DNA of 64,000 bases from an uncultured Candidatus Bathyarchaeia archaeon (GTDB taxonomy: Archaea > Thermoproteota > CALKCG01 > B24): contig CAYWZZ010000002.1 in assembly GCA_964463005.1 (NCBI GenBank), positions 27,939 to 91,938 of the forward strand. The letters are read 5' to 3'. The notes below the pieces were generated by a model. That model worked only from the letters and a program-made list of their open reading frames with translations, was not told the DNA's origin and ran no database searches. Positions 1-64,000 of this stretch are shown piece by piece (the first letter of the stretch is position 1; the number at the start of each line of letters is the position of its first letter). A program made the position numbers and the translations under genes.

Positions 1-414
1 ATAAACTGCCCGTTTTAACGGGCTATAAAGCCGTAAATACGATAATAATCACAACTAAGAAGCTTGAAGTGGTAGGTTTGCTTATAGACACCGTCGTAGC
101 GAATGGCATTAATCGTATTGAAGGAGTATGGTTTTCCATCTCAAATGAACTTATGAACAGTGCTAGACTAACACTCATATCTATGGCCATTGAAGACGCT
201 AAACGTAAAGCTGAAGCTGCTCTAAAGCCTTTAAATATGTCGATCATTGACGTTAAAAAGCATAGAGGTTGTAGATATATCGGGGTATGAGGTAATTCAA
301 TACAAGCTCTCGGGTATGGTATCTGAAACAACTCCCATACTTCCAGGCGAAGTTGAAATCGCAGTGACTGTACGCGTAGTATTCTACATAGGTTAACCCC
401 ATATTTTTTCCAAC
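1..414 (+). pseudogene. DUF541/SIMPL-family protein, 5'-partial, interrupted by a frameshift near 256-262 (A5 run)
   Basis: Frame 3 reads ...TLISMAIEDAKRKAEAALKPLNMSIIDVK and stops at 288-290. Frame 1 continues SIEVVDISGYEVIQYKLSGMVSETTPILPGEVEIAVTVRVVFYIG*, a typical SIMPL C-terminus. Removing one A from the aaaaag run restores a single frame. Confidence 0.55.
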
Positions 415-486
415 CCTGTAAAATTGTAAAAGTTAAATAATCCCTAGCTCTACTCATATGATGTTTCATGGTGGTTATTGTGAGGG

Positions 487-1746
487 GTGACCGTTTTCCA
501 GAGTAGTAATGAAGAAGCTACTCAAGAGGTTGAATTAGAAGGTCATCTTATAGATTCTCTAATACTTCCAAAAATCTTCGATTTGATAATGGATCTCGGT
601 GGCGATTTCGAAGTATTGGAGTTTCGAATAGGTAGACGTAAAACGGAAACGAGCTATGCAAAGTTGCTGATTAAGGGTAGAAGTAGACGGCATCTTGAAA
701 CAATTCTGAAAGAAGTTTATCGCCTCGGAGCCGTCACACCTACTCCTGAAGAAGTTCAACTTAAAGCCGCTCCAGCCGATATGGTTTTGCCAGACGGCTT
801 CTACGTGACTACAAACCATCCAACATACGTGTACTTTAAAGGTAACTGGCTTGAAGTCGAAGGCATATGTATGGATAAGGTGATATCAATAGACCCCTCT
901 TCAGGTAGAGCTTACTGTAAATCCATAAGGGACGTTAAAGCCGGAGATTTAATAGTCGTAGGTGAGAAGGGAGTTAAAGTTAAACCTCCAGAATATCCTC
1001 GAGAAGGATCTGGAATATTTGAGTTTATGAGCAGTAGAAGCTCACCTGAGAAACCTTCAACCTCAATAATTAGAGTGATAGCTGAGGATATGGTTAAGAT
1101 CAAGAAATCTAATGGTAAAATCGTCGTAGTGGCTGGCCCAGCAGTCGTACATACAGGTGCTGATGAAGCTTTAGCTAAAATCATAAGAATGGGGTTTGTA
1201 GACGCTTTACTCTCGGGTAATGCTCTAGCCGTTCACGACATTGAGTACAACCTATTTGGGACATCTCTGGGGATGTCTGTGAAAAACGGTAGAACCATTG
1301 CCGGAAGCAATAGGAACCACCTCGCCGCCATAAACGAGGTTATGAAAGCCGGGTCTATAAAAGATGCCGTTGCTAAGGGTATTGTAAAATCAGGGATCTT
1401 CTACGAGTGTGTCGTAAACGGTGTCCCATACGTATTAGCCGGATCCATAAGAGACGACGGACCACTACCGGACGTCATTACAGACGTAGTAGAGGCTCAG
1501 AAGCTTTACAGGTCTTATCTTAAAGATGCGAATATGGTTATAATGCTCGCGACTATGTTACATTCCATAGCAGTGGGCAATATGCTACCCTCCACTGTTA
1601 AGGTCGTCTGTGTAGACATTAACCCGGCTACTTTGATTAAGCTTCTAGATAGAGGGTCTGCTCAAGCTTTAGGAGTAGTTTCAGACGTTGGAACGTTTCT
1701 GCCCATACTTGCGGAGGAGCTTGCGAAACTTAAAATAAGAGGATGA
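487..1746 (+). CDS. LOR/SDH-like TIGR00300-family protein (ornithine cyclodeaminase-like)
   Basis: 419-aa ORF. Overall similarity to the LOR/SDH conserved region found in archaeal OCD-like proteins (recalled from memory, not searched). Confidence 0.5.
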   Translation: MTVFQSSNEEATQEVELEGHLIDSLILPKIFDLIMDLGGDFEVLEFRIGRRKTETSYAKLLIKGRSRRHLETILKEVYRLGAVTPTPEEVQLKAAPADMVLPDGFYVTTNHPTYVYFKGNWLEVEGICMDKVISIDPSSGRAYCKSIRDVKAGDLIVVGEKGVKVKPPEYPREGSGIFEFMSSRSSPEKPSTSIIRVIAEDMVKIKKSNGKIVVVAGPAVVHTGADEALAKIIRMGFVDALLSGNALAVHDIEYNLFGTSLGMSVKNGRTIAGSNRNHLAAINEVMKAGSIKDAVAKGIVKSGIFYECVVNGVPYVLAGSIRDDGPLPDVITDVVEAQKLYRSYLKDANMVIMLATMLHSIAVGNMLPSTVKVVCVDINPATLIKLLDRGSAQALGVVSDVGTFLPILAEELAKLKIRG

Positions 1747-1762
1747 TTTAACTAAGTTATCG

Positions 1763-2305
1763 GTGATCCTTTTGAAGATAGCTCTTGCAGGTCAACTTGG
1801 AGCGGGATGTACTGAAGTGGCGGAGATAATAGCTAAAAAAACTGGGATTAAAATGTTCAATAGTGAATCTTTCATAAGGAGGCTTGTAGCGGAATCTGCC
1901 ATAAAATTCAGTAACTTTGAAGAATACATATCTTCTGGAGAAATTCGGATAGACCGTATTATTGAAGGAATGGTCTTAGACACTGTTAACCTAGAGGATA
2001 AAGTTATAGTTGAAGGTAGATCTGCCTTCTTCCTATTGAAGAAGGAGGGGATTTTCAAAGTTCTTCTTGTAGCAGACAATAATTTTAGAGCATCGAGAAT
2101 AGCTGAAAGAAGAGGCATATCGCTTGAAGAAGCTGAGGAGGAGATTGAACACAGCGATGAAGAGAGGGGGAATCTCGTAAAGAGGTTTTACGGTTTAAAC
2201 TGGCTAGACCCTAAAAACTACCACCTAGTGGTTAATACAAGCTTTAAGAAGATGGAAGATGTAGCTGAAATAGTTCTAGCGGCTTATAAGATTCTCTTTA
2301 AGTGA
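1763..2305 (+). CDS. archaeal-type cytidylate (CMP) kinase-like protein with degenerate Walker A (GAGCTE instead of GSGKTT)
   Basis: 180 aa, colinear with archaeal cmk (EGRSAFF..., VVNTS). The P-loop lysine is replaced by Cys (LAGQLGAGCTE). Confidence 0.55.
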   Translation: MILLKIALAGQLGAGCTEVAEIIAKKTGIKMFNSESFIRRLVAESAIKFSNFEEYISSGEIRIDRIIEGMVLDTVNLEDKVIVEGRSAFFLLKKEGIFKVLLVADNNFRASRIAERRGISLEEAEEEIEHSDEERGNLVKRFYGLNWLDPKNYHLVVNTSFKKMEDVAEIVLAAYKILFK

Positions 2306-2309
2306 GAGG

Positions 2310-3695
2310 CTACTTTCCAAGGTTAAACTCTCTATGTATCGCTCTCACCGCTTTTTCACAGTCTACGTCTTTGACGACGAACGATATGTTTAACTCAGAT
2401 GAGCCTTGAGCTATCATTCTAATGTTAACCCCCTCACTTGCTACTGCTTTGAATATCCTAGCAGCCGTCCCAGGCTTCCCCCTCATTCCACTCCCAATAA
2501 CAGCTACAACGGCTATATCCGACTCGTAACTTATACTTCTCACCAAATCCGTACCGAGTAACGCCGTTTCAAGAAGGGAGACGGCTTTCATAAGCGTTCT
2601 ACTAGGGACGATGACTGATATATTACTTTCGCTCACGGTTTGAGCAATCATCATTATGTTTATGTTTGCTTTTCCAAGAACTTGGAATATTCTAGCAGCC
2701 GTCCCAGGCGTTCCAACCATGCCGAAGCCCTGAACATTTATTAAACCTACATCTCTGGCTACTGTAACAGCTTTAACCACGTCTTTACTTTCCATCGGCT
2801 TTGACGTAATTAAAGTGCCTCGATTATCCGGGTTAAACGTGTTTCTAATTCTAACCGGTATGTTATCTACCATAGCTGGTTCTAAAGCCCTCGGATGCAT
2901 CCTTTTAACACCTAAAATAGCCATTTCAACAGCTTCTTCAAAACTAAGCTCTTCTATAGTCTTAGCAGATGGCTCTAATTTTGGATCCGCCGTCATGAGA
3001 CCATCCACATCCGTCCAAAGCCAGACTTCATCGGCTTTTAAAGCGGCAGCTATTAAAGTAGCAGTATAATCTGAGCCGCCTCTCCCCAGTGTTGTAATAG
3101 AGCCGTCTTGACTTTTAGCTATATAGCCTGTAACAATTGGGACGATGCCTTTATCGATCATCGGTTGAAGTTTACTCCTTAACTGGAGTTTACTCAATTC
3201 GATGAAAGGTCTAGCTTCTCCATAATTTGAGTCCGTAACTATCCCAGCATCCCAACCAGTTAGCCATTCGGCTTTAACGCCGATGCTGTTTAAACAACCC
3301 CATAGTATAGGCGTGGACATAAGCTCTCCGAACGATGCTACATAATCTCTAACCCTTGGCGTAACTTCTTTAACGTAATATATTCCATGTAGGAGCTTCT
3401 CAAGTTCACTCTTGAGGGAGTTTAAGATTTTAAGTACGCTGTCTAAATGCTCGCGACTCTCAATAGAGGCTTTAGCCATAGCAATATGTCTTTCAAACAG
3501 TGCGTTTACTCCATAGGCTATATACGTTTCGTCTTTAAGAGATTCCTCACACATGGTTAAAAGCTCATCTGTAACGCCTGATAAGGCTGAAGATACAACG
3601 ACTACCTTATACCCTCTTTGAACGTATTTACGGATTAAGTCTGCTACATGTTTAACGCTAGCGGCGTCTTCTAAGGAGGCCCCTCCAAACTTCAT
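2310..3695 (-). CDS. lysC: aspartate kinase
   Basis: KFGGASL start, VVVSSA motif, and two C-terminal ACT-like repeats. It is adjacent to hom, thrC and thrB. Confidence 0.85.
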   Translation of the reverse strand: MKFGGASLEDAASVKHVADLIRKYVQRGYKVVVVSSALSGVTDELLTMCEESLKDETYIAYGVNALFERHIAMAKASIESREHLDSVLKILNSLKSELEKLLHGIYYVKEVTPRVRDYVASFGELMSTPILWGCLNSIGVKAEWLTGWDAGIVTDSNYGEARPFIELSKLQLRSKLQPMIDKGIVPIVTGYIAKSQDGSITTLGRGGSDYTATLIAAALKADEVWLWTDVDGLMTADPKLEPSAKTIEELSFEEAVEMAILGVKRMHPRALEPAMVDNIPVRIRNTFNPDNRGTLITSKPMESKDVVKAVTVARDVGLINVQGFGMVGTPGTAARIFQVLGKANINIMMIAQTVSESNISVIVPSRTLMKAVSLLETALLGTDLVRSISYESDIAVVAVIGSGMRGKPGTAARIFKAVASEGVNIRMIAQGSSELNISFVVKDVDCEKAVRAIHREFNLGK

Positions 3696-4744
3696 AACAA
3701 CTTTAAAGGCAATCCCCCCAAACTACCCATTAGAAATCTCTTGACGATTATTAAATCTCTTACTATTGCTATTGCTGTTTCAGCCCCTCCAGCACCTTTA
3801 CCCACAATGGTTTCTGATCCAAGTTTCTCCATGTGAAAGGTCACAGCATTTAAGGTTCCCCAGACGCATAAGGGATCTGTCAAATCAACCTCTCTAGGTT
3901 GAACTCTTAGTGAGTTGTCTTCTCCATCAATAACGCCTAGGAGTTTGATCGTTTTGCCAGATTTAGCGAGCTCTCTGAGTTGATCACGGGTTACCCCCCT
4001 TATACCTCTGACTTCAACATCTTTAAGCGTAACTTTCAAACCCATAACGTAGTTAGCTATTATCACGAGTTTGCATGCCGTATCGAACCCTTCCACATCC
4101 ATGAAGGGGTCTTTCTCGGCATAACCAAACTTTTGAGCCTCAGTTAACGCCTCATTAAAGTCTAATCCATCGGCATACATTCTAGTTAGAATATAGTTTG
4201 TCGTCCCGTTTAAAATACCCTCAACTTTCACAACATCGTCTCCAGACTGACACATCCTCCCAAAATCGAGAACGGGTGTACCTCCACCAACCGTCCCGCT
4301 GAATCTAAGGATGGCCCCATTTCTATCCGCTATCTCCATGAGAGCCGGTAAGGCTAATGCCAGAGGACCCTTATTTGTGGTTACGACGCTTTTACCCATG
4401 GATAACGCCTTCCTTATATGGCTTAACCCCGGTTCTCCATTAACTATATTCGTAGGCGTTGTTTCCACCAGAACGTCGTAATCGAAGTTTTCAAGTAGCT
4501 CTTCTAGAGGGGCCTTCACGGTTCTATCAGGTAGGGCTTTAGCTAAATATCCATAATTCATCTTAGCTTCTAAAGCCTCCTTAACGTCAACCCCTCTTTC
4601 ATCAACTAAAGCCCCCGAGCTGTCAGCGATTGCTATAACTCTAGGTTTAAGACCAAACTTTGAGACTAGCTTATCTCTCTCGTACAGTATTTTCTCAGCT
4701 AAGGCTCTACCGACTACGCCAAACCCTATCATAAAAATCCTCAT
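3692..4744 (-). CDS. hom: homoserine dehydrogenase
   Basis: N-terminal GFGVVGRALAE Rossmann motif. Overall match to homoserine dehydrogenase. Operon context. Confidence 0.8.
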   Translation of the reverse strand: MRIFMIGFGVVGRALAEKILYERDKLVSKFGLKPRVIAIADSSGALVDERGVDVKEALEAKMNYGYLAKALPDRTVKAPLEELLENFDYDVLVETTPTNIVNGEPGLSHIRKALSMGKSVVTTNKGPLALALPALMEIADRNGAILRFSGTVGGGTPVLDFGRMCQSGDDVVKVEGILNGTTNYILTRMYADGLDFNEALTEAQKFGYAEKDPFMDVEGFDTACKLVIIANYVMGLKVTLKDVEVRGIRGVTRDQLRELAKSGKTIKLLGVIDGEDNSLRVQPREVDLTDPLCVWGTLNAVTFHMEKLGSETIVGKGAGGAETAIAIVRDLIIVKRFLMGSLGGLPLKLL

Positions 4745-4745
4745 A

Positions 4746-5996
4746 TCAGCTCAAACCTCCAAGGTAATTAAGGACGCTTTTAGAATCTGCTTCAACTTCA
4801 GCAGGTTTTTCGGAGAACATCATGGCAGTATCCGGATCTTTCAACCCGTTGCCAGTAGCTATGCATACTACAACATCATCAGCATCTATTAAACCATCAT
4901 CGCGATGCTTCATGAGGTAGGCGATTGGCACCGCTCCAGCGGGCTCTGTGAATATACCTTCAGTCTTAGCCAAAGCCTTCTGAGCTTCCACAATATCGTT
5001 ATCATCTACGTCTTCGAATAAACCGTTGGATTTTTTAACAGCCCTCATGGCTTTTTTCCAATTAACAGGATTCCCTATCCTAATGGCCGTTGCAACAGTT
5101 TCCACTTGCGTTAGAGGGATTAGGTCTCTATTATCCTTAAATGCCCTAACGAGGGGGTTGGCTCCTTTGGATTGGACACCGACCATCTTAGGCTTGAGTT
5201 CTGATAGACCTAGCAGTGCTAGTTCTTCAAACCCCTTCCAATATGCTGAGATATTGCCAGCGTTGCCGACTGGAATTATCAGCCAATCCGGAACTCTATT
5301 CCCTAACTGTTCGTATATTTCAAATGCTGCCGTCTTCTGACCCTCAAGCCTGTAAGGGTTTAGTGAATTTAAAAGGTAGAAGTCGGGTCTATTACTCAGC
5401 TCTACGACTATCCTTAGAGCATCGTCAAAATTCCCCCTAATCGCTATTACTTTAGCACCATAGATTAAGGCTTGAGCGAGTTTACCCAAAGCTATTTTAC
5501 CGGATGGTATTAAAACTATGCAGTTTAAACCTGCTCTAGCCGCGTAAGCCGCTAGAGAGCTACTGGTATTTCCAGTTGATGCACATATGAGATTTTTAAC
5601 TCCGAACTCTAACGCCTTTGTAACGCCGACGGTCATCCCCCTATCTTTAAATGAACCCGTCGGGTTACCGCCTTCATCTTTAACATATAGGTTTTTGAGT
5701 TTAAGTTTCTCACCGAGTCTTCTGCAGTGTATAAGCCTCGTACCTCCTTCACCTATCGATACTCTAAGCGTTTTATTTAAAACAGGTAGAAGTTCACTAT
5801 ACTTCCAAACGCTCAGTGGTCTATTAGACCACAATTTCTGAACAGTTTCAGCTAATGCATCATAGTCGTACTCTACATCCAGTAAGCCTCCACATTTTGG
5901 ACAAACGTAGACCTTATCCATGACTCCCACAAAGCTTCCACATTCTATACACCGTATCTTCAAAATGACCCCACCCTTAAACCCTACATACACCAT
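4746..5996 (-). CDS. thrC: threonine synthase with N-terminal zinc ribbon
   Basis: CxxC...CxxC N-terminus, PLP lysine motif (SFKDRG), and fold-type II PLP enzyme features. Confidence 0.8.
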   Translation of the reverse strand: MVYVGFKGGVILKIRCIECGSFVGVMDKVYVCPKCGGLLDVEYDYDALAETVQKLWSNRPLSVWKYSELLPVLNKTLRVSIGEGGTRLIHCRRLGEKLKLKNLYVKDEGGNPTGSFKDRGMTVGVTKALEFGVKNLICASTGNTSSSLAAYAARAGLNCIVLIPSGKIALGKLAQALIYGAKVIAIRGNFDDALRIVVELSNRPDFYLLNSLNPYRLEGQKTAAFEIYEQLGNRVPDWLIIPVGNAGNISAYWKGFEELALLGLSELKPKMVGVQSKGANPLVRAFKDNRDLIPLTQVETVATAIRIGNPVNWKKAMRAVKKSNGLFEDVDDNDIVEAQKALAKTEGIFTEPAGAVPIAYLMKHRDDGLIDADDVVVCIATGNGLKDPDTAMMFSEKPAEVEADSKSVLNYLGGLS

Positions 5997-6888
5997 TCCC
6001 AGGCTCGGTTTTATAAACCGTGTAACTTAAACCTAAGACTTTACAAACTTCTTTAAACGCATTATATAACTCATCGACTAAATGCTTCTCGATTAACCCA
6101 ATTACCGCAGGTCCAGCACCGCTTGCCGCAACACCAGCTCCAACCTTAACACCAACCTCCTTAAATAGCGTGAACCCTTTAAGTATACCTGCTTTAGCTC
6201 TAGCTGGCTCTATTACGCAATCGTTCATGCCCATTTTTATCAAGTCGATGTTCCCAGAGATGATTCCTGCAACGAGTGTTGAGGCGTAGGCTACGTTCTT
6301 AATCATGTGTTCAAGTGGGATATGTTTTGGAAGAACCTCTCTAGCAATTCTTGTAGAGCCTTTCTCAACGTGAGGTAGAGCTATGACGATACCGACTTCC
6401 GGCGGCTTGAAACATAGGACCTTCAAGGGTTTTCGAGAAGCTATTATCGTAAACCCTCCGTACAGCGCTGGTGCAACATTATCTGCATGTGCAACTCCAG
6501 CTGAAACAATTTCACCGAGTGAAGCGTATTCAACTAAAGCGTCTAAACTGAGGTTTAAGCGGTAGATTTCGTTGAGTGCGTATGCTACTCCAGCAGCTGT
6601 CGCAGCTGAGCTACCGAGCCCACTACCCGGTTTTATGCGTTTAATTATCTTAAGTTTGACGCCAGAGTTTAACATGAAGTCTCTGATCATCCTTAAGGCT
6701 ACGTAGCCTCCGGTATTTTCTTCAGGGTTTTTTGGGACATCGTAGCCTTCAACTTGTATTTCAATTCCACCGTCGGATTTTTCCACTTCAATTATATCGT
6801 AAGGTTCCTTCAAAGCTAGTCCAAATACGTCGAATCCGGCTCCTAGATTGGCTACCGTGGCCGGGCACTTCAATCTTATCGAGTTCAC
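5977..6888 (-). CDS. thrB: homoserine kinase (GHMP kinase)
   Basis: GHMP motif PxGSGLGSSAA and GAGFDVFGLAL. Operon context. Confidence 0.8.
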   Translation of the reverse strand: MNSIRLKCPATVANLGAGFDVFGLALKEPYDIIEVEKSDGGIEIQVEGYDVPKNPEENTGGYVALRMIRDFMLNSGVKLKIIKRIKPGSGLGSSAATAAGVAYALNEIYRLNLSLDALVEYASLGEIVSAGVAHADNVAPALYGGFTIIASRKPLKVLCFKPPEVGIVIALPHVEKGSTRIAREVLPKHIPLEHMIKNVAYASTLVAGIISGNIDLIKMGMNDCVIEPARAKAGILKGFTLFKEVGVKVGAGVAASGAGPAVIGLIEKHLVDELYNAFKEVCKVLGLSYTVYKTEPGNGVCRV

Positions 6889-6970
6889 GTAAATCCTCCT
6901 TGAAGTTAAGTAAGATTTATTTAAGCTTAGTAATTATTTTTTCCTTTCGTCTAGTTTAGGAGGTTTAGTT

Positions 6971-8221
6971 TTGTACGATAAGATTGTCAACGATTTGATA
7001 GATTATGTTAAAAAACACCACGAATATAGGTCTAAGTGTATAAACCTAATAGCTAGTGAAAATATCACAAGCCCGCAGGTAAGACTTGTTATGGGCTCTG
7101 ATCTGGGACATAGATATGCCATAGGCTTCCTGTATATGCGAATGTACAGGGGGTGTAAGTTTATAGACTCCATAGAGGAGCTTACTGGCTATTTGGCTAG
7201 AAAACTATTCAAGGTAGAGCATGTCAACTATATTCCAATAAGCGGCACGGTGGCTAACTTAGTTATGTTCAATGCTTTAACAAACCCAGGCGATTCTGTG
7301 GCCGCTTTAACTGTTCTCGATGGAGGGCACAGTAGCTTTAGAGAATGTAGCCGTGTAAGAGGTGTAGCTATGATCCCCCTACCGTTTAACCAGAAGGAAT
7401 ACAACGTGGACGTTGCAGAATCCGAACGCCTCATAAGAAGAGTTAAACCTAAAATAGTCCTCTTAGGTGCGTCAGATATACTCTTCCCACACCCCGTTAA
7501 AGAGCTTAGAGAGATCGTCGAAGAATATGGAGGAATACTAGCGTATGATGCTGCTCATGTTTTAGGGTTAATCGCAGGTGGAAAGTTTCAAGACCCATTG
7601 AGGGAGGGGGCGGAGGTCGTTACAGGTAGCACGCATAAGACTCTATTTGGGCCTCAAGGCGGTATAATACTATGCCGTAGAAAATACAGCTCTGCCATAG
7701 ATTTCTCAGCTTGGCAGATGGTCAATAACCATCATATCCATAGGGTGGCGGGTTTAGCTATAACGTTGTGTGAGTTTCTGGCGTTTGGTGAGAAATACGC
7801 TGATCAAGTTGTTAGAAATGCGAAAGCTCTAGCGGAGAACCTCTATAATAAGGGTTTAAAACCTTTATGTCCTGATAAAGGATTCACCGAATCTCACCAA
7901 GTCATAGTAGACGTAGGCAGTAACAGTGGTGTGGAGGCTAGTCTCAAGCTTGAAGAGGCAAACATAATAGTGAACCCGATGCCTCTACCTTGGGATCCAC
8001 AGGAAGATAAATGTTCGGGTATTAGGCTCGGCGTTCAAGAGGTTACTAGATTAGGTATGTGTGAATCTGAAATGGACTTCATAGCCGATAGAATAGCAAG
8101 TTTATTACTTGATAAAGAAACAGTGGAGGAGACGCGTAGAAAAGTGTCAGAGTTTATGGAAGGTTATCAAAAGATACACTACTGTTTCGACGACTGTGCA
8201 GAAGCCTACAGGTATCTCTAA
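6971..8221 (+). CDS. glyA: serine hydroxymethyltransferase
   Basis: LIASEN and GSTHKTLFGPQGG motifs. TTG start with GGAGG 8 nt upstream. Confidence 0.85.
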   Translation: MYDKIVNDLIDYVKKHHEYRSKCINLIASENITSPQVRLVMGSDLGHRYAIGFLYMRMYRGCKFIDSIEELTGYLARKLFKVEHVNYIPISGTVANLVMFNALTNPGDSVAALTVLDGGHSSFRECSRVRGVAMIPLPFNQKEYNVDVAESERLIRRVKPKIVLLGASDILFPHPVKELREIVEEYGGILAYDAAHVLGLIAGGKFQDPLREGAEVVTGSTHKTLFGPQGGIILCRRKYSSAIDFSAWQMVNNHHIHRVAGLAITLCEFLAFGEKYADQVVRNAKALAENLYNKGLKPLCPDKGFTESHQVIVDVGSNSGVEASLKLEEANIIVNPMPLPWDPQEDKCSGIRLGVQEVTRLGMCESEMDFIADRIASLLLDKETVEETRRKVSEFMEGYQKIHYCFDDCAEAYRYL

Positions 8222-8276
8222 CAACTCTAAGCAAAAGAAACATTTACCTAATTCCTCCCACTTAGTTTTCTTTAGA

Positions 8277-8498
8277 ATGGGTTTAGAGAAAATGGTTGAG
8301 AAGGCTGAGAAGCTCGTAAGGCAGAAGAGAGTGGTATATCTTGGAGGGGGCAGGTTTAGCGTTGTGGGAAATCATGGAACTTACGTCGTTCAACAGCTCC
8401 CTGACGGAAGATTAACCTGCACTTGTCAAGGTTTTCAAAAGCGGCGCGTATGCTCTCACGTAGCAGCCGTTACAATACTTCGAGAAATTAAACATTAG
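8277..8498 (+). CDS. small SWIM zinc-finger protein
   Basis: CTCQGF...CSHV matches the SWIM pattern CxCxnCxH. I chose the internal ATG at 8277 because the listed ORF start at 8109 overlaps the glyA 3' end. Confidence 0.5.
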   Translation: MGLEKMVEKAEKLVRQKRVVYLGGGRFSVVGNHGTYVVQQLPDGRLTCTCQGFQKRRVCSHVAAVTILREIKH

Positions 8499-8565
8499 AA
8501 GTTGAGGGACGAATCTTACCAGATTACATTGTTGAAATGAGATTGAATTTTGAAGAAAAAGGAGC

Positions 8566-9621
8566 TTAACGGACTTTAACTTCTTTTTTCATCTCAGCGG
8601 ATTTTAAGATAGCGTCGAGAGTTTCCTGTAGCATTATCATTTCCTCAGCCTTAGTAATGGGCTCTTCATCCTTCAAAATGCAATCTACTATGAAATGCCT
8701 CATCTCTACTAGATATGGGTCTTCTTTTTCCTCACATTCAATCTTCTTAGTAACGATTTTCCCCTTCTCCTCTGTTATTAAGTTCATAGCCGGATAGTCT
8801 AACCCACCAGCGTCACCTAAGAGGTGGACATAAAACTCAGCTTTGGGTGCAAAACTGGCCCATGCGGCCTCCAAGTAGACCGTAGCTCCACTCTCCATTC
8901 TTATGAGAGCTACACCGAGGTCTTCTACATCAAATGGCCCTCCTGGGACGGGTTTACCCCAGTCTCCGGCAGCCTTCCCCCTAGGTCCAAATTTAGCGTA
9001 CGTTGAGGCGTATACTGATTTGACTTTAAAATCATTCATAATCCAAAACGTCATGTCTAATGCGTGAACTCCTATGTCGAATACTGCTCCTGATCCAGCT
9101 AGAGACTTCGTAGTAAACCAGCTTCCCATGCCAGGTATACCAGTCCTTCTAAGATAGCCGCATTTAGCTAAATATACTTCACCTAATGCTCCATCTGCGA
9201 CGTATTTCCTCAGAACTCTCGTCGTATTGGAGAATCTTCTTGTCAAACCTATAACCAGCTTTCTACCAGCCTTCTTAGAAGTTGCAAACATATCTTTAAC
9301 CTGCTTAGCGTTTAAAGCCGGAGGCTTCTCACATAAGACGTGTTTTCCACTCTTCAAAGCATCAATGGTTACTGGTGCGTGGAGATAGTTCGGTAGGCTT
9401 ACTACAACGGCTTCGACGTCTTTCCTATCAAGTAAGTCATGGTAGTCAACGTAGAGATTTTCCACCTTAAACTTCTCCTTCACCTCTTTTAAAGCTTGTT
9501 CGTCTATATCACAGGCTGCTACGACTTTAGCCTCGCTGAGTTTAAGACATCTATCTATGTGATATTTCCCTATCGAGCCGCAACCTATAACTCCAACCCC
9601 TACAGTCCTCATGTGAATCAT
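8566..9621 (-). CDS. Gfo/Idh/MocA-family NAD(P)-dependent oxidoreductase
   Basis: N-terminal GVIGCGSIGKYH Rossmann motif. EKP motif typical of the family. Confidence 0.75.
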   Translation of the reverse strand: MIHMRTVGVGVIGCGSIGKYHIDRCLKLSEAKVVAACDIDEQALKEVKEKFKVENLYVDYHDLLDRKDVEAVVVSLPNYLHAPVTIDALKSGKHVLCEKPPALNAKQVKDMFATSKKAGRKLVIGLTRRFSNTTRVLRKYVADGALGEVYLAKCGYLRRTGIPGMGSWFTTKSLAGSGAVFDIGVHALDMTFWIMNDFKVKSVYASTYAKFGPRGKAAGDWGKPVPGGPFDVEDLGVALIRMESGATVYLEAAWASFAPKAEFYVHLLGDAGGLDYPAMNLITEEKGKIVTKKIECEEKEDPYLVEMRHFIVDCILKDEEPITKAEEMIMLQETLDAILKSAEMKKEVKVR

Positions 9622-9657
9622 TAATACGGTTTTACATAGGTGTATTTAAATATGATT

Positions 9658-10860
9658 TTAGAGTTGAACTTTCTCAAGCTGAGATAATGTTCGCCTACGT
9701 ATCTCCTCAACGTCCTCTTTAATCAATACTCTACCATTGTCCATGTACTTTCTAAGCATAGGCACTGTTTCCCCCCCACAGAACTTACATTTAGGCCGCT
9801 CTTCCCATTCAAGTCTAACGTAATCCGCTAGGCAATTTTCACATCTCCAAACCTGCTTCTTACCTGAAAGCTTACCCCTCTTAGCAATTGGTTTATCTTC
9901 AACGCACACGATGTCCATTGCAAAGTCTATGGTTGGAGCATTACTTATAGACGTGCCGACTCCAAAGCCGTCAGCTCCCGCCTCTACGAGGTCAGGAATA
10001 TTCTCATCATCAAGTCCTCCTGAAACTATGACTTTAACGTGATCATATCCCCTAGTCTTTAGCTCCCACTTAACTTCTCTAACTATCGCTGCGAAGTCTC
10101 CCTTCCTAGAGCCTGGAGTATCCAGTCTTACGCCATAAAGCCTATCGCCCAAGGCTTCAGCAGCCATAATGGCTTCTATCTTCTCATCGTAGAATGTATC
10201 CACTAAAGCTATTCTGGGAACATCTTTCTCGATAAACTCGTCAAAACTCTTCCAAGCTTTCACCTGGTCACCTAAGATTATTATGAGGGCGTGGGGCATA
10301 GTTCCCATAGGCCTCTTATTTATGGTTTCAGCGCCGATAATACTTGATACTCCATCCACACCACCTATGTAGCTTGCTCTGTCTATCATTGGAGCTAAAG
10401 CCGGATGCATTCTACGTATTCCAAATCCTATTACAAGCCTATCTTTAGCAACTTTTCTGATCCTGGCAGACATTGTAGCTATACCGGAGGCTTGACATAG
10501 TAGGCCAAGTAGAGGCGTTTCATATATGCAGAAGTCTCCATAGGGGCCTTCAACTGCCATAACGGGCACTCTTAAACCATCTACATCGAACGGTTTGAAA
10601 ATAGTTCCCTCAGGAAAGGAGAGGACGTTTACTGGAAGCCCCTCTAAAAGCGTTAAAACGTCCTCTAAACCGCAGAGTACCGCCCAGGGCCAATTTCTCG
10701 GTAATTTTCCAGTCGTAACTTCCATTACAACCTTCACTTTATCCATTTTAAGTGCGTCTAGAATTTTCTTCGTACGTATGAAATAGATGTCTGTAGTATA
10801 CCCCTTTTTAATCTCTTCAGGCAATGCTATATGGAAAGGTCTACCATTCATTAAGGTCAC
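9658..10860 (-). CDS. pncB: nicotinate phosphoribosyltransferase (archaeal type with C-terminal Zn ribbon)
   Basis: Colinear with archaeal NAPRTase. C-terminal CENC...CKFCGG ribbon. Confidence 0.75.
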   Translation of the reverse strand: MTLMNGRPFHIALPEEIKKGYTTDIYFIRTKKILDALKMDKVKVVMEVTTGKLPRNWPWAVLCGLEDVLTLLEGLPVNVLSFPEGTIFKPFDVDGLRVPVMAVEGPYGDFCIYETPLLGLLCQASGIATMSARIRKVAKDRLVIGFGIRRMHPALAPMIDRASYIGGVDGVSSIIGAETINKRPMGTMPHALIIILGDQVKAWKSFDEFIEKDVPRIALVDTFYDEKIEAIMAAEALGDRLYGVRLDTPGSRKGDFAAIVREVKWELKTRGYDHVKVIVSGGLDDENIPDLVEAGADGFGVGTSISNAPTIDFAMDIVCVEDKPIAKRGKLSGKKQVWRCENCLADYVRLEWEERPKCKFCGGETVPMLRKYMDNGRVLIKEDVEEIRRRTLSQLEKVQL

Positions 10861-10986
10861 TGACTCAATGCTACTTTCAGAGGATTGCGACCTTTAAGCT
10901 TTTCCAAGTTTTACTTTTAAACAACTTGCATGCTGACCGCTTTTGAAACATTTATAGATTTGTAGCAGTTTTACAATAATCTATAG

Positions 10987-12147
10987 ATGGTTACAAATCT
11001 CCCAGATAAAGCGAAGAGTAAATGGGCTGAAGTTGTGGCCGCTAGAGATATCGAGGATAAGATTAGACTTATGAGGGAATTCCTGTCTATCTGCCCGAAG
11101 CATAAGGGTACCGCTAAACTCATAATCAATGTTAAGAGGAAAATCTCGGCTTTAGAAGAGGAGCTTGAGGCTAAGAAGAGAAAGAGGAAGACGGCTAGAG
11201 ACTTATTCGCCGTCGAGAAGACGGGTGACGTGCAGATAGCGATAGCTGGTTTAACAAACGTCGGCAAAAGTAGCCTCCTATCGGCTTTAACAAACGCTGA
11301 ACCACTCATCAGTGATACACCATATACAACGAATCTTCCAATAGTAGGGACTTTCCATTATGAGGATGTGAATTTTCAGCTTGTAGAATTGCCAGCCTTG
11401 ATGGAGGGGTCTTCCGAGGGAAAGGGTCATGGTTTAAAAGTAATGAATATCATCAGAAATGCCGATGGTCTAATACTCATGATCGATGCTTCAAAAGATC
11501 CAATTAAACAGTGGCGAACACTTACAAGAGAACTTGAAAACTCAAGAATACTCATTAAAAAACCTAGGGGGCATGTAGAGATCTTACGTAAGCCGACCGG
11601 TGTTATAACCATAGGTGGTGGAGGGAGATTCATCGACTGCTCCTTTGAAGAAGTTAAAGAGCTTCTAGAAAGTTATGGTTTTAAATCGGTTTTCGTGAAG
11701 CTTACTGGAGAAGTATCCATGGACGATGTTGAGGACGCAATCTTCGGCATGTCCACCTACAAGCCTACAATAATCTTAGCCAATAAGATGGACCTACCGG
11801 GTTCTAGAGAGAACCTCGACGTACTACTGAACCTCGTCGGAGGATTGAAAGTCGTCCCAGTTTCATGCGTCACCGGAGTGGGATTAAATACCATTGGGGA
11901 AGCTCTTATCGAGACGTTGGAGTTGATAAGAGTATACACTAAACCTATTGGGAGCGTTAAACCAGATCCCAAACCCATAGTTTTGAAGAAAGGTGCTACA
12001 ATCGGTAGTGTTGCTAAGAGCATCCATGGTGAGCTGTATGAAAGGTTTAAGTACGCTAGGATTTGGGGTGGAAATGCCAGAGGTTTAAGGGTTGGTTTAA
12101 ATTATCCCGTTGAAGACGGCTACATAGTTGAAATCCATGTAAGATAG
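10987..12147 (+). CDS. DRG/OBG-family GTPase with C-terminal TGS domain
   Basis: G1 motif GLTNVGKSS, G4 motif NKMD, and a TGS-like C-terminus (IRVYTKP). Confidence 0.75.
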   Translation: MVTNLPDKAKSKWAEVVAARDIEDKIRLMREFLSICPKHKGTAKLIINVKRKISALEEELEAKKRKRKTARDLFAVEKTGDVQIAIAGLTNVGKSSLLSALTNAEPLISDTPYTTNLPIVGTFHYEDVNFQLVELPALMEGSSEGKGHGLKVMNIIRNADGLILMIDASKDPIKQWRTLTRELENSRILIKKPRGHVEILRKPTGVITIGGGGRFIDCSFEEVKELLESYGFKSVFVKLTGEVSMDDVEDAIFGMSTYKPTIILANKMDLPGSRENLDVLLNLVGGLKVVPVSCVTGVGLNTIGEALIETLELIRVYTKPIGSVKPDPKPIVLKKGATIGSVAKSIHGELYERFKYARIWGGNARGLRVGLNYPVEDGYIVEIHVR

Positions 12148-12161
12148 ACGAGGATAAACGT

Positions 12162-13427
12162 TCAGTTTAAAGCCAGTTCAGCACCCATTCGCATAACCAG
12201 TATCCTGCCATTTGGTTTTTCCTTTAGAGCTTCATCTACAGCCTCTTGTAGATCGTTGGCGTAATTGAAGCCGAGCTTGCAAGCTAAACTCTCACTCAAA
12301 CCATCTGAAACGATTATACATTTAGCTCTATCTAAGACCTCCCTAACCATGACTATGTGTGCGGCGGCTATGAGGTCGTCTATAGATCCATCTTCAACCA
12401 TCTTCTTCACAACTGGTATAGGTTGATAACCGAGTTCTTCAACTTCAGGGTGCTCCTTTGAAACACCCTCAGGACATGGTGTTAGAAAAACTATAATCCC
12501 ACCCTTCTTAACGGCTAAAGCCGCTGGAAATAGAGCTTTAACGGCTTGCCACATATCTAAATCAGCAGGGTGACTATCTACAACGACTATGTCAGCTTTC
12601 TCCTCCAACTTAAATTTATAAATCAAATCAACTGTTCTAACAGCCTCTCTATGGGCTTTTACATAATCTCCGAATACTACGTCAACTACTTCTCTATTCC
12701 GATTCAATACAGTGTTTACGATAGCATTTAAGCCGACTTTTGAAGCTATACGCTCCATTTCCCACCTAACAGGGTTTTCAACAACCCCTAAAACCTCCTC
12801 TATAGGTATTAAAGCCGCCTTCCAATGTGTTTCACCAGTGACCTCAGCTCCACATATACCCGGCTGGATTATTTTAGCACCACCGGAGTATCCTGAAACT
12901 CTATGTGGTATAACGTTGCCGATGCCTATTTTAAAGTCCGCCTCCACCACATGCTTATTGACTTTCACAGGAGTCCCTGAATCAGTTAGACCTACTTCAA
13001 CGAGCTCATCTTCATTCCTCCACATGTGGTTTATAACCTCATATTCTTCAACGACTTCTTTTCCAAGCTTATTTTCAAGCTCCTCCTTCGTCATGGGTCT
13101 ATGTGTTCCTAAGGCCACCACTATCTTAATATTTTCACGTTTAACACCAGCCTCCTCAAATTCAGCTAGAATGTGAGGTATTACTCTATCCACTGGACAT
13201 ACTCTTGTATTATCTTCCGATATTACGGCGATTGTCATATTCGGCTTAACGTAATCTCTGATTCTCACATACCCTATGGGCTTCATTAGAGATTCTTTAA
13301 CAGCTACGTCTAAATGCTTAACAGGTTTTACACGCCGCGGCTCTATAATCCCTAAGACTCTACCTTCATCTACTTCAAATTCTCTACTCTCAATGCCGTA
13401 GTGCATAGTTACAGTACGTTTTTGCAT
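12162..13427 (-). CDS. LarA-like (lactate racemase domain, DUF2088) nickel-pincer enzyme family protein
   Basis: Size (421 aa) and overall similarity to LarA N- and C-terminal domains. Confidence 0.6.
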   Translation of the reverse strand: MQKRTVTMHYGIESREFEVDEGRVLGIIEPRRVKPVKHLDVAVKESLMKPIGYVRIRDYVKPNMTIAVISEDNTRVCPVDRVIPHILAEFEEAGVKRENIKIVVALGTHRPMTKEELENKLGKEVVEEYEVINHMWRNEDELVEVGLTDSGTPVKVNKHVVEADFKIGIGNVIPHRVSGYSGGAKIIQPGICGAEVTGETHWKAALIPIEEVLGVVENPVRWEMERIASKVGLNAIVNTVLNRNREVVDVVFGDYVKAHREAVRTVDLIYKFKLEEKADIVVVDSHPADLDMWQAVKALFPAALAVKKGGIIVFLTPCPEGVSKEHPEVEELGYQPIPVVKKMVEDGSIDDLIAAAHIVMVREVLDRAKCIIVSDGLSESLACKLGFNYANDLQEAVDEALKEKPNGRILVMRMGAELALN

Positions 13428-13454
13428 TTAAACACCGCTCCATTAGGAAGAGTC

Positions 13455-13685
13455 TTAAGAGATTACTATAAGCGTTACCGTTGACTTTACACCTTCAATA
13501 CGTCTCAAACGGGTGGATATTACACTTCTAAGTTCTTCGAGATCTTCCGCCTCCACCTTTGCGATTATATCGTAGACGCCGTATACAATAAATGCCTCTT
13601 TAACATTCTTCGTCTTCTTCAATTTTTCAAGAATTGCTTCTTCAAATCCAGCTTCCGTATTAATGAGTACTAAAGCTATGTTCAT
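13455..13685 (-). CDS. stand-alone Lrp/AsnC ligand-binding (RAM) domain protein
   Basis: 76 aa with a beta-alpha-beta-beta-alpha-beta RAM-domain pattern (VLINTEAG..., IVYGVYDIIAKVEAEDLEEL). Confidence 0.6.
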   Translation of the reverse strand: MNIALVLINTEAGFEEAILEKLKKTKNVKEAFIVYGVYDIIAKVEAEDLEELRSVISTRLRRIEGVKSTVTLIVIS

Positions 13686-13747
13686 AACGGCTCAAGTATA
13701 CTTTAGTGTTAAAGAATTTATGAATTTTTATTCAGCACTTTTCTACG

Positions 13748-13775
13748 AATTTTACGAATACGCGTTCGTAAAATT
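13748..13775. promoter_or_regulatory. perfect 11-bp inverted repeat AATTTTACGAA-N6-TTCGTAAAATT in a divergent promoter region
   Basis: Read directly from the sequence. It lies between the Lrp-like gene (minus) and the ferredoxin/AOR locus (plus). Confidence 0.6.
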
Positions 13776-13832
13776 TTCTTATAGACCTCTACTTGAAAAA
13801 CTTAATAGCACTCGAAAGTAGATTTTGACTAT

Positions 13833-14243
13833 ATGTCTGCTAAAAGAGTATCTGTATTAGATAGTGACCGTTGTGTAGGCTGTCAGCTTTGCATGTTTGC
13901 ATGCAACAGAAGACTTGGATATAGTGGCTTAGGCCTTTCAGCCATACTTGTTAAATCTATAGGCGGTATCGAAAAGGGGTTTACAGTCATAGTATGTAGA
14001 GCTTGTCCAGATCCACCATGTCAGAAGGTATGTCCCACTGGGGCTTTAACTGTAAGGGTGGGCGGTGGAGTTAAATTAAACCCAGATAAATGTATTGGAT
14101 GTGGGCACTGTAGGGAGGCTTGTCCTTTTGGAGCTATATTTTGGAATTATGAGCTTAACAAGCCTATAGTATGTTTATACTGCGGCTACTGTGTAAAGTA
14201 CTGTCCTTATAAGATTCTAGCGTTTGAAGAGGTGAGAAGATGA
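13833..14243 (+). CDS. poly-[4Fe-4S] ferredoxin (AOR-associated electron-transfer subunit)
   Basis: Four Cys-rich cluster motifs (CVGCQLCMFAC, CRACPDPPC, CIGCGHCREACP, CLYCGYCVKYCP). Translationally coupled to the downstream AOR locus, with stop and start overlapping. Confidence 0.8.
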   Translation: MSAKRVSVLDSDRCVGCQLCMFACNRRLGYSGLGLSAILVKSIGGIEKGFTVIVCRACPDPPCQKVCPTGALTVRVGGGVKLNPDKCIGCGHCREACPFGAIFWNYELNKPIVCLYCGYCVKYCPYKILAFEEVRR

Positions 14244-15968
14244 CGTATGGGAAAGTCCTCAATATAGATTTATCTAGAAAACGGAGCTGGGTTGAAGATC
14301 GCTCTGAGCTCTTCGACAGTAGAATTGGAGGAGTCAGTGTCGGTATAAAGCTTTTAGAGGAAGAATTGCCTAAATCTGCAGACCCACTAGGACCCGAAAA
14401 CGTCATAGTCTTTACTGTTGGACTTCTCACAGGGGTATATCCTATGGCTTCGAAAACGATAGCATTATTTAAATCACCTTTAACTGGAAACCTCGGTGAA
14501 AGCCACGCTGGCGGTAGAAGCGCCGTAGCTATAAGGTCAGCAGGCTATGAAGCCATAGTTATCAAAGGTGCTAGTGAAACCCCAATATATGTAGCTATTC
14601 ACGGCGAGAGAGTCTTCTTTAGAGATGCTTCAGGTCTATGGAGTGTGGGTAGTAGTTTAACTGTTGGAAGAGTGATACGTGAAAGGGAGCCTGGTGCTGG
14701 TATTAGGTCGATAATGCGTATAGGAATTGCTGGTGAAAGATTGGTTAGGTATGCGTGTGTAACAACTGAAACCTATAGACATTTCGGTAGGCTTGGGTTG
14801 GGAGCGTATTCGGCAGTAAGAAGCTTAAAGCACTGGTGATATCGGGGGCGAGAACCATACCAGTTAAAGACGTTAAAACCTATAGAATGCTTTACGACGA
14901 GATATTTAACGCGGCTACTAGAACAGCGATTATGCGTAAGTATCATGACATAGGAACCTCTATGAATGTTTCCTCTAAATGAGATAGGAGGTCTTCCAAC
15001 TAGAAACCTCAAGGAGGCCAAGTTTGAAGGTGCTGAGAAAATCTCTGGTGAATTTCTCGTTGAGAACTATCTGGGACGTAGAGTCGCATGTAGCCACTGT
15101 CCAGTAGCCTGCATACATTTGGCAGCGTTAAGGGAACCGTATGAAGATGAACCGTACTTTTACAAGACGACTGTGAGCTTATTTACTCTTTAGGCTCTAT
15201 GCTCGGCATATCAGATACAGAGGGTATGCTTAGGCTTTTCCACGAAGTTGAAGTTTTAGGCGTAGACGCTATATCTACTGGTGTTGTTTTAGCGTGGATG
15301 ACTGAAGCATTTGAGAAGGGTTTAGTATCTGAAAGTGAGATGGCTGGTTTGAAGCCTAAATGGGGTGATTGGAAGACTTATCTTAAAGCAATGAGGTTTA
15401 TCGTAGAGCAACCAACGGAATTTTACAGAGACCTCGCTATGGGTGTAAAGCATGCCTCAAACAGGTATGGTGGAGCCGAGTATGCGCTGTCTTTCGGTGG
15501 GAATGAAATGCCGGGCTATCATACCGGTCCGGCTGCTCATCTAGGGTTTCTAACGGGTGCTAGACACAGCCATTTAGATTCAGCTGGTTATAGTTTAGAC
15601 CAGAAGATTTTAAAGGAGAACCGTAAACCATCTGTTGAAGAAGTGGTCGATTATCTACTTGAGGAAGAGTCTTGGCGTCAGATACTCTCGAGTTTAGTTG
15701 TCTGCTTCTTCGCTAGGGGTATATATAATCCTACGTTAACGGAGAATGCTCTGAAGACTGTCGGCTATGGGTTTAGCTCAGACGATCTTGTGAAGCTGGG
15801 GTTGAAATTCTCAGAGATAAAAACAGGTTTAAATTTAGAGAGGGGTTTAAGATTGAAGATTTAAAGATGGCTGAGAGAGTATATGAAACCATATCTCCTC
15901 TAGGTCCTATAGATAGGGAGTTTGTGAAGAAGGCCGTAGACCTATTCTATCTTAAAATTGGTCTATAA
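14240..15968 (+). pseudogene. aldehyde:ferredoxin oxidoreductase (AOR family) split into 5 frames by 4 single-base frameshifts
   Basis: The fragments 14240-14839, 14821-14982, 14966-15193, 15151-15864 and 15840-15968 align colinearly, with no gaps, to the intact AOR at 41476-43311 (GSKKLKALVISGART, GTSMNVFPLNEIGGLPTRN, DDCELIYSLGSMLGISD, PLGPIDREF...). Three of the four shifts are repaired by adding one base to a T4, T4 or G4 run. The C-terminus is about 25 aa shorter than the paralog. Confidence 0.7.
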
Positions 15969-17372
15969 GGCCTCGGCTATTTTAATCACTTTCAACGCTA
16001 CGTCTAAAGCATCCACTCCTAAGACGGTTATCATGGGTTCTTTGCCCCAATCCCCTTCATGATATATGATGTCTGGAACAGTTCCCTCTAAGGCTTTAAT
16101 CGCCTGCTCTGCACCCCAGCTTGTAGACAGCCCTTCCTTGCTTTTAATATCCATAGGCTCAAGCCTTCTATCGTAGCTTGAAATTTTAAAACCGAGCCTT
16201 CGGCAGGCTTCAAGTATATGCTTATCCATTTTTATGTTCATACCAGCTCTTATACTTGGATTGAACTTCATAGCCGTTAAGACTGTTGCGGCTACATGCC
16301 GTGAAACACCGTAGCTAGGCTCCATGACAGCCTTAACCTTATCTTGAACTTTAACTATTCTACCCGGTATTCCAGCCACTTCAGAGAAGTCTCTAGCATA
16401 ACTTAACGCCATAACTAAATTTGATGAAGTTTCAGGTATGAGCTTTGAAACCTTAGGGTTCTCCTCTAAAAGCTTAACCGCGGATCTAACGTTTACGATG
16501 ACATCCCATTTCTCAGAGTTCATGTACAGGGATGCCATTGGGTTGACTGGTTTAACGCCTAAGCCTATAGAATGGTGGTAGGTTATAGCCTTCTCCACGA
16601 AGTCTTTAGCTTTCTTGATTGCTTCTTGAACTGTTTGACCCTTCGCAAGCCAAGCCGCTATAGCGGCTGAGAAGCAACACCCAGCTCCGTGGAATACACC
16701 TTCAATTCTAGAGCCTGTTAATCTGATTATTTCCCCGTTGCAAAAGACCACATCTATGGGCTCTCCTCTCAAATGTCCACCTTTAACGACAACTGCTTTA
16801 GGACCGTAGGATGCTATCAATCTAGCCGCTTTCTCAGCGTCGCTGATGTTTTCGATTTTAAAACCAGCTATCTTGGAGGCTTCACCTATATTCGGTGTTA
16901 CAACCGTAGCTATCGGTATAAGCTTCTCAATAATGGTTTTATAAGCGTTTTCTGAAGCTAATTTAAAGCCTGTTCCAGCTATGTAAACCGGGTCTACCAC
17001 AATTGGTTTATCGGCTTTCTCAAGTAGTTTAACGACCTTGTCTACTATCGGTTTTGAAGGCAATAATCCGGTTTTAACGGAGTCGAAGCCTATATCTTCA
17101 AAAACTGCTTTATACTGGGCTTCGATGAGTTTTGAAGGTAGGGGGGTGACTCTGTATACGCCCATTGTATTCTGAGCCGTTATACAAGTGATAACGGTTA
17201 AACCGTAGACTCCTAGAGATGAAAAAGTCTTTAAATCTGCCTGTATCCCAGCACCAGCTGAACTGTCTGAGCCTGCTATGCTTAGAGCTCTGGGTTCCAG
17301 TTTACGCTTAGGCAACAGCTTCACCGCGCCATATACTTCCTCACGATTTTTAATGCACAGTATGGCCCGCAC
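15963..17372 (-). CDS. thiDN: bifunctional HMP/HMP-P kinase ThiD fused to archaeal thiamine-phosphate synthase ThiN
   Basis: N-terminal ThiD (SIAGSDSSAGAGIQADLKT) plus a C-terminal domain of about 200 aa of ThiN type. Confidence 0.75.
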   Translation of the reverse strand: MRAILCIKNREEVYGAVKLLPKRKLEPRALSIAGSDSSAGAGIQADLKTFSSLGVYGLTVITCITAQNTMGVYRVTPLPSKLIEAQYKAVFEDIGFDSVKTGLLPSKPIVDKVVKLLEKADKPIVVDPVYIAGTGFKLASENAYKTIIEKLIPIATVVTPNIGEASKIAGFKIENISDAEKAARLIASYGPKAVVVKGGHLRGEPIDVVFCNGEIIRLTGSRIEGVFHGAGCCFSAAIAAWLAKGQTVQEAIKKAKDFVEKAITYHHSIGLGVKPVNPMASLYMNSEKWDVIVNVRSAVKLLEENPKVSKLIPETSSNLVMALSYARDFSEVAGIPGRIVKVQDKVKAVMEPSYGVSRHVAATVLTAMKFNPSIRAGMNIKMDKHILEACRRLGFKISSYDRRLEPMDIKSKEGLSTSWGAEQAIKALEGTVPDIIYHEGDWGKEPMITVLGVDALDVALKVIKIAEAL

Positions 17373-18619
17373 ATGCTACATGCACCTGAAGGGGATTTAG
17401 CAAACCCGTGAATGGCTTCGGCTCTCTCAGGATTTACAGACAATTCTATTTGGGTTTTCCAATCTAGTTTAAGCCTAGCTTTAGCCATTTCCAAGTCTAA
17501 AGTTGAAGCCCTTTCACCGAGTTTAACTATATCAGCAGCATGTCCAGCTATCTTAGCGGCTATAACTCCCTCTTCTATGTCTTCAAGTCTTGGAAGTCCT
17601 AGGTGTTCGGCGGGTGTTACTACGCATAGAAAATCTGCGCCCGCTAAGGCTGCTACGGCTCCGCCGATTGCAGCTGCTATGTGGTCGTAAGACGATGCTA
17701 TGTCCGTCGGTATTGGGCCTAAAACGTAGTATGGGGCGCCCTTACATAAGTGCTTCTCCATTCTAACGTTGACTGGTATCTGGTCTAGAGGCATGTGTCC
17801 AGGTCCTTCAACCATACATTGAACACCCTTTCCCCTAGCTTCCTCCACCAGTCTGGCTACTATTAGAAGCTCCATATTCATCAAACTATCGAAGGAATCT
17901 GCTATGCAACCCGGCCTCAATGCGTCTCCCAGGCTTAAACACACGTCGTATTCTCTAGCGAGTTCAAGCAGGTAATGGAAGTTTTTATAAAGCGGATTTT
18001 CATCGTCTCTAGCAATCATCCACGCTGCGTGGAAGCATCCACCTCTACTGACGATCGGTAGGATCCTCCTGCTTTTAATCAAGAGCTTAACGGCTTCCAG
18101 CGTGATTCCGCAGTGTACGGTTATGAAGTCGACACCGTCTTTAAGGTGTTTCTCTATGGTGTTGAACATGTCATCTTCAGTTATATCTGGAATTTTCCTA
18201 TTCTTTCTAAGAGCTTCTATGAATGCCTGATATATGGGGACTGTACCCAAGGGCACATCCATCTCCTTCAGTATTCTACTCCTCACAACATCGAGTTCTC
18301 CACCAGTAGATAGATCCATTAAAGTATCTGAGCCAAGTTTAACCGCAAGCTTAGCCTTCTTCAATTCAAAATCGGGGTCGCAAAAGTCCTGCGACGTACC
18401 GATGTTTGTATTAATCTTAACGGTTAAGCCCTCTCCAATACCGACCGGCTTAGCCCTACGGGAGATGTTTCTTGGTATAACTATGAGACCTCTTGCAACA
18501 CGTTCTCTAACTTTTTCAGCCGTAATACGTTCTGCTTCAGCAACTGCTTTAACCTCTTCCGTAATAACTCCTCTTCTAGCGGCATCGACTAGCGTCCCCA
18601 AAAAGAGAGCAACCTCCAA
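17321..18619 (-). CDS. thiC: phosphomethylpyrimidine synthase
   Basis: ThiC core similarity. C-terminal CSMCGPYC Fe-S motif. Confidence 0.8.
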   Translation of the reverse strand: MEVALFLGTLVDAARRGVITEEVKAVAEAERITAEKVRERVARGLIVIPRNISRRAKPVGIGEGLTVKINTNIGTSQDFCDPDFELKKAKLAVKLGSDTLMDLSTGGELDVVRSRILKEMDVPLGTVPIYQAFIEALRKNRKIPDITEDDMFNTIEKHLKDGVDFITVHCGITLEAVKLLIKSRRILPIVSRGGCFHAAWMIARDDENPLYKNFHYLLELAREYDVCLSLGDALRPGCIADSFDSLMNMELLIVARLVEEARGKGVQCMVEGPGHMPLDQIPVNVRMEKHLCKGAPYYVLGPIPTDIASSYDHIAAAIGGAVAALAGADFLCVVTPAEHLGLPRLEDIEEGVIAAKIAGHAADIVKLGERASTLDLEMAKARLKLDWKTQIELSVNPERAEAIHGFAKSPSGACSMCGPYCALKIVRKYMAR

Positions 18620-18701
18620 GCCTAATTTAATGGCTTAACCGATAATTTAAACGTTACCAAAGATTATCCAGCCGACCGAAAATTTAAAATAAGAAATATA
18701 A

Positions 18702-18730
18702 TTTCAATAAAAAATGATTTCAATAAAAAC
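18702..18730 (+). promoter_or_regulatory. tandem direct repeat TTTCAATAAAAA x2 (TATA-like) immediately upstream of tRNA-Lys
   Basis: Read from the sequence (18702-18714 and 18718-18730). AT-rich TATA-like element 20-30 nt upstream of the tRNA 5' end. Confidence 0.35.
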
Positions 18731-18732
18731 TG

Positions 18733-18806
18733 GGGCCCGTAGCTCAGAACGGTAGAGCGGCAGGCTCTTAACCTGTTGGTCGGGGGTTCGATTCCCCCCG
18801 GGCCCG
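18733..18806 (+). tRNA. tRNA-Lys (anticodon CTT), no encoded CCA
   Basis: Folded by hand. Acceptor stem GGGCCCG/CGGGCCC, D-stem GCTC/GAGC, anticodon stem GCAGG/CCTGT, anticodon loop CTCTTAA, T-arm GGGGG-TTCGATT-CCCCC, discriminator G. Confidence 0.85.
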
Positions 18807-18907
18807 CTACCTTCCGGAAAACTGGGATTCGGTTTATTAGCATTGTGAAAAAATTAGGAGAATCAAATATAACTTAGTGTTCTAATATCATAGTTGAGGG
18901 TGTTTAT

Positions 18908-20485
18908 TTGCCGAGACTTGTAGAACGCAACACTATTGTTAAGGATTGGAGGAAAGTCCCTGTAAAGATTGCTCTCGTCTACCCTGGAGGCTATAGGGCT
19001 GGGATGACTGGTTTAACTGTTCAGCTTCTATACCATCTATTCAACATTAGAGACGACTGTCTATGCGAGAGGGTTTTCATAGATGGGTCTAAGCCTCCGC
19101 GTAGCATTGAATCTGGGAGAACTCTTGAAAAATTCGACGTAGTGGCTGCTACGATTTCGTATGAAGAAGGCTACGTTGAATTTCTTAAAGGACTTATGGA
19201 TTCCGGAATACCCTTACGCCGCGTAGATAGAGACGATAGGCATCCCCTTATCTTGGCTGGGGGAATCGTTCCAACATCGAATCCAACTGTTTTAGAGGAT
19301 TACATAGACGTTTTCACAATAGGTGATGCTGAACCTATCGTAAATCAGCTTGTAAAAGCCTACATGGAGCATCGTAACAAAAGCGGTAGACTTGAGGCTT
19401 TAAGTAGTATGACGGGTTTCTACGTGCCAAGTTTCTCTGAAGGTCTTGTGGAAAGGGTTTACGCTTCAAAACTCGAGGATGACCTGTATCCTACGGCTCA
19501 GGTGATTCCACTGGTTGATGAGAGCGACTCGCTTTGTCCAGTCTTCGGTTTGACGTTTAACCTCGAGGCGACGAGAGGATGTGGGAGGATGTGCCGCTTC
19601 TGTATAGCTAGTTGGGTTAATATGCCTGTGAGGCATAGGAGCTACGAATCTATGGTAGGTTTAATCGAGGATGGATTGAAGAGGACTGGTGTTAATAAGG
19701 TTTCACTTATCGGTGCTGGTATATCGGATAATAAGTGGCTTAAAGACGTCTGCGCGTATTTAACCTCTAAGGGTGTAAGTTTTTCAACGCCTTCTATTAG
19801 AATGGATTTGATTGATGGGGAGCTTATGAAGCTTATAGTTCAAGGTGGGCAGAGGACTCTCACTCTAGCTCCTGAGTCTGCTTCAGAGTACGTTAGAAAC
19901 CTCATAGGTAAACCTATACCGGATGACCGAATTTTAGAAGTTGCTGAGAACGCTTATGAATGTGGGTTTAAGAGGCTTAAACTATACTTTATGCTCGGTC
20001 TCCCTGGTGAAGACCGTGAATGTTTGGAGAGTATTGGAAGATTAACTGAAGCCTTCGCGAGAATGGGGTTCAACCAGATTCACATATCTATAAACCCTTT
20101 AATACCTAAGCCTCAGACGCCTTTCCAATGGCTACCCCTAGCTTCTAGGAAGTACTTGGAAGAAGCTTTTAAAGTCGTTAGGTCTAGTATGCCTAGAGCA
20201 CCTGTTTCCGTCGAAATGCTCAATCCCGCTGAAGCTGAGCTTCAGGCTCTACTCTCCCTTGGAGACCGCTCCGTCGGTAGAGTTGTTGAATACATGGCTG
20301 TACATGGTATGATGAACGTGAGGGGGGCTTCTAGAGCTGTTGGAGTAGACATCGATGGAATTGTTTATAAGGCTAGGGGCTTAGATAGCCCTCTACCGTG
20401 GGATAGGATACGTTCAGCTGATTTTAAAGCTCTCAGGGAACATTACTACGCGTTTGAGCGTGAGTTAAACCGTCAGCTCCGATAG
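18908..20485 (+). CDS. radical SAM protein with N-terminal B12-binding-like (Rossmann) domain
   Basis: CGRMCRFC is a CxxxCxxC motif. N-terminal KIALVYPGG... domain. TTG start with GAGGGTG upstream. Confidence 0.65.
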   Translation: MPRLVERNTIVKDWRKVPVKIALVYPGGYRAGMTGLTVQLLYHLFNIRDDCLCERVFIDGSKPPRSIESGRTLEKFDVVAATISYEEGYVEFLKGLMDSGIPLRRVDRDDRHPLILAGGIVPTSNPTVLEDYIDVFTIGDAEPIVNQLVKAYMEHRNKSGRLEALSSMTGFYVPSFSEGLVERVYASKLEDDLYPTAQVIPLVDESDSLCPVFGLTFNLEATRGCGRMCRFCIASWVNMPVRHRSYESMVGLIEDGLKRTGVNKVSLIGAGISDNKWLKDVCAYLTSKGVSFSTPSIRMDLIDGELMKLIVQGGQRTLTLAPESASEYVRNLIGKPIPDDRILEVAENAYECGFKRLKLYFMLGLPGEDRECLESIGRLTEAFARMGFNQIHISINPLIPKPQTPFQWLPLASRKYLEEAFKVVRSSMPRAPVSVEMLNPAEAELQALLSLGDRSVGRVVEYMAVHGMMNVRGASRAVGVDIDGIVYKARGLDSPLPWDRIRSADFKALREHYYAFERELNRQLR

Positions 20486-22417
20486 GTTTTTACACGCCTC
20501 ACAGATCCTGGCGGGCCGAGCTTTACGTATAGTTCTTCAGCCCAAGCGTACGTTTCAGGTCTAGGCCCTAGAAACACTAGGTTTGTCGGCCATATCAGCC
20601 CTGCTATGTATGGTAGATCTGTATATCTTGGGCAGTTTAACATCTCTAAAGCCGGTCCAGAACTATCTGGATTTGAAGTTAGGTTTTGAGAAGAAGGTGG
20701 ATTGTTCAGGATTAGCATGCATATACTTCTCTCGAGTAGAGCTGCGTATAGTGCAGGCACAGACATCTCACCACTACCCATAATGCCTATCCGCTTAACA
20801 TCAACCCAGTTTAGAGATTTCAAGGCTTCAATAGCCCTTAGAACGTCGTAAACCCTCATACTCGCAATCGTCCTCCCGGTTAATGGCGCGGCTCTACGTA
20901 TAAGCCACTGTAGGTCTGAAGCCCAAGATGTTTCACCTATCCCTCTAACTTTTAAGAATGCTCTAGCCCATGAACGGCTAAGTCCATTCACGAGAGGCTC
21001 TTCAACCCAGTAGAAGTTAAGAATTCTAGCAGACCTGTTCAATACGAGAAGTACTGGCGTAGGCTCAGGCGCATTTAAAGGCTTAAGGACCTGCATATGT
21101 AACCTCCAATCTTCTTCGGATGTGAAGTTCACCAGGTACCCTAGCCAGTTTTCACTCTTCTGTTTAAGCTCGACTTCCACGTTTAAACTGCAGGGTTTAC
21201 GTGGGAATGCTGAAAACGTCTTCTCCATAAGCGTTTCAATTAACCCTCTTCTGTAGGATTCAAGCTCTTCAACACTGTTTATCTCCGGCGGTTCTGCCGG
21301 TTTTATAAACCAGTTTTGAACAGTCGTCACTTTTTCATCGCTAGGTACTATATCGAAGACTTTTAGCGTTTCAACAGCTTCTTGAGATGGTGGAGATTCA
21401 TCTATGTCCCTGACTTCTTCGACGGAGACTTCCACACCTTTGAGGTGTTTTAAAAACCATTGGAGTATCGCTTTCCTAGAACCTTCAGTGTATCCGTGCC
21501 CTCCCGGTGTTTCAACTAAAGCTATGTTTTCAGGGCTTCCTAGAAGCTCATACAGTCTTTTAAGCTTCTTAAGTCTTATATATTAGTCTTACAGAGTCTA
21601 TGTCGAAAATCCAATCCCCCTCTGTTGAGGCTATGAGTAGAGGTCTTGGAGCTATTAAAGCACCTATGTCTGTTAAATCCCACATGTAGCTGTTTATCCA
21701 AAACATGCAGTCACAGTGTCCTTCGATTGTACGTTTACAGATGTGCGATTCTACGGTTGCTGTTCCACATACGGGTGCTACGGCTTTTACCCTCACATCA
21801 GCTGCCGCTGTGAACCAGCTCATCGCCCCACCGCTAGATATGCCTGTGACGCCTATATTGTTTAGGTCTACTTCTGGTCTAGACTGTAGTATGTCTAAGG
21901 CTTTCATGGCGTTCCAGACTTCGACGCCTGCGGGTGTATAGCCTAAACTGTACCAGTTGAACCATCCGTAGTGGTATGTGCCATGGTGATGCCCACGTAT
22001 TTCACCCTTCTGAATGGTCTCTATTATAAGGGTTGTGAAGCCCAACTGTGCGAATTTCCTCGGGTGGGCTTGGTAGGCATGCTTCTGGTTGAATGAATGA
22101 CCGCATAGGTATAAGATTGCTGGCGTAGGTTTGTCAAAGCTTTCAGGTACGTATAGATTTCCGGTTACGTATAGCCCTGGAAGACTCTGGTAGTAGAGCT
22201 TCTCGATTCTATAGCTTTTTCTATGGATTACGCCAGTTATAGTTGGTTTAACTGATTCACGCTTACTGTTGAAGTAGTCCGTTAAGCCCAACATGTCTAT
22301 GAATTTCCTACGCCTCTCATGGTTAGTTTTAACCCAGTAATCTCTATCCTTGAGATCGCTTAGAGATTGTTCAGTTATCCTCTTAGCCTCTCTACAAAGG
22401 TATGCGTAGATGTTCAT
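20473..22417 (-). pseudogene. two-domain CE7-like alpha/beta hydrolase (acetyl-esterase type) interrupted by a frameshift near 21570-21585
   Basis: The 282-aa ORF (21569-22417) has the GISSGG nucleophile elbow and the Asp, but stops 12 aa later. The catalytic His (ETPGGHGY) appears in the +1 frame. That frame runs uninterrupted into the 320-aa ORF (20473-21435), which is a second hydrolase-fold domain with a degenerate triad (Ser->Gly, His->Tyr). Confidence 0.6.
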
Positions 22418-22545
22418 TACGTTGTAAGTCTGCGGAGAAGCTTTAAAAGACTATTGCCTTAGAGTTTCACTCGTTGAAACGGTCTTCCCATTAGTGTCCT
22501 ATATAAGCTAGAAATTGCTAAGTTAAACTCGGTTAAAATCAGGAG

Positions 22546-23472
22546 GTGATGGGTTTGAAAAAGGCTCAGGTTTTAACGGCTGTGATGTTTACGCTACTAT
22601 TGACCACGCTGTTTGCGTCGCCTATGGTTATGGCCGACAACGATAATGAAGCTACAGACGAGTTGAAGAACAAGGCTGAAGTGATGCTTAAGCTTTTAGA
22701 GATTACGAGGAATAGGGCTAGCGAGACTTTAGAGCTTTTAAACAAAGCCACTGGGGAGATCCCAGACGATATTAGCGCTACGTATCAAGAGGCTTTAAGC
22801 CTCTACGATCAGAGCGTGGAGGCGTTTAAGGATGGAAACTACAGTAGATGCATAGTGCTCGGACGTATGGCTATGGCTAAATTCGAACTCTGCCTGAAGA
22901 ATGCCTGTAGGCTTCTCGTTAGAGAAGTTGAAGAGGTTATGGCTTGGAGGGGTCTTACAGTCGCCTTGGATAGGCTTAGAAGGTTTATAAATTGTGTTAA
23001 AGCCTTGAGGGATAAAGTGTATGAGGAATTTGGGGGGCTACAAGAAGCCATAGAGACAAATGTAGACCCGCTTATAAATGCGACTAACGATTTAGCTAAT
23101 GAAGCTGAATCGTATATAAGTAGTGGGGATTACGTCGATGCTTCTAAGGCTATCGGTGAGGGGCATGCTAAGGCTGCTCATGCTTTAGCTACTTTGAATA
23201 AACTTCTAAGGGGTAGAGCCGTGGCTATCGGTAGGGCTAAGCGTTACATAGAGAGGAATTTTGAGAAGTTTGGTGAACGTGTTAGGCAGAAGGCTAGGCA
23301 GATGGAGAGAATTAGGGCTAGGAATATTTTAAATAAGCTCGATCAGATAGCCAGTAAGCTTGAGGAGCTTAAAGGGTTTACCAGCGACGAAGAGGTTAGG
23401 GAGAGGCTTAGAGAGAGGCTTATGGAGATACAGAATATGCTGGAGGAGCTTTTGGAAGAGCTTGGGGATTGA
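22546..23472 (+). CDS. secreted all-helical protein (signal peptide, N-glycosylation sequons), unknown function
   Basis: N-terminal hydrophobic signal (LTAVMFTLLLTTLFASPMVMA), coiled-coil-like remainder, and sequons NYS and NAT. AGGAGG sits 3 nt before the ATG at 22549. Confidence 0.6.
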   Translation: MMGLKKAQVLTAVMFTLLLTTLFASPMVMADNDNEATDELKNKAEVMLKLLEITRNRASETLELLNKATGEIPDDISATYQEALSLYDQSVEAFKDGNYSRCIVLGRMAMAKFELCLKNACRLLVREVEEVMAWRGLTVALDRLRRFINCVKALRDKVYEEFGGLQEAIETNVDPLINATNDLANEAESYISSGDYVDASKAIGEGHAKAAHALATLNKLLRGRAVAIGRAKRYIERNFEKFGERVRQKARQMERIRARNILNKLDQIASKLEELKGFTSDEEVRERLRERLMEIQNMLEELLEELGD

Positions 23473-23514
23473 TCTATGGAAAAAGCTTTAAATAACTTCC
23501 TCACTTTTTAAAGT

Positions 23515-24564
23515 ATGAGTCTTCTCAGAGTTCTGCCAGTTTTATCCGTTATCCTTGTTTTCGCCTTAGCCTTTTCAGAGGCTTATTCTGAAGACTATAT
23601 CTACCGTATAGATTCTATGAATTTTACAGTTTATTTCGACGGCGTGGTTGATGTGAAGGCTAAACTTAGCGTAAATGGGACCTGTCTGTTTTTCAGCGTT
23701 GTTTTACCTGGCTCGCCCTTCGCGAATTTTATGGTTTACGATTCTTCAGGTGTGCCCGTGGACTTTGACGTTAACGATGATAATGTTACGGTCTACTGTT
23801 TCGGCGAAAGCCCCTTATACGTTGAGTATGAGACGTTGAATTTAACCTTTAAGGAGGGTGTTCTCTGGACCTTCAAAGTTAATTCTCCAGTAGACTTTTA
23901 CCTCATCCTGCCTTACAACGCTTCTATAACTGGTTTTTCAGACGTGCCTTTGAAGGCTACGGTGCTTAGTGATGGGAGGATTATGTTGAAGATGCCTAAA
24001 GGCTTACAGTACGTAAGCTACGTCATACCTCCGACCGTTGCAGAGTTTAGGTTAAAGGCTTTAAACGCTATTTCAAAGGCTCGTAAGGCTGTTGAAGATG
24101 CTAAAGCTGAAGGTAGAACTGAAGGTTTAAGAGAGGCTGAAAGTCTACTCAATGAGGCTGAAGAGCTTTTCAATAGAGGCGATTACCGTGGTGCTGAAGA
24201 TAGGGCTAATAGGGCTTACGAATTGGCTTTAAACGCTAAGAAGCCTCTATTTGGACTATTAGACTATCTGCCTTATATAGCCGCTTTGGCTGTTTTAGCA
24301 GTCGCTGTTTTCTTGTTCTTGAGGTTTAGACGTGGAGGATTGGCTAAACTTTTACGTGAAAACCCATGGCTTGACGAAGATGAAAAGAACATTTTAAAGG
24401 TTGTATGGGTTAAAGGTGGAGGTGCTTTTGAATCAGATATAAGAGAAGCTTTAGACTTACCTAAGACAACCGTCTGGAGGATTATTAAAAAGCTTGAAGA
24501 AAACGGACTTGTTAAAGTCGAGAAGATACGTGGAGAAAACTACGTTAAACTCACTAGACGTTAG
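23515..24564 (+). CDS. membrane-anchored transcription regulator: signal peptide + extracellular beta-rich domain + TM helix + cytoplasmic winged-HTH
   Basis: Signal peptide (LPVLSVILVFALAFSEA). Five N-x-S/T sequons in the N-terminal 200 aa. TM segment LPYIAALAVLAVAVFLFL. C-terminal DEDEKNILKVVWVKGGGAFESDIREALDLPKTTVWRIIKKLEENGLVKV is a MarR/TrmB-like wHTH. Confidence 0.6.
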   Translation: MSLLRVLPVLSVILVFALAFSEAYSEDYIYRIDSMNFTVYFDGVVDVKAKLSVNGTCLFFSVVLPGSPFANFMVYDSSGVPVDFDVNDDNVTVYCFGESPLYVEYETLNLTFKEGVLWTFKVNSPVDFYLILPYNASITGFSDVPLKATVLSDGRIMLKMPKGLQYVSYVIPPTVAEFRLKALNAISKARKAVEDAKAEGRTEGLREAESLLNEAEELFNRGDYRGAEDRANRAYELALNAKKPLFGLLDYLPYIAALAVLAVAVFLFLRFRRGGLAKLLRENPWLDEDEKNILKVVWVKGGGAFESDIREALDLPKTTVWRIIKKLEENGLVKVEKIRGENYVKLTRR

Positions 24565-24734
24565 AGTAAAATGCTTCTTCTAGTCTATCTCCCCTCAGTT
24601 CATCCATGATTTCCCTATGGAATTTTTCCATAAATTAGCTCCTCCCCATAATCTTTGACAATTCTTTAAAGCCTGAAAGATCGTACGTGCATTTAGAAAT
24701 GCTTTTATAATCCAGGTTCTTAAATTTCCTAGAT

Positions 24735-24899
24735 GGATAAAAGAGTTCTTGTGTCTGAAGAACTTCTAAAGATGTTGGCTGAAGGGAAGGTTAAATATGT
24801 TGAAGGCGCTAGGCTTAAACTCGGCAGGTGGGTTTTAGGTAGGAAGTTGGGTGAGTTTATTGGTTGTAAGGGTGAGGGTAAGGCTGAAGAGGTCGAGTA
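24735..24899 (+). CDS. hypothetical 55-aa protein
   Basis: Unlisted ATG ORF (MDKRVLVSEELLKMLAEGKVKYVEGARLKLGRWVLG...). There is no homology basis, so the call is weak. Confidence 0.25.
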
Positions 24900-25273
24900 A
24901 GGCCGTTGAGCTGAGGGTTCTTGCAAACGGTGGTGCTGAGAGCCCCAAACCTTGCGTGGTTGTCGACCCATCTTTGGTTGAGGCACTGGAAATTCAGCCT
25001 TTACATGGTGAGTTATACTCCGTAGAAGAGGCTTCTAGCGTAACCAAGGCCTATCTAATACCAGATGCCGTGACGCTCGAACTTCTAGATGAAAGTGGGA
25101 GTACACTGTCAAGTGTTAAAGCAGACTTAGTAGTTCAGGAGGGCCTACATGAACCACTTATAACGGACATCACCATAGACTCCCTTGGAATTCAGGTCTT
25201 AAGCTTCAGCAGAGGTTTGTGGAGGCATTTGAATGATCCACCTCAAATGGTCAGAAGAAGTGCGGAGACCTAG
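24851..25273 (+). CDS. hypothetical protein (possible retropepsin-like fold, DPS in place of DTG)
   Basis: 140-aa ORF with GTG start. It overlaps the 55-aa ORF in a different frame. LRVLANGG...CVVVDPSLVEAL weakly resembles clan-AA protease hairpins. Confidence 0.3.
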   Translation: MSLLVVRVRVRLKRSSKAVELRVLANGGAESPKPCVVVDPSLVEALEIQPLHGELYSVEEASSVTKAYLIPDAVTLELLDESGSTLSSVKADLVVQEGLHEPLITDITIDSLGIQVLSFSRGLWRHLNDPPQMVRRSAET

Positions 25274-25521
25274 TTGAGAGAATTAAATTGTATTCATTGA
25301 AGAACCTAGATTCCGTGTACGTGAAATGTAGATAGAGGTCTCACGATGTTAGGATTATTGCAAAGATCTAAATGTTTCCAGTATTATGTAGTAATCAGTT
25401 GGATGTGGTTGCAAGTTTAGAAATAAATTTTGAGCTCAATATTTTGAAGTCGCATCTCTACAGCACCATTCATAGCAATATGGATTCTAACGCTAAAGTT
25501 TAATAGGTAGCTATACTTCGG

Positions 25522-25553
25522 AAGCGACTTGCTATTCGCTTTAGTATAAAAAG
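25522..25553 (+). promoter_or_regulatory. hairpin (AAGCGA-N8-TCGCTT) followed by TATAAAAA box upstream of the MNT/HEPN operon
   Basis: Read from the sequence. The TATA-like element is about 40 nt upstream of the 25591 start. Confidence 0.3.
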
Positions 25554-25590
25554 GTAAACTTTAAGTATAATTTTTGATACTAATTTAAAC

Positions 25591-26355
25591 GTGTACGACG
25601 AATACTCGTATAGGATTTTGATAGCGTTAAGAGAAAAGAGTGTTGCTAGGTTTAAAGACCTCAAATCCATAGTAAGCAATTCTAGAATGCTTACAATAAA
25701 ATTGAAGAGGCTTAAAAGTTTAGAGCTTGTAGAAGTTAAGAATGGCTTTTACACTTTAACCTATAAAGGTCTCAAAGTGAGTAGAATACTTGAAGATTTA
25801 GATGAAGCTCTTCACCTCCATGAGCCGAAGGTAAAGAACTTAGAAAGAATCCCCCACTACCACTATACTCCTGTGGTAAAGAAGTATTGTGAACTATTAA
25901 TCGACACATTTGGAGAGAGGCTTGTGAGCATAATGCTCTTTGGCTCTATAGCTAGGGGGGATTGGAATTACGATAGCGATATAGATATACTCATAATCGC
26001 TAAAGGTTGGGAGGATAAGCCAGTTTGGTCTAGGATTAGAGAGGTTAGGAAGGTTAAGGAGAGGCTGGAGGTAAGTCCAGAATACTCAGAGGCTTTAAAG
26101 GCTGGCTACCATCCGATTATTCAAAACTATACACTGAGCGTTGAAGAGGCTAGGAAGTTTAATAGGATATACTTAGATGCCGTGATCGATGGTATTATCC
26201 TTTACGATAGAGACGAGTTTCTGAGTAGAATTCTCCAATCTGTGAGAAAGAGGTTGGAGGAGATGGGTTCGATTAGGATTACGTTTCCGAATAAAAGATT
26301 CTGCTGGGTTTTAAAGAGGGATTTTAAGGCTGGGGAGGTGATAGTACTTGGATAA
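25591..26355 (+). CDS. winged-HTH fused to minimal nucleotidyltransferase (MNT) domain
   Basis: GS-x9-13-DxD motif (FGSIARGDWNYDSDIDILII). N-terminal wHTH of about 90 aa. Confidence 0.75.
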   Translation: MYDEYSYRILIALREKSVARFKDLKSIVSNSRMLTIKLKRLKSLELVEVKNGFYTLTYKGLKVSRILEDLDEALHLHEPKVKNLERIPHYHYTPVVKKYCELLIDTFGERLVSIMLFGSIARGDWNYDSDIDILIIAKGWEDKPVWSRIREVRKVKERLEVSPEYSEALKAGYHPIIQNYTLSVEEARKFNRIYLDAVIDGIILYDRDEFLSRILQSVRKRLEEMGSIRITFPNKRFCWVLKRDFKAGEVIVLG

Positions 26356-26794
26356 CGTTACAAACGTAGACCTTGCGAAGTTGGCATTGAAGAGAAGTGG
26401 AAGATGGTTGAAGAGCGCATTGAGGGCTTTAGAGGATGAAAGATGGGATGATGTAGTCTATTCTTCGCAAATGGCTGTTGAACAGGCATCAAAAGCAGTT
26501 TTAATAGCGCTTGGAATAGAGTATCCTAAGGAGCATGATGTAAGCGTAGTCTTCAAGCAAATACAGGAGATAGAGAATATTCCAGCATGGTTTGTATCGA
26601 TGATTCCCGAGCTCGCTAATATCATTTCTGAGTTGGCCGAATTGAGGGGATTAGCCGGATACGGCTATGAGAAAGGTTTAGATGCAGATTACTTCAAAGA
26701 ATACGCACCTGAGGCGTACGAAATGGCCAGAAAACACCATGAAGCCTGCGCCAAGCTACTCTACCAGCTCTACGATATAGTTACTGAAAATTAA
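26348..26794 (+). CDS. HEPN domain protein (partner of MNT)
   Basis: 148-aa all-helical protein. It overlaps the MNT gene by 8 nt, which is the classic HEPN/MNT operon arrangement. Confidence 0.65.
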   Translation: MDNVTNVDLAKLALKRSGRWLKSALRALEDERWDDVVYSSQMAVEQASKAVLIALGIEYPKEHDVSVVFKQIQEIENIPAWFVSMIPELANIISELAELRGLAGYGYEKGLDADYFKEYAPEAYEMARKHHEACAKLLYQLYDIVTEN

Positions 26795-27175
26795 GCCCTC
26801 AGTCAGATACCACTCTTTCGATTTTGGAATGCATCCTTCACTCGATCTGCAGTAGGGTCACTAAAACCGTTTGGCGGATTTTTGACGATCTTTGAGAAAC
26901 AACCCATTAATTGTAGAAGGTTTTTCTAAATCTAATCACATACTGGTTCATTTAGGGTCGTCAAACTTCACTCTAGAACGTTTTAGAAGACTATCCTTAC
27001 GGTTAATGTTGTTAGAATCTTCCTGTTCCTTTGACTAGTATATGGTCTTCAAGCCCATAAGTACTTTATGAGGCACGGAAGTTGCCGTTTTAAAGGACGC
27101 GTTGAAGTCCCCATAGTCGGACCAAGGCTGAAAACGCTTAAATATAATTCTCCTAAAATTGTCTTAGTGAGGCGT

Positions 27176-27766
27176 ATGCGTAAATCTGTATTCATACCCG
27201 GTTTAGTCGTGTTGGTAATTGGAGCTTGCTTACTGGGATATGGGTTTAAATACGCGAGCGACTTGGATGCTTTAATCAAAGCTAGTGAGTGGGATGTAAC
27301 CTGGTATCGTGTTATAGACCCTTACGGGACTTGGGGAGACGTTATAGGGCGTTCAACTTTACCAGCTAGATTTGGACGTACAACTATAATTTACGAAGAC
27401 GTTTCTGAAGAGTTTGGGTTTAAAGCCACTATGACCATAGAGCTCCTAAGAGACGATACCGTAGTATTCCAAACCGGTAGTGACGACGGCATAATGCTTT
27501 ACGTAGATGGTGAACTCGTCATAAACAGTTGGATTTTAAGAGGTTACACGCTCGATAGCCCTGTGCACATTTCACTTAAGGCTGGAACTCACGCGCTAGA
27601 GCTTTGGTATTATGAATGGCACGGTGCGAATGAAGCATCCTTCGACATGCACGTTGAAGAGTATGAAATGGCTAGAAACATACAGACAGCAAGTGGAGGG
27701 ATACTATTCATAGGGATCGTAGTGACTATAGTAGGCTTTTTATTGAAGCCTAAAGTGAGGATTTAA
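27176..27766 (+). CDS. membrane-anchored PA14-domain protein
   Basis: GSDDGIMLYVDGELVINSW...LELWYYEWHGANEASF matches the PA14 signature. N-terminal and C-terminal TM segments. The internal ATG at 27176 is preferred over the listed 27068 start. Confidence 0.6.
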   Translation: MRKSVFIPGLVVLVIGACLLGYGFKYASDLDALIKASEWDVTWYRVIDPYGTWGDVIGRSTLPARFGRTTIIYEDVSEEFGFKATMTIELLRDDTVVFQTGSDDGIMLYVDGELVINSWILRGYTLDSPVHISLKAGTHALELWYYEWHGANEASFDMHVEEYEMARNIQTASGGILFIGIVVTIVGFLLKPKVRI

Positions 27767-27925
27767 GCGACGTTAAGAAGCTCTAGCGAGCGGTTTTAAA
27801 AATAGGGGACGCGTTTAACAACCGCCCTATTCACATAGAAGATGGGGATTAGCGAGTACACTGCTCACCCATATCGTCTTTCATGTCAAGGGACAATTGT
27901 AACTCAGTTTGTGGTTAGCAATAAG

Positions 27926-28798
27926 CTATAATTCTAGCTCTCTAATTATGTTCACGAGGTTTCTCATACATATTCTTGACGCTTCTAATCCTAGGTTTGA
28001 GTATTCAGCTCCTCCGGGCATTAGAACATTCGATTCATCTAGTTTGACTTTAGGCCTCCAGTGAGTTTCAAGCGATAAATACCCCCTGTATTTATCAAAG
28101 GCTAAGGCTTTCAACTGCTCTCTGTAGTTTACCTCTCCTTCGCCTATCGGGGTAAACTCATGACTTCCACTCGGCCCTTTCCTAACACCGTCTTTAACAT
28201 GCACGTGCACTATATCATTTCTGACATAGTTATATCCATCTGGGTATGGTATCTCGCCCTCTGGATCCCATATATCATTTCCAGGGTCCCAAACAACTTT
28301 AACAGTTTTCGAGCTAATTCTTCTGATAAACTTAGAAACACTTAAACCATTGCTTGCGTAAGTGGACGGTTCATTTTCAACTCCTAGTATAACTCCCTCA
28401 CTTTTAGCCACATCTATAAGCGGCTGGTAGAGTTCAACTATTTTATCAATAACCCGCTCAATACCATTCCTCCTCCAGAAAGTGAAGACTCGTATTATGT
28501 TCGTATCAAGGGTTTTAGCAAGTTCTACACAGCGTTTGAATATGTTTAAGTGTTGTCTGTACTCAGCTTCATCATCTATGCTTGATTTGAAAACCGGAGA
28601 TGCTACAGCTGAAACCTCTAAACCCTCCCTCCTTAGACTACTTCTAATCGACCCCGCCAATTCCACAAGCTCATGAGGTCTCTTATTGAATAAAGTTCTT
28701 ATCTCTAATCCGTCTAATGAAAACTCCCTAGCAAATGCTATCAAGTCTTTCAAGTCTTGTGAAACTTCATCCGATATAACAGATAGCTTAAATGTCAA
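27926..28798 (-). CDS. sugar phosphate isomerase/epimerase (xylose isomerase-like TIM barrel)
   Basis: Family-typical length and motifs (…LDGLEIR..., HVHVKD, E-x-H). Confidence 0.7.
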   Translation of the reverse strand: MTFKLSVISDEVSQDLKDLIAFAREFSLDGLEIRTLFNKRPHELVELAGSIRSSLRREGLEVSAVASPVFKSSIDDEAEYRQHLNIFKRCVELAKTLDTNIIRVFTFWRRNGIERVIDKIVELYQPLIDVAKSEGVILGVENEPSTYASNGLSVSKFIRRISSKTVKVVWDPGNDIWDPEGEIPYPDGYNYVRNDIVHVHVKDGVRKGPSGSHEFTPIGEGEVNYREQLKALAFDKYRGYLSLETHWRPKVKLDESNVLMPGGAEYSNLGLEASRICMRNLVNIIRELEL

Positions 28799-28812
28799 GA
28801 AAACGCCTCCTC

Positions 28813-29358
28813 TTAAACACCGATTCTAATCTTATCAAAATGTAGGAAGTCTTTAAAACCTCTTCTAGGTGGGCGACTGGGTGATTCTGCTGGGTAACCT
28901 ACGGGTATTATAGCTATGGGTCTTATGTAGTTTGGTGCCTCTATGACCTTTGAAACCATATCATCTCTAAAAGCTCCAACCCAACATGACCCCAAGCCTA
29001 AAGCCGCGGCTGCAAGCTCAAGATAAGTTGTAGCTATACTAGCATCATTTATCGAGTACAAGCTTTCACCTCTAGACCCATATCTAATGGCAGACCTACG
29101 CTTATTAGCACACACAACGAAGACAACAGGCGCTTCGGCGATAAACCATTGACCCCAAGCAGCTTCAGCCAAAGCCCTTTTACGGTTTTCATCCCTAACC
29201 ATGACTATCTCATATGCTTGTAAATTTCCGGCCGAAGGCGCTAAATCAACTGTTTCAAGAATCTTAAACAATTTTTCATCTTCAACAGGCTTAGATTGGA
29301 AGCTTCTAATAGACCTACGCCTTCTAACAGTTTCGAAAAAACTCAGCTCACTCATCAC
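28813..29358 (-). CDS. nitroreductase-family flavoprotein
   Basis: RRSIRSF N-terminal FMN-binding motif. About 180 aa. Confidence 0.75.
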   Translation of the reverse strand: MMSELSFFETVRRRRSIRSFQSKPVEDEKLFKILETVDLAPSAGNLQAYEIVMVRDENRKRALAEAAWGQWFIAEAPVVFVVCANKRRSAIRYGSRGESLYSINDASIATTYLELAAAALGLGSCWVGAFRDDMVSKVIEAPNYIRPIAIIPVGYPAESPSRPPRRGFKDFLHFDKIRIGV

Positions 29359-29512
29359 ATTATTTAAAGCGTTTATCGACTATAAGCTTTCCCACGTACA
29401 GTCGAACTTCACAGCGTAATCGTTTAAATAACAACCATAGCCTGTCTACGTTGAGTGGAGAGATGAATTAAATATTTAAGAATATTTGACGTTAAAGTAA
29501 TATCGAGGTTTT

Positions 29513-30292
29513 ATGGAAGCCATCATATTGGCTGCTGGTAAAGGAACACGTATGAAGCCGTATTCTAACGCTGTTAATAAGGAGATGTGCCTCATAGGAT
29601 ACTATCCCGTTATAGATTATGCCGTTAGAGGGTTAGCTTCAGCTGGTATTGTGAAGGTCTACGTGGTTTTAGGCGAGCATAAAAGTCAGATAATGGAGTA
29701 TTTGAGAGATGGCAGTTGGCTGGGCGTTAAGATAGCCTATCTATACCAAGATATGAGCCATGGCGCTGGAACAGCTAAGGCCGTTGAAGTAGCTGATGGT
29801 TGGGTTTCAGAGGACTTTATGGTTCTCTATGGAGATACATTCTTCCATCCGATGGACTTCTTTAAGAGTATGATCGAATTTCACGAGAAAACAAAGGCTC
29901 ACGTTACGGTGGGCGTGTATCCCATGAAATCCTACAGAGAGTATGGAATTGTCAAAGTGGATGACAGTGGGAGGATTTTAAATATTCTAGAAAAACCTTC
30001 TGAAGAAGAGGCTCGAGAGGCTATAGTAGACAACACGTATCTCGTAAACTCGGGGCCACTAATATTCAACTTAAAGGTATTTGAATACCTAAAGAAGACA
30101 CCTATATCCCCAGCCGGAGAATATTGGGTAACAGATACGATAAAGCTCATGATGAATGATGGGTTAAATGTTCTGGCATATAGGATACCGAAATCGGTAT
30201 TCTGGAGAGACATAGGAAGACCTGAAACGCGGATAGAAGCTGAAAAGTACGTACAAGAAATAGGGTTGGTAAAAATAAGTCTTCAACGATAA
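29513..30292 (+). CDS. sugar-1-phosphate nucleotidyltransferase
   Basis: N-terminal AIILAAGKGTRMKP motif. Confidence 0.75.
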   Translation: MEAIILAAGKGTRMKPYSNAVNKEMCLIGYYPVIDYAVRGLASAGIVKVYVVLGEHKSQIMEYLRDGSWLGVKIAYLYQDMSHGAGTAKAVEVADGWVSEDFMVLYGDTFFHPMDFFKSMIEFHEKTKAHVTVGVYPMKSYREYGIVKVDDSGRILNILEKPSEEEAREAIVDNTYLVNSGPLIFNLKVFEYLKKTPISPAGEYWVTDTIKLMMNDGLNVLAYRIPKSVFWRDIGRPETRIEAEKYVQEIGLVKISLQR

Positions 30293-30455
30293 CTTTTAAA
30301 ATCTAAGCAATTCTCCATATTTTAAAGAAAAAGAGAATTATCAGGTGAAAATTGAATTTACTTTAAACACGTCTTTGGAAATGTTTCACTGGTTAAATGG
30401 ATAGAAACTTTTTAAACTTGGAACGTTTTTATTTTTCAAGCTTGGAGGTTTTACT

Positions 30456-31304
30456 TTGGAGTATAGGGTTCTCGGTAGGACTGGTTTTAAGGCTTCCGTG
30501 ATAACGCTCGGTGGTTGTGGTGTTGGTTGGGTTGATCAGACGACTGCTGATAAGGCTGTTGAATACGTTTTAAGATGCGGTGTCAACATTATCGATGTGG
30601 CTCCCACTTACGGTGAGGCTGAGGCTAGGCTTAGATCTTGGGTTGGAAGGTTTAGAAGTAGACTGTTTTTAGCTGAGAAGACTCAGAAGAGGAATAGAGA
30701 TGGTGCTTGGAGTGAGCTTAAAGCGAGTATGGATAGGCTTGGTGTTAAGAATTTTGACCTTTATCAGATGCATGCGGTTTCAGATTTTGAAGACTTAAAC
30801 AGAGCATTAGGTGAAAACGGGGCTATAGAAGCCTTTAAGGAAGCTAGAGACGTTGGTCTTATAAAGTTTATAGGTGTAACTACACACGATGTGAGAGTTG
30901 CGCTTAAATCAATTGAGCTCTTCAACTTCGATACCATTATGATACCTGTAGGCTTATTCAGCCTAGTAAATCCTACGCCTCAAAGTGATTTTAGGCAAGT
31001 CCTCAAAGTCGCTAGAGATGAGGGTATAGGCGTCATAGCTATTAAGGCGATCGCTAGAAGACCTTGGAAAACTGAACGTAAATACGGGACGTGGTACGAG
31101 CCTTTAGAAGAGCAAGAGATGATAGACTTAGCTGTTTGGTTTACGTTATCGCAAGAGGGTGTTGTAACGTACTCACTACCATGCGATATTAGACTTTGGC
31201 CTAAGGTTTTAAACGCTGTTGAAAGGTTTAGAATACTTTCTGCTGAGGAGCAAGAGAAGGCTCTAGAGAAAGCACGGCTTGAAATGTTTGAGTATATATA
31301 CTGA
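30456..31304 (+). CDS. aldo/keto reductase
   Basis: MEYRVLGRTG...ITLGGCG N-terminus typical of AKR. TTG start with GGAGG upstream. Confidence 0.75.
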   Translation: MEYRVLGRTGFKASVITLGGCGVGWVDQTTADKAVEYVLRCGVNIIDVAPTYGEAEARLRSWVGRFRSRLFLAEKTQKRNRDGAWSELKASMDRLGVKNFDLYQMHAVSDFEDLNRALGENGAIEAFKEARDVGLIKFIGVTTHDVRVALKSIELFNFDTIMIPVGLFSLVNPTPQSDFRQVLKVARDEGIGVIAIKAIARRPWKTERKYGTWYEPLEEQEMIDLAVWFTLSQEGVVTYSLPCDIRLWPKVLNAVERFRILSAEEQEKALEKARLEMFEYIY

Positions 31305-31316
31305 AAACGTTGGAGA

Positions 31317-32330
31317 CTATGTTCGTCTATGCATCACTAAAAGCGATTTCTGACTGCTGGATTGAGCTAATGTACATAATGGATCTGGACTACGGAATGA
31401 ATTTGTAATGGCGTATACCCTAGCTTTACATCCCCCTCTGCATACCACGTTATACTTGCAATTTCTACACGCCTCAGGTATTGTTGAGAGCACATTCTTA
31501 ACTAATGGGCTCGCCAAATACTCCTTCCAAGCTTTAGAGATGCCAATCTTGACGTCTGTAACCTTTATCCTTAGAGAGTCGCAGAGCGGTATTGATCCGT
31601 CTGGGAGGATATCCCAAGCCCTATAGATCGGGCAATCGTTGACGTGGAAGTACTTCGTAGATTCTACTGAATGAAGGAATGGAGCGCACCAAATTGTCGC
31701 CTCAAAACCTAAGGAGTTTGCAGTATCTCTTAGGACTGTAACGCTGTTGAGAAGCTCTGAAGGATTGATGCTTAGTTGATGATTGTATTTAGCTCTTCCA
31801 ATAGGTATTACGGGTATGAAAGCCGCGTATGAAGCCTCGAGGTCTCTTGAAAGTCTAAGTATGTCCGTCAATGCGTGCAGATTTATTCCCGTGATTGTTG
31901 TAACGGTCGCAAACTTCAATCCGAATTCTCTAACCAATTTAAGACCATTCATTAGAGAATTCCAGCTTCCTAAACCCCTCAGTTTTTCATGAAGCTCTCT
32001 AGATGGCCCATCTAAACTCGTAAATATTGAGACTTCAAAGTCAGTGAAGAACTTAGCATAATCGCTATCCAGCAGTGAAAGGTTTGATTGAACGGATACC
32101 TCTATACTATGACTTTTAAGCAACTTTATTACACTACGTAATGGCTTCCAAAGTAGTGGTTCTCCACCAGTTATATCCACTGGCGTTGAAAAATTCGCTA
32201 AGTCTTCTGCAATCTTTAGAGCATATCCTTCAGTTAGTTCTCCAGCTACATCAGAAGTGTAACAGTGACTACACTTTAAATTACAACGGGAAGTCACAAG
32301 CCATATCGTAAAGTCGGGTTTGATGGGCAT
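31317..32330 (-). CDS. radical SAM / SPASM-domain protein (orphan maturase-like)
   Basis: CNLKCSHC cluster motif. Cys-rich C-terminal SPASM-like region (CRNCKYNVVCRGGC). Start placed at the internal ATG 32330, which has GAGGTGGG upstream. Confidence 0.65.
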   Translation of the reverse strand: MPIKPDFTIWLVTSRCNLKCSHCYTSDVAGELTEGYALKIAEDLANFSTPVDITGGEPLLWKPLRSVIKLLKSHSIEVSVQSNLSLLDSDYAKFFTDFEVSIFTSLDGPSRELHEKLRGLGSWNSLMNGLKLVREFGLKFATVTTITGINLHALTDILRLSRDLEASYAAFIPVIPIGRAKYNHQLSINPSELLNSVTVLRDTANSLGFEATIWCAPFLHSVESTKYFHVNDCPIYRAWDILPDGSIPLCDSLRIKVTDVKIGISKAWKEYLASPLVKNVLSTIPEACRNCKYNVVCRGGCKARVYAITNSFRSPDPLCTLAQSSSQKSLLVMHRRT

Positions 32331-32480
32331 TTTAGCCCACCTCACAAAACTAAAATGATACGTGAAGCTTTTAGAATTCGGCAAAAAAGAGAAAAATTTA
32401 AAACTCAGTAAAAAACTTTACCTAGAAACTCTTCGGGAGCTTTAAAAGTATGAGTGTGTCTCAGACGGACGCTGAGGTGT

Positions 32481-34280
32481 TCACTCTTCTTTAGAGGGAA
32501 TATAGTAGTATTCTCCTATAGACTTTTGATACCTATCAAGCCTAGACCCGTACTTGTTGACTCTAGGTCTACCTGTATCTGGGTCTCTTCTAAAAGTCAC
32601 TTCTAGCTGAGATAGAAAACTGTTCATTCCATCTCTTAGAGACATAGGTGTGGATGCGAACCCCTCTACGCCAGGCTTACCTGTGAATACTATAAGCTTG
32701 TCAGCTACGAAGTCTGCTACAGATAGATCGTGTTCTACTATGAACGCTGCTTTCCTAAGGTTCTCCACGATCCTTCTTACAACTTTAGTCATCGTAAACC
32801 GTTCCTCGACGTCCAGATAAGCGCTAGGCTCATCTAGAAGATATAGATCCGCATCTCTAGAGAGACATAGGGCTACTGCGACTTTTTGAAGTTCACCACC
32901 ACTTAAATTTGATAAATCTCTTTCAAATAGCTTGTAAATCCCCATGGGTTGGAGAAGCTCCTCGTCTAGAAAGCTCGATCCAAACCTATCCCCTAAAACT
33001 TTTCTAAAGAGTTGTTCAACAGTACCACTGTAGTTTTCAGCCGATAGATATTGAGGTTTATAGCTTATCTTCAGATGTTCTGGCTGTGAACTACCCTTAT
33101 CCGGTTTAAGTATGCCCGCTAGTATTTTGATAAACGTCGTCTTACCTATACCGTTTGGACCGAGTATTCCCACAACTTCTCCAAAGTGAACTTCACCAGG
33201 TTCAACTTTTAAAGTAAATTCTTCAAGGTTTTTAATCAAACTACTCCATTTGACCATTATGGGTGCATCTGAAACATATCCATCTATTGGAGGCTTAACG
33301 TGGAATTTTATCTCACTCCCTCTAAACCGTATATTTTCATCTGGAATATAACCCTTGAGAAATATATTTATTCCATCTCTGACGGAATGGGGATGAGAAA
33401 CCACGCCGTAAACGCCAGGCTCACCATATATGACGCAAACTTGATCTGAAAGATAGTCTAAAACCGCTAAATCGTGTTCACTCACTATCACCGTCTTACC
33501 GGATTCGCACAGCCTTCTTATGAGCCTAGCTACGGAAAGTCTCTGCTTCACATCAAGGTAACTTGAAGGCTCGTCAAATATGTATACATCTACGTCCTTA
33601 AGACAACAAGCGGCTATAGCTACCCTCTGAAGTTCACCACCGCTTAAAACGGACAACTCCCTATCTAAGACTTCATTAAGCTCGAGTTCGTCGCATATAG
33701 ACTTCATACGTCCTCCCTCATCCACTCTGGATAGAAGGTCTCCCACAATACCTTTATGAGCCATAGGTATTTTATCGACGTACTGAGGCTTATACGCAAC
33801 TTTGAGGGAGCCCGACTTTAAACCTTTAAAGTATTCTTGAAGTGGAGAACCTCCATAATAGCTTATTATTTCATCCCAGTCAGGCGGGTCATTAAACCTA
33901 CCTAAGTTAGGTTTTATAACACCAGCTAATATCATCAGGGAGGTGGATTTGCCTACACCATTTTTACCTACGAGCCCTGTAACTCTACCGGTTAGTGGTG
34001 TTGGAAGCCTATAAAGCTTAAAAGCATTCACACCAAACCTATGTGAACAATCTTCTTCTAATTCCTCGGGAAGATTTACTATGGATAATGCTTTGAAAGG
34101 ACACTTCCTAACGCATAAACCGCATCCTACACACAGCTTCTCATTCACAATAGGATAGCCGCTTTCAGATATTTTAATAGCGTCCAATTCATTCCGTACA
34201 GGGGGGCAGAATCTCATACAGACTAAACCACAATCCTTAGGTTTACATTTATCTCTATCTAGGACTGCTACTCTAACCAT
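32481..34280 (-). CDS. abcE1: ABCE1 (RNase L inhibitor / ribosome recycling factor)
   Basis: N-terminal di-cluster Fe-S domain plus twin ABC cassettes. Confidence 0.9.
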   Translation of the reverse strand: MVRVAVLDRDKCKPKDCGLVCMRFCPPVRNELDAIKISESGYPIVNEKLCVGCGLCVRKCPFKALSIVNLPEELEEDCSHRFGVNAFKLYRLPTPLTGRVTGLVGKNGVGKSTSLMILAGVIKPNLGRFNDPPDWDEIISYYGGSPLQEYFKGLKSGSLKVAYKPQYVDKIPMAHKGIVGDLLSRVDEGGRMKSICDELELNEVLDRELSVLSGGELQRVAIAACCLKDVDVYIFDEPSSYLDVKQRLSVARLIRRLCESGKTVIVSEHDLAVLDYLSDQVCVIYGEPGVYGVVSHPHSVRDGINIFLKGYIPDENIRFRGSEIKFHVKPPIDGYVSDAPIMVKWSSLIKNLEEFTLKVEPGEVHFGEVVGILGPNGIGKTTFIKILAGILKPDKGSSQPEHLKISYKPQYLSAENYSGTVEQLFRKVLGDRFGSSFLDEELLQPMGIYKLFERDLSNLSGGELQKVAVALCLSRDADLYLLDEPSAYLDVEERFTMTKVVRRIVENLRKAAFIVEHDLSVADFVADKLIVFTGKPGVEGFASTPMSLRDGMNSFLSQLEVTFRRDPDTGRPRVNKYGSRLDRYQKSIGEYYYIPSKEE

Positions 34281-34379
34281 TAAATCACCTTGAGGGCCCG
34301 TAGGTAGTCTATTTTAAAGTTGAGAATTAAGCCTTTCATAAAATCTTGATAAAAATAGGGGAGCGTTAAATTTGAGGAG

Positions 34380-34559
34380 CTACCATTCCTCTTCCTCTTC
34401 TTCCCACTCTTCCTCTGGTTCTTCTTCCTCCCACTCCCACTCTTCCTCTTCCTCCCACTCCTCTTCTGGCTCCTCTTCCTCTTCTCCCCATTCCTCCTCT
34501 TCCGGTTCTTCCTCCGACTCCTCTTCTTCCCACTTCAAACGTTTCTTGGTCAAGAACAT
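34380..34559 (-). CDS. 59-aa Glu/Trp-rich acidic mini-protein (MFLTKKRLKW + (E3-6 W/P/S/G) repeats)
   Basis: ATG with GAAGGAG 6 nt upstream. The GAR codon periodicity favours the Glu frame. Same strand as, and 100 bp upstream of, ABCE1. Confidence 0.4.
   Translation of the reverse strand: MFLTKKRLKWEEEESEEEPEEEEWGEEEEEPEEEWEEEEEWEWEEEEPEEEWEEEEEEW
34383..34550. repeat. imperfect GAR/CTY triplet-repeat tract (low complexity)
   Basis: ctcttcctcttcttcccactc... repeated. It translates as E/W-rich on the minus strand, S/H-rich on the plus strand, and R/G-rich in the third frame. Confidence 0.8.
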
Positions 34560-34697
34560 TCACACTCCTTCTTTCTTCAAGAAGCTTGGAATGTGATAAA
34601 GACTTATTTAAACTTAATTGTTTAGGAAGACCTTAAACTGCATAAATTCCACTAGAAAGTTTATGAAAAATGTGAAAAGTGTATGGGTAGTTTTAAG

Positions 34698-35426
34698 CTA
34701 GAGTTCTATCTTAAGATCTTCGGAAGTTAAAGCGACAGACTGCCTCTTTTCAGTACGCTCAATCATGCCATCTCTAATCCAAGCAATACGGTCTGAAACG
34801 TCTATCATTTTTAAGTCGTGGGTAGCACATATGACCGTAGTATTCCTCTCAACTTTAAGCCTATATAGTAGGTTGACGATTGCAAAACCTGTGTTTAAAT
34901 CCAGGTTTCCAGTAGGTTCATCGGCCAGAACGATTGAAGGATCGTTCGCCAATGCTCTAGCAATTGCGACTCTCTGTTGCTGCCCACCCGATAGTTCAGT
35001 AGGTCTATGGTAGAGCCTATCTCCAAGACCAACAGTCTTCAAAAGTTCTTCAGCCTTCTTAACCCTCTCATCTCTCCTCTTACCAGTGAAAACCATAGGT
35101 AGGGCTACGTTATCCAACGCCGTTAGCACGGGTATCAGGTTGAACGTCTGAAAGATGTAGCCGATCTTATGAGCTCTAAGCCAAGCCTTCTCCTTCCTAC
35201 TCATCTTAGCTATTTCTATTCCATCGATTAATACGGATCCTCCTGAAGGGTCATCGAGCCCACCTATCATGTTGAAAAGTGTAGTTTTTCCACTTCCAGA
35301 TGGACCCATTACTGACAGATATTCACCTCTCTCAACCGTTAGATCTATTCCTCTTAGAGCGTGAATAACTTCACCTCTAAGAATATACTGCTTTTTAAGC
35401 CCCTTAGTTTCGACGACTATCGACAT
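34698..35426 (-). CDS. ABC transporter ATP-binding protein (LolD/MacB-like), no adjacent permease
   Basis: Walker A GPSGSGKTT, LSGGQQQRVAIARAL signature, Walker B. Confidence 0.8.
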   Translation of the reverse strand: MSIVVETKGLKKQYILRGEVIHALRGIDLTVERGEYLSVMGPSGSGKTTLFNMIGGLDDPSGGSVLIDGIEIAKMSRKEKAWLRAHKIGYIFQTFNLIPVLTALDNVALPMVFTGKRRDERVKKAEELLKTVGLGDRLYHRPTELSGGQQQRVAIARALANDPSIVLADEPTGNLDLNTGFAIVNLLYRLKVERNTTVICATHDLKMIDVSDRIAWIRDGMIERTEKRQSVALTSEDLKIEL

Positions 35427-35512
35427 GAACTACCACAAATTAAGAAGATTGATTATTAACTTAAATTTTTCTATTACTACTTTATATAGAAATCTAGGAG
35501 GAAGACTGAATA

Positions 35513-36049
35513 ATGAACGGCTTTCTCAGAATCCTTACGGAGGACTTAAGACCGCTTCTCAAAAAGCCCGTCGGCATCTTAATCCGAGGAGGAGTCGATG
35601 AAACCGTGCATGAGCTTATAAAATTCATTAAATCAAAGGGAGGGGTTAAGCTTATAGTCGTTGGAGACGTTGTTTCAAAAACCATTACAACAATGGGTTT
35701 AAAAGCAGACTTGTATATAACGGATTCAAGAAGCTTAAGGATGCCGGTGGAAGAGCCTAAACTAACAAGCATTACTGAGGTGGTGTATAGAGTTCGTAAT
35801 CCACCCGGACATATTTCGTCTGAAGCTGAAGAGGCTGTTAAAATTGCTTTATCCAGCGGATGCCTGTCTTGGATAAAAGTCGAAGGAGAAGAGGATCTAT
35901 TAACCCTGGTAGCTATAGCAGAGGCTCCTTTAAACTCTATAGTACTATACGGTCAACCGAATGAAGGAGTAGTCGTAGTTCAAGTTGATGAAAAGATTAA
36001 ACAGTGGATTAAAAGCATCATAGATAGAATGCCTATCATTCAAACTTAA
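35513..36049 (+). CDS. GTP-dependent dephospho-CoA kinase (DUF359 family)
   Basis: About 178 aa. VVGDVVS and EGEEDL motifs typical of archaeal DPCK. Confidence 0.6.
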   Translation: MNGFLRILTEDLRPLLKKPVGILIRGGVDETVHELIKFIKSKGGVKLIVVGDVVSKTITTMGLKADLYITDSRSLRMPVEEPKLTSITEVVYRVRNPPGHISSEAEEAVKIALSSGCLSWIKVEGEEDLLTLVAIAEAPLNSIVLYGQPNEGVVVVQVDEKIKQWIKSIIDRMPIIQT

Positions 36050-36181
36050 ACTTCTTCCAATCCACCGCTTTACTTGAACGTTTTTCCAAGCGATATGACC
36101 ATAAGCTTTAGATCTGAAATATACGGTTGCGAATCAATAAAACATATGTAAGGCTATTCTGATAAGAAAGTTGGGGGGATT

Positions 36182-37627
36182 GTGGATAATTTTTCACCTG
36201 AATCTTCTAGAGATACGTATCCTCAGAAACTAATGGACGCTGCTAAAGAAGCAGCTAGATTCATAGAGGAAAAGTCTTCAGAAGGAGTCTCCGTTATTCT
36301 ATGCCACATAGATTGTGATGGATTAGCCTCTGGCGCCATAATGGGCAAGGCTTTAATGAGGATGGGGGTAACTTTTCAGATTAGAGCTATTAAACAGTTT
36401 GAAGAAGCCACATTAAGGGAGTGTCTGGCAAATGCCAGTGTAGTAGTTTTAACGGACATGGGATCTGGAAATTTAGATGTGATTTCAAATATAGATGGAA
36501 GTGAACGCGTAGTCATACTCGACCACCACCAGCCTACGTCAGAGTATGTTGAAAAGTTTAAAGGAGTTCACGTTAACCCGCACTTCTTCGGATTAAATGG
36601 TGCTAGCGATGTAAGCAGTTCAGGAGTAGCCTACATAACGGCTAAATCATTGAATCCGTTAAACGTAGACCTATCTCCCTTAGCAGTTGCAGGAGCTATT
36701 GGAGATATGCAGAATAAAAACGAAGAGAGAAGACTCCTAGGAGTTAACGAGGCGATAGTTGATGATGCTGTTAAGTCTGGGTTGTTGAAAATTGAAAGAG
36801 GGCTTATGCTATCTGGTAGAGAGACAAAACGTCTACATGAAGCGTTAGCATCAACGTTAACACCCTTTATACCAGGTATATCTGGAGAAGAGGATAAAGC
36901 CTTAGCCTTTTTAACGAGCATAGGTATACCAGTTAAGACTGGACATTTCTGGAGAACCCCTGCAGATTTAACTAAGGATGAAGAGGCGAAGTTACTGGAC
37001 AATTTAACTGCCTATATGGCTTCTAAAGGTATTGCTCAAGAAGAAATCATGCAACTCGTTGGAGACAACTACATACTCATCAATGAGCAAAGATTTACAC
37101 CATTACGTGAGTGTAGGGAATATTCTGCACTTTTAAATGCATGCGGTAGGTTAGGTAAACATGGGCTTGGAATAGCAATCGCAATGGGTGATAGAAGTAG
37201 GAGCTCATTGGACGAAGCGTATGCTACACTTGACGCGTATAGGAAAAACTTAGCCATGCTCATAGAGGGTGTTATTCAAAATCCATCTAGGCTTATAAAT
37301 GCTGATGAGTTAGTCATAATCAACGGTTCAGGTTTGATTCCTGAAGCTCTCTTAAGTACAGTAGCAAGTATACTTTCATCCAACTACATGAAGCCTTTAA
37401 TAGCTTTCACAGATACACCCGATGGAATGGTTAAAGTATCTGCAAGGGCGCCTAAAACTCTTACAAACGCTGGCGTTAACATGGCCCATATAATAGCTGA
37501 AGCAGCCAAATCTGTTGGTGGAACGGGAGGGGGGCACGACGTGGCCGCTGGAGCATTAATACCGATTGAAAGGAGAAGCGATTTCTTAAAACTTATTGCT
37601 AATCTTTTGGGAAAGCGACAGACGTAA
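36182..37627 (+). CDS. DHH/DHHA1 phosphoesterase, archaeal RecJ-like nuclease
   Basis: DHH motifs (ILCHIDCDG, LDHHQP) and a DHHA1-like C-terminus (GGGHDVAAG). Confidence 0.7.
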   Translation: MDNFSPESSRDTYPQKLMDAAKEAARFIEEKSSEGVSVILCHIDCDGLASGAIMGKALMRMGVTFQIRAIKQFEEATLRECLANASVVVLTDMGSGNLDVISNIDGSERVVILDHHQPTSEYVEKFKGVHVNPHFFGLNGASDVSSSGVAYITAKSLNPLNVDLSPLAVAGAIGDMQNKNEERRLLGVNEAIVDDAVKSGLLKIERGLMLSGRETKRLHEALASTLTPFIPGISGEEDKALAFLTSIGIPVKTGHFWRTPADLTKDEEAKLLDNLTAYMASKGIAQEEIMQLVGDNYILINEQRFTPLRECREYSALLNACGRLGKHGLGIAIAMGDRSRSSLDEAYATLDAYRKNLAMLIEGVIQNPSRLINADELVIINGSGLIPEALLSTVASILSSNYMKPLIAFTDTPDGMVKVSARAPKTLTNAGVNMAHIIAEAAKSVGGTGGGHDVAAGALIPIERRSDFLKLIANLLGKRQT

Positions 37628-37750
37628 GCCATTGCCCTGAAAGGGCTATGCAATTTTCCGCTCACAATGTTGAGATGAATCATTAAAGGCTTCTAAAAAC
37701 GGTGTTCCACCAGTACCAGTTAAACCTTTTATGAAGGAGTCTCTACTTTA

Positions 37751-38020
37751 ATGTTTAGGTATCCCATATTGGATGAAGTTGAACTAAAAATCCACTTAGA
37801 AGATCATTTTAAAGCAACGGTTTTCCTGAAGGCTTTAGAGCCAGATAATAAAGTTTTACCCGTAGGGCTCAAGATTAGAAGTGAGTTATCAAATTCAACG
37901 ATAATCATAAGGATTGAATCTAACGTTAAAATAGAAACTCTTCTCAACACGCTAGACGACTTATTAACATGTTTTTCGACTGCGGAAAAATGTCTCAGAG
38001 CTATTGAAGCTAAGGGTTAG
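37751..38020 (+). CDS. small protein, possibly KEOPS subunit Pcc1-like
   Basis: 89 aa. The pattern resembles Pcc1, but I could not verify the similarity. Confidence 0.3.
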   Translation: MFRYPILDEVELKIHLEDHFKATVFLKALEPDNKVLPVGLKIRSELSNSTIIIRIESNVKIETLLNTLDDLLTCFSTAEKCLRAIEAKG

Positions 38021-38184
38021 AATGATTAACATCTTCATCAACTCAGACGGCGATTTACCAGACTTCATAAATCCGCCGTGAGGCATTCTATCCCACGGTT
38101 ATTCTGTAGACCGTCATCGGTAAATGAATAGGTATCTGAGGGAAACGTTTAATTAAGAGATATTTCTTTGGAAAGCTGAAAACT

Positions 38185-38799
38185 ATGTCAAAGATGCGGC
38201 GAGCTAAAGATAAGTGGAAAACCAAAATATGGTATAGAGTCTATTCACCCAAATACTTTGGCGAAGTTGAACTACCACCCATACCGGTTACAGAGGGACA
38301 AAGCCCAGTGGGTAGGACTGTAGAGGCGACACTCTTTGATTTAACTCAAGATCCGGCTCATCAAACAATTATAATGCGCTTTAAAGTGCATGAAACTAAA
38401 GAACTTAAAGCTGATACATTCTTCAGTGGACATGAATACGCTAGAGATTTTTTAAGAAGCCTCGTACGTAGAGGTAGTTCTAAGGTGGACGCTATAATAG
38501 ACGTTAAAACCAAAGATGGGGCACTTTTAAGAGTCTACCCGATAGCTTGCACCGCCCATAGAATAAACTCCTCTCAGAAGAAAACCATAAGAATGCTTAT
38601 GTTTAAAATAATTGAGGAAAAGGCCAAGAATTTGAATTTCGATCAGTTTGTTCAGGAAATGATTTTAGGTAAAATAGCTTCAGACATATATAATGAGGCT
38701 AAACGTATAACTCCATTGAGGCACGTAGGGTTTAAGAAGTCTAAAGTCTTATCCATAGAGGGAGTATTGAAAACAAAAACTCCCGAGGCAGCTAGTTAA
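38185..38799 (+). CDS. rps3ae: 30S ribosomal protein S3Ae (eS1)
   Basis: N-terminal KDKWKTKIWYRVYSP and overall conservation. Confidence 0.85.
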   Translation: MSKMRRAKDKWKTKIWYRVYSPKYFGEVELPPIPVTEGQSPVGRTVEATLFDLTQDPAHQTIIMRFKVHETKELKADTFFSGHEYARDFLRSLVRRGSSKVDAIIDVKTKDGALLRVYPIACTAHRINSSQKKTIRMLMFKIIEEKAKNLNFDQFVQEMILGKIASDIYNEAKRITPLRHVGFKKSKVLSIEGVLKTKTPEAAS

Positions 38800-38802
38800 C
38801 AA

Positions 38803-40296
38803 TCACAGACGGCTTTCGCACGGTTTAAAGAAGTACTTGTATAAGTGGTCTGAAATAGCGCAGTATTTTTCAAACAGCTTAGAATATTTGATGCTATTCT
38901 CAAGAATAGGGTTAAAAACTCTAGTGAGTTTAACAGCGGAATTACAGGCGTCGCTTAAACCACTATAATAGCCTAGCGCTTTAGCCGCTAAAATAGCTGC
39001 ACCTAAAGCAGAGCTCTCCTCAGTAGATGTCAAGAATACAGGAGTTTGGAAAACATCCGCTTGGATTTGATTTAGAAGGCTCATTTTAGCCCCGCCTCCA
39101 CCTACTCTAATCTCCTTTATAGGAAGGACGTATTTCTCAAGGATCTTTTTGATGTGATTTAATGCAAATGCAACCCCCTCTAAAACGGCCCTAGAAATGT
39201 CGGATAATTTATGCTTTAAAGTTAAACCGTATAGGACAGCTTTAGCCGTGGAACACCAAAGCGGAGCCCTCTCCCCTAGGAGATAGGGTAGGAATATTAA
39301 ACCGTTGGCACCTGGTTTGGCTTTAGAAGCTTCAAATTCGACTCGATTAAGGTCTCCGTTGAAAAAGTTTTCTGCAAACCATTCAAAAGATAACCCAGCT
39401 GAGTTTATAGCACCACCTATACACCAGAGCCCTTCTGCTAAACTATGGCAGAAAAACCTCGCACTTCGTGATTTATCGAGCACGATGCGGTTAGAGGACA
39501 CTCTAATCGCTCCACTAGTCCCTATGTTTAGGGCCGCTACACCTTCTTTTAAGACACCTAAACCTATATTCTGAAGCATACCGTCTCCACCCCCACAGAT
39601 TACGGGAACTTTCTTAGAGAGACCGATCTCCTCTGCAGAACGCTCTTTAATATAGCCGACTATGGATTCTGCTTCAACGACTTCTGGAAGCTTATCAAAG
39701 TCTAAGCCAATTGCTTCAAGTATTTCGTGATCCCACTGATTCTTGCGTATATTGAAGAGTGCTGTAGCTGAAGCCAATATATTATCTGTAACGTAAATGT
39801 TCAAAAGCTTATATAGTACGTAGTCCTTTATCGATAAAACCTTATGAACTTTATTGAACACTTCGGGATAGTTTCTCCTAAACCAGAGGATTTTAGAAGC
39901 GGGCATGATGGGACTGATGTGGCATCCAGTTCTACGGTAGAGTTCATACACACCTATAGCCTTTGAAAGATCCGATGTCTCTGCGATGCTTCTAGAATCC
40001 ATCCAATTAAGTATGGGGCTTAAACAATCTCCATCCCTGTCAATGAATACCACACTGTACAATTGAGAACTAAAGGTTAAAGCCTCTACTTCACCCTTAA
40101 TGTTTTTGACGCAAGTCTTAATAGCTTCAACTACTGAACTTAAAACTTCATCAGGCTTCTGCTCAGCCCAACCTTCATTAGGTGTATATACCCTACATCG
40201 AACACTACTTTTAAAAACCTGCCTCCCTTCTAAATCAAAGGCCACAGCTTTAACATTGGTCGTACCTATATCTACACTAACTATGTAACCCGTCAA
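38803..40296 (-). CDS. FGGY-family carbohydrate kinase (gluconokinase/xylulokinase-like)
   Basis: DIGTTNVKA N-terminus. GGGA C-terminal ATP motif. Confidence 0.7.
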   Translation of the reverse strand: MTGYIVSVDIGTTNVKAVAFDLEGRQVFKSSVRCRVYTPNEGWAEQKPDEVLSSVVEAIKTCVKNIKGEVEALTFSSQLYSVVFIDRDGDCLSPILNWMDSRSIAETSDLSKAIGVYELYRRTGCHISPIMPASKILWFRRNYPEVFNKVHKVLSIKDYVLYKLLNIYVTDNILASATALFNIRKNQWDHEILEAIGLDFDKLPEVVEAESIVGYIKERSAEEIGLSKKVPVICGGGDGMLQNIGLGVLKEGVAALNIGTSGAIRVSSNRIVLDKSRSARFFCHSLAEGLWCIGGAINSAGLSFEWFAENFFNGDLNRVEFEASKAKPGANGLIFLPYLLGERAPLWCSTAKAVLYGLTLKHKLSDISRAVLEGVAFALNHIKKILEKYVLPIKEIRVGGGGAKMSLLNQIQADVFQTPVFLTSTEESSALGAAILAAKALGYYSGLSDACNSAVKLTRVFNPILENSIKYSKLFEKYCAISDHLYKYFFKPCESRL

Positions 40297-40433
40297 AACT
40301 TTTCGAGAGATGTGTATTTTCCAAGGTGGTTTTAAAGTTTTACAATACTGGGCAATTTTTTGGAGAATTCTCTGGGTAGAAATATTTTAAATGCTAATAC
40401 TATTGAACAAGATTAAGTAAAGAGGGGCTTATT

Positions 40434-41372
40434 TTGTTCGAAGAATTAGGGCTAGTTGGCAACTCACTTATTCTTCTAGTAGCACTGGTTATCCTCGATA
40501 AAGCAAGTGACTGGACGATATTAAACTCTGTTAGGGTTGCGGATATAACTGGTTTCGGAAAAACAACTATGTTTCATACTAGTCGCGTTTTCCACTTCCC
40601 TGCCCGAACTTTTCGTTTCAATTTTCGCAACGATGGGTGGAGAAAATATAGGCATAGCTATTGGAAACGTTTTAGGCTCAAACATTGCAAACATCTGCCT
40701 TATACTTGGCGTATGCTTCCTAATCGTAACACTGAAAAGCTCAGATATCATAGAACTTGCAGTAATAATGGCGAAGGAGGAAATAGGAACACTCTACTCT
40801 GGACTTTTTTGGGCCTCTATCATTCCGTTAGCGCTTCTTTACATTGGATATGCCAGTAGAATTATCGGTATAATTCTCCTATCGATTTTTATGTTCTACG
40901 TATACCGGCTTTCAAAAACGAAAAACATTAGGGATGAGGGAGCTTTAGGAGATGAACGTCGAAGACTCCCAGATACGTGCTCTTTACAATTTTAGGAGCC
41001 GTTTTGGTGGTTGTAAGTTCATATTTCATTGTAGACTCTGCTTCTAACATTGCTAAAGACCTAGGAGTCCCGAAGGTTGTTATAGGCGCTACGATAGTCG
41101 CCTTTGGAACAAGCTTGCCAGAACTAATGACAAGTATAAGTGCTACTCAGAAAGGGCATATAGACTTGACTTTGGGCAACATCGTTGGAAGTTGCTTCGT
41201 AAACATAACATGTATTTTAGGCGTTGCATTAGTACCTACAAGGTTAAGTGTCAACATGGCTGCATTTTCAAATTTGGTAACGTTTTCACTTATAGTAAAC
41301 CTCCTACTTTGGTATTTCCTATCTAGTGAAAGAGTGGGCTGGAGGGAGGGAGTGATGTTGCTTTTCCTGTAG
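40434..41372 (+). pseudogene. CaCA-family cation/Ca2+ antiporter (YrbG-like) broken by two frameshifts
   Basis: Both alpha-repeats (GTSLPEL) are present, but in three frames (40434-40560, 40549-40995, 40956-41372). The first shift is at an A5 run near 40556-40562. The total length equals one 313-aa protein. Confidence 0.6.
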
Positions 41373-41475
41373 TTAGTGTTTCTTGTAGTCAATTTTGGAG
41401 GTTACAGGATCTAGGAAACACTTTAAGTTTCCAATCGAAAATGTAAGTTTATGAAAATTTATCCTCTTATCACCG

Positions 41476-43311
41476 TTAATCCTCTAAGCTGATTATTAAG
41501 TCTAAGTTTAACCGTTTAATCGTCTCAGACTTCGGTATACCATTTTCATCCCATCCCCGTAGGATGTAGTACTCGTTTAACATTTTATCTAATTCGACTA
41601 TTGAGCCTTTAGCAGGCCCCTCTGGCATAGCTTCTTCTAAAAGCCTACGTGGTAAACAGTCGTCTCTCCGTCTAACGCCTTCCCTTACATTGAACAGACG
41701 CGTTAAATTGTATACTCTCTCACCAATAGTTCTCAACGTATCTGCTTCATTAAGCGGGAGGCCAGTGGCCGTAGCTAACATTTCACCTATTTCTCTAAAC
41801 GATAAGGCAAATGATGCGAAGAAGCATATGCCTGTAGAATCTATTAGTGCCTTTTCATTCTGGTAATCTACCACAAGCTTCGCTTTCCCATCCGCTTTAA
41901 CCGGGTCTACAGCTCCACCATATGCTAAAAGTTCTTTGTCAGCCGTATATGCTCTCAGATGACATGCACCTCTATCTGAAGTAGCGTATCCTAAACCCAT
42001 ACCTTTAGAGGCTCTAGGCTCATAACCTGGCATTTCTAAACCTTTAACATGCATAGCTATATCTTCGCAACCATATTTAACGCTCAGCTTCTTAACACCA
42101 AGTCTAAGTTCTTTTCCAACACCATCGCCCTTGCATATCTTCTCCACAAGCCTCAATAAAGCTTCACTACTACCCCACTTAGCATTGACTCCATCTAGGT
42201 CTTCGCTCTTGAGAATCTTTCTCTCGTAAAGCTCCATGACGAAGCTGACTATAACACCCGTACTTATCGTATCTACGCCATATGCATCGCATAGCCAGTT
42301 AGCGTAAACTATCGCCTCTTTATCTGAAACCCCACATAATGGTCCCAACGCCCATAACGTCTCATAATCCGGACCGTCAACTACATGAGCTAGTGTAAAT
42401 GTCAGTTTACTGCAAGCTATCGGACATCCGAAACAAGCTCTATCCTTCTTCCAAAGTTCCCTACGCCACTCATAACCGGATATCTTCCAAGTATCTTGGA
42501 AGACCCCTGTTTTAAAGTTTTTAGTCGGTAGTGCACCAGCTTCGTTTATAGTCTCGATTATGTTGACTGTACCATAGGTGGGTAAACTTCTGGCTGTAAC
42601 CTCATGCATTCTAATTCTCCTATGAGCTCTCCAACATGCTTTCTTAAAGCCATCTGGATCGTAAACGGTTATAGGCTTCTCCCCCCTAACAGCTATACTC
42701 TTGAGATTTTTAGAGCCCATGACTGCTCCGGCTCCCCCTCTCCCAGCGCAACGTTGATCTGTGAATATTCCAGCTATCGGTACTAATTCTTCACCAGCTG
42801 GACCTATTGTTAAAACTCTAAATTCTTCACCAAGCCTATCTTTCACCTTCTTTTCAGCCTCCATGGTTTTTAAACCCATCAGCCAGTTAGCATCTTCAAC
42901 GTACACGTCCCCATCATCTATAACGATCATCGATAACTGGCTAGCTTTTCCAGTAATCATAACGGCGTCAAAACCAGCTTTCTTAAGCTCAACTCCGAAG
43001 AAGCCTCCACAGTTAGAGTCTAAGAATAGACCAGTATGAGGGCTCTTGGTTACGATACTGAAGCGGCAACTTGAAGGAGCCAATGTTCCAGTTAAAGGTC
43101 CAGTTGCCAGTATTAGAGGATTTTCAGGACTTAGAGGATCTACACCTCTACGTGTAGAATTGTACAGTAGGAGAGACCCCAACCCCTTCCCTCCTAGAAC
43201 CATTAAGGCATCTTTTTGAGATAACACAGCCTTTTCCACTCTTCCAGACGAAAGATCTAGTTTAGCTATAGCTCCTGCATACCCTCTACCTGAAAGGCTC
43301 AAATTCACCAA
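41476..43311 (-). CDS. aor: tungsten-type aldehyde:ferredoxin oxidoreductase (AOR family), intact
   Basis: 611 aa. GRGGAGAVMGSKNLK, EYETLWALG and C-terminal YYILRGWDENG motifs. Confidence 0.85.
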   Translation of the reverse strand: MVNLSLSGRGYAGAIAKLDLSSGRVEKAVLSQKDALMVLGGKGLGSLLLYNSTRRGVDPLSPENPLILATGPLTGTLAPSSCRFSIVTKSPHTGLFLDSNCGGFFGVELKKAGFDAVMITGKASQLSMIVIDDGDVYVEDANWLMGLKTMEAEKKVKDRLGEEFRVLTIGPAGEELVPIAGIFTDQRCAGRGGAGAVMGSKNLKSIAVRGEKPITVYDPDGFKKACWRAHRRIRMHEVTARSLPTYGTVNIIETINEAGALPTKNFKTGVFQDTWKISGYEWRRELWKKDRACFGCPIACSKLTFTLAHVVDGPDYETLWALGPLCGVSDKEAIVYANWLCDAYGVDTISTGVIVSFVMELYERKILKSEDLDGVNAKWGSSEALLRLVEKICKGDGVGKELRLGVKKLSVKYGCEDIAMHVKGLEMPGYEPRASKGMGLGYATSDRGACHLRAYTADKELLAYGGAVDPVKADGKAKLVVDYQNEKALIDSTGICFFASFALSFREIGEMLATATGLPLNEADTLRTIGERVYNLTRLFNVREGVRRRDDCLPRRLLEEAMPEGPAKGSIVELDKMLNEYYILRGWDENGIPKSETIKRLNLDLIISLED

Positions 43312-44549
43312 CCCCCTTCTACTCTTAAAGCATTTCTAGAACACCATTTCACACACTCTGGCAGACCATCACAGAGGTCGCATAGGAGAAGTCTTCCATT
43401 TATAAGCTTTAAGACTTTTACTGGACAAGAGTCAACGCAAACGCCGCAACCTTGACATAGCTCTGGTGAAACTTCCACAGCTCCTGTTCTACTATTCACT
43501 CTAAGCGCCCCATTTGGACAGGCGTTCACACAAGAATAACATAGATTACAAACATATGGGATGAAGGCTTTTCCATCTTCAGAAACTTTAACCCTCAATC
43601 TTGCTAATGAAGAGTTGAAAACCTTCTCATGAGAGAAACTGCATGCGAGCTCGCATATACGGCAACCACTACATCTCTCAACGTCGACTAGTATCCTAAC
43701 AGGAGGTTTGATTCTCTCTCTAAGAATGTCTGTTACTGTTTCCTTTCCATGAATTATCCTCCTCATAAGTCTAACGGCTTCATCTGGATTCGGATCTTGA
43801 ACTACATTCCTACCGAAGACCACCCCAACTGCACCAACATCTAAAACTTCAGATATAACCTCTAGAGAGTCCCTTATACTTAACGCCTTATAACCTCCTA
43901 AAACTAAAACTGGAACACCTGAGGATGCTTCAACAACCTCCTTAAACGAATATGGATCACCTGTATACGGAACCTTCAACGCATCAGCTCCAAGCTCTAC
44001 GGCCTTTTCAACAGCCTTCCTAACCATGTCGACGTAATTCGCCTTAGTAACCCTAGGACCCATGGGGAGCGGCTCTATGATCAAAGGCATGCTCCAAGTT
44101 TTACATTCGCTTGAAAACTCTTCAACCATCGCTATGTGATCATTCTCCCCCTCAAAACCTAGGAAAAGATATGTTACCACACCTGAAGCCCCAACCTTAA
44201 CAGCCTCCTTAACCGTAGCAACCTTGTTGAACTGTATGCTTCTAGCTGGTAACGTATACGTTTTATCTCTAAACGCATTGGTCCAGTCTACTCTGACGAG
44301 CATAGCTGGAGCGCCTTTACCTGTGAATAAGTGACTGAGCTTTCTAGCCTGACCTAGGCTTACTAGAATAGCGTCTGGTCCACCTGCTATGACCTTTCTA
44401 AGTGTCGCTTCTAAGTCTACAACACCCTTTATAGGTCCAAGCATTAAACCGTGATCCGCCGCTACGACTAAGCTTCTACCATCAGATGGATCTATAATCT
44501 TACTTAATCTGACAAGTTTGCCAAAGCTCAATTCAATCGAGCCTCCCAT
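43305..44549 (-). CDS. class-I (archaeal FbaB/DhnA-type) aldolase fused to C-terminal poly-[4Fe-4S] ferredoxin domain
   Basis: ELGADALKVPYTGD...PVLVLGGYK...VVFGRNVVQ matches the Thermoproteus-type class-I FBP aldolase, including the Schiff-base Lys. The C-terminal 140 aa carry 3-4 CxxCxxCxxxC(P) motifs. Confidence 0.7.
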   Translation of the reverse strand: MGGSIELSFGKLVRLSKIIDPSDGRSLVVAADHGLMLGPIKGVVDLEATLRKVIAGGPDAILVSLGQARKLSHLFTGKGAPAMLVRVDWTNAFRDKTYTLPARSIQFNKVATVKEAVKVGASGVVTYLFLGFEGENDHIAMVEEFSSECKTWSMPLIIEPLPMGPRVTKANYVDMVRKAVEKAVELGADALKVPYTGDPYSFKEVVEASSGVPVLVLGGYKALSIRDSLEVISEVLDVGAVGVVFGRNVVQDPNPDEAVRLMRRIIHGKETVTDILRERIKPPVRILVDVERCSGCRICELACSFSHEKVFNSSLARLRVKVSEDGKAFIPYVCNLCYSCVNACPNGALRVNSRTGAVEVSPELCQGCGVCVDSCPVKVLKLINGRLLLCDLCDGLPECVKWCSRNALRVEGGW

Positions 44550-45297
44550 GAACTATCGACAACACATCTGTCAGGAGATCGACTGGATTTCCGATGTTAA
44601 GAGATCTGCCTAAGACTATACCGTTTAATCCAATGTCAAGAACGCTTAGTAAAATATCTGAAAGGTTCTGTTGCATCTTTTCAATTACGAGCTTGGAAGA
44701 TGGATCCATGAGAAGCGTATAGGTCTTAACAGACTCTATGACGTTTTTCAAATCCTCGATGTTCTTAAGAGGCGGTACAGCTACTATGGAGGCACCTACT
44801 TCAACAGCCATTCTAGCAGCTAAGCCAACACTTTCACTATAATTTTCACTACTTACCCTTTCACCGAAGGGCACGGCTTCAACTATGAACGGCAATTCAT
44901 AATCGTAGCAAACGTCGGAAAGTATTGCTATAAGCTTCACGCTGTTAGAATCTATACGTTCATCTTCATGGCCTATCGTAAGGGTGGAAATGACCGCTGA
45001 AAAATCCATTCGTAAAGCTTCAACAACAAGTTCTTCAATGTTAGCCTTAGGGTTTGAAGACTGTAAAACTTCAGAGTTGACTCTCAAAATGTAGGATGGT
45101 GATCTTCTACCTAGAAACACATGCTTATTTTTAATTATAGACTCCGCATCCGCTACAATTAAACCGTCAAGTCTCTTAATGATACCAGTATCTGTTGCAA
45201 TAATCTTCTGGAAGGCAAAGTCATCACTACAATCGACTAAAACACACCTTAAATCCGTTGGATTCAAGATCCGCCCTATACGGATAGTAAACGTCAT
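44533..45297 (-). CDS. class-I aldolase-like paralog lacking the Schiff-base lysine (pseudo-enzyme or regulatory subunit?)
   Basis: Colinear with the aldolase domain, but the catalytic-Lys position reads ASIVAVPP instead of ADALKVPY. It overlaps the fusion gene by 17 nt. Confidence 0.55.
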   Translation of the reverse strand: MTFTIRIGRILNPTDLRCVLVDCSDDFAFQKIIATDTGIIKRLDGLIVADAESIIKNKHVFLGRRSPSYILRVNSEVLQSSNPKANIEELVVEALRMDFSAVISTLTIGHEDERIDSNSVKLIAILSDVCYDYELPFIVEAVPFGERVSSENYSESVGLAARMAVEVGASIVAVPPLKNIEDLKNVIESVKTYTLLMDPSSKLVIEKMQQNLSDILLSVLDIGLNGIVLGRSLNIGNPVDLLTDVLSIVHGRLD

Positions 45298-45339
45298 ATT
45301 CTAGTTTAATAATTTTGAGTTGGTCTATTTAAAGCTCTT

Positions 45340-46641
45340 TCATGACAATCCCTCAATAATAACGCCGCCGACGATTGTAGCTTCAACTTTAACGTTGAAG
45401 CACCCCGGCGCACCTTCAACCCTCAGCACTGTCAGATCCGCCTTCATTCCTTTTTCAATAACTCCTCTATCTGTCAACCCCTCCAATTTCGCTTGATTAG
45501 ATGATGTCAACATTGAGACTAATCTAATGGACTCGTCTAGGCTTCTAGAATCGACATCTATCATAAAACCAGAGTGGTTAACTGTGAACATGTTTAAGAG
45601 GTTTTGAAAAGCCCTATCCATAGTTAGCAAACTTGAGCATAGCGTATTTGGAGGCGCTGGCTTCACCTCTTCACCATCGAAGTACCCCTTTACCACTAGA
45701 ACGTCTTCAACGGGATGTTTGCAACATATCGTTGAAAATATTCTAAATTCCCCGACTGGAACTTCCCTTTTAATCGGAAATGCAGAGTCCGTTATAGCTA
45801 TGACTTCATGAGGTCTATTTTTACGAATTCTCCTCTCAATTATATCCGAGACGTAGCGGAAGTCTACATGATACCCGTCTACGATTATCTCCACGTATAA
45901 TGGTAGAGTTAACGCCGCTTCATACGTACCTCCACCGTCGAAGGGCTTGAAAGACTGGCCCATAGCTCCATTGGTTATGTGGACTATAAACTTTAACCCC
46001 AAGTTGAAGGCCTCTTCCACCTTTTTAGCTGAGGCTTTTGTATGTCCACATCCAACTATAACACCTTTAGATACTGCATACTTTATAAGATCAACCCCAA
46101 AATCTGGGACTATATTGACAAACTTAACAACACCAGTCTCCAACATGGAATCAAGCATGTGTTTCGCTCTGGGAGAATTAGGAGGAATTATGTAATCTTT
46201 GGGTTGAGCACCTGCACATTCAACGTTTATGAAAGTACCCTCTACATAAGCACCTTCAAATCTAGCACCTTCAACACCGTTCTCGTAAGATTCCATGTAG
46301 GTTTTACACGTTTTCAAATACGTTAAGAGGTCTTCAAACGGCATGGCTACGGTGGCTAAATGAAAAGCCGTAACCCCTTGACCTGCTAAAGCCTTCGAAA
46401 CCCTACTTATTCTATCAGGGTTTGTCAGAAATTTAGTTAAACCGATGATATCGTGCGTATGTTGTTCTCTAAAACCTGGAACAACATAACAGCCGTCGCA
46501 ATCAAAAACCTCCCCTTTAGATCTAACAGAGACACCTATATTACTGATATAGCCGTTCTCAACGACCAAGTTCCCCTTTAAAACACCTCTAGGTGTAACT
46601 ATCAAACCGTTTTTAAGAGTTAGACTCATGGCGATTATCAT
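45340..46641 (-). CDS. NagA-family amidohydrolase (N-acetylglucosamine-6-phosphate deacetylase-like)
   Basis: PGFREQHTHD, GCGHT, ITDS and SSLTMD motifs align with NagA. Confidence 0.65.
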   Translation of the reverse strand: MIIAMSLTLKNGLIVTPRGVLKGNLVVENGYISNIGVSVRSKGEVFDCDGCYVVPGFREQHTHDIIGLTKFLTNPDRISRVSKALAGQGVTAFHLATVAMPFEDLLTYLKTCKTYMESYENGVEGARFEGAYVEGTFINVECAGAQPKDYIIPPNSPRAKHMLDSMLETGVVKFVNIVPDFGVDLIKYAVSKGVIVGCGHTKASAKKVEEAFNLGLKFIVHITNGAMGQSFKPFDGGGTYEAALTLPLYVEIIVDGYHVDFRYVSDIIERRIRKNRPHEVIAITDSAFPIKREVPVGEFRIFSTICCKHPVEDVLVVKGYFDGEEVKPAPPNTLCSSLLTMDRAFQNLLNMFTVNHSGFMIDVDSRSLDESIRLVSMLTSSNQAKLEGLTDRGVIEKGMKADLTVLRVEGAPGCFNVKVEATIVGGVIIEGLS

Positions 46642-46703
46642 AATTCATTAAAACTCTTAGAGTTTTAATCTTACTATCAAGTAAACTGGTCGGTTAGAGA
46701 ATG

Positions 46704-47711
46704 CTAATATCTTCTCTCAACTATGAACTCCGTCAAAGCCTCTAGAAGGTCTCTAGCTTCTGTTTTAGGAAGCAATGTTAAAGCCTTTTTCGCCTTTGAA
46801 GAGTATTGATGGGCGAGTTTTTTGACGTACTCCACAGCTCCCGAAGACTCTATGAGCTCTATGGCTTCTAATATATGCTCCTTAGAAGCAGACCTATTAC
46901 CTAAAATCTCCATAAGTCTGCGTCTTCCACGGTCGTCAAGTCTATTTAAGGCTTCGAGTACAACTATGGTCTTCTTCCCCTCCCTTATATCACTTCCAAC
47001 AGGTTTACCCAGCTCTTCTTCAACGCCAGAAACCCCGAGTATGTCATCCACCATTTGAAAAGCGATACCAGAGTAAAATCCGTAGTTTTTCAAAGCTTCG
47101 ATCTTATTTGGAGACGCTTCAGCTATAAGCCCACCTATCTCTGCAGAAACCATATACAACCTAGCCGTCTTAAGGCCGATCATCTTCATGTAATCTTCCA
47201 CAGTCACGCTACGTACTGGCTTTTCAGCTAAAGCCATATCCATGGTTTGTCCTGCGCATATATCTATTAGAGCCTCAGAGAATCTTTCAATGACGCTCAC
47301 TATGACAGATTCTTTAACGCCCTCGGACTTCAGGTTTTTAGATAAAACTTTGAAGACTAATGCAAAAAGCATATCGCCTGATATTATGGCTTGAGGAGTA
47401 CCCCAGAGAACATGAACTGTTGGAACACCCCTCCTAGTTTCATCACGGTCAATGATATCATCGTGGATCAACGTAAACGTATGTAGAATTTCAACCGCCA
47501 CAGCAACGGGATACGGTTTGAAGCCAGTTCCACCACACGCTTCATAAGACTTCACAAGCATAAATGGTCTAAGCCGCTTACCGCCAGCTTTTAAAAGGTG
47601 GTAGCTGGATTCACGTAGAACATTGGGAATATCAAGCTCTTTCATAATTCTAGATAATTCGCTGGAAATGTTCTCCGAAATTTTAGATATTTCACCCATG
47701 AGATTTACCAT
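46704..47711 (-). CDS. idsA: geranylgeranyl diphosphate synthase (trans-prenyltransferase)
   Basis: FARM motif LIHDDIIDRD and SARM motif DDILG. Confidence 0.85.
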   Translation of the reverse strand: MVNLMGEISKISENISSELSRIMKELDIPNVLRESSYHLLKAGGKRLRPFMLVKSYEACGGTGFKPYPVAVAVEILHTFTLIHDDIIDRDETRRGVPTVHVLWGTPQAIISGDMLFALVFKVLSKNLKSEGVKESVIVSVIERFSEALIDICAGQTMDMALAEKPVRSVTVEDYMKMIGLKTARLYMVSAEIGGLIAEASPNKIEALKNYGFYSGIAFQMVDDILGVSGVEEELGKPVGSDIREGKKTIVVLEALNRLDDRGRRRLMEILGNRSASKEHILEAIELIESSGAVEYVKKLAHQYSSKAKKALTLLPKTEARDLLEALTEFIVERRY

Positions 47712-47714
47712 TAC

Positions 47715-48791
47715 TCACACCCTAACCTTCAACTTTCTAAATGTGGCCCACTCTCTGACAAAACCAGTTAGAATATACGGTTTCCTTTTAAGATCTTCTA
47801 TTCTCTCAGAGCCTGTTAAAACCATAGCCAACTTTAATTCTCCACATATCTTTTTTAAGAGTTTTAATACGCTTTCCCAACTTTCCATAGCAGGTTTGAG
47901 TAGAGGCAGTGCTAAACCAGCTAAATCCGCTCCTAAAACTAGAGCTTTAGCAACATCTAAACCGCTTCGAATACCTCCAGATGCCACTAATGGAATGTCT
48001 ACAGCAGTCCTCACCTCAAGTATGGAAATGGCCGTGGGTATCCCCCAATCCCAGAAAGTCTTAGAGAGCTCAGCCCTCTCCCAATCACCAGCTTCCATAC
48101 TTCTATAGTATTCTACGCCAGCCCAGCTTGTTCCACCCGCTCCAGACGCTTCAAGCGCATCGACTCCTGCGGATGCTAAAAGTTCAGCGTCTTCTCTACA
48201 TATGCCGGATCCAACTTCCTTAACTATTATTGGAAATTCAACTCTCGACTTCAACTCCCTGAGCTTATTTAGAACGCCTCTGAATATACGCGTCCCATCG
48301 TGTTGGAGGAATTCATGGAGGGGGTTTAAATGGATGGTTAAAGCATCTGCTTCAACCATTTCGACGAGCTTCTTCAATTCACCATATGGATAGGTTAAAA
48401 GCTCTTGAAAACCTATGTTAGCTGAAATGAATATGTGCTTCGCATTCTCCCTTGCAATTTTAAAGGAGTACGTGCAACTGGGGTTTTCAAGACACGCTCT
48501 ACCACTTCCAAGACACATACCTATACCAAGTTCCTCAGCGGCTTTAGCTAGATTTGCGTTTATCTTAGCCGCTTCAGCCATTCCACCAGTCATAGCGGAA
48601 ATGATCATCGGAGCTTTAAACCTAAACCCTAGAAACTCAACAGAGAGGTCTAGTTTTTCAAACTCAACCTCTGGGAGGCATCTGTGGATTAAATGTACGT
48701 TTTCAAAACCCGTTGTGATGTTTTTGACTTCAACCATCTTTTCAGAGCATATCCGTACATGGTCGCTCTTCCTTTTACTAGTAGAATCCAT
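47715..48791 (-). CDS. fni: isopentenyl-diphosphate isomerase type 2 (FMN-dependent)
   Basis: Overall IDI-2 similarity (…MTGG...). Operon context. Confidence 0.8.
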   Translation of the reverse strand: MDSTSKRKSDHVRICSEKMVEVKNITTGFENVHLIHRCLPEVEFEKLDLSVEFLGFRFKAPMIISAMTGGMAEAAKINANLAKAAEELGIGMCLGSGRACLENPSCTYSFKIARENAKHIFISANIGFQELLTYPYGELKKLVEMVEADALTIHLNPLHEFLQHDGTRIFRGVLNKLRELKSRVEFPIIVKEVGSGICREDAELLASAGVDALEASGAGGTSWAGVEYYRSMEAGDWERAELSKTFWDWGIPTAISILEVRTAVDIPLVASGGIRSGLDVAKALVLGADLAGLALPLLKPAMESWESVLKLLKKICGELKLAMVLTGSERIEDLKRKPYILTGFVREWATFRKLKVRV

Positions 48792-49588
48792 TATCGAACA
48801 CCTTTTATCAACGTGCCTCTAACCTTTTCACCCTTAAGAGCCTTAAAAAGCCTACCGGGTTTCAATCCATTGATTATATGGACGTCTATACCCATACTCG
48901 CTATCTTACAGGCCTGTTCGAGTTTAAAGCGCATTCCTCCAGTAGCATTAGACGATTTGAAACTTAATCTATTTAAGAGAGAATTTACTTCAGCGACGGA
49001 GGTCTCATCTATAAGTTCAACATTGGAATTGTACTTAGGATCTGCTGGGTACAACCCATCAACGTCAATCGTGAATATGACTTTTAAAGGTTTAATTTTA
49101 CGTGAGAGTTCGAACATCAATAGATCGCCAGATACTATCGAAAAACCTTTATCGAGATCAAATGCAACATCTCCAAAAGTTACAGGCGTTAAATTCATGT
49201 TTAAAGCGTTTATAAAAGGCTCATAGAATATTTTCTTTAAAATACCGGATGTTAAGATTGCAAAGGCTAGAGGGGGGAACGGGACAGCCTTCAATCCCTT
49301 ACGCTCTAACGCTTTTAGAACTTCTTCGTTTAGTTTAAGCATAGCTCTATGCGTGGCAATGAAGCCTCCAATCTGCTCTTCCAAACCCATAAATCTCTCA
49401 TTAAGCTTATACTTTAAAGCTAAGGGATGGCCAAAAGACCCCCCTCCATGCACTATTACGATCTTCTTCAAGTTGGAAGCTGAAACTTCAGCCGCAAGCC
49501 TATTTAGGGCTCTACGGTTGACACTCATAGGCTTATTTTTAATCGTTATAACGCTACCGCCGAGTTTAATTATAGCCTCAGCTCTCAT
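48791..49588 (-). CDS. ipk: isopentenyl phosphate kinase
   Basis: Amino-acid-kinase fold (KLGGSVIT..., HGGGSFGH). Confidence 0.8.
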   Translation of the reverse strand: MRAEAIIKLGGSVITIKNKPMSVNRRALNRLAAEVSASNLKKIVIVHGGGSFGHPLALKYKLNERFMGLEEQIGGFIATHRAMLKLNEEVLKALERKGLKAVPFPPLAFAILTSGILKKIFYEPFINALNMNLTPVTFGDVAFDLDKGFSIVSGDLLMFELSRKIKPLKVIFTIDVDGLYPADPKYNSNVELIDETSVAEVNSLLNRLSFKSSNATGGMRFKLEQACKIASMGIDVHIINGLKPGRLFKALKGEKVRGTLIKGVR

Positions 49589-50501
49589 ATGTTACACCAG
49601 TTCTAGATATTGGAGCAATTATAGGTTCTCCTCCAGCTTGCCTTATGGCTTCTACGATCGATTTTAAACGTTCCCTAGGTGCTAGAGCTATGATGCAACC
49701 CCCTCCACCGCCTCCGGTTAATTTAGCTCCTAAAGCCCCAGCTTCTCTAGACGCATATACGAGTTTATTGATCTTGAAATTTGAAACGCCTATGGCTTCA
49801 AGTAAACCGTGGTTTACATTCATGAGTAAACCCAGTTCTTCAAGGTCTCCCTTTTCAAGTGCTTCCAAGGCTCTTGAAACTATGGATGAGCACGTTTTTC
49901 TAAGACCATCCATAATATCTCTCCTCTTCTCGGCGAAGACTCTGACCTTTTCAACCATAGCTCCGGTAGACCTACTTTCTCCAGTATTTCCTATTATGAG
50001 TGTAAATTCTCCTCCCAACTTCACTGGTTTAATTCCTACTCCACGCTGGTATAGTACAGCTCCGCCATTGACGGATACGGCTGGGTCTATGCCCGAAGGA
50101 TTTACGTGAACCGTTTTCTCGCATTCTAAAGCCATTTTGAAAAGCTCATCTCTGGACAATTCAACTCCAAATAAACCCGTTATTGCTGCTATGACGGCTA
50201 AAGCCGTGGCTGCCGAGGAACCTAAGCCGACAGACACTGGCAAGTTGGACTCTATTTTCACACGTATGTTTCTATCCTTTGAGTTTACAGCCTTTAAGGC
50301 AACGTCTATGGCTTTATCGATTAGAGCCGTTCTAGAGCCTTCGATAAATGTAGATTGAGACCTGTAAGCGGTTACTTTAACTCTGAGGTTCAGTGCTACA
50401 GCTATCGCTGGCTCACCGTAAACTACAAAGTGCTCTCCGAAAAGTATGACTTTACCCGGCGCTGAAGCGCTACAGAAAGTCTTCATTTCAAACACGCTCA
50501 A
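49578..50501 (-). CDS. mvk: mevalonate kinase (GHMP)
   Basis: SAPGKVILFGEH and GLGSSAA motifs. Confidence 0.8.
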   Translation of the reverse strand: MSVFEMKTFCSASAPGKVILFGEHFVVYGEPAIAVALNLRVKVTAYRSQSTFIEGSRTALIDKAIDVALKAVNSKDRNIRVKIESNLPVSVGLGSSAATALAVIAAITGLFGVELSRDELFKMALECEKTVHVNPSGIDPAVSVNGGAVLYQRGVGIKPVKLGGEFTLIIGNTGESRSTGAMVEKVRVFAEKRRDIMDGLRKTCSSIVSRALEALEKGDLEELGLLMNVNHGLLEAIGVSNFKINKLVYASREAGALGAKLTGGGGGGCIIALAPRERLKSIVEAIRQAGGEPIIAPISRTGVTYES

Positions 50502-51358
50502 AAACTATGGAAGCGTAGCCTACGACAGCGGAGTAATCTCCAGTCACGTCTCCACTCGTCCTATGACTTAGGAGCACCGCTTTGAACCGCCCAAGCCTTT
50601 TTAACGCTACTATCATCGTGGCTACTGGTCCAGGTCCACACATGCTAACGCCTTCATCTACGGCTTTAAATAAAGCCTCTTCATCCATTTTAAGGATAGC
50701 GTCTATAACGCGTCTATCTTTCTTAAGCGTTCTTTCATGAGATTCATAGTGGTTTAAATCTGTAGAGGCTATCATGACTGCATCTACGTCTTTTAGAACT
50801 GTTGCCAAAGCTTCTCCAAGTTCCCTAGAGGTCTCCAAATCTTGCATAAGCATGCATATAGGTACTATCCTATGGGAGCCGTAGAGGTATTGAAGGAATG
50901 GAATCTGTACTTCTATGGAGTGTTCGTAAATATGGCTCCTCTCGTCAATATCAACTAATTTTGAAACATCAATTAGTTTCCTACATATCTGAGAGTCTAC
51001 TTCAACGTCTCCAAGCGGCGTCCTCCAGACCCCTTCAACTGGATACGTGGAAATACCGCTTCCCAATCCCGTGTGGTTCGGACCCAATATTATAAATACA
51101 CTTGGTGTACCGTCTTCAGCCAGCTTACAATAACCGTGCGCCGCCACGGGCCCTGAGTACATATACCCTGCGTGAGGTGATACTAAGCCACATATCTTTC
51201 TAACGCCTTCGCCAGCGGGTTTAACCTTAGGTATGTATCCAGGTCCCAGTCTATGTCTAAAGCACTCTTCTATCTGTTTGATGAGCCCTTCTCGGCTTCC
51301 ACTATAGAATGCTCCAGCTTGAGCTGGATATCTAACTTTGAAAGCCCATCACCTCTAA
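50488..51358 (-). CDS. Memo1-like protein (AmmeMemoRadiSam system protein B family); 5' end disturbed by a 1-nt indel in a G run
   Basis: The listed ORF starts at the internal MYSGPVAAHGY. The upstream frame is open and reads (M)AFKVRYPAQAGAFYSGS...SPHAGY, the conserved Memo N-terminus. There is no in-frame start unless one G is removed at about 51352-51355. The ATG at 51356-51358 has GAGGTG adjacent. Confidence 0.6.
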
Positions 51359-51434
51359 TAGTATAGAGCATGGGGTGGGGTATTTATATTCTCCCTAGAA
51401 GACTCTAAATACTTCTTATTATCCTTTAAAAATT

Positions 51435-52541
51435 ATGGTGTATCGTTTGAATTCTATAGGCCGTAGCCTTCAGATGACCGTTTTCGGTGAAAGTCACGGT
51501 GAGGTTGTAGGTGTCATTTTAGATGGATGCCCAGCTGGACTGCCTCTAAGCTCCGAGGATATTCAAAGAGAGGTTGATAAGAGGAGGCCTGGCGGTGATT
51601 TATCCACAACCAGAGTAGAAGTAGATAAGGTTGAACTTAAATCTGGAGTTTTCCGTGGATATACAACTGGCGCGCCGATATGCATGGTTATAAGAAATTT
51701 AGACGTAGATTCAGCGGTCTATGAAGAGTTTAGATTCAAACCTAGACCTGGCCACGCTGACTATACGGCCTACGTGAGATACGGTGGATTTAACGACTAT
51801 AGAGGTGGGGGGATGTTTTCAGGACGTATGACTGCGGCTTATGTTATGGCTGGAGCCGTAGCTAAGAAGCTACTCTCGACAATAGGTGTTGAAGTTTACG
51901 CTCATACTGTTCAAATAGGACGTGTTAAATTCGAAGGCGAAGTGAGCTTGGAAAAGCTTAGAACGAGGGTTTATGCTAGCCGTGTCAGATGTATAGATGA
52001 GAAGGTTTCCGAGGAAATGGAGCGCGTTATAATGGAGGCTGTGGCTAAATCGGATAGCGTTGGAGGGGTTGTCGAAGGTTTAGCATTCAACGTTCCCGCT
52101 GGTCTAGGAGACCCACTATTTGGAAGCCTCGATGGAGATATCGCCCATTTAATGTTCAATATTCCTGCAGTTAAAGCTGTGGAGTTTGGGGTTGGCGTTA
52201 AAGCGGCATACATGATGGGATCTGAATTTAACGACCAGTACATTTATAGAAACGGTAAAGTGGAGACTTTGACTAATAATTCAGGTGGTATTTTGGGAGG
52301 ATTGTCTAACGGTATGCCCATAGTGGTTAGAGTAACCTTTAAACCAACTCCCTCAATAGCTAAGAGGCAGAAGACTGTCGACCTTCTTAAAAGGGAGGAT
52401 ACCTTCATAGAGATTAAGGGTAGATATGACCCCTGTGTGGTTCCGCGGGCAGTACCAGTTGTCGAAGCTTGCTTAGCATTTGTAATAGCAGACCACTGTT
52501 TAACGTTGGGATTGATACCAAAAGTTTTTGAGAACGCTTAG
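51435..52541 (+). CDS. aroC: chorismate synthase
   Basis: GESHG and overall AroC similarity. Confidence 0.85.
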   Translation: MVYRLNSIGRSLQMTVFGESHGEVVGVILDGCPAGLPLSSEDIQREVDKRRPGGDLSTTRVEVDKVELKSGVFRGYTTGAPICMVIRNLDVDSAVYEEFRFKPRPGHADYTAYVRYGGFNDYRGGGMFSGRMTAAYVMAGAVAKKLLSTIGVEVYAHTVQIGRVKFEGEVSLEKLRTRVYASRVRCIDEKVSEEMERVIMEAVAKSDSVGGVVEGLAFNVPAGLGDPLFGSLDGDIAHLMFNIPAVKAVEFGVGVKAAYMMGSEFNDQYIYRNGKVETLTNNSGGILGGLSNGMPIVVRVTFKPTPSIAKRQKTVDLLKREDTFIEIKGRYDPCVVPRAVPVVEACLAFVIADHCLTLGLIPKVFENA

Positions 52542-53673
52542 GAAGAGAAAGAATGTACTAACCACAGTCTGGTTAAAGGTGAATATCTCATTGGAAATAG
52601 AAGAGTTGAGGAAACGTATAGATCAAGTGGATTTAGAATTGCTTAAACTCCTCAAAGAGAGGACTAAATTAGCCAGTGAAATTCTAGAAGTTAAGAAGAA
52701 GCTGGGTCTACCGTTTAAAGACGTTAAACGTGAGAAGGAGATACTTGAGAGGGTAAAAGCTAAAGCTATTGAACTTTCCCTAGACCCCACTCTTACAGAA
52801 GATATTTTTAAAAGAATAATAGGCTTATCTATGTCGTTTTACCGTGACATTAGCATAGCATACTTGGGACCAAAAGGTTCGTTTACGGAGGCCGCCGCTA
52901 TGAAGTTTCTAAACGAGGCAAATGTACGGTACGTACCAAAACCAACTATACGTGAAGTCTTTAGAAGCGTTGAATCGGGAGACGTAAATATGGGGGTAGT
53001 GCCAATTGAGAATTCCATTGAAGGTTCTGTAAATATCACATTAGACCTTCTCTTAGATACACCTCTGAAAATTTATGGTGAAGTGGAGCTTAGAGTGGAC
53101 CACTGTCTACTTGTAAGTCCAGGGTCTACTATGGAAGACATACGGGTTATCTTTTCCCATCCACAGGCTATAGCCCAGTGCAGAGCATTTCTAGAAACAG
53201 TAATACCTCACGCCGAAATAGTAGAAGTAAATAGTACCTCTAAAGCCGCTGAAATCGTCAGAAACCTAAGGGGGGCTGCAGCCATAGCGTCTGAGCACAC
53301 AGCATCCATATATGGTTTAGAGGTTTTAGCAAAATCCATACAAGATTACCATGACAATTACACGAGGTTTATAGTTTTAAGCTTGAACGAACACCCACCC
53401 ACTGGCTTCGATAAAACATCACTCATCTTTTCGGTACCAAATAAACCCGGCGCCTTATATAACGCGTTAGAGCCGTTTGCTTTGAAAAACGTAAATTTAA
53501 CTAAAATAGAGTCTAGACCTACTAGGGGTAAACCTTGGGATTACGTGTTCTACATGGATATGGAAGGGCATAAGCTTGACAGTAACGTTAAGGAGGCCAT
53601 AAGCGAGCTTGAAGCAAGGGCAAGTTTTCTAAAGGTTTTAGGGAGTTATCCGATGGCAAAAAGGAGGTCTTAA
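52528..53673 (+). CDS. pheA: bifunctional chorismate mutase / prephenate dehydratase
   Basis: N-terminal CM helix (LRKRIDQVDLELLKLL), PDT domain, and C-terminal ACT. Confidence 0.8.
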   Translation: MRTLRKRKNVLTTVWLKVNISLEIEELRKRIDQVDLELLKLLKERTKLASEILEVKKKLGLPFKDVKREKEILERVKAKAIELSLDPTLTEDIFKRIIGLSMSFYRDISIAYLGPKGSFTEAAAMKFLNEANVRYVPKPTIREVFRSVESGDVNMGVVPIENSIEGSVNITLDLLLDTPLKIYGEVELRVDHCLLVSPGSTMEDIRVIFSHPQAIAQCRAFLETVIPHAEIVEVNSTSKAAEIVRNLRGAAAIASEHTASIYGLEVLAKSIQDYHDNYTRFIVLSLNEHPPTGFDKTSLIFSVPNKPGALYNALEPFALKNVNLTKIESRPTRGKPWDYVFYMDMEGHKLDSNVKEAISELEARASFLKVLGSYPMAKRRS

Positions 53674-53674
53674 A

Positions 53675-54934
53675 TTGCTTAGAATGTTCTTAGAGGGTGT
53701 TGAAACCGTTTACGTGGACGATGAGATAGATCCAGATTATGGTTTTACGGAATACCTTAATAAGGTAGATGTCCCAGTGGTATTTAGAAGAGTAAAGGGA
53801 TATCCAAGTTTAAACGTAGTGGGGAACTTATGTAGCTCTAGAAGGCTGATATCTAAAGCCTTGAAAGTGCCATATGAACGCCTTCAAGAAGCCTGGGCAA
53901 ATGCTTTAGAGCACCCCAAACCCTACGAATACACGGATCACGCCGAATTCATGGAAAATGTTTACGAAAAGCCGGATATTATGAAATACTTGCCATTTCC
54001 AATATTCTATAGGGGTCTTAAACGGCGTTACGCGACTGGAACGATAGTTTTGGCTAGAGACCCTGAAACTGGCAGAATGAATGCATCTTTTCATAGACTT
54101 ATGCTAATTGAGAAGAATAGGCTGGCCATAAGAATTGTTCCGAGGGATCTTTACAAGTTCTATATCCTCAATCGTGAATCTGGGAGAGATACAAAAGTCG
54201 CCGTCATATCTGGCGTCCACCCGGCCATATGCCTGGCCGCCGCCACCTCATACCCAGACTTAAACGAGTTACAGATCGCGGAAGTCTTCCACGAATTTAA
54301 ATGCGTAAACTTAGATGGGCTTGATGTACCTGCTGAAGCTGAAATAGTTATGGTTGGTAGAATTCTTAAAGATGAAGAGGCTGAAGAAGGGCCATTTGTA
54401 GACCTTACCGGAACCATCGATGCGGTTAGAAGACAGCCTATTTTAGAAATCGATAAACTCTACATGAAGAGTAAACCTATGTGGCACGTAATTCTACCTG
54501 GTGGTTTGGAGCATAAACACCTAATGGGTATTCCACAGGAAGCTAGAATGCTTAAGATAATCAGAAACGCCGTACCGACTGTCAAAAAAGTACATCTTAC
54601 AATCGGCGGCTGTTGCTGGCTTCACGCGGTCGTAGCAATTAGGAAGATGAGTGAAGGTGATGGTAAAAATGCAGGCTTAGCCGCTTTAGCGGCTCATCCA
54701 AGCCTGAAGATGGTGGTGGTTGTAGACGATGACATAGATGTTGAAAACCCCAACGACGTTGAATGGGCTTTAGCGACAAGGCTACAGCCCGATAAAGGTG
54801 TTGTGATAATTCCAGGTGCTAGAGGCTCAAGTCTAGATCCATCTCAGGGGAAGACGGGCTTAACGTCTAAATGGATCATCGATGCTACTATCCCCCTAGA
54901 GGCTGGCGTAAACTCTTTCAGGAGGGTCGTCTAA
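53675..54934 (+). CDS. UbiD-family decarboxylase (candidate trans-anhydromevalonate-5-phosphate decarboxylase of the archaeal MVA pathway)
   Basis: UbiD-fold similarity. Immediately upstream of the AcnX large and small subunits. Divergently linked to mvk-ipk-fni. Confidence 0.65.
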   Translation: MLRMFLEGVETVYVDDEIDPDYGFTEYLNKVDVPVVFRRVKGYPSLNVVGNLCSSRRLISKALKVPYERLQEAWANALEHPKPYEYTDHAEFMENVYEKPDIMKYLPFPIFYRGLKRRYATGTIVLARDPETGRMNASFHRLMLIEKNRLAIRIVPRDLYKFYILNRESGRDTKVAVISGVHPAICLAAATSYPDLNELQIAEVFHEFKCVNLDGLDVPAEAEIVMVGRILKDEEAEEGPFVDLTGTIDAVRRQPILEIDKLYMKSKPMWHVILPGGLEHKHLMGIPQEARMLKIIRNAVPTVKKVHLTIGGCCWLHAVVAIRKMSEGDGKNAGLAALAAHPSLKMVVVVDDDIDVENPNDVEWALATRLQPDKGVVIIPGARGSSLDPSQGKTGLTSKWIIDATIPLEAGVNSFRRVV

Positions 54935-54937
54935 ATT

Positions 54938-56134
54938 TTGCATCTGACTAGTGAAGAGGAGCGTATTCTCAAGGGTGAAGAGGGATACGGTAGACAGAAG
55001 GCTATGGAGATTCTCACGGTTTTAGGAGACATATACGGTGCTGAGAGGCTTATACCTATATCCTCAGCTCAAATCGCAGGTGTAAGCTATACATCTTTGG
55101 GAGATGAGGGTATAGAGTGGCTTGAATCTTTGCAAGATTGTCGTGTAACAGTACCAGCTATGCTTAATCCGGCGAGCATAGACCTTGAAAATTGGAGAGA
55201 GATGGGCATATCATACGATTATGCCTGTAAACAACTTAAAATAATAGACCTGTATAGGCAGTTGGGTGTTAAACCTGTATGTTCTTGCACACCATACCTC
55301 GTGGGTCTAGTCCCCAGATTTGGTGAACATATAGCTTGGTCTGAGTCTTCAGCTGTATGTTATGCAAATTCAGTTTTAGGTGCTAGAACGAACCGTGAAG
55401 GTGGGCCTTCAGCGTTGGCATCAGCCATAGTTGGTAAAACCCCCGAATACGGATATCACTTGGATGAGCAACGTAGGGCTACTATTTTGATCGACGTAAA
55501 CGTTAAACTTGAAACGTTGAGTGACTACAGTGCTATGGGCTATTGGGTTGGTAAAATCGTGAGCTCAGGTGTTCCATATTTTCGGGGTTTAAAACCACGT
55601 CTTAATGAAGAACTCAAAGCCTTAGGGGCTGGTTTGGGAACAGCAGGTAGCATTGCTCTGTATCATGTTGAAAACGTGACGCCTGAGTATCATAGAGCGT
55701 TAAACGGTCAAATTGAAAAATTGAACTTCACGGATAAGGATCTTAGAGAAGTTTACTGCGATTACTTTAAACCAGTAGATGAGCCTGTAGACCTAGTAGC
55801 TTTAGGTTGTCCACATATGTCCCTGATGGAGTTTGAAGAAGCGGCTAAACTCCTCAAAAATAGACGTGTGAAGAAGGGGTGTAAACTCTGGCTTTTCACA
55901 TCGATAGCCGTTAAAAGTTTAGCTGAAAAATGCGGTTTCCTTGATATCATAAGGAGGGCTGGTGGGGAGGTGTACGTGGATTGTTGTATGGCATTGGCTC
56001 CGCTTAGAAGTTTAGGCGTTGAAAATGTCGCCGTAGATAGTGCTAAAGCGGCCTTCTACACCCATCTATTAGCGCATGTAAACGTGTTTTTTGGAAATAT
56101 TAAAAGTTGCATATACGCAATCACGGAGGGATGA
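54938..56134 (+). CDS. aconitase-X family large subunit (DUF521; candidate phosphomevalonate dehydratase large subunit)
   Basis: AcnX catalytic-domain similarity. Context. Confidence 0.65.
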   Translation: MHLTSEEERILKGEEGYGRQKAMEILTVLGDIYGAERLIPISSAQIAGVSYTSLGDEGIEWLESLQDCRVTVPAMLNPASIDLENWREMGISYDYACKQLKIIDLYRQLGVKPVCSCTPYLVGLVPRFGEHIAWSESSAVCYANSVLGARTNREGGPSALASAIVGKTPEYGYHLDEQRRATILIDVNVKLETLSDYSAMGYWVGKIVSSGVPYFRGLKPRLNEELKALGAGLGTAGSIALYHVENVTPEYHRALNGQIEKLNFTDKDLREVYCDYFKPVDEPVDLVALGCPHMSLMEFEEAAKLLKNRRVKKGCKLWLFTSIAVKSLAEKCGFLDIIRRAGGEVYVDCCMALAPLRSLGVENVAVDSAKAAFYTHLLAHVNVFFGNIKSCIYAITEG

Positions 56135-56529
56135 GGACGATTATAAAATGTAGACGCATATCTGGAGGATATGGGGAAGGCTATGCTTTAGTATCTCCTG
56201 AACCTATAAGCTTCTTCGGTCAGATAGATAGAGCTACTGGTGTTGTGTGTGATGAAAAGCATCCGCTATATGGTGAGTCTATAGCTGGTAAGGTTTTGGT
56301 CTTCCATAGCGGTAGAGGCTCAACTGTAGGCTCGTACGTTATCTACGGTTTAGCGAAAAGGGGAAAAGCACCCTCAGCCATGATATGTATGGAAGCGGAG
56401 CCTATAGTTGCAGTTGGAGCTGTAATCGCAGGTATACCTATGGTCGATAGACCTGAGAAGAATGTATTCAGAAATGGTGTTTTTGTGAAGGTTTATGCTG
56501 ACAGAGGCCTCGTAGAGGTTTTAGACTAG
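56131..56529 (+). CDS. aconitase-X swivel-domain small subunit (DUF126; candidate phosphomevalonate dehydratase small subunit)
   Basis: About 130 aa swivel-domain pattern. ATGA overlap with the large subunit. Start placed at the internal ATG 56131. Confidence 0.6.
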   Translation: MRTIIKCRRISGGYGEGYALVSPEPISFFGQIDRATGVVCDEKHPLYGESIAGKVLVFHSGRGSTVGSYVIYGLAKRGKAPSAMICMEAEPIVAVGAVIAGIPMVDRPEKNVFRNGVFVKVYADRGLVEVLD

Positions 56530-56533
56530 CTCT

Positions 56534-57115
56534 CTAACGGTTTATGCGCGTCATAAGAGCGTGTGAGATATCTAAAATAGACTCTGTCAATCTTCTACCA
56601 TCTAAACCGTAGAAGGCTATATCTAACTTTTCAGATAACGCTAACTTCTCCAGCAACTCCATAAAGATTCCTCTGCCTGCGACTCTAACACTAGCTTCTG
56701 AAATTTTATGCGAGGTGAATTCTACTCCACAGGATGGACTTCCTTCAATACCTATAATCGCTAGAATTTCCAATCTAGGTTTGATGGAAAGCTCTTTGAA
56801 AGCCTTCAATTCCCGTATGACATTTTCAGCTAAAATCCTACAATGGTTTACAAACCCGGGAAAAGTCTCATATTCATCACGGGTCATGGGCTTTCTAGGA
56901 TTTCCCAATAAGTTGAACTCTGGACACGGAAGTTGGTATAAGCCAATACCAATCGGTTTAAGCTTTTCAAGGAAATCCAACATAAAGCCTTCTGTCCAAG
57001 TACCTGAACAACCATTCCAAAACCATCTTGTCGTCTGATTAAGTATGCAGTGAGCTACGGCTACTATATATTTCGAATGTATGCAATTCTTCAAATTTTT
57101 GGTTTGAGTATGCAT
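56534..57115 (-). CDS. DUF523-family protein (TudS-like [4Fe-4S] thiouracil desulfidase family)
   Basis: Three spaced Cys (AHCIL, LPCPEF, SPSCGV) in DUF523-like spacing. Confidence 0.45.
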   Translation of the reverse strand: MHTQTKNLKNCIHSKYIVAVAHCILNQTTRWFWNGCSGTWTEGFMLDFLEKLKPIGIGLYQLPCPEFNLLGNPRKPMTRDEYETFPGFVNHCRILAENVIRELKAFKELSIKPRLEILAIIGIEGSPSCGVEFTSHKISEASVRVAGRGIFMELLEKLALSEKLDIAFYGLDGRRLTESILDISHALMTRINR

Positions 57116-57240
57116 AAGTCTACCCCGTAATCAACTTATCAAATAGCCGTATATCATGATCGTGTGAAGTGTGTATAGCTTTCCAAAGACCTTCAACGAA
57201 TTAATTGGGGAGTTAAGTATGGGTAATCATTAACTACCCT

Positions 57241-60200
57241 CTACTTGTCCAGAATCCTGTTTATTCCTATTAACAGTTCTTCTCCATCCAGGCTCCAGAT
57301 TTTACTATATTCCGTTTTAGGTATTTCATCTAATGTAAATATTAACTTCTTAGCTCTCACTTCACCAGTTATGTAGGCTTTTGTTTCCTCTAGAAGGTCT
57401 AATGTTTCCCTGTTTGAAACTTTTACATAAACCTCTATGTAAGCGTCTACGGGGAGGTCCATTTCTTTACGCATATACTGAATCCTCCTAACTACATCTC
57501 TACTTAAACCTTCAGCTTGGAGCGTTCTGTCGATTCTAACATCTAGGTACAATACTCCATTCACCAGCTCCGCATAGGCGAAGCCTTCAACTAACTTTGA
57601 CTTAATAGAGACGTGTTCAGGTTTAATATCTAGAAGTTCCCCTCCAACTTTAAGTGTACATTTTTGACGGTTGATTAACTCGTTAATTTGATCACTTGAC
57701 ATTTTTCTAATGGCTTCAGCCACAACTGGAGTTTTAGACTTGAACTCCTTACCTATCGTGCTCATATTTGGCTCAGCTATCTTAACCCATAGTTTTTCAT
57801 CCTCACCAGCTTTAAGGAAAAACAGCTCTTTAACATTCACTTGCTCTTTTAACACATTAGTTAAAGGTTTAAGTTTACTTGCTAACTCATCCGGAATTTT
57901 TAGAAGTGCGCATTTTAAAGGTTGTCTAAGCTTTAACCCAGCCTCTTGCCTAACTTTAGCTGATGCTTCAACTATGTCTTTAACAATATCCATAGCCTCT
58001 TCAAGCTCAGTATTTCTCCAAGACCTGTCTAATTGAGGCCATTTATGCATATGTATGCTTTCAGGTTGGTTTGGCTCTGCAAACCTGAAGACGTATTGGT
58101 AGATTGATTCACACGTGAAAGGTATTATTGGAGCTGATAGTAGTAGGAATATCTTTAAAACGTGATATAGTGTGCTGTAAGATGCTAGTTTCTCGGGAGC
58201 TTCTTCCTCGATCCACATCTTACGTCTTATAAGTCTTATATACCATCTACTGACATCTTCAACCATGAAGTCTCTGAGCAGTTTAACAGCATTATGCAGG
58301 TGGTAATTTTCAAAAGCCTCTGTAACCTTCTCTACAAGATGTTGGGTTTTTGATAGAATCCATAAGTCTTCCGGAGACATGAAGCCTTTAACTTGCTCAA
58401 TATTCCACCTCAATGGATTAAACCTATCAAGGTTCATGTAAGTGGATGCAAATACGTAAACGTTCCAGAGGATATTCATAAATGAAAATACTTCGGCTAC
58501 ACCTTTCCATGAAAACCTTAAATCTTCCCATAAGGTATGTTGAAGTTCGTAAAACCTCAATACATCTCTACCATACTTTTCTATGACTTCCTCAGGCGCT
58601 ATGTAATTGCCCCATGATTTATGCATCTCTCTACCAGTTTCATCGAGGACGAAGCCATGCATTGCAACGCATTTGTAAGGCGCTGAGTTGAATACCAACG
58701 TAGAGCATGCTAGTAGAGAGTAGAACCATCCCCTAGTCTGGTCATGACCTTCAACTATGAAGTCTATTGGATACCATTCTTTGAACTCCATATCGTCAGA
58801 TGGGTATCCTAGCGACGCCCAAGAGGCGGATCCAGAATCCATCCAAACGTCTATGACGTCTGCAACCCTATGCATATCTCCGCCACATTCACACTTTAAA
58901 ATCAATTTATCAACCCATGGTCTATGCAATTTAATTTCTTTGACGTTACAGGCTTCTAGAAGCTCTTTCTTAGACCCGATAACTCTACGCTTTCCACATT
59001 TTTCACATATCCATATGGGCAGTGGAACACCCCAGTACCTCTGTCTAGATATGACCCAATCCGATACCTCTACAAGCCAGTTTCCAAACCTACTTTTACC
59101 AGCCCATTCTGGAACCCATTTAACTTTCTCATTTTCCTTGATTAGGTTTTCTTTAAGCTTGCTCATACGTATAACCCACTGTTTAGTGGCTCTAAGCAGT
59201 AGTGGAGTTTTACACCTCCAACAATGTGGATATCGATGCACCACTGTTCCACTCCAGAGGAGGAGGCCTTTCTTCTGAAGATCTTCTATGATGATTTTAT
59301 TAGCCTCTTTGATGTACATTCCCACGTATTTACCAGCTTCGGATGTAAACCTGCCAGAGTGGTCTACGGGTGAAAATACTGGTAGGTTGTATTTTAAACC
59401 AACTTCAAAGTCTTCCTCACCATGTCCAGGTGCTGAATGAACTAGACCTGTACCCTCGGTTAAGCGTACGAATTCTTCAGATAAAACCACCATATGGGCG
59501 TTTTTAAACTCATTTTGAATGGGAACTTCTTCAGCAAGTGGATGTTTATATTTTAAGCCTTCGAGTTGCCTGCCTTCAAACTCCTCAATTATTTCAAATT
59601 CAACTCCAACTTCCTCAAAAACTGGTTTAACCCTTTCTTTAGCTAAAATACACACGTCAGCTCCGACTTTAACTCGCACATAGGTGTAATTCGGATGAGC
59701 CATAACGGCGATATTCGCCGGGATAGTCCATGGCGTAGTCGTCCATATGAGCAGATATTCGTTCTCCCTGCCTTCTAAGGGAAACTTCACGTATATCGAT
59801 GGATCTTCTACATCCCTATACTCTTGTGAAACTTCATATCCTGCAGCTAAAGCCGTTTCACATCTCGGACACCAGTGGGTAACCCTTAAAACGTTTTCTA
59901 GAAGCCCAAGTTCTTCAGACTTCTTAACCACAAGCCATGTGGCCTCTATATACTCGTCTTTAATGGTCATGTACGGGTTATCCCAATCCATCCAAACGCC
60001 TAGGTTTTTAAACTGCTCTGTAAGAATCTTTAGGTTTCTCAGTGCAAAGCGTTCGCATTCTTCAACGAAACGGTCAATACCTATACGGTTTTCTATCTCC
60101 TTCTTACTTCCTATATTTAATAGACGTTCAACCATGACTTCTATTGGTAAACCATGCATATCAAATCCGGGTCTATCTCTAACCTTAAACCCCCTCATTC

Positions 60201-60420
60201 TTCTGTAGCGGAGAATGCTATCTTTGATTATCTTATTCCAAGCGGTTCCAAGGTGAATGGAGCTTGTCACATACGGTGGTCCATCTAAGAAATAGAACTT
60301 CTCACCATGCTCGGAAAGCTTTTTAACCTTTTCATATATCTTGTTTTCAGCCCACAGTTTAGAGACTTCATCTTCAATCTTCTTAGGTTCATATGTTTTA
60401 GGTAAGAGGCCGACATGCAT
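57241..60420 (-). CDS. ileS: isoleucyl-tRNA synthetase
   Basis: Class-I HIGH-like motif (HLGTAWN), KMSKS-like motif, editing domain, C-terminal Zn motifs. Start placed at the internal ATG (MHVGLLPKTYEPKKIEDE...). Confidence 0.85.
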   Translation of the reverse strand: MHVGLLPKTYEPKKIEDEVSKLWAENKIYEKVKKLSEHGEKFYFLDGPPYVTSSIHLGTAWNKIIKDSILRYRRMRGFKVRDRPGFDMHGLPIEVMVERLLNIGSKKEIENRIGIDRFVEECERFALRNLKILTEQFKNLGVWMDWDNPYMTIKDEYIEATWLVVKKSEELGLLENVLRVTHWCPRCETALAAGYEVSQEYRDVEDPSIYVKFPLEGRENEYLLIWTTTPWTIPANIAVMAHPNYTYVRVKVGADVCILAKERVKPVFEEVGVEFEIIEEFEGRQLEGLKYKHPLAEEVPIQNEFKNAHMVVLSEEFVRLTEGTGLVHSAPGHGEEDFEVGLKYNLPVFSPVDHSGRFTSEAGKYVGMYIKEANKIIIEDLQKKGLLLWSGTVVHRYPHCWRCKTPLLLRATKQWVIRMSKLKENLIKENEKVKWVPEWAGKSRFGNWLVEVSDWVISRQRYWGVPLPIWICEKCGKRRVIGSKKELLEACNVKEIKLHRPWVDKLILKCECGGDMHRVADVIDVWMDSGSASWASLGYPSDDMEFKEWYPIDFIVEGHDQTRGWFYSLLACSTLVFNSAPYKCVAMHGFVLDETGREMHKSWGNYIAPEEVIEKYGRDVLRFYELQHTLWEDLRFSWKGVAEVFSFMNILWNVYVFASTYMNLDRFNPLRWNIEQVKGFMSPEDLWILSKTQHLVEKVTEAFENYHLHNAVKLLRDFMVEDVSRWYIRLIRRKMWIEEEAPEKLASYSTLYHVLKIFLLLSAPIIPFTCESIYQYVFRFAEPNQPESIHMHKWPQLDRSWRNTELEEAMDIVKDIVEASAKVRQEAGLKLRQPLKCALLKIPDELASKLKPLTNVLKEQVNVKELFFLKAGEDEKLWVKIAEPNMSTIGKEFKSKTPVVAEAIRKMSSDQINELINRQKCTLKVGGELLDIKPEHVSIKSKLVEGFAYAELVNGVLYLDVRIDRTLQAEGLSRDVVRRIQYMRKEMDLPVDAYIEVYVKVSNRETLDLLEETKAYITGEVRAKKLIFTLDEIPKTEYSKIWSLDGEELLIGINRILDK

Positions 60421-60571
60421 AAAATCACATCCATTCGGACTCGAGCTTCCACAATTTGGCTTAGCGGTTTTAGAGCTTAATTTTACACTCACCCATAGTC
60501 CTCAAGGTCATATTAACCTCGAAAGTCAGTATTTAAAAGTTACGTTACGTATTGTTTACAGTGATAGAAAT

Positions 60572-61336
60572 TTGTCAAGTAGGATTACGCTGGAGAAGCC
60601 CAGTCTAGAGGAGAGTTTAGAAGTGTTTAAACTTGGAATTAGCAATAGGAGAACGATCATAGTTGTAGGGGAATGTAGGATTGACTATTTTGGTAGAGGA
60701 CACTCTGAACTCGATTATGGAGATAGAGTTGTGATGATTAAAAGTGATGGAGCTTTAATGATACATAGACCCTTCGGTTTGGAACCCGTGAACTGGCAAC
60801 CCCTGGGAAGCATGTACAGAGTGTACATTGAAAATGGAAATCTAATTGTAGAAGCCTATAGGAGAAGCCCTGAGGAGAAAATCATAATGACTTTTAAGAG
60901 AATACTATTTCTTACATCTCTAAGTCTTAAAGACGATGCCTCATTCAGGCTTTATACGAGCGAAGAAGTAATGAAGAAAGCATTTATTAAACGTCCTGAA
61001 ATCGTCGAAAAAGGTCTTAGAGTGGTCTCAGAAGAGAAGAAAATTAAAAGCGGTTTAGTGGATTGCCTCTGCGTAGATTTAAACGGAAGAATTGTCGTCC
61101 TCGAGTTTAAGAGGAATAGGGCTGGTGTTGACGCAGTTGAACAGCTCTCGAACTATGTTCAAGAATTAAGAGCTGGCGGCTCAGAAGTTAGGGGAGTGTT
61201 GGTAGCACCTTCCTTGACTAGAGAAGCTTACGATAAATTGAAGAGTTTAAAATTGGAATTTAAAAGGCTTAGCGTTGAGAAGTTTATTGAAGTTTTAGAG
61301 TCTATAAGGGAGCGTCTAAGATTTCAGACTTCATAA
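60572..61336 (+). CDS. nucS: endonuclease NucS (EndoMS)
   Basis: LEKPSLEESLEV...GECRIDYFGRG...IKSDGALMIH...PVNWQP N-terminal domain. RecB-like C-terminus with D...EFK motif. Probable TTG start at 60572. Confidence 0.75.
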   Translation: MSSRITLEKPSLEESLEVFKLGISNRRTIIVVGECRIDYFGRGHSELDYGDRVVMIKSDGALMIHRPFGLEPVNWQPLGSMYRVYIENGNLIVEAYRRSPEEKIIMTFKRILFLTSLSLKDDASFRLYTSEEVMKKAFIKRPEIVEKGLRVVSEEKKIKSGLVDCLCVDLNGRIVVLEFKRNRAGVDAVEQLSNYVQELRAGGSEVRGVLVAPSLTREAYDKLKSLKLEFKRLSVEKFIEVLESIRERLRFQTS

Positions 61337-61375
61337 GCTAGCTTTAAATTTTCGTTTTAGAAATAAAAGTTTGAG

Positions 61376-61627
61376 ATGGATGGTTTAGTAGCCGTGGGTT
61401 TGACCGTATTTATAATTGGAGTCGCCTTGATCTTTATAGGATTTTTACTGGAGTTTCTAAAATGCTTGAGGAAGACGGGTAAAGTGAAGACAGCTGGAGC
61501 TGTTTTAATAGGACCATTTCCCATAGTATTTGGAGATAAGGATCTTGTAAAGTATTCGGTGGTTCTTTTAGTCTTGATGACTGCTTTAATTATAGTTTTA
61601 ATCATCGTATCAGGTGTTTTAATATGA
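61376..61627 (+). CDS. small integral membrane protein (2 TM)
   Basis: 83 aa, hydrophobic. Confidence 0.4.
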   Translation: MDGLVAVGLTVFIIGVALIFIGFLLEFLKCLRKTGKVKTAGAVLIGPFPIVFGDKDLVKYSVVLLVLMTALIIVLIIVSGVLI

Positions 61628-62052
61628 CCATCAAATGTGAAATCTGCGGCATCCGTAGTGCTAAGTATGTGTGTCAAAATTGTGGGTCTAGAGTATGCAC
61701 TTCATGCTTCGACTTAAGCTTAGAATTCTGCATAAAATGCGCAGAGAAAAGCCCTATTGAAGGGAGGTTAAAATACGGAGTTGGTTTTAAGATAATGGTT
61801 TTAGGCTTCGTCTTGAGTTTTCTAGGGATGCTTGTTATGATTATGTCAGCCATTTTCTCTGGAGAATTAAGCGGTTTAAGCTTTATAATCTTACTCCTAC
61901 CGATACCCATTGGCGTTGCAGCTGGTCCTTATGGTGGCATTCTACTGATTTTAGCTTTAGTTTTAACAGTTATCTTTATAACGATTCTAATATTAACAGG
62001 TAGAAGATACTTAAGACAGCGCCCTCCAGAAGGGTTGGCGAAAGGTGTTTAA
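61624..62052 (+). CDS. zinc-ribbon + 2-TM membrane protein
   Basis: CEICG...CQNCG...CTSC...CIKC ribbon, followed by hydrophobic helices. Confidence 0.45.
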   Translation: MTIKCEICGIRSAKYVCQNCGSRVCTSCFDLSLEFCIKCAEKSPIEGRLKYGVGFKIMVLGFVLSFLGMLVMIMSAIFSGELSGLSFIILLLPIPIGVAAGPYGGILLILALVLTVIFITILILTGRRYLRQRPPEGLAKGV

Positions 62053-62718
62053 ATGGCTGAAAAAGGTTTACTTAAAGAGTGGTTGACGAGAAGAAGACGT
62101 AATAGAAGCATCGAGCTCGCCTATAAGCAGATGAAAAGCTCAGTTGAGACGGTTGTGGAACTTAGAAGATGTTTAACGGCTATTATAGACGGGGATTTTA
62201 CGGAAGCTGAGAAAAGTATTGGAAGGCTTTTCCTTATGGAGATGGATGTGGATGAGCTTAGAAGGAAGGTTCTCATCGAGTTGGCTAAGGAGGAGCCTTC
62301 TAAATTTAGAGAAGATTTTACACATTTGGTTCAAGGATTGGATGTAATGGCTGACCATGTTAAAGATTCTGCTAGAAGCCTCCTAGTTCTTTTAAGAAAG
62401 AAGAAAATCGTGCCTAGGGAAGTCTGGGTAAGCTACCTTAACCTCGTAGACAATATCGTCCTGTGTACCAGAGCTCTTTTAAGAGCAATTGAAGAATTAA
62501 CCGACAAGAGTGAAGAAGTTATGCGCTACGTTATCGAAGTCGATAGGCTTGAAAATATTATAGATGAGCAGTATATATCAATTATGGAGACGCTTGTAGG
62601 ATCTGAAGAACTTAAACCCGGTGTTCTTATGACTTTGAAAAGCCTTTTAGAGTTTTTGGAGAATGCTGCTGATACTTGTGCTGGAACTGCTGAGTATATT
62701 AGAGTCCTCCTAGGCTGA
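62053..62718 (+). CDS. DUF47 (PhoU-like, TIGR00153) family protein
   Basis: Length and helical pattern typical of DUF47. Confidence 0.55.
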   Translation: MAEKGLLKEWLTRRRRNRSIELAYKQMKSSVETVVELRRCLTAIIDGDFTEAEKSIGRLFLMEMDVDELRRKVLIELAKEEPSKFREDFTHLVQGLDVMADHVKDSARSLLVLLRKKKIVPREVWVSYLNLVDNIVLCTRALLRAIEELTDKSEEVMRYVIEVDRLENIIDEQYISIMETLVGSEELKPGVLMTLKSLLEFLENAADTCAGTAEYIRVLLG

Positions 62719-62771
62719 ATGTGAAAAATTTATCAAAAGAAGAAGATAGTTTATGTATAACTTGAGGAAGT

Positions 62772-64000
62772 TTGACGATTTTAAAGTTCTATCTTTTAGA
62801 CATCGATAGCCGTTTTAGAGAAGGGGAGGTTGAAGTTAGACTTTGGGGTTTAACAGAAGATGATAGATGTGTTGTCCTATTAGATAATACGTTAAAGCCG
62901 TATTTTTATGCCGTTGCGGAAAACGTTGAATTATTGGAAAAGCGTTTAAGAACGATTAAAGATGTTAAAGGGTTTGAGTTGAAAGAGGCTAGAGTTTTCG
63001 GAAAACCAGTTAAAGCTTTTAAAGTTTACGTTTTAGACCCGGATAAGGTAGATTCTACGGCGGAGGTTGTTTCAAAACTTGAAGGTTGTGGAGGAGTCTA
63101 CGATGACGATTTAAGACATACTCAGCATTATCTTCTAGACTACGACGTTCAACCATGTGGATGGCATATAGTTGAAGTTGAGCCTACGGATAGGGAGGGT
63201 ATTAGGGTAGACGAGGCCTATAGACTTTTGAAGCCGCCAACTGCTATCGAATATCAGAGGAGTGCAACTTTCCGAGTCTTAGCTTTCTACATGATCCCGC
63301 TACCTTCCAAAGGTTCACCTAAGCCTGAGAGGGATAAGATTGCCTGTCTAGCTTTTAGAACGAGTGAAGGACACGCAGAGGTTTTAAACTCAGAGGACTT
63401 GACTGAAAGAACTTTGATTGAAAAGTTTATGGATTTAATTGAAAAGTTTAACCCAGACATCATAGTAGGCTATGGTACAAATGCTAGAGATTGGAGCTAT
63501 TTATCTAAAAGGGCTGAAGTTAACGGCTTGAGACTTAAGGTTGGTAGGGATGGGTCTGAACCACACAGAAGCCTTTATGGTCATATTTCAGTAGCTGGTA
63601 GAATAGCTCTAGATCTTTATGATTACGCTGAAGATATAGCAGATATAAAGATTAAGACCTTGGAAAACCTCGCCGCCTATCTAGGTGTTAAAGTAAAAGA
63701 AGAACCCATAGAGGAGTATGAAATATCAAAGTTATGGTCGTCGCGCGATGGAAGACGGAGGGTGCTAGACTATGCATTAGACAGGTGTAGAGTTATTATG
63801 GAGTGCTTCAGAGAATTTATTGAGTATGGTTGTCAACTTTCGAATCTAGTTTGCATACCTTTGGATCACGTATGTACGGCGGCCGTTGGATTTAGAGTTG
63901 AATCGTATCTCATGAAGTGTAGTAGGAAGTTTGGCGAAATAATACCTAAACGTGTTGAAAAGCCATACCAGCCCTACGCTGGAGCGATAGTCTTAGAGCC
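62772..64000 (+). CDS. polB: family-B DNA polymerase, N-terminal and exonuclease-like region (3'-partial, continues beyond window)
   Basis: The open frame from TTG 62772 to the window end reads (M)TILKFYLLDIDSRF...VRLWGLTEDD...KPYFYAV, the archaeal PolB N-terminus. The Exo I region reads LAFYMIPL instead of FDIET. Confidence 0.7.
   Translation, partial: MTILKFYLLDIDSRFREGEVEVRLWGLTEDDRCVVLLDNTLKPYFYAVAENVELLEKRLRTIKDVKGFELKEARVFGKPVKAFKVYVLDPDKVDSTAEVVSKLEGCGGVYDDDLRHTQHYLLDYDVQPCGWHIVEVEPTDREGIRVDEAYRLLKPPTAIEYQRSATFRVLAFYMIPLPSKGSPKPERDKIACLAFRTSEGHAEVLNSEDLTERTLIEKFMDLIEKFNPDIIVGYGTNARDWSYLSKRAEVNGLRLKVGRDGSEPHRSLYGHISVAGRIALDLYDYAEDIADIKIKTLENLAAYLGVKVKEEPIEEYEISKLWSSRDGRRRVLDYALDRCRVIMECFREFIEYGCQLSNLVCIPLDHVCTAAVGFRVESYLMKCSRKFGEIIPKRVEKPYQPYAGAIVLE

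What the first reader, a model, noticed from the sequence alone, without database searches (positions are those of the whole stretch)
44533..45297. Aldolase-fold paralog missing the catalytic Schiff-base lysine
The paralog aligns colinearly with the fused aldolase, but ELGADALKVPYTGD becomes EVGASIVAVPPLKN. It overlaps the fusion gene by 17 nt, which suggests translational coupling and a hetero-oligomeric pseudo-enzyme or scaffold subunit.
Basis: seen in the sequence. Interest (0 to 1): 0.55.

Follow-up and report, generated by a model that had tools for sequence, protein, structure and literature searches.

The report
Dead aldolase partner of tungsten oxidoreductase
This gene encodes a conserved aldolase look-alike that has lost the lysine and phosphate-binding residues needed for catalysis; it is always encoded beside a working aldolase fused to the iron-sulfur subunit of a tungsten aldehyde oxidoreductase, which points to a three-protein sugar-splitting and aldehyde-oxidising module in archaea that I could not find described.

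Summary
ORF 44533-45297 (-) is a 254-aa DeoC/DhnA-fold paralog of the neighbouring aldolase (25% identity, E 8e-23, colinear). It has Ala173 where MJ0400 has Lys184, T. tenax FBPA has Lys177 and the neighbour has Lys192. It has also lost the β1 Asp and the GG phosphate loop, and the GRN Arg is not conserved.

It is not a decaying gene. dN/dS is 0.19-0.27, and 14 Bathyarchaeia orthologues all carry Ala or Val at that column.

The neighbour is an aldolase fused to a WorS-type domain with four [4Fe-4S] clusters, followed by a PfAOR-like tungsten oxidoreductase. In 54 of 54 assessable loci, from several archaeal phyla, a Lys-less paralog flanks this fusion-AOR pair. All 59 non-redundant paralogs fall on one side of a single tree split and co-diverge with the fusion (r = 0.80).

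Best reading: an ancient non-catalytic subunit of a hetero-oligomeric aldolase/W-oxidoreductase complex. No physical association was tested.

The 17-nt overlap is probably a start-codon artefact. The conserved start is a TTG 1 nt after the stop, preceded by GGGAGG, so translational coupling remains plausible.

I found no description of this module, including in a 2026 classification of tungsten oxidoreductases.

The parts
44533..45297 (-). Lys-less DeoC/DhnA-fold paralog (254 aa), the finding
   Evidence: ORF list. Pfam DeoC above cut-off. AF2 model is a TIM barrel, pLDDT 79.7, pTM 0.82. Best Foldseek hits are MJ0400 ADH synthase, T. tenax FBPA and LsrF.
44779..44781 (-). Codon of Ala173, the column of the Schiff-base lysine on strand β6
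   Evidence: phmmer alignments to 2qjg (Lys184) and 1w8s/1ojx (Lys177). Motif translation. The column is A or V in all 14 orthologues and A30/I16/V11/T1/S1 in 59 non-redundant paralogs.
43305..44549 (-). DhnA-type aldolase domain fused to a WorS-type polyferredoxin domain (414 aa from ATG 44549; probably 408 aa from TTG 44531)
   Evidence: Pfam DeoC 3e-34 plus Fer4 families. PDB hits MJ0400 2e-36, WOR5 small subunit 6x6u_B 1e-26 and AorA 8c0z_C 2e-22. D32, H33, G218, G219 and R247 are invariant and K192 nearly invariant in 24 diverse fusions.
43974..43976 (-). Codon of Lys192, the retained Schiff-base lysine of the fusion
   Evidence: Alignment to MJ0400 and motif translation.
43305..43712 (-). 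C-terminal domain of the fusion with four [4Fe-4S] clusters (about residues 280-414)
   Evidence: 16 invariant Cys in four CxxCxxCxxxC-like groups. Best PDB matches are Fe-S small subunits of W-oxidoreductases.
41476..43311 (-). AOR-family tungsten oxidoreductase large subunit (611 aa); its start abuts or overlaps the fusion stop
   Evidence: Pfam AFOR_N and AFOR_C. P. furiosus AOR 1aor E 8e-152. Junction sequence.
44529..44547 (-). Gene junction: GGGAGG (44547-44542) inside the last codons of the paralog, TGA stop (44535-44533), conserved TTG start (44531-44529)
   Evidence: Sequence. The same arrangement occurs in L001 and L014, where the ATG is replaced by CAC.
45326..45333 (-). TATA-box-like TTTAAATA preceded by AAAGAG, about 32 nt upstream of the paralog ATG; candidate promoter of the three-gene operon
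   Evidence: Sequence. The element is conserved upstream of the paralog in all Bathyarchaeia loci, including L005 and L013, which lack the NagA-like gene. Promoter function is inferred.
45340..46641 (-). NagA-like amidohydrolase (433 aa), a lineage-specific upstream neighbour and possibly a pathway partner
   Evidence: TIGR00221 nagA 2.6e-34, below its cut-off. PDB NagA hits. Present in L001 and L004 but not L005.

Best explanation
The ORF encodes a non-catalytic aldolase paralog (a pseudo-aldolase). It arose once, early, by duplication of a DhnA-type class I aldolase and lost the Schiff-base lysine, the β1 aspartate and the phosphate-binding loop. It is made together with a Lys-bearing aldolase from a tightly packed operon, by termination-reinitiation at a stop/start junction. 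I infer that it assembles with that aldolase into a mixed oligomer; DhnA-type aldolases are ring-shaped decamers. In this window and most relatives, the catalytic partner carries a C-terminal WorS-type domain with four [4Fe-4S] clusters, which should dock the PfAOR-like tungsten subunit encoded next. The module would then cleave a ketose phosphate at the aldolase site, oxidise the released aldehyde at the tungsten site and pass electrons through the Fe-S chain to ferredoxin. The dead subunit would provide assembly, stability or spacing, for example by filling oligomer positions so that fewer bulky WorS-WorL arms crowd the ring. Shown here: loss of catalytic residues, purifying selection, strict co-encoding, single origin and co-divergence. 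Inferred: hetero-oligomer formation, stoichiometry, substrate and channelling.
For: Catalytic residues. Ala173 aligns with Lys184 of MJ0400 and Lys177 of T. tenax FBPA, and lies in β6 of the model. Lys184 on β6 and Asp33 are the MJ0400 catalytic residues (PMC4162585). Across 59 non-redundant paralogs the Lys column is A, I, V, T or S and never K. The β1 Asp is S, D or T. The GG loop is D, P, A or E, or deleted. The GRN Arg is variable. No paralog-specific invariant polar residue appears.

Selection. dN/dS is 0.19-0.27 for the paralog at unsaturated dS, against 0.08-0.10 for the fusion and the AOR. Mean column identity is 71% among 14 orthologues.

Pairing. 54 of 54 assessable fusion loci carry the paralog, directly upstream or directly after the AOR. 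Three further family members, picked from the exhaustive profile search rather than through the fusion, also sit immediately upstream of a Lys-bearing aldolase. Unfused paralog-plus-aldolase pairs also exist.

Evolution. One neighbour-joining split separates all 59 paralogs from all 88 other aldolase domains. Paralog and fusion distances correlate at r = 0.80 over 44 loci.

Gene junctions. They range from a 14-nt overlap to a few nt of spacer, and GGAGG is embedded in the paralog's last codons.

Oligomer precedent. PDB entries of relatives hold 10 or 20 chains per entry, consistent with decamers.

Tungsten enzyme link. The Fd domain matches the small subunits of WOR5 and AorAB, and the large subunit matches PfAOR.
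Against: The paralog keeps some pocket-lining residues shared with the active partner (Arg72, Glu140, Gly145-x-Arg147), and most paralogs outside Bathyarchaeia keep the RxDWxN loop, so ligand binding or another chemistry is not excluded. GatZ and KbaZ, long annotated as aldolase chaperones, turned out to be C4 epimerases (PMC11907403). In the L011, L012 and L029 sub-clade the fusion itself has Glu instead of Lys, so the simple picture of one live plus one dead subunit does not hold everywhere. The neighbour-joining tree has no bootstrap support, and fast-evolving sequences can cluster artefactually.
Confidence: 0.6

Rival explanations
1. The paralog is an enzyme in its own right. It uses non-Schiff-base chemistry (for example epimerisation or isomerisation of a sugar phosphate, or another step feeding the aldolase) and is co-encoded because it acts in the same pathway, not because it is a subunit.
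For: [quoted passage not shown] The paralog retains a TIM barrel with conserved charged residues at the C-terminal ends of strands (Asp22, Arg72, Glu140, Arg147, Asp198 within Bathyarchaeia). Neighbourhoods are sugar-catabolic: AraA-like isomerase, FGGY or PfkB kinase, SIS domain, glycosidases.
Against: Across the whole family no polar residue specific to the paralogs is invariant. Asp22 is present in only 36 of 59, and Glu140, Arg72 and Arg147 are shared with the active partner. The phosphate-binding GG loop is replaced by Asp, Glu or Pro, or deleted, and the GRN Arg is lost, which argues against binding a sugar phosphate in the ancestral way. dN/dS is 2-3 times higher than for the two catalytic partners. 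The RxDWxN loop is deleted in the window's clade.
Confidence: 0.2
2. The paralog is a ligand-sensing or regulatory subunit. Its degenerate active site binds a metabolite and modulates the aldolase or AOR allosterically.
For: Same pairing and conservation evidence as the main reading. Part of the pocket is retained.
Against: Pocket residues vary widely between clades, so no common ligand is evident. There is no precedent in DhnA-type aldolases that I know of (own knowledge).
Confidence: 0.12
3. The ORF is a decaying duplicate (pseudogene in progress) or a chance ORF without function.
For: Loss of all canonical catalytic residues.
Against: The reading frame is intact in dozens of lineages. dN/dS is 0.15-0.27. 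62 columns are invariant among 14 orthologues. The gene keeps its position from Bathyarchaeia to Asgard archaea.
Confidence: 0.02

Closest known systems
M. jannaschii ADH synthase MJ0400 (PDB 2qjg/2qjh/2qji) and T. tenax class IA fructose-bisphosphate aldolase (1ojx, 1w8s); DhnA-type class I aldolases, Pfam PF01791
   Same: Same TIM-barrel fold: Foldseek E 6e-14, TM about 0.75, and phmmer E 1.5e-9. The acidic loop after β4, the G-x-R loop after β5 and the E-x-G-A helix before β6 are shared.
   Different: The Schiff-base Lys (Ala173), the β1 Asp (Ser24) and the GG phosphate loop (Asp198-Pro199) are all missing. Scores are far below every NCBIfam equivalog cut-off, for example 58.9 vs 241 bits. 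It is therefore not a functional member.
GatZ/KbaZ, accessory ('chaperone') partners of the class II tagatose-bisphosphate aldolases GatY/KbaY
   Same: An aldolase-like protein without aldolase activity, encoded beside the catalytic aldolase in sugar or amino-sugar operons. Overexpression of gatZ is reported to raise tagatose-bisphosphate aldolase activity (PMC11907403). The unfused pairs found here sit with SIS, PfkB and (in this window) NagA-like genes, much like the Aga/Gat clusters.
   Different: An unrelated aldolase class: metal-dependent class II rather than Schiff-base class I. GatZ and KbaZ are now known to be C4 epimerases. They have no link to a tungsten oxidoreductase.
Class II tungsten oxidoreductases (WorL+WorS), e.g. 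P. furiosus WOR5/ASOR (6x6u) and C. bescii GOR; also AorAB of A. aromaticum (8c0z)
   Same: A large AFOR subunit plus a small subunit with four [4Fe-4S] clusters (classes as defined in PMC13328260).
   Different: Here WorS is the C-terminal domain of an aldolase, and a third protein, aldolase-like but Lys-less, is always co-encoded. The 2026 classification text contains neither 'aldolase' nor 'DeoC'.
Catalytically dead paralog activators such as the trypanosomatid AdoMetDC prozyme
   Same: A dead paralog that partners with the active enzyme (PMC6221367 abstract).
   Different: Different fold, chemistry and domain of life. For the present protein heteromer formation is only inferred.

Membership tests
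DhnA-type class I aldolase (archaeal FBPA class IA / ADH synthase / LsrF; PF01791) | (α/β)8 DeoC/LacD-type barrel | tested here: met
   Pfam DeoC 31.4 bits vs cut-off 23.8. AF2 model has eight β/α units, pTM 0.82. Foldseek top hits are 2qji, 1ojx and 4p2v.
DhnA-type class I aldolase (archaeal FBPA class IA / ADH synthase / LsrF; PF01791) | Schiff-base lysine on strand β6 (MJ0400 Lys184, T. tenax Lys177) | tested here: not met
   Ala173 occupies the column. It is never Lys in 59 non-redundant family members. Lys178 is not conserved, and Lys191 lies at the N-terminal end of β7.
DhnA-type class I aldolase (archaeal FBPA class IA / ADH synthase / LsrF; PF01791) | β1 aspartate acting as proton acceptor (MJ0400 Asp33; role from PMC4162585) | tested here: not met
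   Fusion Asp32 aligns with MJ0400 Asp33. The paralog has Ser24 there; family-wide the column is S30/D15/T10.
DhnA-type class I aldolase (archaeal FBPA class IA / ADH synthase / LsrF; PF01791) | Phosphate-binding GG loop after β7 and the G-R-N/Q arginine after β8 | tested here: not met
   GG is replaced by Asp198-Pro199; family-wide it is D, P, A or E, or deleted. The window protein has an Arg at the GRN position, but most orthologues have Ser and the family column is variable.
DhnA-type class I aldolase (archaeal FBPA class IA / ADH synthase / LsrF; PF01791) | Score above a curated NCBIfam equivalog or subfamily cut-off | tested here: not met
   Best is NF005556 at 58.9 bits vs 241; TIGR01949 scores 53.4 vs 299.
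Non-catalytic paralogous partner subunit (pseudoenzyme) | Homologous to a catalytically competent partner but lacking its catalytic residues, with the loss conserved across the family | tested here: met
Non-catalytic paralogous partner subunit (pseudoenzyme) | Maintained by purifying selection | tested here: met
   dN/dS is 0.19-0.27 at dS 0.36-0.43, compared with 0.08-0.10 for the fusion and the AOR.
Non-catalytic paralogous partner subunit (pseudoenzyme) | Obligate co-occurrence and co-evolution with the active paralog | tested here: met
   54 of 54 assessable loci. 3 of 3 members picked from the exhaustive profile search, not via the fusion. Mirror-tree r = 0.80.
Non-catalytic paralogous partner subunit (pseudoenzyme) | Physical hetero-oligomer with the active paralog, and an effect on its activity or stability | not testable with these tools
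This needs co-purification or cryo-EM.
Class II tungsten oxidoreductase (WorL+WorS), for the operon as a whole | WorL with AFOR_N and AFOR_C domains, plus a partner with four [4Fe-4S] clusters | tested here: met
   The WorS module is fused to an aldolase domain, which the published class definition does not cover.
Class II tungsten oxidoreductase (WorL+WorS), for the operon as a whole | Tungstopterin content, aldehyde oxidation and ferredoxin as electron acceptor | not testable with these tools
   Biochemical properties.

The most novel reading that the evidence does not exclude
The three genes encode a new architectural class of tungsten oxidoreductase. A mixed ring of live and dead DhnA-type aldolase subunits would serve as the core on which WorS-WorL modules are mounted, so that the aldehyde released by C-C cleavage of a ketose phosphate passes directly to the tungsten site and its electrons to ferredoxin. 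This would be an ancient aldolase-oxidoreductase metabolon shared by Bathyarchaeia, other Thermoproteota and Asgard archaea, with the pseudo-aldolase indispensable for its assembly.
Probability: 0.3. Interest if true: 0.75.

Novelty: new variant of a known kind. Interest (0 to 1): 0.6.

Why it matters
Dead paralogs that partner with live enzymes are known. I found none reported for Schiff-base (class I, DhnA-type) aldolases, and none tied to a tungsten enzyme.

Most clades of tungsten oxidoreductases have no assigned physiological role (PMC13328260). Here the fusion itself names the likely upstream reaction, aldol cleavage. That gives a concrete, testable hypothesis for one clade: coupled sugar-phosphate cleavage and ferredoxin-dependent aldehyde oxidation in uncultured, sediment- and hot-spring-dwelling archaea, including relatives of the eukaryotic ancestor.

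Automatic annotation is also affected. These proteins are labelled 'fructose-bisphosphate aldolase' or 'ADH synthase', which inflates inferred glycolytic and aromatic-amino-acid capacity in MAG-based metabolic reconstructions.

Tried and rejected
1. An alternative lysine. Lys178 (PPLK) lies five residues after the column, but it is Arg, Gly or Asn in orthologues. Lys191 is invariant only in the Bathyarchaeia clade and sits at the N-terminal end of β7 in the model. Both rejected.

2. A new catalytic motif. GxEDExxDS and ENY looked paralog-specific in the narrow alignment, but equivalent acidic-loop and N-Y/F motifs occur in the fusions, and the acidic loop also in MJ0400. Rejected.

3. A pseudogene. 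Rejected on dN/dS and conservation.

4. The 17-nt overlap as evidence of coupling. The ATG is not conserved, so it is replaced by the conserved TGA-n-TTG junction with GGAGG.

5. The NagA-like gene as part of the core. It is absent upstream in L005 and L013, and a conserved TATA-like element lies between it and the paralog. I treat it as a lineage-specific neighbour.

6. A sulfoglycolysis link through WOR5/ASOR. The large subunit is far closer to PfAOR (E 8e-152) than to WOR5 (E 6e-65). Not pursued.

7. A predicted heterodimer from a linker-joined paired alignment (A5).

8. Literature. Eight full-text searches and five papers read found no description of an aldolase-WorS fusion or of a Lys-less DhnA paralog. 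This covers only the held open-access library.
Full report
**1. What is in the window**

Four genes lie head-to-tail on the minus strand.
- 45340-46641: a NagA-like amidohydrolase of 433 aa.
- 44533-45297: the 254-aa ORF of the finding.
- 43305-44549: a 414-aa protein with an N-terminal DeoC/DhnA aldolase domain and C-terminal 4Fe-4S domains.
- 41476-43311: a 611-aa aldehyde:ferredoxin oxidoreductase family protein with AFOR_N and AFOR_C domains.

The 254-aa protein is identical to a database protein, and its orthologues that carry a source name come from Bathyarchaeia MAGs.

**2. Checking the observation**

BLASTP of the ORF against the fusion gives a colinear alignment, residues 5-252 vs 13-269, with 25% identity and E 8e-23. 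Pfam DeoC is above its gathering score.

phmmer against PDB sequences aligns Ala173 with Lys184 of M. jannaschii MJ0400 and Lys177 of T. tenax FBPA. Lys184 on strand β6 is the Schiff-base residue of MJ0400, and Asp33 is its proton acceptor (PMC4162585).

An AlphaFold2 model built on 14 orthologues (pLDDT 79.7, pTM 0.82) is an eight-stranded β/α barrel with Ala173 inside strand β6, residues 171-174. Its best structural matches are MJ0400, T. tenax FBPA and LsrF. The sequence observation is correct, and the alignment is not ambiguous at the critical column.

**3. The 17-nt overlap**

The overlap exists only if the fusion starts at ATG 44549. In the 78%- and 86%-identical orthologues L001 and L014, that ATG is CAC.

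What is conserved is ...CAY GGG AGG nnn nnn TGA n TTG AGC TTT GGC AA... This is a GGGAGG Shine-Dalgarno-like element inside the paralog's last codons, then the stop, one spacer base and a TTG start. The TTG start gives 408 aa, a length found among close orthologues.

In other lineages the junction ranges from a 14-nt overlap to a few nt of spacer. The fusion-AOR junction is equally tight. Translational coupling is therefore plausible, but not because of a 17-nt overlap.

**4. Is the gene alive?**

Fourteen orthologues (47-100% identity) have 62 invariant columns, and the lysine column is Ala or Val in all of them. Nei-Gojobori dN/dS against close orthologues is 0.19-0.27 at dS 0.36-0.43. The fusion and the AOR give 0.08-0.10 in the same genome pairs. 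The gene is under purifying selection, but two to three times more relaxed than its catalytic neighbours.

**5. What else is lost**

I compared 59 non-redundant Lys-less paralogs with 52 fusion aldolase domains on one HMM alignment.

| Position in the fusion | State in the paralogs |
|---|---|
| Lys192 | A30 / I16 / V11 / T1 / S1 |
| Asp32 | S30 / D15 / T10 |
| His33 | variable |
| Gly218-Gly219 | D, P, A or E, or deleted |
| Arg247 | variable |
| Y195-T-G-D198 | variable |

Retained in both groups are fold determinants, an Arg after β3 (Arg72), a Glu on β5 (Glu140), the G-x-R loop after β5 and the E-x-G-A helix. Most paralogs outside Bathyarchaeia also keep an RxDWxNxxR loop, which the window's clade has deleted. 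No polar residue is invariant in the paralogs and absent from the fusions. Motifs that looked new in the narrow alignment (EDE..DS, ENY) are also present in the fusions, and the acidic loop is present in MJ0400.

**6. The partner is a tungsten-enzyme subunit**

The fusion's C-terminal 130 residues carry 16 invariant cysteines, enough for four [4Fe-4S] clusters. They match best the small Fe-S subunits of W-oxidoreductases: WOR5 6x6u_B at 1e-26 and AorA 8c0z_C at 2e-22. The downstream large subunit matches P. furiosus AOR at E 8e-152.

In the 2026 classification of tungsten oxidoreductases, WorL plus a four-cluster WorS defines Class II. That paper's text mentions neither an aldolase nor DeoC (PMC13328260).

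**7. Distribution and linkage**

The fusion occurs in about 100 clusters at 90% identity. Those that carry a source name are attributed to Bathyarchaeia, Brockarchaeota, Thermoprotei/Thermoproteota, 'Thaumarchaeota', Loki- and Sigynarchaeota, and one KSB1 bacterium.

I collected 92 loci from genomes and metagenomes and classified every DeoC-like ORF by its residue at the lysine column.
- Of 59 loci with a fusion (the window included), 5 lie too close to a contig end to assess.
- All other 54 carry a Lys-less paralog.
- 51 have it directly upstream. L042 is counted here by inspection, because the script missed it owing to an over-long ORF segment.
- 3 have it directly after the AOR (L010, L033, L060; L010 is Sigynarchaeota).
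- The AOR follows the fusion in 51 loci; in the other 8 no AOR was seen, probably because the contig ends.

Some loci are duplicates reached by two routes; 44 non-redundant pairs remain.

Three more paralog-family members came from an exhaustive profile search of 1.8 billion proteins, not through the fusion. Each sits immediately upstream of a Lys-bearing aldolase.

A neighbour-joining tree has one split with all 59 paralogs on one side and all 88 other aldolase domains on the other. Pairwise distances of paralogs and fusions correlate at r = 0.80. The profile search also ranks Lys-less proteins ahead of fusions. This suggests one ancient duplication and loss followed by co-inheritance. The caveat is that the tree has no support values and fast-evolving sequences can attract each other.

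**8. Operon limits and context**

A BRE/TATA-like AAAGAG-(C/T)TTTAA(A/G) element lies about 32 nt upstream of the paralog ATG. It is found in all Bathyarchaeia loci, including those without the NagA-like gene. The core unit is therefore paralog-fusion-AOR; promoter function is inferred.

Neighbours elsewhere are sugar-catabolic.
- L011: an ABC transporter, an AraA-like isomerase and an FGGY kinase.
- L012: GH42, GH38 and a URO-D-like gene.
- L007: a xylose-isomerase-like barrel, an MFS transporter and a GFO/IDH oxidoreductase.

Unfused paralog-plus-aldolase pairs also occur. In L068 they sit with SIS, PfkB and DegT genes, and in L061 with DUF4432, URO-D-like and GH38 genes. This resembles the logic of the E. 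coli Aga/Gat clusters, with their KbaY/KbaZ and GatY/GatZ pairs.

**9. Mechanism proposed**

Shown:
- a conserved, selected, Lys-less aldolase-fold protein;
- strictly co-encoded, co-diverging and probably co-translated with a Lys-bearing aldolase;
- that aldolase is usually fused to the Fe-S subunit of a PfAOR-like tungsten enzyme.

Inferred:
- the two aldolase-fold proteins form a mixed oligomer. Relatives crystallise with 10 or 20 chains per entry, consistent with decamers;
- the dead subunit provides assembly, stability or spacing;
- the complex cleaves a ketose phosphate and oxidises the aldehyde product at tungsten, passing electrons through four clusters to ferredoxin.

The substrate is unknown. 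The fusion keeps the C1-phosphate site (GG, GRN) but has Leu where the T. tenax and MJ0400 enzymes have Tyr146/Tyr153, so it is neither a typical FBPA nor a typical ADH synthase.

**10. Rivals**

- An independent non-Schiff-base enzyme. The GatZ/KbaZ precedent is a real warning: these 'chaperones' are C4 epimerases (PMC11907403). However, the family lacks any conserved new catalytic residue and has dismantled its phosphate site.
- A regulatory ligand-binding subunit. This is possible, but the pocket varies between clades.
- A pseudogene. This is excluded.

**11. An unexplained complication**

In one sub-clade (P0086-P0090; L011, L012, L029) the fusion itself has Glu at the lysine column. Several positions change with it, and no compensating Lys appears. 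Its small paralog is also Lys-less. Either these complexes use different chemistry or the aldolase fold has another role there.

**12. Novelty**

Eight full-text searches and five papers read found no description of the fusion or of the Lys-less paralog. The search covers only the open-access library, so absence is not proof. I rate this a new variant of a known kind: a pseudoenzyme partner, here of a class I aldolase, embedded in an undescribed architecture of tungsten oxidoreductase.

Noticed in passing
L011:6001-7236, L012:6001-7245, L029:3231-4481 (proteins P0086-P0090): A sub-clade of the aldolase-WorS fusion has Glu instead of the Schiff-base Lys. P160V, A116L, L217A and E159C/T change with it, and no compensating Lys was found. 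The adjacent small paralog is Lys-less too, so neither DeoC-fold protein in these loci has the nucleophile.
   Followed up: partly
L068:4459-6099, L065:2856-4496, L066:2655-4294, L061:3701-5328: Pairs of a Lys-less paralog and a Lys-bearing aldolase also occur without the ferredoxin fusion or an AOR. They sit in operons with a SIS-domain protein, a PfkB kinase and a DegT aminotransferase (L068), or with DUF4432, a URO-D-like gene and a GH38 mannosidase (L061). This resembles the Aga/Gat (KbaY/KbaZ) gene logic.
   Followed up: partly
window 44529-44547 (-); same junction in L001 and L014: The paralog's conserved C-terminal His-Gly-Arg/Gly codons (CAY GGG AGG) double as a GGAGG ribosome-binding site for a TTG start 1 nt after the stop. 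One stretch of DNA is therefore constrained both as coding sequence and as a translation signal.
   Followed up: yes
window 45326-45340 (-); L001, L002, L003, L004, L005, L013, L014 upstream of the paralog: A conserved AAAGAG plus TTTAAATA-like element lies about 32 nt upstream of the paralog start codon. It suggests a dedicated archaeal promoter and a very short leader for the three-gene operon.
   Followed up: partly
L010:817-4814, L033:4483-8478, L060:3-3744: In Asgard-type loci the gene order is fusion, AOR, paralog, instead of paralog, fusion, AOR. The paralog there scores no Pfam hit in the precomputed annotation.
   Followed up: partly
window 45340-46641 (-): The NagA-like amidohydrolase scores well below the NagA equivalog cut-off (118.8 vs 225.65 bits). 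It is present next to the operon only in the closer Bathyarchaeia relatives. Its substrate and its link to the aldolase module are unknown.
   Followed up: partly
window 46704-49588 (-): Three ORFs directly upstream look, by eye only, like isoprenoid lipid precursor genes: a polyprenyl (GGPP) synthase, a type 2 IPP isomerase and an isopentenyl phosphate kinase-like protein. The same 335/36x/265-aa ORF pattern precedes the operon in L001 and L004.
   Followed up: no
L007:381-2492 and L094:911-1237: A second AOR-family gene with an adjacent ThiS-like (WorX-type) gene lies near the module in L007, and a ThiS-like gene lies near it in L094. URO-D-like genes recur next to the module in L007, L012 and L061.
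   Followed up: no
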